A DNA stretch of 35,716 nt from a virus (Duplodnaviria > Caudoviricetes), in the IMG/VR virus record IMGVR_UViG_3300020045_003981, positions 1-35,716 of that record; one strand, given 5' to 3'. The notes under the pieces are model-generated. The model ran no database searches, was not told where the DNA came from, and saw nothing but the letters and a program-made list of their open reading frames with translations. The translations under genes and the position numbers were made by a program. Of the stretch, positions 1-35,716 are shown piece after piece; the stretch's first letter is position 1; the number at the start of each line of letters is the position of its first letter.

Positions 1-13
1 AAGGTAAAAAATA

Positions 14-220
14 ATGGACGACATCGAACGCGGCCAAGAGCGCGAACAACAAGACCGCGCCCTATGCCTGGCTATCGCCCGCAACCAACCGGCGCGCGAC
101 TACGTTGGCGAAATTTGCACCGGCGGCGACTACGCCAAGGGCAGCAATCGCGGCGCCGCCTGCGAAGCCTGGCGTGATTGTCTGCAAGACCACGAAAAGC
201 GGGAAAGGGCAGGGCGATGA
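14..220 (+). CDS. small TraR/DksA-like protein (degenerate Zn finger)
   Basis: MDDIERGQERE N-terminus resembles the TraR DxxDxA helix; Cys-containing C-terminus ending in a CxxDHEKRER helix; AAGG upstream; stop overlaps next ATG (ATGA). Confidence 0.5.
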   Translation: MDDIERGQEREQQDRALCLAIARNQPARDYVGEICTGGDYAKGSNRGAACEAWRDCLQDHEKRERAGR

Positions 221-888
221 AAATCACCGTCGACGTCAAAGGGCTGGAAGCCGTCAAAGCGCAGCTAACTGGAATGGGCCGGCAAGTCGCCTTCGCCGCC
301 AGCAAAGCACTCAACCAAACCGGCAAAGACATCGCCGCCGCCATGCCCGAAGAAATCGAGCGCGCACTGGATCGCCCGACCGCCTTCACCAAGCGCGGCG
401 TGCGCGTTCTCGCCTACGCCAACAAAGCCAAACTCGAAACCACCATCGGCTTCATGGCCGCGCAAGCCAAATATATGGAATACCAGATCGCCGGCGGCAC
501 CCGCGACCCTGGCAAAGCCGGCCTCAAACTGCCCGCCGCCATCAAGCTAAACGAATACGGCAACATCCCGCGCGGCATCATAGCCCAACTTGTCGCCGTC
601 GCCCGCAAAGAGCAAGGATTGAAGAAAGCCACCAGCCGAAAAGTCAAAGTATCGGCAAAGGTCGAACTTTTCTACGGCGACCCCACCGACAACGCTGGCA
701 AAAACTGGCCGCGCGGCATTTACAAAGTCGCCAACGGCGCGCTTATCCCGTTGATCCTATTCCCGCAAACCGTCGCCAAATACCGCCCGCGCTTCGACTT
801 TCAAGGCAAAGCCAAGGCCGTCGCCGTCAAGGTATGGCCGGCAAACTTTGACAAAGCCCTCGCCGACGCACTCAGGACGGCCAAATGA
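217..888 (+). CDS. phage neck/tail-completion-like basic protein (gpZ / HK97 gp10-like)
   Basis: ATG at 217 coupled to previous stop; QVAFAASKALNQT, LDRPTAFTKRG and YRPRFDF motifs typical of this family; located upstream of terminase. Confidence 0.6.
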   Translation: MKITVDVKGLEAVKAQLTGMGRQVAFAASKALNQTGKDIAAAMPEEIERALDRPTAFTKRGVRVLAYANKAKLETTIGFMAAQAKYMEYQIAGGTRDPGKAGLKLPAAIKLNEYGNIPRGIIAQLVAVARKEQGLKKATSRKVKVSAKVELFYGDPTDNAGKNWPRGIYKVANGALIPLILFPQTVAKYRPRFDFQGKAKAVAVKVWPANFDKALADALRTAK

Positions 889-1415
889 CCGCCGTAACCC
901 AAGCAGAATTCGCCAGAATGCAAAATCGGCACAGATCATACGTCACGCAATTAAAAAAAGCTGACCGTCTGGTTATGGTTGGAGAGCTTGTTGACGTTGA
1001 GGCATCCCGCGCGAGAATTTTCGATACGTCCGACCCAAATAGAGAAGATGTAAAAGAAAGGTGCGAGGAAGAGCGCACAGGCCAAAAGGTTACGGTCAAC
1101 GATGAATTTGCGTCAAAAACTGAGCGCGAACTGAAGTCGGAGCGCATGAAATACGACGCACTCAGCGCAAAGATGGAATACGAGCGTGCCATCGGCAAGC
1201 TGATCGAAAAGGCCGACGCCTCGGCAGCCATTGAAGACGTCACCAGCGTCATTCGCCAGGCTCTCGAAAACCTGCCGCACCGCACCGCCCCGGAACTCGT
1301 CGGCAAAGACCTCGACGGCATCCGCGCCACGCTCAAACAAGAAGTCCACGCCGCGCTCGCCGACATGGAGCGCGAATTTACGAAACGCTTGAATCAGATG
1401 GGGAGTGAAGAATGA
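885..1415 (+). CDS. terS: terminase small subunit
   Basis: N-terminal wHTH (TQAEFARMQNRHRSYVTQLKK), coiled-coil middle and GKLIE motif as in Nu1-like TerS; position before TerL. Confidence 0.75.
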   Translation: MTAVTQAEFARMQNRHRSYVTQLKKADRLVMVGELVDVEASRARIFDTSDPNREDVKERCEEERTGQKVTVNDEFASKTERELKSERMKYDALSAKMEYERAIGKLIEKADASAAIEDVTSVIRQALENLPHRTAPELVGKDLDGIRATLKQEVHAALADMEREFTKRLNQMGSEE

Positions 1416-1720
1416 ATAATTTTCGTATCAACGCAAGAAAAAACCCATGGCTAAACAAAGTCGAAATTCTGTTGATTGACAAAGTAAAAGGCGGCATGGC
1501 CATTGCCACGGACGTGGTTTTTAAAAGGCTATCGGAAGGCGAAATAATCAACCCAACGATGACCATTGAAGGCGACGCAGCACAGGAGTTAATGGACGAA
1601 TTGTGGACGTGCGGAATTCGACCAACGCAAGGGCAAGGCAGCGCCGGCCAGCTTTCGGCAACTGAGCGCCACCTAAAAGACATGCAGCGCATAGTTTTCA
1701 AAGACTACGCCGACAAATGA
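1412..1720 (+). CDS. hypothetical phage protein inserted between terS and terL
   Basis: ATGA overlaps at both ends; QELMDELWTCGIRP...HLKDMQRIVF motif. Confidence 0.7.
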   Translation: MNNFRINARKNPWLNKVEILLIDKVKGGMAIATDVVFKRLSEGEIINPTMTIEGDAAQELMDELWTCGIRPTQGQGSAGQLSATERHLKDMQRIVFKDYADK

Positions 1721-3612
1721 CCCCCGCCCACCTCCTAGCCTACCGCGCCGCCCGCCGTGCCGTGCGCCCGAAAGCCACGCTCACCGTTTCCGAGTGGGCC
1801 GACGCTAATCGGGTGCTGTCCGGTGAAGGCAGCGCCGAGGCCGGGGCGTGGAAAACCTCCCGCACGCCGTACCTGCGCGAAATCATGGATGCCCTCTCGG
1901 AAGAATCCACCGAGCGCAAGGTGGTATTCATGAAATCATCGCAGGTCGGCGGCACTGAGGCAGGATCCAACTGGCTCGGCTACATCATGGCGCACGCCAA
2001 AGGCCCGGTCGCCGTCGTCATGCCCACAGAAAAGTCGCTGCAAGATTGGTCCTCGCAAAAGTTTGACCCGATGAGCCGCGAGACGCCCTGCATCGCCGCC
2101 GTCATGGCCCAGCGCAGCAACCGCTCCAGCGACAACAACGCCCAGCGCAAACGCTTTACCGGCGGCATTCTTTACTTCAAAACCGCCGGCTCGACCTCCG
2201 AGCTAAAAAGCACCTCGCTACGCTACGCCATCGCCGACGAAATCGACGAATACGACTGGTCAACGCTGCAAGGCGACCCGCTCGGCCTGCTCGAAGTGCG
2301 CCTCACCACCTTTCACGACCGCAAGCTGTTCGTCGTCAGCAGCCCGACCATGAAAGACGCCAGCCGCATCGAGGAGCAATTCGAACTTGGCGACCGCCGC
2401 CGCTTTTACGTTCCATGCCCGCGCTGCGGCGAACGGCAGCATCTCAAGTGGGCCAACGTCCGCTGGCAAAAAGCCGGCCAGCGCGTTACCCGCGCCGCCT
2501 ATATCTGCGAAGAATGCGGCGCCGAAATCGAAGAACACCACAAACCGGCGATGCTAACCGGCGGGCGCTGGATCGCCGAAAATCACGAAGCCCCATGGCG
2601 CAGCTACCACATCAGCGCCATCTATTCGCCAATCGGCCTCGGCCTGTCGTGGGTGGAACTGGCCGAAGAATGGATCGAAGCGCAAGACGACCCCGCAAAG
2701 CTGATGCGCTTTGTAAATACCCGCCTCGGCGAAACCTGGGCCGACCGTTCGCACGAAGTCAAACCCAACCTGCTCGCCGCCCGCGCCGAACCCTACCCGC
2801 TGCGCCATGTGCCACGCGGCGCCCTGGTCCTCACCGCCGGCATCGACACCCAAGACGACCGCCTCGAAGTCCGCATCATGGGATGGGGCGCAGGCGAGAA
2901 GGAATGGACGATTGATTACCACGTTATCCACGGCAACCCAGCCGAAGGGCGCGTGTGGGATGCGCTGGATGAATACCTGACGGCAGAATTCACCAACGAC
3001 TACGGGCGCGCCTTATGCATCGAAGCCAGCGCTATCGACACCGGCGGTCACCACACCCACGCCGTCTATGCCTACGTTCGACGCGCCAAAGCCCGCCGGC
3101 TGATCGCCATCAAGGGCGCCAGCACCACCGGTCGCGTCATCCTCGGCAAGCCATCGCACCAAGACGTCAACTGGCGCGGCCAAACCATCAAAAAAGGAGT
3201 CGCGCTTTACACCGTCGGCGCCGACACCGCGAAGCACTGGATTTACAACCGCATCAACGGCGATAACGACAAAGACCCCGGCGAGCGCAAGGTGCATTAC
3301 TCGCAAGAGCTTGAGCCGTGGTTCTACGATCAACAGGTTTCGGAAACCTTCAACCCGCGCAAAAACCGATGGGAACTCAAAAAAGGCAAACGCAACGAGG
3401 TGCTGGATACGCACGTTTACGCCATCGCCGCCAGCCACCACCCGGAACTCTACCTGCACAAATGGAAGGCAGCCGACTGGAAGCGCCGCGCCGCCATGCT
3501 TGAGCCGGATGAAATCCCCGCCGTCACGCCGGCCATCACGCAGGCACAGACCCCGCCGGCAGTCAAAAACCCCCGCACCGCATTCCCCACCCCAAAATCA
3601 ATAGGCTGGTAA
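1717..3612 (+). CDS. terL: terminase large subunit, lambda gpA family
   Basis: RTPYLREIMD, Walker A-like KSSQVGGTE, Walker B IADEIDEY, SSPT motif, CPRC/CEEC Zn site, nuclease AGIDTQ, IDTGG and RNEVLDT. Confidence 0.97.
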   Translation: MTPAHLLAYRAARRAVRPKATLTVSEWADANRVLSGEGSAEAGAWKTSRTPYLREIMDALSEESTERKVVFMKSSQVGGTEAGSNWLGYIMAHAKGPVAVVMPTEKSLQDWSSQKFDPMSRETPCIAAVMAQRSNRSSDNNAQRKRFTGGILYFKTAGSTSELKSTSLRYAIADEIDEYDWSTLQGDPLGLLEVRLTTFHDRKLFVVSSPTMKDASRIEEQFELGDRRRFYVPCPRCGERQHLKWANVRWQKAGQRVTRAAYICEECGAEIEEHHKPAMLTGGRWIAENHEAPWRSYHISAIYSPIGLGLSWVELAEEWIEAQDDPAKLMRFVNTRLGETWADRSHEVKPNLLAARAEPYPLRHVPRGALVLTAGIDTQDDRLEVRIMGWGAGEKEWTIDYHVIHGNPAEGRVWDALDEYLTAEFTNDYGRALCIEASAIDTGGHHTHAVYAYVRRAKARRLIAIKGASTTGRVILGKPSHQDVNWRGQTIKKGVALYTVGADTAKHWIYNRINGDNDKDPGERKVHYSQELEPWFYDQQVSETFNPRKNRWELKKGKRNEVLDTHVYAIAASHHPELYLHKWKAADWKRRAAMLEPDEIPAVTPAITQAQTPPAVKNPRTAFPTPKSIGW

Positions 3613-3906
3613 ATGGACATCCTCGACTACATCCTGCAAATCACCACCGAAGTCCTTGGCCCCGAGTCCGTCACGCCTGAAAAGCGCGCGGTCATCAATA
3701 CCATCGTCAGGCTTGATAAGGGCAAAGACCGCCATTATCTCTACTCAGCCGCCGCTCTTCGCCACCAAGAGCGCACCGAGCAAATCTTTGAGTGTTTGCG
3801 ATCCGGCCTAAGTACGCGGGAGATTGCCGAGCGTATCGGCGTCAGCCATCGGCGCGTCAATCAAATCGTTTCCACCGTGCCGATGACTGGAAGCCGGATG
3901 CCTTAA
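3613..3906 (+). CDS. Mor/Mu C-like HTH late transcription activator
   Basis: GxxxY hairpin motif (GKDRHYL) followed by a C-terminal HTH (GLSTREIAERIGVSHRRVNQIV); adjacent to a repeated dyad promoter. Confidence 0.65.
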   Translation: MDILDYILQITTEVLGPESVTPEKRAVINTIVRLDKGKDRHYLYSAAALRHQERTEQIFECLRSGLSTREIAERIGVSHRRVNQIVSTVPMTGSRMP

Positions 3907-3935
3907 CCGCTTCCAGCTAAACCCGTAAAACGTCA
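3888..3935 (+). promoter_or_regulatory. putative activator-dependent late promoter, copy 1
   Basis: TGGAAGC-N14-GCTTCCA dyad followed by CGTAAAA; 22 bp (3899-3920) identical to 8323-8344. Confidence 0.75.
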
Positions 3936-3937
3936 GC

Positions 3938-4459
3938 ATGACCGCCCAATCCAACACCGAACCAACCAGCATTCGCGCGGGTGATTCCGCCATCTGGACG
4001 ATCAGCGACCCCGACTATCCGGCTGGCGCTGGCTGGGCGCTAACCTATACCTTCATCAACGTCGCCGGCAAGTTCAGCATCGCCAGCACTGCCAGCGGTG
4101 ACAGTCATGCCGTGCATGTTCTGCCCGCTGTCACCGCGCTCTATGCCGCAGGCGACTACGCATGGCAATGCGTCGCCAGCGACGGCACCGATGCCGTCAC
4201 CATTCGCACCGGCACCATCACCGTCATCGCCAGCTTTGCCGCTGCCACCACGCTGGACGCTCGCAGCTTTGCGCAAAAAACCCTGGCCGCGCTTGAAGCG
4301 TGGATCGAAAACCACGATCAAGGCGTCGCCGAGTACGAAATCGCCGGGCGCCGCATGAAATACATCCCGATCACCGACCTGCTCAAGCTGCGCGACCAAT
4401 TCAAGAATGAAGTGCGCCGCCAGTCCGGTCAATCCGGGCGCGTTTATCTGAGGTACTAA
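3938..4459 (+). CDS. head-tail joining protein (gpW-like C-terminus with an N-terminal beta domain)
   Basis: EYEIAGRRMKYIPITDLLKLRD gpW-type motif; directly precedes the portal. Confidence 0.75.
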   Translation: MTAQSNTEPTSIRAGDSAIWTISDPDYPAGAGWALTYTFINVAGKFSIASTASGDSHAVHVLPAVTALYAAGDYAWQCVASDGTDAVTIRTGTITVIASFAAATTLDARSFAQKTLAALEAWIENHDQGVAEYEIAGRRMKYIPITDLLKLRDQFKNEVRRQSGQSGRVYLRY

Positions 4460-6349
4460 ATGGCCGTCCAACCCGTCGCGCAATTCAAGGGCAGCACTAT
4501 TCTTACCGAGTTTTCCGCCCGCCAAAAGCATGAGCGCGAAGCCAAGGCGCGCCGTGAACTCGCCAGCATTCAGCAAAAATCATTTGCCGCCGCGCAACTC
4601 AACCGCCTGACAAGCTCATGGCGCGTTACTGCCGAGCGCATTGATGACGAACTGCGCAGCGACCTCGACGCCCTGCGCCATCGCGCCCGTAGTCTTGAAA
4701 ACAACAACGACTACGCCCGCAACTACCTCGACATTGTAGAAACCAACATCATCGGAGACCGCGCCCCGCGCCTCGTTTCGCTGGCCGACAACGCACCCGG
4801 CAATCCCGATACCGGCGCCCGTAACGCTATCATTGCTGCTTGGGACGCCTGGGGAACGCGTGGCGTTTGCGAAGTATCCGGCCAATACTCGTTCACCGGC
4901 TTCTGCCAGGCGCTCGCCCGCGGCACCGCCCGCGATGGTGAATGCCTTGTTGCCCTGCATCCCGGCGCTGACAACGAATTTGGCTTTGCCCTGCAACTGC
5001 TCGACATCGACCGCCTCGCCACCTGGTACAACGTATCGGGCGGTGATAACGGAAACGCCATCGTCGCAGGCGTTGAAATCAACAGCTACGGCAAGCCGCT
5101 CGCCTACTATTTCACAGAAGGCGAAACCAACGGCACGCGCAAAGTCAGCCGCGTCGAAGCGCGCACCATGCTTCACCGCTTTGTAATGCAGCGCCCCGAG
5201 CAAAAGCGCGGCATTCCATGGATGCACGCCAGCATGCTATCAATGCACTATGCCGGCGAATTCGCGCTATCTGCACTGATGGCAGCCAAGCACGGTGCCG
5301 ATCACCTCGGCTTTTTCGTCACGCCGGATGGCGAAGCGCCCAACCTCGGGCAAGACGCAAGCGACGAACCCGGCGCAAAGATCATGACCACCTCGCCAGG
5401 CATCTATGACACCCTGCCTGCCGGCGTTGATGTCCGCACCGTGGACAGCAAATACCCGAATGAAGTCTTTGGCCCATTCATCAAATCCGCACACCAACGC
5501 ATGGCATCCGGCCTGCCCGGTGCCAGCTATCCGGAATTGTGCAACGACTATGAAGCGGTCAACTTCTCAAGCATCCGCGCCGCCATTCTCAGCACGCGCG
5601 ACGAGTGGAAAAAGCGCCACAAATGGTTTGCAGAATCTTGGCTTGAGCCAATCTTTGCCGAGTGGCTACGCCTGGCACTCGCCAAGGGCGCCATCAAACT
5701 TGCCAACGGATCACCGCTGCCGGTCGCCAAAGCCGCAAAATTCGCCGCGCATGCCTGGCAATTCAGGGGTTGGTCGTGGGTTGACCCGCTCAAAGACATC
5801 CAGACCGCCAAGGAAGCTATCGACTTGCGTGTGACCAGCCGCACCCGCGTCGCCTCTGAAATGGGCCGCGACATCGAAGAAATCTTCGACGAACTGCAAC
5901 AGGAGGAGGCGCTTGCCGAGAAATACGGCCTGAAACTCGCCGCACAACCGCCGGAAGTTCCGGCGCCCGTTGTTGAACCAGTGGATATGGAAGATATGAA
6001 GAGCGCCCGAATGAGTGACGAACTCATGCACGCCCTGCGCGTGATGGCAGACCGACCAGAGCCAAAGGTCGAACTCGGCAAGATGTTTGAAGGCGCCGTT
6101 CTCAACATCACCCGCACTGAAAACATCCAGCCGCCGGTCATTGAAAACAACATCACCGTCAGCCCGACGCCGATCAACAACATCATCGAAGTCAACCCGA
6201 CGCCGGTCAATGTCGAGGCGCAGTTTGAAGCCACCGTGCAGCCGGCAGAAGTCACGCTCAACATGCCAGCGCGCCGCACAGACAGCACCGTGGTACGCAA
6301 TGACAAGGGCGAAATCATCTCGACCATCACCATTGAGAAAGACGCCTGA
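4460..6349 (+). CDS. portal protein, lambda gpB family, with ~135-aa C-terminal extension
   Basis: LRHRARSLENNNDYA, RDGECL, GVEINSYGKPLAY, RPEQKRGIPW, NFSSIRAA and WSWVDPLKD motifs. Confidence 0.95.
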   Translation: MAVQPVAQFKGSTILTEFSARQKHEREAKARRELASIQQKSFAAAQLNRLTSSWRVTAERIDDELRSDLDALRHRARSLENNNDYARNYLDIVETNIIGDRAPRLVSLADNAPGNPDTGARNAIIAAWDAWGTRGVCEVSGQYSFTGFCQALARGTARDGECLVALHPGADNEFGFALQLLDIDRLATWYNVSGGDNGNAIVAGVEINSYGKPLAYYFTEGETNGTRKVSRVEARTMLHRFVMQRPEQKRGIPWMHASMLSMHYAGEFALSALMAAKHGADHLGFFVTPDGEAPNLGQDASDEPGAKIMTTSPGIYDTLPAGVDVRTVDSKYPNEVFGPFIKSAHQRMASGLPGASYPELCNDYEAVNFSSIRAAILSTRDEWKKRHKWFAESWLEPIFAEWLRLALAKGAIKLANGSPLPVAKAAKFAAHAWQFRGWSWVDPLKDIQTAKEAIDLRVTSRTRVASEMGRDIEEIFDELQQEEALAEKYGLKLAAQPPEVPAPVVEPVDMEDMKSARMSDELMHALRVMADRPEPKVELGKMFEGAVLNITRTENIQPPVIENNITVSPTPINNIIEVNPTPVNVEAQFEATVQPAEVTLNMPARRTDSTVVRNDKGEIISTITIEKDA

Positions 6350-6636
6350 TGGCCAGCGGAACCGGCGCGGCGGTAATCGACTTTGGCGCTGGTGCCAATG
6401 AAGCATCGGTCGCCGTCATCGGGCAAACCACCATTCAGGCAACGAGCAAGGCCGAGTCATGGGTGATGGCTGACGATAGCACCGTCGACCATAGCGCATC
6501 TGATCATCGTTACTTCAACGCACTGGCCGGCCTAACCTGCGGCACACCGTCTGCCGGCGTCGGCTTCACCATTCACGCAACCAGCATTCACAAACTTTCC
6601 GGCACGTACCAAGTTCGATACGTGTGGGCCGATTAA
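6349..6636 (+). CDS. small beta-rich protein, probably structural
   Basis: TGATG coupling to portal; ends GFTIHA...GTYQVRYVW, like small fibre/gp53-type beta domains. Confidence 0.7.
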   Translation: MASGTGAAVIDFGAGANEASVAVIGQTTIQATSKAESWVMADDSTVDHSASDHRYFNALAGLTCGTPSAGVGFTIHATSIHKLSGTYQVRYVWAD

Positions 6637-6650
6637 AGACTAGGACAATC

Positions 6651-8102
6651 ATGGCACTCGATACCAATATTATCGGCAGCAACCTCGACGAAAACGGAAA
6701 CATCAAGGTCGCGCTACCAACCGCACCGGCACAGGTCGGCTCTGTTCGCATGATGTGCGAAAACGACGACGGCGCGGTAACTGGAGATGTTTATCTGAAG
6801 TCTCCCGAAGTCTCTCAAGACTTCCGCCTTCGCGTTGGTCTTGATACCGTCCTTTTCACAGATACGTTCAACGCCACCACTCAGAATCTATCGCTGTGGA
6901 AGCACTCATTTACAACGATGACGATGACGCAATCAGCAGGTTTCTTGAACGTCAATGCAGCCGGTACATCAACGGTTTCAGGAAACTATGCTTACCTTCA
7001 ATCCTGGCGCTACTTTCCGTTGATTGGTACGGCCCCGATTGCCGTGGAATTTACCGGCCAATTCACCGCGCTGCCGACTGCCAATGAAATTTTCCTTGCT
7101 GGTCTTGGCGTAGCAACCGGCGCAGCTGAGCCGGTAGACGGATGTTGGTTTGAACTTTCATCTGCCGGCCTGTACGGCGTGATGCGTTATAACTCAGGCG
7201 TAGCAACAAAAAAGGAGCTTGTCTCTGCTGCAAACCTGTCTAGCCTACCGCTTAACACCAACGCCAAATACGTTGCTGTGATCGGCGAGCGTGAAATTGA
7301 ATGGTGGATCAACGATACGCTTTATGGTGAGTCATCTATTCCAAACGCAAACGGCCAACCGTTTTTAACGACTGCGCTGCCGGTTTTCATCCAAAAGTAC
7401 AACTCTGCACTGGTTGGATCAAGCCCTAACATGATTGTCAAGATTGGCGATGTTTCCGTAACGCTGATGGACATCAACGCAAATTTCACATGGGCCAATC
7501 AAATGGCTTCTTGCGGACTTGGCATGCAGCAACTTAACGGCGGGTCTGCTGGCTCTCCGCAGGTGCAGTGGTCTAACACCGCGCTACCTACGGCAGCGGC
7601 AGCAACTAACACCACTGCGGCACTCGGTGCTTTTCTCGGCGGCATCTTCGCGATGAACGCACCGGCAACATCGGCAACGGATGTAATTGTCGCCAGCTAC
7701 CAAAACCCGCTGGGCGGCGTCAATCAAACGCCTCGCACCATGAAGCTGCGCGGCATCAAGATTGACTGCGTGAATACCGTTGCTGCGGTCGCAACCACGG
7801 CCAGCACCTTTGCCGTGGCAGTGGCATGGGGTGGAACTGCGCTTACTCTTGCGCAAGTCGAAACTGCATCATTCGCAAACAACACGGTCAAGGCACGACG
7901 CATCCAGCCGATTGGCGTTATTTCATTCCCCGTTGGTGCGGCGATTGGCGCAGCCGCTACAGGCATTCAGTTCGACTTCGAGGCGCCGATTGTGATCAAC
8001 CCCGGAGAATACATTCAAGTTGTCGCAAAGATTCTGGTCGGCACAGCTACGGCAACTGAAGTATTCCAGTGGATTGTTTCACCTAACCTCTATCACGAAT
8101 AA
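6651..8102 (+). CDS. 483-aa Ala/Thr/Gly-rich beta protein (putative head or neck fibre, lectin-like)
   Basis: AGGA SD before ATG 6651; long ORF with more T/A-ending codons than its neighbours; ConA/LamG-like pattern is an inference. Confidence 0.7.
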   Translation: MALDTNIIGSNLDENGNIKVALPTAPAQVGSVRMMCENDDGAVTGDVYLKSPEVSQDFRLRVGLDTVLFTDTFNATTQNLSLWKHSFTTMTMTQSAGFLNVNAAGTSTVSGNYAYLQSWRYFPLIGTAPIAVEFTGQFTALPTANEIFLAGLGVATGAAEPVDGCWFELSSAGLYGVMRYNSGVATKKELVSAANLSSLPLNTNAKYVAVIGEREIEWWINDTLYGESSIPNANGQPFLTTALPVFIQKYNSALVGSSPNMIVKIGDVSVTLMDINANFTWANQMASCGLGMQQLNGGSAGSPQVQWSNTALPTAAAATNTTAALGAFLGGIFAMNAPATSATDVIVASYQNPLGGVNQTPRTMKLRGIKIDCVNTVAAVATTASTFAVAVAWGGTALTLAQVETASFANNTVKARRIQPIGVISFPVGAAIGAAATGIQFDFEAPIVINPGEYIQVVAKILVGTATATEVFQWIVSPNLYHE

Positions 8103-8105
8103 ACC

Positions 8106-8291
8106 ATGTCGCTACTGCTTGCACTGACGGTCGCCGAGGCCATCGCGCAAGTCGGTGGCGTCAAGGATCGCCCTAAAAAACGGCTAAGGCAATCGGCCTA
8201 TGTGCCGCCACCGCTGGAAATACAACAGCCGGTGCCGCGCAATGATGACGACGAAGTGATTTTGTTAATGGTCCTAGGCGCCCTTAAATAA
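8106..8291 (+). CDS. hypothetical 61-aa protein
   Basis: starts 3 nt after the previous stop; DDDEVILLMVL terminus. Confidence 0.55.
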   Translation: MSLLLALTVAEAIAQVGGVKDRPKKRLRQSAYVPPPLEIQQPVPRNDDDEVILLMVLGALK

Positions 8292-8311
8292 AGTCGCCAT
8301 CAGCAAACCGA

Positions 8312-8359
8312 TGGAAGCGCCGTGCCTTAACCGCTTCCAGCTAAGTGCGTAAAAAGTCA
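8312..8359 (+). promoter_or_regulatory. putative activator-dependent late promoter, copy 2
   Basis: same TGGAAGC-N14-GCTTCCA dyad and CGTAAAA.GTCA as 3888-3935; intergenic, before the capsid gene. Confidence 0.75.
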
Positions 8360-8376
8360 CTCATGGAGGTTTGCCC

Positions 8377-10311
8377 ATGAGTTTAACCCGCGATTTACGT
8401 TTCAACGCCGCCACCAAAGCTGCCGAGCATAAAGACGGCGACGATCTGGTAGTCGAAATGTCTTTTGCCTCTGATGTCCCATACGAACGCTGGTGGGGTA
8501 TCGAGATTCTCGACTGTTCAGAAAAAGCGGTCGACTTGTCGCGCATGAACGATGGCGGCGCGCTACTTTACAACCACGATTGGGACGCCCTGCGCGGCCA
8601 TCACATCCCCGGCACTGTCCGTTGCGATGCCGATGGCGTTGTGCGTGGCGACGTTGCGATTGCCTGGGCCGCTGATGACGGCAAAACCGTCAAGCTCGTT
8701 CAAGGCGGACACCTCACCAAGACATCAACCGGCTACGAAATCCAAGAGATTATCGAAAAGTCGGGCAGCAAATCACGAACCCTGGATGGCCAATTGTTCG
8801 ACCGTGTGTTGACGCGCAGTAACGCAGATGCACATGGCGATGTGGTCGCCTTCCGGCGCGCGCTAGATGCCGCCGCCGGAAAATTTGAACGGGCCGCCGA
8901 AGAGAAAACCACCTACGTCGTCACACGTTGGAACATTCTCGAAAACAGCCTGGTCACCATTCCCGCCGATACCACGACCGGATTGGGCCGCAGCATCGCA
9001 TCCAACCCCATCACGACCCCATCCATTCAGGAGATTAAAGCTATGACTGAACAAGTCACCCAGCCGGTCGACGTTGCCGCTATTGAGCGCGCCGCCACCG
9101 ACAAAGCCAACAAGCGCACGGTCGACATCCTCGCCCTTGCTGAATCATTCAAAGACTACGCTGACGTTCGCGCCATGGCCGAAGCTGCCATCCGCAGCGG
9201 CCAGCCCGCCGCCGACTTCACCGCTGACCTGCTCAAGCACGTTGGCGAGAAGTCCAAAAAGGTCGATATGAACATCGGCATGAACGGCAAAGAAGCAAAG
9301 CAGTTCTCGGTCATCAAGGCATTGCGTGCCATGACCGAAGGCGACTGGTCCAAGGCTGGTCTGGAGCGCGAAGCATCGCAAGCCATCGCTGAGAAGATTC
9401 GCGGCATGGGCGTTGAACGTGCCGGATCAGGTCGCGGCTTCTTCATCCCGCTTGAAGTACAGCAACGCGATATGTTGGTCGCCACCGCTGCCAACGGCGG
9501 CAACATGGTCGCCACCAACCTGCGCCCGCAAGACTTCATCGGCATGCTGCGCAATCGCACGCTGGCAACCCAGCTTGGTGTTCGCACGCTGTCTGGTCTG
9601 GTTGGCAACGCTGACATCACCCGCCAAACCGCAGGCGCCACCGCTTACTGGCTGGCCTCTGAATCCACCGCTATCACCGAGTCACAGCAGACCATCGGCC
9701 TGTTGCAACTGCGTCCGAACAACCTCGGCGCTTACACCGAAGTTACCCGCCAGTTGATGTTGCAATCCACCCCGGATGCAGACAGCTTCGTCATGGGCGA
9801 TCTGGCCGCACAGCTTGCTGTCGCCATCGACGCCGCCATCTTCGCCGGTACCGGCACCGAGCAGCCGCAGGGCATCATCGGCACCGCCAGCGTCGGCGCA
9901 GTTACCGGCACCACGCTTGGATTGGCTGGCCTGATCGAAGCACAGACGGACGTTGCCGGTGCCAACGCGCTTACCGCCAACTGCCGCTACGTCACCACCC
10001 CGGCTGTTGCTGGCCTGCTCTCGCAGCGCGCCCGCATCGCTTCGACCGACTCCAAAACCCTCTGGAATGGCAACATTCTCGACGGCGTGGTGGAAGGCTA
10101 CAGCGCCCACTCAAGTAACAACATAACTGCTGCCACCGCCATTTTCGGTGACTTCAGCCAGGCAATTCTGGCCGAATGGGGTGTGCTTGAGGTTGATGTC
10201 AATCCTTACGCCAACTTCGCCGCCGGCATCACTGGCATCCGCGCCTTCTACACCTGCGACGTTGGTGTGCGAGTTCCGGGCGCCTTCTCGGTCATCGGCT
10301 CCATCACTTAA
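8377..10311 (+). CDS. prohead protease (HK97/U35-type) - major capsid protein fusion
   Basis: GGAGGT SD at 8365; protease motifs LLYNHD, TSTGY and ENSLVTIPAD; capsid motifs GFFIP, AYWLASE, IFGDFSQ and DVGVR. Confidence 0.95.
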   Translation: MSLTRDLRFNAATKAAEHKDGDDLVVEMSFASDVPYERWWGIEILDCSEKAVDLSRMNDGGALLYNHDWDALRGHHIPGTVRCDADGVVRGDVAIAWAADDGKTVKLVQGGHLTKTSTGYEIQEIIEKSGSKSRTLDGQLFDRVLTRSNADAHGDVVAFRRALDAAAGKFERAAEEKTTYVVTRWNILENSLVTIPADTTTGLGRSIASNPITTPSIQEIKAMTEQVTQPVDVAAIERAATDKANKRTVDILALAESFKDYADVRAMAEAAIRSGQPAADFTADLLKHVGEKSKKVDMNIGMNGKEAKQFSVIKALRAMTEGDWSKAGLEREASQAIAEKIRGMGVERAGSGRGFFIPLEVQQRDMLVATAANGGNMVATNLRPQDFIGMLRNRTLATQLGVRTLSGLVGNADITRQTAGATAYWLASESTAITESQQTIGLLQLRPNNLGAYTEVTRQLMLQSTPDADSFVMGDLAAQLAVAIDAAIFAGTGTEQPQGIIGTASVGAVTGTTLGLAGLIEAQTDVAGANALTANCRYVTTPAVAGLLSQRARIASTDSKTLWNGNILDGVVEGYSAHSSNNITAATAIFGDFSQAILAEWGVLEVDVNPYANFAAGITGIRAFYTCDVGVRVPGAFSVIGSIT

Positions 10312-10318
10312 TGGACAC

Positions 10319-10338
10319 GGCGGGGTTTCGGCCCCGCC
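10319..10338 (+). terminator. stem-loop after capsid gene
   Basis: GGCGGGGT-TTCG-GCCCCGCC hairpin; no U-tract, so possibly an mRNA stabiliser or partial terminator. Confidence 0.6.
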
Positions 10339-10356
10339 AACTCCCAAGGGAAAAAA

Positions 10357-10536
10357 ATGGAAGTTCAAGTCATCAAGTCATTCATGTTCGCCGGCAAAGC
10401 GCAGCCCGTTGGTGAAATCATCGACATGCCAATCGCCGATGCGCATTACGCCATCGGCCTCAAACGTGCCGTTGCTATCACCGATGTCGCGCCGGTTGAA
10501 GTCAAGCCAGCCAAAGCCAAAAAGGCCAGCAAGTGA
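10357..10536 (+). CDS. 59-aa protein, gpFI-like position (absent from ORF track)
   Basis: MEVQVIKSFMFAGKAQPVGEIIDMPIADAHYAIGLKRAV...; AAGGG SD; stop overlaps next GTG. Confidence 0.8.
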   Translation: MEVQVIKSFMFAGKAQPVGEIIDMPIADAHYAIGLKRAVAITDVAPVEVKPAKAKKASK

Positions 10537-10796
10537 GCTTCACTGATAGCGCGTTTTTTGCTGACTTCGGGGTTGATGTCACCCTCGCTGGTCTGTCTGC
10601 GCGCGGCATTTTCGATGACGCATATGGCGAGTCTTTCGGCGGCATGATCGCCGGCAGCGGCCCGATGTTTCGGCTGCCTTCCAGTGTATCCGTCGCCAGC
10701 GGCGCGTCACTGGTTCATGGCTCGATCACTTACACGGTGGTCGGCATTGAGCCGGACGGCACAGGCATGACGCTGTTGAGGCTGGAAAAATCATGA
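10533..10796 (+). CDS. head-tail joining protein (FII-like)
   Basis: FFADFG, GIFD and YTVVGIEPDGTGMTLLRL motifs; synteny. Confidence 0.85.
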   Translation: MSFTDSAFFADFGVDVTLAGLSARGIFDDAYGESFGGMIAGSGPMFRLPSSVSVASGASLVHGSITYTVVGIEPDGTGMTLLRLEKS

Positions 10797-11239
10797 GCCA
10801 CGCCCGCACACAAATCCGCAACGCCATCGCTACCCGGCTCACCGGCCTGGCAACAACTGGCGCCGCCGTATTCGGCCAGCGTACCCGCCCGATCACCGCC
10901 GTCCCGCCGTTTATCAAGGTCTGGATTGGCGACGATAACGGCGAACTGCTCTCTGTTGGTGATGACCGTATCGAACAGCGCCGCGCTGACGTCGTGATCG
11001 AAGCCTACGCCAAAGATACCGGCGATATGGAAGACATCCTCGACCAGATCGCGCTGGAGGTGCAGACCAAAATCGCCACAACGGTCGACATCACATTTGG
11101 CGGCTTAATCAAGATGATCGATGCCCCGCGTATCGAGCCAGACGTTGATGACAGCCTTGAAAAGCCTGTTGGCTACAACCGCATCATTTACCCCATTACC
11201 TATTTCATTGCCGGAACTAACCCGGCGATAGCCCTCTAG
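10793..11239 (+). CDS. tail terminator (gpU-like)
   Basis: HARTQIRNAI start, LDQIALEV helix; located before tail tube. Confidence 0.75.
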   Translation: MSHARTQIRNAIATRLTGLATTGAAVFGQRTRPITAVPPFIKVWIGDDNGELLSVGDDRIEQRRADVVIEAYAKDTGDMEDILDQIALEVQTKIATTVDITFGGLIKMIDAPRIEPDVDDSLEKPVGYNRIIYPITYFIAGTNPAIAL

Positions 11240-11250
11240 GAGCGCATTAA

Positions 11251-11910
11251 ATGACAACAGTCCACGCCAATTCTGGCCTCAAGCTCTACATGCAGTCGGC
11301 CATCGCCGCCGGCACGGCCATCACTGCTGCCACTCTGGCGGACCCTGGTGTTTTCACCAGCGCGACGCACGGATATAGCAACGGCGACGTTATCCTGATC
11401 GAATGCGATGGTATGCACGAAGTCAATAGCCGCCTGTTCAAGGTGGTTTCAGTCGCCACAGACACATTTCAACTCTGCGACATGGACGGCGCTACCGGAA
11501 TCGACACCACGGATTTTTCTGCCTTCCTCTCCGGTACCGCCAAGAAAATCACTCTAGGTACTAGCATTGTTGGCGTTGCGGAATGCAACCCATCTGGTGG
11601 CGAAATCAAGGTCGCTGACAGCACCACCGTGCATGATCACCAGGACACCCAAATCATCGTCGGCGCCTCTGCATTTGGGTACGACATGCTTATCCAGTGG
11701 GACCCGGCCAATGCTGCCCAGCAGGCCATGCGCCGCGCCTACGAAATCCGCGCTGCTAAGGGATTCAAGGTGCTCTGGCCTGACGGCGCATTTATCCTGT
11801 TCTACGGCGCAGTCGGCTACACCATGTCGCCCGGTGGCGGCAAACAAGGCGTCACCACTGCGCCGGCCAAAATCGTCTTACAAGCTGCTCTTACCAATTA
11901 CGCTGCCTAA
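11251..11910 (+). CDS. major tail tube protein
   Basis: AGGAG SD; AITAAT...HGYSNGD small beta domain, WDPANAAQ and F.G.V motifs of Phage_tail_3-like tubes. Confidence 0.85.
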   Translation: MTTVHANSGLKLYMQSAIAAGTAITAATLADPGVFTSATHGYSNGDVILIECDGMHEVNSRLFKVVSVATDTFQLCDMDGATGIDTTDFSAFLSGTAKKITLGTSIVGVAECNPSGGEIKVADSTTVHDHQDTQIIVGASAFGYDMLIQWDPANAAQQAMRRAYEIRAAKGFKVLWPDGAFILFYGAVGYTMSPGGGKQGVTTAPAKIVLQAALTNYAA

Positions 11911-11913
11911 TCC

Positions 11914-12258
11914 ATGCGCGAAATCAATCTCGCCAAATTCCATGCGGCGCGCCAATCAGCGCTGCCGCTTGGAAAGCACACCGTCACCCTGCAACGCCCA
12001 ACGCCATGGGACGTTTCATCGGCGCAAACCGAAGGCCAGCGGCTCGATATTGAGTGGGCCGCTAAATTCGTCGTCGGGTGGGATTTCACCGAGGCCGATC
12101 TTCTACCCGGTGGCGATCCTGAGCCGGTGGCGTTCGATGCTGGCGTGTTTGCGGTATGGATCAAGGACCACCCGGACACCTGGCAACCGCTCATTCAAGG
12201 CGTAATTGCTGCCTACAAGGCGCACGAAGCGAGCATCGATGAACGGGGAAACGTCTAA
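11914..12258 (+). CDS. tail assembly chaperone (G)
   Basis: between tube and tape measure; VVGW motif; ends at slippery site G GGA AAC. Confidence 0.85.
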   Translation: MREINLAKFHAARQSALPLGKHTVTLQRPTPWDVSSAQTEGQRLDIEWAAKFVVGWDFTEADLLPGGDPEPVAFDAGVFAVWIKDHPDTWQPLIQGVIAAYKAHEASIDERGNV

Positions 12259-12458
12259 AGGCTTGGCTGTCGATCTGCCGGCGCCCGGTGCCACCGCCAC
12301 CACCGCCGCCGCAGGATTTTCAAATCGCCATTCGAGCCTGGAAGATGTTGGGCAACACGCTGGACTGGAATGGTCTTGACACCGTAAGCACGCTGCTCGG
12401 GGTGCCGGATGTCGAGATGCTGATAAACGACCTAATGACCATACGGGACAATCTGTGA
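12246..12458 (+). CDS. -1 frameshift extension of tail chaperone (T part of G-T)
   Basis: GGGAAAC heptamer at 12246-12252; -1 frame open to TGA 12456-12458, which overlaps the tape-measure GTG. Confidence 0.85.
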   Translation, partial: GKRLKAWLSICRRPVPPPPPPPQDFQIAIRAWKMLGNTLDWNGLDTVSTLLGVPDVEMLINDLMTIRDNL

Positions 12459-14536
12459 GCAATCAAAACCTTGGTTTTACGATTTCAGCCAGCGACAAAA
12501 CGCAGGCCGCATTTGCCTCGGTAGCCAATGGCCTCGGCATCATGAAAAGTAAATCTGACTCGCTGTTCTCGGCCTTCTCAGGCGGCCTGGCCGGTGGCCT
12601 GGCAACAGGCCTGCTCGGCGCCGGATTCACAACCGCGATCAAGGGCGCTATCGATGATCTGGATAAGCTGGACGAAGCCGCTGGCCGTCTCGGCGTATCA
12701 GTCGAAGATTTAAGCGCCCTGAATTTTGCCGGCAAAATGAATGGCCTCGAATTTGAGGACATGACGAACGCGCTCACCAAGCTGTCCGTCAAAATGCAGG
12801 ATGCCGCCAATGGCGGAAAAGATGCCGGCGCGCTTTTCACCGATCTCGGCATCAAGGTCACAGACTCAAGCGGCAAACTCAAAAGCGCCGACGCCGTCTT
12901 TGCAGAAGTTGCCGAGGCGTTCTCCGGGCTGCAGGATGGCGCCGGTAAAACAGCGCTCTCCGTTGATCTTTTTGGCAAGTCAGGCGCCAAGTTGGTCCCG
13001 ATCCTCAATGGCGGATCGCGCGGCCTGGCCGACATGCGCAAAGAAGCAGAAAGCCTGGGCGGCATCATTGACGGCAAACTGGCCAAACAGGCGGCTGAGT
13101 TTAACGACAACATGGACAAACTATCCATGTTGTCCGGAACGGTTGCTAAATCGCTTGCCGGCGAACTGCTGCCAAGTCTCAACAAGCTGGCATCTGAGTT
13201 TATCGCTGCCAAATCGGCAGGGCTTGGGTTCTTTGAAATGCTCTACGCTCGATCTGCTTCGCACGGATACAGCAATGGAGAAAAGATCAAGACAGCCACC
13301 GCAGAACTCGAAAGGATGACTAAGGCTCAATCCGATGCGATGGCTAGTAATCGGCTCGACGGCGGCAGCATCGATACCTCGGGGATGGAATCAAAAATTG
13401 CCACGCTGAAAACCCAAATCGCTTATTACAAAAAGCTACAACGGGATGAGGCGCTTGAAGGCTCCGAAGGCAATTACAGCAACGAGGGGCGCGTAAAAAG
13501 CGGCCTCAAAGAAGTCGCTCGCACGCCAACCGGAACCACGCCAAAAGCATCAAAGGCCGCAAAGGAAACCGCCGAAGCCACCGCCGGGGCAATTGCCTAC
13601 GGCAAAGCCATGGAGTCGCTCGCCAAGCTGACCGGCGATGCACAAGCCTCGCAGCTCGACCTCACAAAAAGCCAGCGCGCTTTGCTTGATCTAATGGTAG
13701 CCCCGCAGTGGGCTGACATGCCGGACACCTGGAAGCAAACCGCCGTCGCACAGTTTGAGGCCGCCCAAGCGGCTGAAACCGCCGCCGACGCCACCAAGCG
13801 CCTCAATGACATGCTGGGCGAAACCGAGTCCGCAGGCATTGAAAAGGCGCGTGACGACATGCTGCTGTTGGTTGCCGCGCTTGAAAAAGGCGCGATCAGT
13901 GAAGAGAAATACATCGAGGCCGCCACCGCCCGCCTCGGACTCAACAAAAAAGCCGCCGATGAAGCCAACACAGAGTTAGACGAGTTCGCAAAATCAGCAG
14001 CCCGCAATCTGCAATCATCGCTCGCTGATTTTTTGTTTGACCCGTTCGCAAACGGCACCAAGAGCATGGGCGACCAGTTCGGCCAAATGCTGCAACGCAT
14101 GGCATCTGAAGCGGCTGCCGCTGCGATCATGAAGAACCTGTTTGGCAGCATGGGCGCTGCACCATCAGGATCGTCAAGCACGTCAGGCGGGTCTGGTGAT
14201 TGGGGCTGGCTTGGTCAAGCCGCATCCTGGGCAGCGACGTTTTTCGAGGACGGCGGCATCATGACAAAAAACGGTGCCGTACCGCTACGCAAATACGCCA
14301 TGGGCGGCATCGCCAATAGCCCGCAAATGGCCATGTTCGGCGAAGGCTCAACGCCTGAAGCCTACGTACCACTGCCCGATGGCCGGAATATCCCGGTCAA
14401 GATGGCCGGTGGTGGAAGCTCAATAGTCATGAACATCAACGTCGCCAGCGGCACCCCATCCGACGTCAAACGCGCAGCCGGTGCCGGCGCTCGTACCGCG
14501 CTCGGCGCACTCAGCTCCGCTCAGAGGTACGCATGA
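12455..14536 (+). CDS. tail tape measure protein
   Basis: Ala-rich helical 693 aa; ASDKTQAAF start, LFGKSG repeat and lambda-type C-terminus (YAMGGI...GEGSTPEAYVPL). Confidence 0.93.
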   Translation: MSNQNLGFTISASDKTQAAFASVANGLGIMKSKSDSLFSAFSGGLAGGLATGLLGAGFTTAIKGAIDDLDKLDEAAGRLGVSVEDLSALNFAGKMNGLEFEDMTNALTKLSVKMQDAANGGKDAGALFTDLGIKVTDSSGKLKSADAVFAEVAEAFSGLQDGAGKTALSVDLFGKSGAKLVPILNGGSRGLADMRKEAESLGGIIDGKLAKQAAEFNDNMDKLSMLSGTVAKSLAGELLPSLNKLASEFIAAKSAGLGFFEMLYARSASHGYSNGEKIKTATAELERMTKAQSDAMASNRLDGGSIDTSGMESKIATLKTQIAYYKKLQRDEALEGSEGNYSNEGRVKSGLKEVARTPTGTTPKASKAAKETAEATAGAIAYGKAMESLAKLTGDAQASQLDLTKSQRALLDLMVAPQWADMPDTWKQTAVAQFEAAQAAETAADATKRLNDMLGETESAGIEKARDDMLLLVAALEKGAISEEKYIEAATARLGLNKKAADEANTELDEFAKSAARNLQSSLADFLFDPFANGTKSMGDQFGQMLQRMASEAAAAAIMKNLFGSMGAAPSGSSSTSGGSGDWGWLGQAASWAATFFEDGGIMTKNGAVPLRKYAMGGIANSPQMAMFGEGSTPEAYVPLPDGRNIPVKMAGGGSSIVMNINVASGTPSDVKRAAGAGARTALGALSSAQRYA

Positions 14537-15168
14537 GCAACAACCCATTCCTCGAAGAGCGCCTGCCCGTCACCGTCCGCCTTGGCGCCAGCTACAGCGA
14601 CGAATACGCCGTCGAAGTCACCAAGACCGCCAGCGGACAGGAGCATCGCAAGCTGATCCACCCGTTTCCTGTGCGCCGCTTCTCGGTGCATTACACCAAA
14701 ACCAAGGGCGACATTTACGAACAGTTGCTCTCCCTCTACCACCGGGCCTACGGCAAGTTCAAAGGCTTCCGCGTGCAGGCGATAGACGACACCAGCACCA
14801 ATGGCGCAACGGGCACGCCAACGGCCCTAGATCAGACGCTAACCCGCCTCTCGGCAGGCGTCTATCAAATGCGCAAGGTCTACGGCACCAGCGGTGGCGC
14901 TCGCACCATTTACAAGCCGGTTGCCGGCACCGTGTTGATCGCCGTCGATGGCGTTGAGCAAGTCGAAGCTGCGATTGACGGCTACACCATCGACACCACT
15001 ACCGGTCAAGTCACTATCGACCCCGCGCCGCTTGAATCGGCAGTGGTCACAGGTGGCTGTTATTTCGACATCCCTTGCCGCTTTGATGGCGAAATCGACA
15101 TCACCCCGCTGTCGCCGCACTACGCCGAAACCGGCGAAATCATGCTGGTTGAGTTAATCAACCCATGA
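14533..15168 (+). CDS. distal tail protein, DUF2460-like (GTA-type)
   Basis: SGQEHR, GKFKGFR, IYKPVAGTV and FDIPCRFD motifs. Confidence 0.85.
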   Translation: MSNNPFLEERLPVTVRLGASYSDEYAVEVTKTASGQEHRKLIHPFPVRRFSVHYTKTKGDIYEQLLSLYHRAYGKFKGFRVQAIDDTSTNGATGTPTALDQTLTRLSAGVYQMRKVYGTSGGARTIYKPVAGTVLIAVDGVEQVEAAIDGYTIDTTTGQVTIDPAPLESAVVTGGCYFDIPCRFDGEIDITPLSPHYAETGEIMLVELINP

Positions 15169-15995
15169 AGCCTCAAGTAGCCGACACCCACTACCGCACC
15201 ATGTGCCTGCGCATCCAGCCAGTCATCGGCAGCGCGATCAAGCTGACGCAGTACCCGGTCAACCTGACCATGAGCAATGGCGCGATTTACCTGTCGTCAT
15301 CGGGCTACGAATTCACCGGCCTGCAAAGCGGGGTGGGCACCTCGCCATCCGTCTTTGATTTTGAAGGCATCGCCGGCTTGTCAGGTATCGACCGAGACAC
15401 CATCGCCAGCGGCGTTTTTGATGGCACCCGCTGCTACCTGTTCGCCGTCGACTGGCGCACGCCAGAAGAGGATTACGAGCCGATCATCGCCAGCATCCTC
15501 GGCAAAACCACGCTGGTCGACGACAAATACAAAATCGAAGAAATGGCGCTGATCGACGCGCTCAATCAATCCATCGGCAAAACCTACACCGCGCAATGCC
15601 CCAAGGTATTCGGCGGCACAGAGTACGCCGGCTGCAAAAAGGATTTGTCCGGGCTGACAGAAACGGGCAGCGTCACCACGGCAGGCGGCGCTTATACCTT
15701 TGCCGATGCAATCCGCACAGAGGCAGACGGATGGTGGGAGTACGGCACCATTGATTTCACCTCCGGCCAGAATGCCAATCTCAAGCCGCTGGAAATCAAA
15801 ACCTTCGCTGATGGCACCTTCACGGTTTTTGAGGCGTTTTACTACCCGCCAGAGCTTGGCGACACCTATATCGTCCGCCCTGGATGCCGCAAGACGTTGG
15901 AAGATTGTCGCGACAAATGGGCCAACGTGATTAATTTTGGCGGGTTTAGCAACATCCCTACATCCAGTGTGTATTCGCAGCGGGGCGAACAATGA
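15165..15995 (+). CDS. baseplate hub, DUF2163/BR0599-like
   Basis: C...GC Cys pair and GCRKTLEDCRDKWANVINFGGF C-terminus. Confidence 0.9.
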   Translation: MKPQVADTHYRTMCLRIQPVIGSAIKLTQYPVNLTMSNGAIYLSSSGYEFTGLQSGVGTSPSVFDFEGIAGLSGIDRDTIASGVFDGTRCYLFAVDWRTPEEDYEPIIASILGKTTLVDDKYKIEEMALIDALNQSIGKTYTAQCPKVFGGTEYAGCKKDLSGLTETGSVTTAGGAYTFADAIRTEADGWWEYGTIDFTSGQNANLKPLEIKTFADGTFTVFEAFYYPPELGDTYIVRPGCRKTLEDCRDKWANVINFGGFSNIPTSSVYSQRGEQ

Positions 15996-16402
15996 CCGGC
16001 GCCGACATCGTTACCGAAGCCCGCCGGCACCTCGGCACAAAGTTCGTCCATCAGGGCCGCGTGCCTGGCCTTGCGCTCGATTGCGCCGGTCTGGTGGTGG
16101 TCGTCGCCAAAGCCTGCGGCGTTGAAATCATGGACGCCAAGGGCTATGGGCGAAACCCAAACGGCGCGCTTGAAGCCGTTATCGCTGCTCAGTCGTGCGT
16201 TGATCTGGTGCCTGTTGCGGATCGCCAGCCAGGCGACGTTTTGACCATGCGCTTTGGCCGTGAAATGCAGCACCTCGCCATTTTCGCAGGCGATACGATC
16301 ATTCACAGCTATGAGGCCGCCGGCAAGGTTTGCGAGCATACGCTTGACGCCATGTGGGCCAAACGCATCGTCAGCGCTTATCGCTTCAAGGGGCTGGCAT
16401 GA
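15992..16402 (+). CDS. NlpC/P60 tail-associated peptidase
   Basis: ARRHLGTKFVHQGR, LDCAGL, HLAI and IIHS motifs. Confidence 0.93.
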   Translation: MTGADIVTEARRHLGTKFVHQGRVPGLALDCAGLVVVVAKACGVEIMDAKGYGRNPNGALEAVIAAQSCVDLVPVADRQPGDVLTMRFGREMQHLAIFAGDTIIHSYEAAGKVCEHTLDAMWAKRIVSAYRFKGLA

Positions 16403-19400
16403 GTAGCAACTACACCACCGGCCAATGGGTTGGCACCATTGTTGGCGCCGTCGTTGGCTTTTACACCGGCGGTGCTGGATGGGTTGCAGCCGGGGCGGCG
16501 CTCGGCGGTGCGGTTGGTGGGGCAATAGACCCGCCAAAAGGCCCGAAGATTGTCGGCCCGCGCCTCAATGATCTAACTCAGCAAACAGCCAGCTACGGCG
16601 CTGCCATTCCTCGTCTGTACGGCGCTACCGCAGTCATGGGCAACATCTTCTGGATTGAGAATAACGCGCTCAAGGAAACCACGACCACCGAAGGCGGCGG
16701 CGGCAAGGGCGGAGGAAGTGAGCCAGAAACCACTACTTACAGCTATTCAGCAACATTTGCCCTGGGCCTGTGCGAAGGCCCGATAACCGGCATCAAGCGC
16801 ATCTGGATCAGCGGCAAGCTGATCTATAACTCAGGCTCGGCAGATTCCGGCACGCTCGTTGCCAGCGGTGCGGCGGCGGATCGATTCCGCGTCTATACCG
16901 GCGCAGAAGATCAACAGCCAGACCCGCGTATGCAAGCCGCGCTTGGCGCTGCAAATACCCCGGCTTATCGCGGTCTGGCCTACATCGTTTTTGATGATCT
17001 TGAGTTAGCGGACTACGGCAACACGCTTCTCGGCGCTCAAATAAAAGTTGAGGTTGTCGGCATTGGCGCCATTGATGCGCCAACGGTTGTTTCACGCAAC
17101 ACCGTTGCCGGAGCCGTGTCGGGCGGAGTGGCTTATAGCTCCACGGCTACCTACCTTTCGCCATCTGGAGAGCTTGCCATTTATCGCGTCGATGGCGATT
17201 ACAGCGTCGAATCAAACCCTACTGACTTGGTGCGAACCTATCCGGACGCCAGCGGCATCGTCACAAAGTCCGAAGGCAACATGGCTGGCATGCACATTCA
17301 GGGGTGGACGGACACACCCGGATTTGCATTTCTTCGCCCGTTTTATTCCGGATACTGGATTGAGCTAGTCGAAGGCGATTTTGATTCGCTCCATAATTTT
17401 GAGGCAACTGATTTCACGCTGATGTCGAAGTATTACCGGCGCGATCGAGAAGAAATTTACATTTCTGTTGCTGCGGTAAAAACCACGGTATTCGACGCAT
17501 CCGGCACTATCCCGCAGCCGTTACTCGTCACAACGCCGGCAAGCACTTACGGCATTGTTCATGATATTTTCATTGGCGAATCGGTCAATTACTCAATCAA
17601 TATTGGCACCTCAAATCAATTCTTTGTCTGCTATGACAGGGATTGGGCTGTGCAATGGACGGTATCCATTCCGCTCGATGTTTGCCCGATGGAAAACAAC
17701 ATCGGCGGCAATGTTGCAAAAATACGAGAGAGGATCAACGGCCATTGTGTCGTCAAGGCAAATGAACTATTCCTTGAAGTCACACAAAGCGGGTATGTGG
17801 TATTGCCAAGCACTACGGGCGGAACATTCACTGGCTATGGCGATTTTGGCGGGCAACACTTGCTTGGGAATCTGTGGATAACCTACATTGCCAATTCAAA
17901 CGAAATATCCGTTGTCAATCTCTACCCGCTATCTGCCTCGCTGCCAACGCTGGCCAGCATCATCACCGCCGAATGCCTCGCCACTAACATCCTCACAGCG
18001 CCGGATATTGATGTCACCACCCTGACGGATGAAGTACGCGGCTACAAGATTTCAAGCGTTGCCGCGATCCGTTCAAGTCTTGACCCGTTGCAGGGTGCCT
18101 GGCCTTTCGACGTTGTTCAATCCGGCTACAAAATATCATTCAAGCGCCGGGGCGGTAGCGTTGTTGCCACCATCCCGGCATCTGATCTCGGCGCAGGCGC
18201 AGAAGGCGAAGCGCTGCCAGCACGCTTTACCGAATCACGCGACATGGCAACGCAGCTACCCGCCCGCGTCACGATCCGGCACATGGACATCAGCCGCGAA
18301 TACGACATCGGCGAGCAGTACGCCGAGCGCCTCAATACCGGATCGGTCGACGTTCGCTCAATCGAAATGCCCATCGTACTGACGGCGCAAGAGGCCGTGC
18401 AAAAAGCTGAAATCCTGATTTACATGTATTGGCTGGAGCGTTACGACGTTTCTTTTACCTTGCCGCCAACCTACGCCGGCCTTGAGCCTGCGGACGTAGT
18501 AACGATTGAGGCCGAGTCAGGCACCTATGAGCTACGCCTGACCAGCGTCAACTACCAATCAAACGGCATTATCGAGTGTACCGGCAAATTCAACCGCGCC
18601 GCGGTCTATGCCAGTGCAGCCACCACCGATGGCGGCACGATACCGGACGGCATCATTACCCTACCAGTGCCAAGCGGCTACGCCCTGCTTGATATTCCAT
18701 TGCTTGATGACGATTACGACACCGGCGGCTTTACGGTCGCCATGTGCGGCCTGACGGCAGGCTGGAAGGGCGGCTCAATCTTCCGCTCGTCGGACGGCCA
18801 AACATGGCGCCTGATTAACGGATTCCGCATCCAGTCCGTCATTGGCAGGGCCATCAACAGCATCGGCGCACCGCTTGAGCATCGCCTGATCGACAAGGCC
18901 AGCATCCTGAATGTTTCCCTGCTCGGCGGCGAAGCGCTCTCAAGCGTGACCGAACCGCAAATGCTCAACGGTGCCAACCATTTCGCTTACGGTGTCGATG
19001 GCCGGTGGGAAATCATCGCCGCGCAAAATTGCGAGCTACAAATTGACGGCACCTATCTGCTGACCGATCTGCTACGCGGTCGCGCCGGATCTGAATGGGC
19101 CATGGGGCTGCATGAAATAGGCGATACCGTGGTGCTGATGGATGCCGCACGCTTGCAGTTTTCCTCGGCCAACTTGAATCAAATCGGCTTGACGCTGGAT
19201 TATCGCGGCGTCACCGCCGGCCAAACCATCGCCAGCGACCGTTCGCACCCATTCACGTACCGCGCCGTCAATCTGGAGTGCCTGGCGCCGGTCTATCTCA
19301 ACGGCAACCGCGATCCGGCAACAAACGACTGGTCGCTTGAGTGGGTGCGCCGTACCCGCGTTGGTGGCGAGTGGCGCGATTACGTTGATGCGACGCTTGG

Positions 19401-19608
19401 CGAAACAGCCGAATCCTACGAAATCGACATCATGGACGGCGCAGCGGTCAAGCGGACCTTGACGGCCAGCACGCCAGCAGTGGCCTACACCAGCGCCCAA
19501 CAAGTAACGGACTTTGGCAGCGATCAGGCCACGCTCTCACTCAATATTTATCAGCTATCGAGCACAGTTGGCAGGGGCTACCCGCTGGCGGCAACCATCA
19601 CGAGGTAA
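16399..19608 (+). CDS. central tail tip / host-specificity protein (GTA megatron-like)
   Basis: ATG 16399 overlaps previous stop; GPRLNDL, YGAAIPRLYG, PAYRGLAYIVF, LLRGRAGSE and QLSSTVGRG motifs. Confidence 0.92.
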   Translation: MSSNYTTGQWVGTIVGAVVGFYTGGAGWVAAGAALGGAVGGAIDPPKGPKIVGPRLNDLTQQTASYGAAIPRLYGATAVMGNIFWIENNALKETTTTEGGGGKGGGSEPETTTYSYSATFALGLCEGPITGIKRIWISGKLIYNSGSADSGTLVASGAAADRFRVYTGAEDQQPDPRMQAALGAANTPAYRGLAYIVFDDLELADYGNTLLGAQIKVEVVGIGAIDAPTVVSRNTVAGAVSGGVAYSSTATYLSPSGELAIYRVDGDYSVESNPTDLVRTYPDASGIVTKSEGNMAGMHIQGWTDTPGFAFLRPFYSGYWIELVEGDFDSLHNFEATDFTLMSKYYRRDREEIYISVAAVKTTVFDASGTIPQPLLVTTPASTYGIVHDIFIGESVNYSINIGTSNQFFVCYDRDWAVQWTVSIPLDVCPMENNIGGNVAKIRERINGHCVVKANELFLEVTQSGYVVLPSTTGGTFTGYGDFGGQHLLGNLWITYIANSNEISVVNLYPLSASLPTLASIITAECLATNILTAPDIDVTTLTDEVRGYKISSVAAIRSSLDPLQGAWPFDVVQSGYKISFKRRGGSVVATIPASDLGAGAEGEALPARFTESRDMATQLPARVTIRHMDISREYDIGEQYAERLNTGSVDVRSIEMPIVLTAQEAVQKAEILIYMYWLERYDVSFTLPPTYAGLEPADVVTIEAESGTYELRLTSVNYQSNGIIECTGKFNRAAVYASAATTDGGTIPDGIITLPVPSGYALLDIPLLDDDYDTGGFTVAMCGLTAGWKGGSIFRSSDGQTWRLINGFRIQSVIGRAINSIGAPLEHRLIDKASILNVSLLGGEALSSVTEPQMLNGANHFAYGVDGRWEIIAAQNCELQIDGTYLLTDLLRGRAGSEWAMGLHEIGDTVVLMDAARLQFSSANLNQIGLTLDYRGVTAGQTIASDRSHPFTYRAVNLECLAPVYLNGNRDPATNDWSLEWVRRTRVGGEWRDYVDATLGETAESYEIDIMDGAAVKRTLTASTPAVAYTSAQQVTDFGSDQATLSLNIYQLSSTVGRGYPLAATITR

Positions 19609-19611
19609 GCA

Positions 19612-20076
19612 ATGGCAAACAGTACGACAAATCTGGATTTACTATCGCAAAGCCAGGCATCCAAAGAGATTACGGTCAACGCCTTAATGGATGCGGTATC
19701 GCCGGCATCACTTTACGGGCGCCAGCAATCAACGACCTCCGGCCTCACCTGGGGCTACTACGGCGGCAATGTGACCATTGGCGGATCGTTAGTGCAAATT
19801 GATAATGGCACCGTCAATCTCACTGGATCAGCTACAAATTACGTGGTCGCTGCAAAGGCTACCGGCGTAGTTTCAGCTAGCACATCAGATGCTAACTGGG
19901 ATGACGAGGACAACTATTGGCGGCTTTATTCAGTCGATGCCGGAGCCGCATCGGCGCCAGTTTTTACAGATGTGCGGGAGTTTGGCAAGTTTGCAAATGA
20001 TGGCGCATATGACGCCGCCGGCTCTGCTAGCGCCGTCCTCGCCGAACTCAACTCAAAACTTTGGATCGGAGTCTAA
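19612..20076 (+). CDS. DUF2793-like tail fibre anchor protein
   Basis: TTNLDLLSQSQASKEITVNAL N-terminus; GAGGT SD. Confidence 0.7.
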   Translation: MANSTTNLDLLSQSQASKEITVNALMDAVSPASLYGRQQSTTSGLTWGYYGGNVTIGGSLVQIDNGTVNLTGSATNYVVAAKATGVVSASTSDANWDDEDNYWRLYSVDAGAASAPVFTDVREFGKFANDGAYDAAGSASAVLAELNSKLWIGV

Positions 20077-20079
20077 AAA

Positions 20080-20400
20080 ATGGCATTCACCATCAAATCA
20101 TGGTCGCTCAATAGCTACACCAACGGGGTTTTTGCTGATCTGGTTGCTGGATCTGCGTCTGGCGAAACCGTCAAGGCCATCACCATCTGCAATACGACGG
20201 TAGCAGATATTTCCGTGACGCTGCAAGTCGCGGATAGCGGTGGCACTGCACAGGCAACGATCCTGCCGCCCACGCAAATTACTGCCGGCACGTCGTTCGT
20301 GCTTGAGGTCGATCCGCTCAACCTGACCGCCTCGCAAAAGCTGCAAATCTCAGCCGCCGCCGCCGGGGTTGAGTTTTACGCCAGCGGAGTAACGCACTGA
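20080..20400 (+). CDS. small beta-sandwich tail protein
   Basis: VKAITICNT...FYASG pattern; GGAG SD. Confidence 0.7.
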   Translation: MAFTIKSWSLNSYTNGVFADLVAGSASGETVKAITICNTTVADISVTLQVADSGGTAQATILPPTQITAGTSFVLEVDPLNLTASQKLQISAAAAGVEFYASGVTH

Positions 20401-21398
20401 TGCTCAAGCCAGCACTCCGCGAAGTAATGCCGGGGCTGACTCGCACGCTGACTGATTGGGCGTTGCGGCTGGATTTTAAGGATGGCGTAGTCGATCCGAT
20501 GATCGTCACCACTCGGGCTGGCACTCAGACATATTTTGATGCGGCTGGCGTGATGCAGACAGCCGCTGCGGATACGCTCGTACTCACCTATGACCAGACA
20601 ATAGGTGAGTGGGTTGCGTCGATATGGGGAGCGAGGACGAATCTATTGCTCAACAGCACCACGCTTGCAACGCAGTCGATCACGACCACCGCCGCAGCAC
20701 GGACGCTCAGTTTTTACGGCACCGGTAGCGTCGTTTTATCAGGAACGCACGCCGCAACGGTGGTTGGCCTTGGCGCTTATCCGGTACGCACAACCTACAC
20801 CTATACCCCAACTGCCGGGGCTTTGACGCTAACGGTATCAGGCACGGTCGAGAACGCGCAAGACGAACTTGGCAACTGTGCGTCTCCGTGGATAAGCACA
20901 GCCGGGGCAACCGTTACGCGCCCTGCGACGGTGCCGAAAATCGACGGGATGAACTTCACTGGTTTTTACAATCAGACGGAAGGGACTTTTGTTGTCGAAG
21001 CCGCGTGTTTCCCGACGAGTTACGGAACAGCAGGGCATATTGTTTCATCTAACGACGGAACAGCAGTAACTAATATTGTGCTGATCCAGCGGAATGCTGC
21101 GACGTTAATAAATGTTTCGGCAACCGTTGCGTCCGTTGCTCAGGTGTCAACACCCCTAAGCGCAATGCCGCCTGGCGTGTACTCAACAATCGCACTCGCA
21201 TACAAGATTAATGATTATGCGGCATCAAAAGACGGCGAGGCCGTGGTGACTGACACGGCAGGCACGGTTCCAACTGTCTCGCAACTCAACATTGGAAGCA
21301 GGGCAGACGGCACGCGGCATGCCGAAGGCTATTTTAAATCTGTGACGTACTACGCTCAAAAACTATCGCTCAGTGAACTACCGGTGACATCAAAATGA
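20400..21398 (+). CDS. putative receptor-binding/fibre protein with LamG-like C-terminus
   Basis: TRAGTQTYFDAAG, RTNLLLNS, SPWISTAGATVTR and FYNQTEGT motifs of phage fibre-like proteins. Confidence 0.75.
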   Translation: MLKPALREVMPGLTRTLTDWALRLDFKDGVVDPMIVTTRAGTQTYFDAAGVMQTAAADTLVLTYDQTIGEWVASIWGARTNLLLNSTTLATQSITTTAAARTLSFYGTGSVVLSGTHAATVVGLGAYPVRTTYTYTPTAGALTLTVSGTVENAQDELGNCASPWISTAGATVTRPATVPKIDGMNFTGFYNQTEGTFVVEAACFPTSYGTAGHIVSSNDGTAVTNIVLIQRNAATLINVSATVASVAQVSTPLSAMPPGVYSTIALAYKINDYAASKDGEAVVTDTAGTVPTVSQLNIGSRADGTRHAEGYFKSVTYYAQKLSLSELPVTSK

Positions 21399-21634
21399 CC
21401 ACTATCGACATTATCGGCTTGCTCTACTCGGACATCGCCGCGCCTGTGCAGCTTCCCGGCTGGCACGTCAACACGATTCCCGCTGTGCCTGAGTGGGCTG
21501 GCTGCAAGGTGGAGCCGAGCCACAAACGTCGGGTGTTCGCCGGCATGGCTGCTGAAACCTGCTGCTACGTTTTCGAGTCCGAAGCGGATTTCGTCGAATC
21601 TGCTGATGCGCTTGGATTGATTGAGCATGAGTAA
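21395..21634 (+). CDS. hypothetical (fibre-associated) protein
   Basis: GWHVN...P...RRVFAG motif; ATGA coupled. Confidence 0.7.
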   Translation: MTTIDIIGLLYSDIAAPVQLPGWHVNTIPAVPEWAGCKVEPSHKRRVFAGMAAETCCYVFESEADFVESADALGLIEHE

Positions 21635-22004
21635 TTTACCAATCCTCGACAAAATCACCGACAAAACGCTGATCAGAATCTGCGGCGTAATCCTGTACCT
21701 GCTACTAGCGCCGATGGCGCTGACGGCGGCGATCCTGTTGCCGATGTGGATCATCATCGCCCCGCTTAAATCAAAGCCGGCGCTGCGCACATTTGACGAA
21801 CTTGCTAACGCTTTCTGGTTCTCAGGATCAGCCTACGAGTCGCTTAGTTCGCACGCCTGGACAGCCCGCGAAACGTGGTGGGGAAAGATAATTATCGCCG
21901 TCACCAACCTGGCAGACCATGGCCATTGCCAGCGGGCGAACGAGTTTGAGCAACCCATCAAAAAGTACGCCGAAAGGATGCTGAAAGAGGATCAATATGA
22001 CTGA
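21627..22004 (+). CDS. hypothetical membrane protein
   Basis: N-terminal hydrophobic segment; DELANA...ESLSSHAW...HC motif. Confidence 0.65.
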   Translation: MSNLPILDKITDKTLIRICGVILYLLLAPMALTAAILLPMWIIIAPLKSKPALRTFDELANAFWFSGSAYESLSSHAWTARETWWGKIIIAVTNLADHGHCQRANEFEQPIKKYAERMLKEDQYD

Positions 22005-22365
22005 GCCAACCTCCAGCGGCATCAGCCTGACGGTGATATCAATCGCGCTTCTCGGCCCCCTCGCTGGGCCATACGCGCTGATCGTCTTCTCGGCACTGGC
22101 CGGCGCGCTTTGGCCGCTGAGTGCTGTGCCGACGCCAACACGGGCCGATGGCGCCTGGCTGCTGCTGCGCTGCACGGTAACTGCCGTCTTGCTCACGGTA
22201 TTCATCGCTCAAGGTCTCGACCACCTATGGGAAATCCCAGCCAACGAAGCGCTGGCCCCGGTCGCGCTCATCATCGGCGCCATGGGTAACGGCTGGCGCC
22301 CGGTGTTTGACTCGGTTGGCGCTGCATTGGGTGCGCTCATCACCAAATTTGGGGAGCGCCGATGA
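21997..22365 (+). CDS. putative holin
   Basis: 3-4 hydrophobic segments; start of lysis cassette. Confidence 0.65.
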   Translation: MTEPTSSGISLTVISIALLGPLAGPYALIVFSALAGALWPLSAVPTPTRADGAWLLLRCTVTAVLLTVFIAQGLDHLWEIPANEALAPVALIIGAMGNGWRPVFDSVGAALGALITKFGERR

Positions 22366-22685
22366 ATCCGGATTTCTCAATTCTCGCCCACGAAACCCTA
22401 TGCGCCGCGCTGTTCTACTCCGCATTTTTCCGCGCCGTGCGCTCATCCGTCAAAGTCGCCATCGATGTCCGCCTCGCGTTTTTCGGCATGGGCGTCGTCT
22501 CCTGCATCGGCCTCGTTGCGCCGCTGGTCTGGGAGTTTGTGCCAAGCGTCTTTGACCTCCTGCTGTTGGCCGCCATCGTCATCGTCCAGCTCGTCACTGC
22601 CCGTCATTGGGCAACCAGCGTCCCGCCGCATTTCTGCCGGCCAGATCATGAGCGCCGATCAACCGACATGAGAAAAATCCAATGA
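22362..22685 (+). CDS. putative holin/antiholin, 3 TM
   Basis: three hydrophobic segments and a basic C-terminus; directly before endolysin. Confidence 0.6.
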   Translation: MNPDFSILAHETLCAALFYSAFFRAVRSSVKVAIDVRLAFFGMGVVSCIGLVAPLVWEFVPSVFDLLLLAAIVIVQLVTARHWATSVPPHFCRPDHERRSTDMRKIQ

Positions 22686-23215
22686 TTACGCCTGCGCAAA
22701 TCAAAACCATCATGCCGCACGCCACACCGGGGCGCACTGCGCTCTTCGCTGGCCCGCTCAATGACGCGATGGAAAAATACCTGATCAACACGCCACTTCG
22801 GAAAGCCGCATTTCTGGCGCAAATCGGGCACGAGTCCGGATCGCTGCGCTACGTGCGAGAGATCGCCAGCGGCAAAGCCTACGAGGGTAGGGCAGACCTC
22901 GGCAATACTCAGCCAGGCGACGGCGCCAAGTTTCGCGGGCGCGGCTTGTTACAAATTACCGGACGGGCAAACGTCCGCGCCTGCTCCGTCGCGTTATTCG
23001 GCAATCCGGAAACCTTGCTTGATCATCCGGAAATGCTCGAAACCATCGCGCTCGCCTGCGAATCCGCTGCCTGGTGGTGGTGGTCGCATGGCCTCAATGC
23101 ACTCGCTGATCAGGGCAAATTCAACGCCATCACCCGCCGCATCAACGGCGGCACCAACGGCGCCGAAGAACGCAACGCCATCTACGCGCGCGCCAAGACG
23201 GTGCTGATGGCATGA
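22682..23215 (+). CDS. endolysin, glycoside hydrolase family 19
   Basis: AAFLAQIGHESG, FRGRGLLQITGRAN and ITRRINGGTNG motifs. Confidence 0.95.
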   Translation: MITPAQIKTIMPHATPGRTALFAGPLNDAMEKYLINTPLRKAAFLAQIGHESGSLRYVREIASGKAYEGRADLGNTQPGDGAKFRGRGLLQITGRANVRACSVALFGNPETLLDHPEMLETIALACESAAWWWWSHGLNALADQGKFNAITRRINGGTNGAEERNAIYARAKTVLMA

Positions 23216-23502
23216 CCCGCGATCAAGCCATTGCCGAGCTGGCCGGCATGCAAGAGCGCATCAAGTTTCTAAACGTGCTGATCGATGCCGGAAAGCCGAC
23301 GCCGGCACCTGAAAATAAATCCCGCGCAAAAATCATCGCCGAGTTACACGACCTCTCTGCTCGCATGCTCGACGCCGCTGTCCACCTCGATTACTTCGGT
23401 GGATTCGACGGGGAATGCACGCAGCACGCCAGCGAGCTGGCCGGCGCATCGTCGGTGATACTGACCTGGGCGGATGGCCTTGAGGAAAACAGTGATGCTT
23501 GA
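23212..23502 (+). CDS. hypothetical protein between endolysin and Rz
   Basis: ATGA coupled; soluble helical 96 aa. Confidence 0.65.
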   Translation: MTRDQAIAELAGMQERIKFLNVLIDAGKPTPAPENKSRAKIIAELHDLSARMLDAAVHLDYFGGFDGECTQHASELAGASSVILTWADGLEENSDA

Positions 23503-23971
23503 CCTGATCCCCGCCCCATACCGCTGGCTGGCCATCGCCATCGCTGCACTCGCCATCAGCGCAGCCATTTTCGCCGCCGGCCATTCATCAGGCGCCGATA
23601 GTGTCCAGGCCGACTGGGACGCTGAAAAAATCACCCAATACCAGGCCGCGCAAGCCGCAGAACGAAACGCCCGCGCCCGCGAACAATCCATGATCAACCA
23701 ACTCAACGAGGCCCAACATGCCGCCGCTGCCCGCGAAACCAAGCTACGTGCCGATTATGCTGCTGCTCAGTCTGCTGCAAACAGCCTGCGCGACACCATC
23801 GGCACCATCCGTCGTGACCTGCCCAATGCTACCGCCGCCGCCAGCCGTGACACAGCCGACACCGCCCTTGCCGTATTCGGCGACTGCGCGGATCAATATC
23901 GAGCGCTGGCAGAGCAAGCTGATGGGCACGCCAGCGACACCCAAACCCTAACCCAAGCCTGGCCGAGGTAA
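23495..23971 (+). CDS. Rz: inner-membrane spanin (Rz-like)
   Basis: N-terminal TM helix followed by an Ala-rich coiled coil; GAGGA SD. Confidence 0.8.
   Translation: MLDLIPAPYRWLAIAIAALAISAAIFAAGHSSGADSVQADWDAEKITQYQAAQAAERNARAREQSMINQLNEAQHAAAARETKLRADYAAAQSAANSLRDTIGTIRRDLPNATAAASRDTADTALAVFGDCADQYRALAEQADGHASDTQTLTQAWPR
23718..23951 (+). CDS. Rz1: outer-membrane lipoprotein spanin (Rz1-like), embedded in Rz in the +1 frame
   Basis: MLLLSLLQTAC lipobox followed by a Pro-rich mature part; alternative start at 23757. Confidence 0.75.
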   Translation: MPPLPAKPSYVPIMLLLSLLQTACATPSAPSVVTCPMLPPPPAVTQPTPPLPYSATARINIERWQSKLMGTPATPKP

Positions 23972-23973
23972 TC

Positions 23974-24114
23974 ATGGACGCTCAGATTGTTGATTTCGCA
24001 AAGTGGAAACAGGCGCACCCGCCCGTAATTGTCTGCCTGAATGCAGGCCTTGAGATGGGGCTGGCGTGGCAGCGGTTGTGGATTATGGTGCTGTTTGGGT
24101 CATTCAAAAAATAA
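23974..24114 (+). CDS. 46-aa hypothetical protein (absent from ORF track)
   Basis: GAGGT SD; MDAQIVDFAKWKQAHPP...FGSFKK. Confidence 0.6.
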   Translation: MDAQIVDFAKWKQAHPPVIVCLNAGLEMGLAWQRLWIMVLFGSFKK

Positions 24115-24257
24115 CCTTCGCCACCTTGGAATTATCCAAACCAGCGGATCATGGCGCCGTCACTGGCTCGCTTGGCGCTGGCTAAAATATCCGCTGGTCG
24201 AAACTGGCGTGGTTTAATACTCGCTTGGTGGTTGTCGCCAGATAAACCGTCAAACAG

Positions 24258-24461
24258 AATCACGCAAAAATCACGCATGACCCTCCGAAACCGTTGCAGC
24301 GCAGCGGTGACAATTCCCCTGCGTGGGGAAGGTGATATGACGCCGGCTGATAGATAGCTGGCGTCAATTCTTTCAAATCAGCCCCTTGTCGTTAGTTCGT
24401 GAAATACAATGCGATGGCTTTACATCAAAAATCGCAATCAAATCACGCACAAATCACGCAC
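24258..24461. mobile_element. putative attP with integrase arm-type sites
   Basis: tandem AATCACGCA pairs at 24258-24277 and 24440-24461; IHF-like AATCAGCCCCTTG at 24376-24388; non-coding and adjacent to integrase. Confidence 0.75.
24338..24373 (+). terminator. hairpin in att region
   Basis: TGACGCCGGCT-N7-AGCTGGCGTCA followed by ATTCTTT. Confidence 0.5.
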
Positions 24462-24466
24462 AGGCT

Positions 24467-25420
24467 ATGGCATCAATCAAAGAGTACAAGGGCGGATACC
24501 GGGCGCAGGTCTTTACGCTCGGCGTGCGCGACTCGCAAACCTTCAGGACGAAGCGCGAAGCCGCGGCATGGGCTGGCGCTCGGGAATCCGAAATCAGGCG
24601 AAACGCCACGCTGCCGCCTGGCGATCTGCATACGCTGGCCGACCTGTTTGATAATTATCTTGCGCTGGTTGTGCCATCGCGGAAAACTCCGGCCAGGGAA
24701 GAACGATATATTAATTTCTTCCGGCGCGAATTCCCGCTTCACATTCCTGTAAGCCAGGCAGATTCGGTGATGTTTTCAGAATACCGAGACCGGCGCGTTA
24801 AGGAGGTCAAAGAGGCGACCGTTCTGCGCGAAATGAAAGTTCTGTCGGTTGTCTTCGAAGAGGCCAAAACAGAATGGAAGTGGATCGCCGTCAATCCAAT
24901 CAAGGAAATCCGCAAGCCTCGATCATCGCCGCACCGCGAACGGATAATAACGCGGTATGAAATTAAGCTGATGCTTCGATCAATTGGTCGGCAATCGCGC
25001 CTTGGACTGGCATTTCTGATTGCACTTCGATCTGGCATGAGAGCCGGCGAGATTGCAGGAATGACCTGGGACCGCGTTTCTGAAAACGAAATCTATCTGC
25101 CCGACACAAAGACAACCCCGCGCCGAGTGCCAGTGACAAATAAGCTGCGCCGTTTGCTTGGTGCGGCAAAAGGCAAGCATGCGACGCTGGTGCTTGGAAT
25201 AAATGCCGCAACGGTGTCGCGCTCATTTATCGACGCCAGGCGAAGGGCTGGGCTTGATGGCTTCACGTTTCACGATGCGCGGCACACCGCAGCGACATGG
25301 ATGGCGCGAAAGGTCGACGTTTTGACGCTGTGCAAAATAATGGGCTGGAAGAATCCGGCGCAGGCAATGGTCTATTACAACCCAACATCGGCGACAATCG
25401 CCAGCATGCTTGAGCGTTAG
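24467..25420 (+). CDS. int: tyrosine integrase
   Basis: arm-binding N-terminus (YRAQV...TFRTKREAAAW); catalytic R (GMRAGEI), K, HDARHT, W (MGW) and Y. Confidence 0.95.
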   Translation: MASIKEYKGGYRAQVFTLGVRDSQTFRTKREAAAWAGARESEIRRNATLPPGDLHTLADLFDNYLALVVPSRKTPAREERYINFFRREFPLHIPVSQADSVMFSEYRDRRVKEVKEATVLREMKVLSVVFEEAKTEWKWIAVNPIKEIRKPRSSPHRERIITRYEIKLMLRSIGRQSRLGLAFLIALRSGMRAGEIAGMTWDRVSENEIYLPDTKTTPRRVPVTNKLRRLLGAAKGKHATLVLGINAATVSRSFIDARRRAGLDGFTFHDARHTAATWMARKVDVLTLCKIMGWKNPAQAMVYYNPTSATIASMLER

Positions 25421-25623
25421 CCGGCAAGTGCACGGTCAATCTCGACAATCGGGATGCGGCCAAACTTATTCAGCTTCAAAGCGCCGTCCCTGACCATGCG
25501 GCAGATTGTCGCCTCTGAAACCCCAACCATTTCGGCGGCTTGCTTTTGCGTGACCTGGCTGGGCCTTGGGTGGGTTTCAGCGTAGACGCGAACGGCAGCG
25601 GCGGCAAGTTGCAGTTCAGTCAT
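25417..25623 (-). CDS. xis: excisionase-like HTH protein
   Basis: VTQKQAAEMVGVSEATICRMVRDGAL; convergent with int. Confidence 0.75.
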   Translation of the reverse strand: MTELQLAAAAVRVYAETHPRPSQVTQKQAAEMVGVSEATICRMVRDGALKLNKFGRIPIVEIDRALAG

Positions 25624-25919
25624 CCAATCTCCTTAAGTAGTTGCTGCGCGGCGACAATCGCTTCGTGATACTCGGTAACTAGATTGCAGCTTTCGTCGTA
25701 GCGGTGCTGCGCTGACTTCGGGTGGTGCATGTTCCGACACTCAACGTCGGTCGGTGCTGCGAGCCATAGGTTTTTAAGGCAATCACGTAGCGAATCAATC
25801 TCGTCAGCCAGCGCACCGAACTTCTTTGCATCGGCCAGTGCCTGATCACCTTCAGCGGTTCCGGCGAGTTTCAGCGCGACTTGCTGTTTGATCTGTTGCC
25901 AGTCTCTAGCGGGGTGCAT
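25620..25919 (-). CDS. hypothetical protein
   Basis: GAGGT SD before ATG 25919 (MHPARDW...); stop coupled to xis start. Confidence 0.7.
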   Translation of the reverse strand: MHPARDWQQIKQQVALKLAGTAEGDQALADAKKFGALADEIDSLRDCLKNLWLAAPTDVECRNMHHPKSAQHRYDESCNLVTEYHEAIVAAQQLLKEIG

Positions 25920-26223
25920 TGAGTACCTCACGGCAGCGGGTGAGTGTTTTGCGTGATTGCGATACGCAATACTTGATTCCTGGATTGGTGCTTGGCGAAT
26001 CCATGTCGAAGCGGTCAGCGTAGTCGGTCGTGATTTCACCAAGCGCATTCACAGCCTCAACCAGCGCAGCGCGGAGTTCTTTGATTTCCTCCAGCAATTC
26101 ATCCTCAGTTAGTGCTGCGTTGATCTCTGCTTGAGCAAGCTGTTTTTTGAGTGAGGCGATTTCATCAAGCAATTCCTTGCTAGTCCTGCACTCAACAATA
26201 GGCATTCCAAATTGGTCGCTCAT
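25906..26223 (-). CDS. hypothetical coiled-coil protein
   Basis: operon-coupled ORF. Confidence 0.7.
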   Translation of the reverse strand: MSDQFGMPIVECRTSKELLDEIASLKKQLAQAEINAALTEDELLEEIKELRAALVEAVNALGEITTDYADRFDMDSPSTNPGIKYCVSQSRKTLTRCREVLNAPR

Positions 26224-26588
26224 TTACTTTCCTTTCTTGCGTATAGGTTAGTTTCTGGAGCGGGGCGCTTGTACCATTCAACGCGATCACCATAATCAAC
26301 GTGACCAACAGGCTCCCCATACTTTTCCTTGATGTACTGCTCAAGGTATGAGGTGGAGGGTGGGGTGGATAGGGCTTCTCGTATGCAGAGTAGAAATTCG
26401 TTATCTGCTTCAATGTTCAGCTTACGTCTTGCAATTGGCGTATCGATAAGTGCTTTTTCACATAGCAAGCCATCCCGCAGCTTGGCTATCTCAGCCTCTC
26501 GCTCGGCAAGGTCTTTGCGGAGTTGCTCGTTTATTGCCAACAGCCCGTCAATTGTTTCCAAGAACTGTTCTTGAGTCTGTTTCTTCAT
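26220..26588 (-). CDS. hypothetical coiled-coil protein
   Basis: operon-coupled ORF with GAGGA SD. Confidence 0.7.
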   Translation of the reverse strand: MKKQTQEQFLETIDGLLAINEQLRKDLAEREAEIAKLRDGLLCEKALIDTPIARRKLNIEADNEFLLCIREALSTPPSTSYLEQYIKEKYGEPVGHVDYGDRVEWYKRPAPETNLYARKESK

Positions 26589-26591
26589 TCT

Positions 26592-26912
26592 CTATTCCTC
26601 CGATTCGACTAGCGGCACTTCTGGAATGCCTGACATCTTCAAGTAGATTGAACTGTGGCCGTTCTTTCGAGCATCCTTCGCAACCCAGTTCATGTACTTG
26701 TCCACATTCACACCGCCATGTTCTGCACACTGCGCCAGCGCCCGGTAGTGATCGAACACGCAATGCCCGATGCTCTGTGCCGAAGTGCAAAAACCATCGT
26801 CGCTATATTGAAACGAAGCAAACATTGGAACGCCTTCGCGCTGGCAAACTTCCAGCAGTTGCGTCATCAGCGGGGCAATCTGCTCGTCGTAAATCTGTTC
26901 TTTGTTAATCAT
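26592..26912 (-). CDS. hypothetical protein
   Basis: KEQIYDEQIAPLMTQLLEVC motif; GGAGG SD; ATGA coupling. Confidence 0.75.
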   Translation of the reverse strand: MINKEQIYDEQIAPLMTQLLEVCQREGVPMFASFQYSDDGFCTSAQSIGHCVFDHYRALAQCAEHGGVNVDKYMNWVAKDARKNGHSSIYLKMSGIPEVPLVESEE

Positions 26913-27310
26913 GCAGCCTCCCGTAACCCAAGCTGGTCCAGTTCAATCGCAACAAGCTCGGTCGCTACGGCATCCTTCATGCGCGGGATCGTGATCTTTA
27001 CCAGCGCATCCTCGCAATGGTTGAGCGTGCGCAGGGCGTCATCTATTTCGCGCTGCGTCAGCATCACGCCGTTGGCCAGGCGCTTGCGTAGGCGGTCGAG
27101 TGGTGTCAGGTCGATGGCGATGGCGAGGCGTTCAAGGAGGGCAATGAAGCCTTCCAGACATTGATCAGTGCGTTCGTAGCTGTCGAAGGCGTGCAGCCGC
27201 GTAACGGCAAATCCCTGGATGCTGTCGCATTCGCCCGTTTTCATTTCGGCGAAACAGTCGCGGACAGGTTTCAGCCACTGGCAGGCTTGACGGCGGGTTA
27301 GGCGTTTCAT
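26909..27310 (-). CDS. hypothetical protein
   Basis: start overlaps the stop of the MTase beta frame. Confidence 0.75.
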   Translation of the reverse strand: MKRLTRRQACQWLKPVRDCFAEMKTGECDSIQGFAVTRLHAFDSYERTDQCLEGFIALLERLAIAIDLTPLDRLRKRLANGVMLTQREIDDALRTLNHCEDALVKITIPRMKDAVATELVAIELDQLGLREAA

Positions 27311-28314
27311 TGTTCAGCCTCGCAATAAATTGAATGCTGTTGCTGCCACTCGCGGAACTTGTCCGTTTCCAATGGCTTTAATGCGGTTTGACCTATCGGC
27401 CACCCCATAAGCCACTCGACCCAATACGGGTTCAGGCGCATCGGCGGGGTCTGCTGGCCAGGCTGGAAAGATTCCCGTTCTACCGTGTAATCCAGCCGGT
27501 CGTCCGTGCTTGCGCGGTTGTGATTCGGCGACCATCCTTTGTAAGCTGTCGCTGTCGCTGTCGGGTAGGTCTTTGCATGAACGGCTGCGGTCAACGGCAT
27601 TCCACCCTGCGAATATCGCTTGGTTCTTTCCGTCTTGCTGTCGACCGTTGGTGTCGGCCAGTTCGCAACAAATGTGGCCAGCCCATCCCCGCTGTTCTTG
27701 CTTGCTCCTTTGCGGTTGTAATTCCCGCAAACTGTCGGCGTTGGGATTAATACTTGCGCTGATAGCTTCGGTTCTCCCCGGCTGTTCCATTTGCCATTTG
27801 CTCTGTTCACGTGATCGTCTGCTACGGGCGTCTGCCAAAATCCACACGCGCTCACGTTTGTGAGCTGCGCCGGTATCGGCTGCGGATACAACTCCCCATC
27901 TAGCATCAAACCCCATCGCGGCAAGGTCACACAGTACCCGGTCAAGTCCTCTAGTAACGAGAGCTGGGCTGTTTTCAATGAATGCGTATCGGGGCTGTAC
28001 TTCGCCAATAATCCTTGCCATTTCTGACCATAGCCCTGACCTTGCGCCGTCCAATCCTGCGCCGCTTCCTGCGACGCTGATGTCCTGGCAAGGGAATCCG
28101 CCGCAAACCACGTCAACAATTCCGCGCCACTGGTTTCCGTCAAAGGTGCGCACGTCATCCCAAATCGGGAAAGGCGGGAAGGTTCCATCGTTTTGTCGTG
28201 CAACAAGGATGGCTTGCGCGTAAGGCTCTCGTTCAACGGCACACACGCACTTATGTCCGAGCAGGTGTCCGCCAAGTATGCCGCCGCCAGCGCCTGCGAA
28301 TAGATGAAGCTCAT
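27307..28314 (-). CDS. overprinted C5-MTase beta polypeptide (TRD-like repeats and motif IX)
   Basis: 335-aa stop-free second frame; RLNPYWVEWLMGWP matches motif IX; four xPTP...LxxxV repeats; start and stop both coupled to neighbouring genes. Confidence 0.85.
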   Translation of the reverse strand: MSFIYSQALAAAYLADTCSDISACVPLNESLTRKPSLLHDKTMEPSRLSRFGMTCAPLTETSGAELLTWFAADSLARTSASQEAAQDWTAQGQGYGQKWQGLLAKYSPDTHSLKTAQLSLLEDLTGYCVTLPRWGLMLDGELYPQPIPAQLTNVSACGFWQTPVADDHVNRANGKWNSRGEPKLSAQVLIPTPTVCGNYNRKGASKNSGDGLATFVANWPTPTVDSKTERTKRYSQGGMPLTAAVHAKTYPTATATAYKGWSPNHNRASTDDRLDYTVERESFQPGQQTPPMRLNPYWVEWLMGWPIGQTALKPLETDKFREWQQQHSIYCEAEQ

Positions 28315-28318
28315 TCAC
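27314..28318 (-). CDS. DNA (cytosine-5)-methyltransferase, alpha polypeptide (motifs I-VIII and X)
   Basis: LFAGAGG (I), GGFPCQDIS (IV), ENS (VI), HKRERVWI (VIII), IKAIGNGQVP (X); no motif IX; GTG start 28318 with GGAG SD. Confidence 0.92.
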   Translation of the reverse strand: MNELHLFAGAGGGILGGHLLGHKCVCAVEREPYAQAILVARQNDGTFPPFPIWDDVRTFDGNQWRGIVDVVCGGFPCQDISVAGSGAGLDGARSGLWSEMARIIGEVQPRYAFIENSPALVTRGLDRVLCDLAAMGFDARWGVVSAADTGAAHKRERVWILADARSRRSREQSKWQMEQPGRTEAISASINPNADSLRELQPQRSKQEQRGWAGHICCELADTNGRQQDGKNQAIFAGWNAVDRSRSCKDLPDSDSDSLQRMVAESQPRKHGRPAGLHGRTGIFPAWPADPADAPEPVLGRVAYGVADRSNRIKAIGNGQVPRVAATAFNLLRG

Positions 28319-28730
28319 GCCACACTCCAATAAGCCAGCCGAGTCGTTTTAGTCGCCCGCCGCACCTTCTTGATGATCTTGCCGTCGCTTTGCAACTGGC
28401 GCAGGTGGTGACAGATCATGTTTTTGGTAGCGTCGGGTTCGCCCTTGGTGACGATATCGCAAATGTCATCGGTCGAAATGCCGCGCTTGCTGGACTTGAC
28501 GATCTCAAGCACCGTTTCGATACGGCGCAGGCCGGCTTCTTTGCGCGGGTTCGTCGGCTTGCGCTTGTTGTCGCAGGCCGGCTTCTTTGCGCGGGTTCGT
28601 CGGCTTGCGCTTGTTGTCGCAGGCCGGCTTCTTTGCGCGGGTTCGTCGGCTTGCGCTTGTTGTCGCAGGCCGGAAGCAATCCCCAAAAGGATGGGGTCGT
28701 GATTTGTTGGATCATTACGGATAGGCTCAT
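28315..28730 (-). pseudogene. winged-helix protein gene frameshifted by repeat expansion (107 aa if one repeat unit)
   Basis: ATG 28730 coupled to upstream stop; removing two 46-bp units joins MSLSVMIQ...PRKEAGLR to RIETVLEIV...HHLRQLQSDGKI...YWSVA. Confidence 0.75.
28526..28673. repeat. perfect tandem repeat, 3 x 46 bp plus 10 bp
   Basis: unit CGCAGGCCGGCTTCTTTGCGCGGGTTCGTCGGCTTGCGCTTGTTGT at 28526, 28572 and 28618; partial unit at 28664. Confidence 0.98.
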
Positions 28731-29101
28731 GCTGCACCTGCTTTCGCGCTGGCAATTGCCTTTTTTGCAATAGATTCTACAGAAAGCGAGTATTTTGTTT
28801 CTCGAAAACCAAGCGGCCTTGACCAGCATATTTCTTCCAGCGCAGCCAGAAGTTTGTCGCGCTGCTTTGTTGTCTGAACAAGCAACTCAAAAACTGGCGC
28901 AATTTCATATTCGACGCGCTCAAGGTCTTGCGTTGGAATACCGGCGCACGCATTCACGCAGGCGACGATGCGTCGGGCGTTGTCTTGCTTATCCGGTCCT
29001 TCGCAGATTGCGGTGGAAAATCCGCCGTTAAACTGATCGCTTCCGGTGGCGCCTATTCGTGCAAATCCATCGTCTGCCCAAGGCTCTTTCGTATGGCTCA
29101 C
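28727..29101 (-). CDS. hypothetical phage early protein
   Basis: MSHTKEPW...NARRIVACVNACAGIPT motif common in phage early regions. Confidence 0.8.
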   Translation of the reverse strand: MSHTKEPWADDGFARIGATGSDQFNGGFSTAICEGPDKQDNARRIVACVNACAGIPTQDLERVEYEIAPVFELLVQTTKQRDKLLAALEEICWSRPLGFRETKYSLSVESIAKKAIASAKAGAA

Positions 29102-29310
29102 TGCACATCCTCCCCACTCATAAACCCCAACGGAATGCGCGACGGCAGGCGCTTGTCGTGCAAGCAGGCGTTTTTCGATACGTTTTCAGCAGGCCGGAAG
29201 TCGCGTGCAATCTGCTGGTGGCGCTCGCAGAAAGCGGCGCAGTCCCAAAACTGGCCGGGTACGATGTCGTGCGCAAGGCAGCGCGTCATGCTGTCTGGTA
29301 AGGTGATCAT
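29098..29310 (-). CDS. small Cys-containing hypothetical protein
   Basis: ATGA coupled at both ends. Confidence 0.65.
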   Translation of the reverse strand: MITLPDSMTRCLAHDIVPGQFWDCAAFCERHQQIARDFRPAENVSKNACLHDKRLPSRIPLGFMSGEDVQ

Positions 29311-29843
29311 GAATCCAAATCCTTGTTAAATTGCAAAATGTGCTGCACCAGACGCGCCTGGTGGCGGGCGTCGTCAAGTGCGTTGTGGTGGATGCCGTCG
29401 CGGTTAATCTTGAGGTCTGGATTCAAGCCCTTGAGCGTGCGCAGATCGCGCTCTTTCCAGAATTCCCAGGGGCAGGGCCAGCGAACGGCGGCGTATGCGT
29501 TGGAGAGAATGGCGAAGTCGAAAGAACCGCCGTTGCACCATGGCGTTACGCCAATCGGCATAAAGCGGGTGAGGGCCGATAACGCTTCAGAAAGCGTTGC
29601 AGCGCGTACCTGGCCGTCGACCAGCGATTTACGCGCTGATTCTGATTGGCCCATCCACCAAAGCACCGTTTCCGCGTCCATCTTCAGGCGCCATTGGCTG
29701 ACGCAGCTATCAAGGCTGATGTGCATATGAAAAGCATCGCCAATCCAGTCGCCGTGCGGATCAAACAGCACCGCACCGATGCTGGCAATGGCTGCCGTTG
29801 GCGTTTTGCCCATGGTTTCTAGGTCGATCATTACATGCGTCAT
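29307..29843 (-). CDS. DEDDh 3'-5' exonuclease
   Basis: MIDLETMG, WCNGGSFDFAIL, RDLRT and HNALDDA motifs. Confidence 0.92.
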   Translation of the reverse strand: MTHVMIDLETMGKTPTAAIASIGAVLFDPHGDWIGDAFHMHISLDSCVSQWRLKMDAETVLWWMGQSESARKSLVDGQVRAATLSEALSALTRFMPIGVTPWCNGGSFDFAILSNAYAAVRWPCPWEFWKERDLRTLKGLNPDLKINRDGIHHNALDDARHQARLVQHILQFNKDLDS

Positions 29844-30412
29844 GCTGCCAGGCTCCACTTGATCGCCAGTTCGGCGGTGTCGAGAATGGCGACCAGATGC
29901 GCGGTGCTGTAGGCGTCGCTTTCCTCAACGATCAGATGCGCGGCCTCTTCGCGGGCGGATTTCTCGCTGTTGTGAATGATCATGCCGTCAATATCCGGGA
30001 TCACGGCATAGCCGATGACGCTGCTTTCGCGGATGGATTGGGCGCGTAGGGCAATCTCGGCAATGGCCTTTTCTCTTTCGGCGATGATGTCCTTGTGTGT
30101 ATTGATCTCTTCGTGTAGCCAACTAACCTCAATACACTTTGCACGCCATTGGTCATAAAGTTCGTCCCAGCTAAGGGCGAGCTTTTTAACGTCAGCGCAC
30201 GCCGCCACCGGCAAATCATCCGGCTTAGGCGGCGCACTTACGGCATTGCCCACGTGGAGAGGATCGGCGCGCAAGTCGCCGCCACCGACGGTGGAACACG
30301 TGTCTTTGCTGCCGGTGTTAACGCCCACCGCCGGCTTGGGCTTCACGCTGTCGTTCTTCAAGTACCAAGGATTCCTCGGGTGTTGCGTTTTTCTGTCGAT
30401 GTTTTCAGTCAT
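29840..30412 (-). CDS. hypothetical protein
   Basis: operon-coupled ORF. Confidence 0.65.
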   Translation of the reverse strand: MTENIDRKTQHPRNPWYLKNDSVKPKPAVGVNTGSKDTCSTVGGGDLRADPLHVGNAVSAPPKPDDLPVAACADVKKLALSWDELYDQWRAKCIEVSWLHEEINTHKDIIAEREKAIAEIALRAQSIRESSVIGYAVIPDIDGMIIHNSEKSAREEAAHLIVEESDAYSTAHLVAILDTAELAIKWSLAA

Positions 30413-30546
30413 TTGAGATGCTCAAGGGCGAAGTAAAGGGCTGTGCAGGCGGTCAGCAAGCAGCTGACCACCAGGAGGCGGATTGCGGCGCGATCGTGTG
30501 CGGCAGAAAGTGCCGCGCGGCGCTCGTAAAAGTCTTTGGTGGTCAT
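30409..30546 (-). CDS. 45-aa single-TM protein (absent from ORF track)
   Basis: MTTKDFYERRAALSAAHDRAAIRLLVVSCLLTACTALYFALEHLK; ATGA overlaps at both ends. Confidence 0.7.
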   Translation of the reverse strand: MTTKDFYERRAALSAAHDRAAIRLLVVSCLLTACTALYFALEHLK

Positions 30547-30797
30547 GCCATCGTCCAGGTGCGACGAATGCCGACCGGCAAGGTCGCGTTATAAGCAGCA
30601 CGGACGCTGGCGAGTTCGCGCTTGGCGTTACTGCGGGCGATGGTGATTTTGTAAGCGGTGATCGGGCATGTAACGAGTTCCAGCGCCTTGCACTGGCCTT
30701 CGATCATGATTTCCAGCGAGCGAATCTGAAAATACAGACCGGCTCGCTTGATGGGTTTGACGCCTGCGGTCAACGCGGTTTTTAGGGTGGTTTTCAT
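30543..30797 (-). CDS. hypothetical protein
   Basis: MKTTLKTAL...; stop coupled to next start. Confidence 0.65.
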   Translation of the reverse strand: MKTTLKTALTAGVKPIKRAGLYFQIRSLEIMIEGQCKALELVTCPITAYKITIARSNAKRELASVRAAYNATLPVGIRRTWTMA

Positions 30798-30847
30798 GAT
30801 TATCCCATCAAGAATTGGCCGCCCGTGCAAGCGCGGCCTGTGGGTGG

Positions 30848-31675
30848 TTAAAGCCCTGGAACGCCGGCGATAATCTCAAGGCCAGTGCCTTCCTTGATGT
30901 TCGCCAGTTCTTCAGTGACCGCCGTTTTGAACACGCGGTCAGGGCGGATCAGTTCGTACCAAAACGTCAGGACGCCGGACTTTTCGCGGTACTTCAGGCG
31001 AGCTTCAAGCGGGTAGGCGCTGGCGCTGCCATCAAAGACCGGCAGCCCGAGCGTGAAGCGCTTGAACACCTCCATGGTGACGCGAGTGTCCTTGTCTTCG
31101 TCCTCGACAAACTCAAACTGCATGCCACCGTTTTGCAGGTTGATCTTTGAGCGCAGGCGTTTTTCAGAGGTGGCCTCAAAGCCAAGGGCCATGGCGAGGA
31201 TTTCAGCGCCGGATGGAAAGCCGGGAACGCTGGCGATGTCGGTCAGGTTGTCTTCCAGCCAGGCGGCAAAGGTGGCTTGATTCATGTCGACCTTGTCTTT
31301 GCCCAGCCAGCGCTTCCACTCAACGGCCTGCTTGGGAGCAAAGGTGCAGGTGTGCTCGCGCCATTGCGGCAGGGCGGGGCCATGGTCATCAATCACCGCG
31401 ACCAGATTGCAGGCGTTCTTCTCGCTGTCGATTTGCGCATAGATCAGCGAATTGGAAGTGTCGCTATGCTTGTTCAGGTAGTCGATAAAGCCATTGGCGT
31501 CGCTGGTGATGACGGCGGCGCGCTTGCTGATCGGCTCGGCCAGCATCTTTTCAAGGTCCGCCGCCTTGTAGCCTTCCGGGATGACGGCAAACGGCTTGCC
31601 GCCTTCGATGGTGCGCACGTTGCAGAGCGCAGCGCCCGTGTCGAGAACGGTTTTGATGTAGTCCAATTGGCTCAT
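30848..31675 (-). CDS. DUF2303 / YfdQ-family protein
   Basis: AVIDDHG, QATFAAWLEDN, F.LGLPVF and LEARLKYR motifs. Confidence 0.85.
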   Translation of the reverse strand: MSQLDYIKTVLDTGAALCNVRTIEGGKPFAVIPEGYKAADLEKMLAEPISKRAAVITSDANGFIDYLNKHSDTSNSLIYAQIDSEKNACNLVAVIDDHGPALPQWREHTCTFAPKQAVEWKRWLGKDKVDMNQATFAAWLEDNLTDIASVPGFPSGAEILAMALGFEATSEKRLRSKINLQNGGMQFEFVEDEDKDTRVTMEVFKRFTLGLPVFDGSASAYPLEARLKYREKSGVLTFWYELIRPDRVFKTAVTEELANIKEGTGLEIIAGVPGL

Positions 31676-31689
31676 GGTGATCAGCCCTC

Positions 31690-32046
31690 TTAGCCGTTGA
31701 CGGTTTTGAGTTCGCGAACCGGCTCACTTGCTACCGGCTTCAATTCCAGCTTGGTCTGGCGCGGGTCTTCGGCAATCAGATTGCCTTCAGGCGTTGGCCA
31801 CAACAGCGACTCAGCCGGCATGCCCTTCGGTTTGCTGACGCTGCATTCGGCTTTGACGGCCAGCGTGCCAGCGGTCGAAGGCTTGATGCCAATCTTCAAA
31901 GTAAGCGTGCCGGCCTTGTTGTAGGCGGTCACAGCGCTGATCAGGTCGGCGAACTTGGCGCCGGCAAAGTCCATGATCGGGATAAGGTCGCCATCGTCAG
32001 TTTCAACGCGGACGGCTTGCAGGTTTTCATTCAGTGGTTTGGCCAT
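31690..32046 (-). CDS. YfdP-like partner of DUF2303
   Basis: KAGTLTLKIGIKP...PTPEGNLIAEDPRQ; GGAG SD; usual neighbour of DUF2303. Confidence 0.75.
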   Translation of the reverse strand: MAKPLNENLQAVRVETDDGDLIPIMDFAGAKFADLISAVTAYNKAGTLTLKIGIKPSTAGTLAVKAECSVSKPKGMPAESLLWPTPEGNLIAEDPRQTKLELKPVASEPVRELKTVNG

Positions 32047-32068
32047 TTAGGCATCTCCTGGTGGTTGT

Positions 32069-32242
32069 TTAAATCAATGCCGACTGCACGGGTGCCGGCT
32101 TGCCCTTGATTTCGTTACGCGCTGCGCACTGAAGCGCAATGCGGATCATCTTGATTGCCATCGCCTGCTCAAACGACATGCCAAGAAACGACAAGCCGCT
32201 GCGCTGGTAGGCGGCTTTTAGGCGGGTGGTTTCGTGGGTCAT
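32069..32242 (-). CDS. 57-aa first gene of leftward operon (paralog A; absent from ORF track)
   Basis: MTHETTRLKAAYQRSGLSFLGMSFEQ...PAPVQSALI; 37/57 identical to 35443..35616 by hand alignment. Confidence 0.85.
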   Translation of the reverse strand: MTHETTRLKAAYQRSGLSFLGMSFEQAMAIKMIRIALQCAARNEIKGKPAPVQSALI

Positions 32243-32268
32243 GGTTGGCTTTCGGTTTTCTTGAGCAC

Positions 32269-32313
32269 GTAACCATAGTTACACAAAGAAAGACCAACGT
32301 CAACCATAGTTGC
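32269..32313 (-). promoter_or_regulatory. pL-like promoter with two operators
   Basis: GTAACCATAGTTAC (32269-82) and TCAACCATAGTTGC (32300-13); TTGACG-17-AACTAT on the - strand. Confidence 0.8.
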
Positions 32314-32323
32314 ACTCGAAAGC

Positions 32324-32348
32324 AAAAAAAACCCGCTCAAGGCGGGCT
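32324..32348 (-). terminator. rho-independent terminator of the cI operon
   Basis: CCCGC stem plus T8 on the - strand. Confidence 0.75.
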
Positions 32349-32364
32349 GCTTAATTCTGGAGGT

Positions 32365-32631
32365 CTATTGCGGCACTAAATTGCATCCGCAGTGCTTGCA
32401 TTTGCGGGCGTCTTTGAGGATTAGTTCGCGGCAATCAGGGCATTTAATGTGCGTTTCAGGTGTCGGCTGACCGGATTTTCTCGCTGATCCAAGAACGACC
32501 AGCAGCAAAAAACAAAGCAATGGGCTGATGATAATTGCCAGCAAAAAGTATCCAAATCCATTGCGCTCGGCCTTGCCGGCCATGACGCCGCACAAAACGG
32601 CCAGAAAAAACCAAACAAGGGCGAAGTCCAT
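32365..32631 (-). CDS. 2-TM membrane protein with double zinc ribbon
   Basis: two hydrophobic helices, CPDC and CKHC; downstream of cI (lysogen-expressed position). Confidence 0.85.
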   Translation of the reverse strand: MDFALVWFFLAVLCGVMAGKAERNGFGYFLLAIIISPLLCFLLLVVLGSARKSGQPTPETHIKCPDCRELILKDARKCKHCGCNLVPQ

Positions 32632-32725
32632 GGTGTGCTCTCAAAAACCTTGCACTCTATTTGTCTTCCACTTAGAAATCAATATGACGTTAGTCATATC
32701 CCAATCTTTGCGCGCTGGGGCGGGA

Positions 32726-33142
32726 TTACTGACCAGTGCGCGCTTCAAAAACGGTGCCGGTCTTTTCGCCAATCAATGCAGCGCGGATCGCACCAATGGC
32801 CATAAAGCATTCGCGCTCGGTCAGGGTTGAAGCAAGCGATATTAATTCGTCACGCGCAGGCGCCGGCTCTTGCAACTGATGCACCGTCGCCACCTGGGCA
32901 GAATCATACTCACGCAACGGATACACCAAGCCAACAGCTGCGCATCTGATAAGCGGCTCAACTGCAACGTCGTATTTTTGGCAAAAGCGTAACAGGTTGG
33001 CGAGCTTGATGTTTTCGGTATCGCCGTTCTCCCACTTGTTATAGCCCTGCCTGGATATGCCCACTTTGGCAGCCGCCTGTGCGGGCGTGTCGCCAGCGGC
33101 AATGCGGATTTCTTGAAAGCGTTTTGATAGATCGGTCTGCAT
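32726..33142 (-). CDS. cI: CI-like XRE repressor without S24 peptidase domain
   Basis: HTH AQAAAKVGISRQGYNKWENG; divergent from cro; 138 aa. Confidence 0.85.
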   Translation of the reverse strand: MQTDLSKRFQEIRIAAGDTPAQAAAKVGISRQGYNKWENGDTENIKLANLLRFCQKYDVAVEPLIRCAAVGLVYPLREYDSAQVATVHQLQEPAPARDELISLASTLTERECFMAIGAIRAALIGEKTGTVFEARTGQ

Positions 33143-33166
33143 CTTCAGATCGTCACACTTTTTAAT

Positions 33167-33207
33167 GTAACTATGGTTTGCATTTGTAGTGCAACTATGG
33201 TTACAAT
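33167..33207 (+). promoter_or_regulatory. pR-like promoter with two operators
   Basis: GTAACTATGGTTTG (33167-80) and GCAACTATGGTTAC (33191-204), same AACTATGGTT core as OL; TTGCAT-18-TACAAT. Confidence 0.8.
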
Positions 33208-33214
33208 GGCAGGC

Positions 33215-33409
33215 ATGAGACATAGCGACTCACAAATCATTGACCAGTTAGGCGGCAACACTGCCGTTGCAAAGCTGTTCAATGTGTCCAGCCAGGCAGT
33301 ATCGAAATGGCGCAACGACGGCATCCCAGACGCGCGCTTGATGTACCTGCATCTGGCATATCCGCATCTCTTTGCTGACCAACTCAGCAACCAACAGCAG
33401 GCCGCCTAA
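33215..33409 (+). CDS. cro: Cro-like protein
   Basis: IIDQLGGNTAVAKLFNVSSQAVSKWRNDGIP. Confidence 0.88.
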   Translation: MRHSDSQIIDQLGGNTAVAKLFNVSSQAVSKWRNDGIPDARLMYLHLAYPHLFADQLSNQQQAA

Positions 33410-33670
33410 ATGGATCTCTTCCACGGACTTCCCGCTGATTTCAAAGTAGCCACCTGGCGCGGCACTTGCGCATCCGATGGCGAATATATCGGGATCAGCT
33501 TTAATCTGGTCGGCGGTGGCATCGTCCGCCTTGCGCTGGATGCCAATAGCGGGCGCGCTGCTGCCGAGACGCTTGTTGCATTGCTTGATCAGGCTGACAG
33601 TCTGACAAACTCCCATTCTCCAAGCTCGTCTGGTAGCCCAATCGTTGAGGTGTCGACTCCCGATGAGTGA
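33410..33670 (+). CDS. hypothetical protein
   Basis: starts directly after cro stop. Confidence 0.55.
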   Translation: MDLFHGLPADFKVATWRGTCASDGEYIGISFNLVGGGIVRLALDANSGRAAAETLVALLDQADSLTNSHSPSSSGSPIVEVSTPDE

Positions 33671-33825
33671 GAGAACGTCGCGCCATGGGTCAGGTCGTCC
33701 AGCGCGTTCTCTGGTCGCGTGTATGAGCCTAGTCCCTCTTCGCCAATCTCTGCCTGCCAATACTTCCCGCGCCGAACAATCCGCGCCTCGCCAATGGCCG
33801 TCTTGTGCCGCCAATACCCGTTCAT
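33589..33825 (-). CDS. hypothetical protein, antisense to the early-right operon
   Basis: AAAGGA SD; globular-looking 78 aa (LGSYTRPENALDDL...GLPDELGEW). Confidence 0.7.
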   Translation of the reverse strand: MNGYWRHKTAIGEARIVRRGKYWQAEIGEEGLGSYTRPENALDDLTHGATFSHSSGVDTSTIGLPDELGEWEFVRLSA

Positions 33826-33941
33826 GGGGATTCCTTTCAATGATCAATGATGTCTCGAACCAGCATTGTGTCATATCTGGAATCCCCACCCCGTTGTCTC
33901 CTCCGCTCGGCACAGCCACCCCCTCTCTGCCTTGCGTTTTA

Positions 33942-33970
33942 ACCGGGGCTTCGGCCCTGGTCTTTTTATT
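33942..33970 (+). terminator. tR1-like intrinsic terminator
   Basis: ACCGGGGC-TTCG-GCCCTGGT followed by CTTTTT. Confidence 0.75.
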
Positions 33971-33983
33971 ATGAGTCGTGGCC

Positions 33984-34184
33984 ATGTCTGAAAAGCGCAC
34001 GACTCGCCACACCATCTGGATGCCGGAGCAGCTTGAAATAGACCTCATGCGCCTGGCCGCTGGTGAAGATCGGAAGTTCGGGGATTTCATCACGCATGTC
34101 CTTTTAACGTATGCCTATGGTCATCGTAGGTGTGAATGCCCAACCCGCAACGTGGCGAATGGCGGCGATGCGCGCAACGAATAA
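33984..34184 (+). CDS. ribbon-helix-helix-like regulator (cII position)
   Basis: KRTTRHTIWMPEQLEIDLMRLAAGEDRKFGDFITHVL: strand-helix-helix pattern. Confidence 0.7.
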   Translation: MSEKRTTRHTIWMPEQLEIDLMRLAAGEDRKFGDFITHVLLTYAYGHRRCECPTRNVANGGDARNE

Positions 34185-34261
34185 AACCCCGCGCCCCATG
34201 TCGGCAGCGAGGACAGACAGCGCACGCAACAACGCGGCGCAACAACACAACAACAAACCAG

Positions 34262-34691
34262 ATGAAAGGTACTCCCTGAGACTCTCTAGCGCGTTGATCT
34301 GCTCAAGGCAGAGATTGAGAGGCACGGGCTAACCAATATCGCAAAACTGGCCGGGAAGCCGGTGCGCCAGATCAACGACATGGCCAGCGGTCGCAAATCA
34401 TTCGGCGACAAAGTGGCGCGCGAAATCGGCCCGCTAATTAGGGCAGACCTACCTGACGACTGGCTTTTGACACCCACTGGCTATGAAGCGCCGGGGAAAT
34501 CAACCGACTTAATGGCTAAATCGCCGGACGCGGGGCGCTATGATCTATTCAGCCCGGCCATTGCCGAGGTGATACAAATTATGGAGTCGCTAACCAACAC
34601 CGAGCAGCGCGAAATCGTCGGCGCAGTAAAAATGCTTGTTGGCAACACGCGGGGCGGCGCCCGGCACTCCAACACTCGCACCGGCCAGTAA
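34262..34691 (+). pseudogene. second XRE repressor, 5' end apparently disrupted
   Basis: frame of 34362..34691 extends upstream as KVLPETL*RVDLLKAEIERHGLTNIAKLAGKPVRQINDMASGRKSFGDKVAREI; TAG at 34287; ATG 34262 is one base out of frame. Confidence 0.65.
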
Positions 34692-34791
34692 TCCCGCCGA
34701 CGGTGCGTTACGCTGGGGATATACCGAATGTCATATTGATGGCGGACTACAAACAGCGTATTCTGAAGGTTTAAACAACGCGCAGGACGCT

Positions 34792-35142
34792 ATGACATTT
34801 ATTCAAATTGCCGGATCAATTCTGAGCTTTATCATGGGTCTTCTCATCTTTGTCGGCTCAAAGTCTGCCATGCAAGAAACAGTAGGCGCGTGCTTTTTTA
34901 TCGCCAGCGCGACACTGTTTGCCGGCGGGTCGATTACCAGTGCCATCAATCGAATGAGTGACCGCCTGGCTGAAAAATTAACCTGTCCAGAAAAAATGAC
35001 GAGGGCAGCGCCGGAAGATCAAACGCCGGCCAAAGACGATCAGCCTTGCATGGTAGCGACCGAAGAAACACCCACCGCCAAGGCAAGCTGGGTAGAAACC
35101 GCCAAAAATGAAATTCAAGCGGAAAAAGAAAACCGGCGATAA
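34792..35142 (+). CDS. 2-TM membrane protein
   Basis: AGGA SD; two hydrophobic helices and a polar tail. Confidence 0.7.
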   Translation: MTFIQIAGSILSFIMGLLIFVGSKSAMQETVGACFFIASATLFAGGSITSAINRMSDRLAEKLTCPEKMTRAAPEDQTPAKDDQPCMVATEETPTAKASWVETAKNEIQAEKENRR

Positions 35143-35156
35143 CCCAGCAAAAAACA

Positions 35157-35182
35157 AAACCCGCCACACGGCGGTTTTTTTT
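35157..35182 (+). terminator. rho-independent (possibly bidirectional) terminator
   Basis: AAAAC-CCGCC-ACAC-GGCGG-T8. Confidence 0.8.
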
Positions 35183-35191
35183 CGCCTAAAT

Positions 35192-35234
35192 AACACCATC
35201 TGGTGTTGACATGTGTTTCACCGTTTGGTGTAAT
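35192..35234 (+). promoter_or_regulatory. sigma70 promoter with two CACC-N4-GGTG operators
   Basis: AACACCATCTGGTGTT (35192-207) and TTCACCGTTTGGTGTA (35217-232) overlap TTGACA-17-TGTAAT. Confidence 0.8.
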
Positions 35235-35268
35235 GGTCGCAACACAACAAAACCAAGCGAGAGAAACC

Positions 35269-35433
35269 ATGAACTACCTACCCACCAAAATCTACCGCTG
35301 GCTGCCCACGCTCTACATCATCGCCGGCAGCCTGTTAGCCGCCTACGGCCCCGGAAACATCGGCAAGCCTTCCAGCTTGCTGCTGATCTGGGTCGGGGTT
35401 GCGGTATTCAACATGCGTCTCAACAACCGCTGA
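35269..35433 (+). CDS. 54-aa 2-TM membrane protein
   Basis: GAGAG SD; MNYLPTKIYRWLPTLYII... Confidence 0.65.
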   Translation: MNYLPTKIYRWLPTLYIIAGSLLAAYGPGNIGKPSSLLLIWVGVAVFNMRLNNR

Positions 35434-35442
35434 GGCAGCGCC

Positions 35443-35616
35443 ATGACCCACCACACGCACCAGTTGATTCAAGCCTACCAGCGCAGCGGCTTGTCGTTTT
35501 TGGGCATGACGTTTGACCACGCAACGAGCATCAAGGCCATCCGCATTGCGCTTGAGTGCGCAGTCAAGGCCAGCACCAAGGGCAAACCGGCGCCCATTCA
35601 GCCGGGTTTGATTTGA
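35443..35616 (+). CDS. 57-aa protein (paralog B; absent from ORF track)
   Basis: GAGG SD; MTHHTHQLIQAYQRSGLSFLGMTFDH...PAPIQPGLI. Confidence 0.85.
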   Translation: MTHHTHQLIQAYQRSGLSFLGMTFDHATSIKAIRIALECAVKASTKGKPAPIQPGLI

Positions 35617-35620
35617 GGGG

Positions 35621-35716
35621 ATGACGATGATCAACCGCGAAACAATCTGGCACGAAACATACAACCTAAAAACAATCAGCGTCGACGGCATTAACGTGGC
35701 CGTTTTAAACGCCATT
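35621..35716 (+). CDS. partial ORF running off the window end
   Basis: GAGGGG SD; MTMINRETIWHETYNLK... open to the end. Confidence 0.55.
   Translation, partial: MTMINRETIWHETYNLKTISVDGINVAVLNAI

Follow-up and report, generated by a model that had tools for sequence, protein, structure and literature searches.

The window analysed here is the whole of virus record IMGVR_UViG_3300020045_003981 (35,716 bases, completeness 94%). Pfam-type family matches identify terminase, portal, capsid, tail, integrase and repressor-like genes, and by this gene content the record is a temperate tailed phage. A single 646-aa ORF at 8371–10311 joins a prohead protease-like region to the major capsid protein, and a tail protein at 16354–19608 carries Phage-tail_3 and Rcc01698-like domains (compare gene-transfer-agent-type tails). 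The methyltransferase locus is in the minus-strand early region, with the integrase on one side and the repressor-like gene on the other. Two frames, alpha and beta, are open here on the same strand over about 1 kb, beta at the +1 offset (Table 1), and the coordinates, motif positions and starts agree with those claimed in an earlier sequence-only reading.

Table 1. Features of the two-frame methyltransferase locus, in positions of the window.
Feature	Position	Strand	Basis
GGAG ribosome-binding site, likely common to both starts	28325..28328	(-)	sequence; family spacing
Double start GTGAATG, with the GTG of alpha, a TGA in the frame of beta and the ATG of beta	28312..28318	(-)	sequence and family
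Alpha ORF (334 aa), catalytic chain of the C5-MTase with motifs I, IV, VI, VIII and X	27314..28318	(-)	sequence, PF00145, phrog_363
Beta ORF in the +1 frame (335 aa), with a predicted docking N-part, modules 1 to 4 and motif IX	27307..28314	(-)	sequence, phrog_1008, co-fold
Alpha motifs I to VIII, with beta residues 5-158 over the same bases	27842..28300	(-)	family alignment
Conserved beta hairpin (residues 128-145) with predicted pairing to alpha strand 138-142	27880..27933	(-)	model and relatives
Beta module 1, type C	27748..27837	(-)	module clustering
Beta module 2, type A	27661..27747	(-)	module clustering
Beta module 3, type D	27568..27660	(-)	module clustering
Beta module 4, type H, end approximate	27460..27567	(-)	module clustering
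Alpha residues 185-282, predicted disordered linker over the beta modules	27474..27766	(-)	model and codon variability
Beta motif IX-like block; conserved alpha residues leading to motif X on the same bases	27385..27438	(-)	profile
Alpha motif X core GNGQV	27356..27370	(-)	family alignment
Upstream gene, broken by a 46-bp perfect repeat (28526-28673)	28315..28730	(-)	sequence
Downstream gene of 133 aa without a family match above cut-off; its ATG overlaps the beta stop	26909..27310	(-)	family searches

I gathered related loci in three sets of 80: viral loci found with beta, viral loci found with alpha, and genome loci found with a beta alignment. Both frames are intact at the +1 offset in 77 of the alpha-found viral loci, 74 of the beta-found viral loci and 65 of the genome loci. 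The rest of the 240 comprise 10 with a stop in alpha and an intact beta (six of these stop right after motif VIII), four with a stop in beta and an intact alpha (two of these stop within the first 40 codons), five that are frameshifted and five that were not evaluable. The loci are related and 22 of 161 viral entries are duplicates left in for the 240-locus counts, which are not independent. For finer tests, the 122 intact loci among 134 unique evaluable viral loci were reduced to 90 representatives below 80% beta identity, including the record. Among the 122 intact loci, 4 have a run of 8–10 G just after alpha motif IV, and in L016, which is frameshifted, the run is 11 G long; many short beta fragments of 84–89 aa (P0170, P0171, P0173, P0180, P0182 and P0192) end at the glycine run at this same place. 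Slipped-strand switching of both frames could account for this, as could a sequencing error.

Alpha has the motifs of a C5-methyltransferase (C5-MTase), with motif I at 28300, IV at 28096, VI (ENS) at 27976, VIII at 27862 and X at 27370. It matches phrog_363 over residues 3–330, and PF00145 over residues 4–203 only (E 2e-33). Motif I (FxGxG, SAM binding) begins at residue 7, and its F7, G9 and G11 are invariant in the 90 representatives, as are P76 and C77 (motif IV), E115 and N116 (motif VI), R155 and R157 (motif VIII), and G317 and N318 (motif X). Alpha aligns to M.HhaI over motifs I–VIII, and its model superposes on that structure at ~3 Å rmsd over 170 columns. Residues 185–282 are predicted with pLDDT below 50, and the stretch from motif VIII to motif X is neither ordered in the model nor conserved in the family alignment. 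This matches the proposal, made from sequence, of a chain with an unstructured variable region and no motif IX.

In the record, the +1 frame has no stops over the alpha core, where 4.6 are expected given the alpha residues, and the alpha frame has none over the variable region, where 7.5 are expected given the beta residues; the third frame has 12 stops over the core. The two open frames are not there by chance. Synonymous shuffling of 88 of the 90 representatives gave 390.5 expected beta-frame stops over the alpha core and 427.5 expected alpha-frame stops over the modules, with none seen in either case, and 683 stops against 500 expected in the third frame. Because that set was pre-filtered for intact frames, the fair figure comes from the unique alpha-found loci with motif VIII: all 59 have zero +1 stops over motifs I–VIII, against about 4.4 expected in each. 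Stops in the beta frame, which would have spoken against a translated beta, are not frequent in homologues. Ordinary single-chain C5-MTases have a mean of 7.0 stops in their +1 frame, and none of 22 is free of them.

Codon variation also changes frame along the gene. The most variable position is the alpha third over residues 1–160 and the beta third over the modules, while over the motif IX and X stretch both frames are tight. Constrained synonymous sites, expected of a doubly used sequence, are found in alpha, where several four-fold sites are nearly fixed (G136 in 90/90, V68 in 80/82, P51 in 82/90, also A10 and G11), and half of the glycine codons in the alpha core are GGA, read as Glu/Asp in beta, against 17% in flanking genes. 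Much of beta 1–160 varies freely, with many four-fold sites near saturation, but sites 9, 10, 40, 49 and 50 are constrained. On these comparisons the double frame is real and strongly selected, and the layout is kept in most of the related phage and prophage genes examined, where it is usually annotated as a single gene.

The two starts lie 6 and 10 nt behind the same GGAG, and the suggestion that they share it finds support in the family. A start codon stands 4 nt after the alpha start in 86 of the 90 representatives (82 ATG, 4 GTG); in the remaining four, an in-frame ATG lies slightly upstream. AAT occupies codon 2 of alpha in 79 representatives and AAC is absent there, against an AAT share of 34% in flanking genes, and where it encodes His or Arg the variants CAT and CGT retain the beta start. 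A Shine-Dalgarno match of at least 4 bases precedes 52 of the 77 loci with both starts. Its median spacing is 4 nt to alpha and 8 nt to beta, straddling the 6 nt of flanking ORFs (216/503), which fits one ribosome-binding site for both starts, in a test inflated by sequence kinship. Such a site might also set the stoichiometry of the chains, as the sequence-only reading supposed.

The neighbouring genes bear out the sequence-only reading in part. The central TGA of GTGAATG, taken there as the stop of the upstream gene, does end a 151-codon ORF (28770–28315) in the record. However, this ORF contains a perfect 46-bp tandem repeat of 3.2 copies, because of which the likeliest start, ATG 28730, is out of frame with that TGA, and reading from it stops at 28416 in the present sequence. 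The repeat is either an assembly artefact or a real expansion, and among contigs of relatives from sequencing runs (shares 0.05–0.07) none covers it. Across the family, upstream ORFs of at least 50 aa terminate at this TGA in 51 of 112 loci. On the other side, beta had been described as the frame wired into the operon, and in the record its stop does overlap the next ATG; but in the representatives the next start overlaps the alpha stop more often (37/90) than the beta stop (16/90), so beta is not specially wired in. A PADLOC search of six neighbours gave no endonuclease match, though a novel nuclease is possible; an adjacent cognate endonuclease, as in type II restriction-modification, was thus not found among these six, whereas M.EcoHK31I has a cognate endonuclease.

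Beta matches phrog_1008, labelled DNA methyltransferase (E 8e-23). It has no Pfam match, and none of the 90 members matches PF00145 at E up to 1. Sequence and profile searches of solved structures returned nothing credible, Foldseek of its low-confidence model gave no PDB match and two viral matches (E <0.001, TM ~0.15), profile comparison with two single-chain enzymes gave no significant match, and the ESM Atlas returned unnamed clusters only. Modelled by itself, beta is poor (pTM 0.30), with most module residues at low confidence. By exact look-up in a protein collection, beta is the only chain of the record on file, unnamed, and alpha is absent with either of two starts, much as had been foreseen for gene callers, which would report one frame.

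The motif IX that alpha lacks can nevertheless be placed in the full-length beta. Single-chain enzymes were obtained from 24 of 35 loci, and 15 of them had a motif IX placeable by the pattern used. The profile of a 17-residue beta block ranks the canonical motif IX first in 10 of these 15, and at rank 9 or better in all 15. This bears on the reading in which alpha alone is the enzyme and beta a regulator or by-product. While the absence of Pfam or structural matches to beta and its poor stand-alone model would suit that reading, it is opposed by the IX block itself, by selection over the VIII–X stretch, which acts on beta, and by the lack of anything ordered or conserved in alpha over that stretch, and I regard it as highly improbable.

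The motifs stand in canonical order along the DNA, and a single polypeptide could in principle arise if ribosomes moved into the +1 frame after motif VIII and returned by a −1 shift ahead of motif X; single-chain forms do exist in the family, as in Batiatus gp66. However, the span from IX to X is 21.7 codons in all 90 representatives, against 29–34 in the 15 canonical enzymes, both frames are conserved over the same IX–X bases, and a −1 slippery heptamer occurs in that stretch in 0 of 90. Such a double frameshift would also leave the conserved beta start and the stop-free alpha tether unexplained. A beta N-part persists in the +1 frame of Batiatus gp66, which seems to be a derived form with re-fused chains. 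I therefore give this reading very little credence.

Two separate chains would have to associate. Alpha and beta co-fold with a score of 0.85, the best control reaching 0.00; the mark used is attained by 116 of 157 solved pairs but by 2 of 215 mismatched ones. Agreement of contacts between runs is 60% or more, and partner pLDDT is 54 or higher. The surest predicted contacts pair beta 134–138 with alpha 138–142, and beta 296–310 with alpha 312–322; beta 1–12 and 67–75 are also predicted to touch alpha. Halves of a split enzyme can pass through their likeness to solved single-chain MTases, and for this reason the model supports, rather than demonstrates, alpha-beta binding. A heterodimer, as first proposed, appears likely on this model, and it may be an obligate one.

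The N-terminus of beta decides a further question. In a two-chain enzyme, the working beta might not need its first 50 residues, or might begin internally, at Met43 or Met53, making it an ordinary nested beta like that of M.EcoHK31I. In-frame ATGs recur at these two places, the betas of Che9d and ShroomBoi begin at the Met53 equivalent, two of the four beta stops among the 240 loci fall within the first 40 codons, and internal starts are suspected for the M.EcoHK31I beta itself (PMC2836561). Against this, the +4 start is retained in its 86 of 90 representatives even when alpha residue 2 changes, beta has constrained sites at 9, 10, 40, 49 and 50, and beta 1–12 is within the predicted interface. 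An internal start is therefore unlikely, and a full-length beta is preferred.

Between the positions of motifs VIII and IX, where canonical enzymes have their target-recognition domain (TRD), beta carries one to four WPTP-type modules of ~30 residues. The record has the architecture C-A-D-H. From the 90 betas 212 modules were cut, 142 of which fall into 18 recurring types and 70 into smaller clusters, in 62 distinct architectures; these counts are approximate, some cuts being mis-anchored. The same module types turn up, well conserved, in distant genes and at changing positions, and they are scattered on the tree (type A with 28 carriers and 21 changes, type D with 13 carriers and 12 changes), as counted on a FastTree tree without a shuffled-label control. 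By these comparisons the modules are tandem, exchangeable cassettes shuffled among phages, a feature that the sequence-only reading overlooked.

From their position and a weak motif likeness, the modules are likely target-recognition units. The likeness is to the canonical Thr-Leu motif. In a weak and partly circular test, this motif was the best window for the modules in 1 of 15 canonical enzymes and ranked 1–39 in 13 of 15, while a 12-residue module profile mostly lands on an FP-type stretch after motif VIII. It is quite conceivable, though not what I favour, that DNA is read by the last module only, the others serving as spacers or passengers, and that the two-chain enzyme thus has one target: besides these two results, the low model confidence of most module residues and the 10 of 90 betas with one module point that way. 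The conservation, changing positions and scatter of the module types speak for several recognition units instead, as do the TRD arrays of Bacillus phage enzymes (PMC12707154).

Of 7,997 candidates scored with the beta profile, 7,314 match, and clusters at 50% identity number 7,160 at E up to 1e-30 and 24,199 at 1e-10. The named hosts are mostly Proteobacteria, plus others. In all layouts of relatives beta is at the +1 offset. An internal beta start with motif X in alpha is found in Che9d, ShroomBoi and a Methanomethylovorans plasmid. In L212, L215 and L245, alpha ends after motif VIII and the full-length beta frame also carries the modules, the IX block and motif X. In the six loci with an alpha stop right after motif VIII (L009, L182, L188, L239, L241 and L244), the alpha frame opens again at a possible start and continues as far as motif X; from sequence, these are possibly broken genes or a three-piece enzyme. 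This variety suggests that the alpha middle is a mere tether and that splits move by frameshift. These other splits of the same gene were likewise missed by the sequence-only reading, whose interpretation as a whole is supported in part.

Some members came to light as side observations. Cultured mycobacteriophages ShroomBoi (gene 71, L162) and Che9d (gene 80, L163) have an unannotated nested beta of 198 aa, and unannotated +1 beta frames lie in genes annotated as dcm-like of the archaeal Methanomethylovorans plasmid (L178, 1498–2037) and of a Nostoc plasmid (L179, 1299–2054). Small plasmid enzymes examined from E. coli and E. fergusonii are single-chain. Polka14 gp75 and Batiatus gp66 were considered as ancestral single chains and rejected, their +1 frames retaining the beta N-part.

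I propose that ribosomes at one Shine-Dalgarno site, placed between two optima, feed both starts, giving alpha, with the SAM-binding and catalytic motifs, and beta, with motif IX and likely DNA recognition, as the parts of one enzyme. By sequence and model, alpha has the catalytic large domain followed by a disordered tether to motif X. The beta N-terminal helix, the 128–145 hairpin and motif IX are predicted to dock on alpha, with motif IX against motif X. The one to four tandem modules would probably recognise several targets, and their shuffling in multiples of three bases would keep both frames open. From its context, the enzyme may methylate phage DNA in lytic growth and so serve antirestriction. 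As to origin, each frame may be the older one over the stretches with its own motifs, and overprinted over the rest.

Should both chains be produced, thousands of 'hypothetical proteins' of phages (the 7,160 clusters above) would be methyltransferase subunits, and many phage methyltransferases may have been missed or cloned incomplete because a single frame was called. The family also forms a natural series in which to follow how two halves of an enzyme come to overlap along their whole length on the same strand. Its two-start ribosome-binding site lends itself to testing, and its modules may amount to a library of short DNA-recognition units that can be swapped, of use in engineering split methyltransferases like those built on M.EcoHK31I. 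A bolder and tentative reading, which I think doubtful, is of an unannotated and very large phage antirestriction system: a cassette-programmed multispecific MTase, with its specificity chain overprinted on the catalytic gene behind one ribosome-binding site, 30-residue modules shuffled between phages, and a moving split point. Were it true, each module would have one target and module type would give the motif as a readable code, betas might swap between co-infecting phages, and the chain split would move in evolution through two-chain, AquI-like, three-piece and re-fused forms.

A literature search, to which most subscription journals were out of reach, returned no paper on two-frame phage C5-MTases and none describing the actinophage 'DNA methylase' pairs as subunits; the accessible parts of PMC2884959, PMC9030533 and PMC8227390 do not mention the layout. 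Three known systems share features with the locus. According to PMC12707154, temperate Bacillus phages array several TRDs in one C5-MTase chain for antirestriction. Like the present locus, these are orphan phage enzymes with a unit array between motifs VIII and IX, and their antirestriction role is the one presumed for the locus, but they are single polypeptides in one frame, and the modules gave no significant sequence match.

M.AquI (CYCGRG) is described in PMC3404938 as a two-chain C5-MTase split after motif VIII. The phage locus is likewise split there, with the distal variable region and motif IX on the second chain, but motif X, on the second chain in M.AquI, is here on alpha. The AquI-like layout does occur within the close family, by sequence, in L212, L215 and L245, and also in GenBank actinophage pairs (Gladiator 87/86, Ruin 79/78, Vagabond 6/5, Camperdownii 76/75, ArV1 067a/067b), both frames of which are annotated as methylases. 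These pairs share the +1 offset, a hairpin homologous to beta 128–145, the modules and the IX block, and differ in that they overlap partially and that their second frame carries motif X. Modules, IX block and motif X share one frame in each of Gladiator gp86, Ruin gp78, Vagabond gp5 and Camperdownii gp75.

M.EcoHK31I (YGGCCR) is, according to PMC2836561 and PMC3404938, an alpha/beta C5-MTase whose beta is nested in another frame of alpha and carries motif IX; activity needs both chains, and association needs the beta N-terminus (PMC2836561). Compared by described layout rather than by sequence, both systems have two chains in overlapping frames of one gene, with motifs I–VIII and X on alpha and IX as the sole motif of beta, which here is found at the sequence level. 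The M.EcoHK31I beta is smaller and wholly inside alpha, whereas the phage beta, at full length, ends 7 nt past alpha in a near-total overlap; and the TRD is assigned to alpha in M.EcoHK31I, whereas the phage alpha has an unconserved, predicted disordered variable region and the likely recognition part is in beta. Starts 4 nt apart, tandem modules in beta and the lack of an endonuclease among six neighbours further set the phage locus apart. Because two M.EcoHK31I features differ, I place the locus beside that system rather than within it, though the two would work alike. With translation and activity as predictions from sequence, co-fold model and precedent, the locus very probably encodes a two-chain orphan C5-MTase that works like M.EcoHK31I, in full overlap and with shuffled, likely target-recognition modules in beta.
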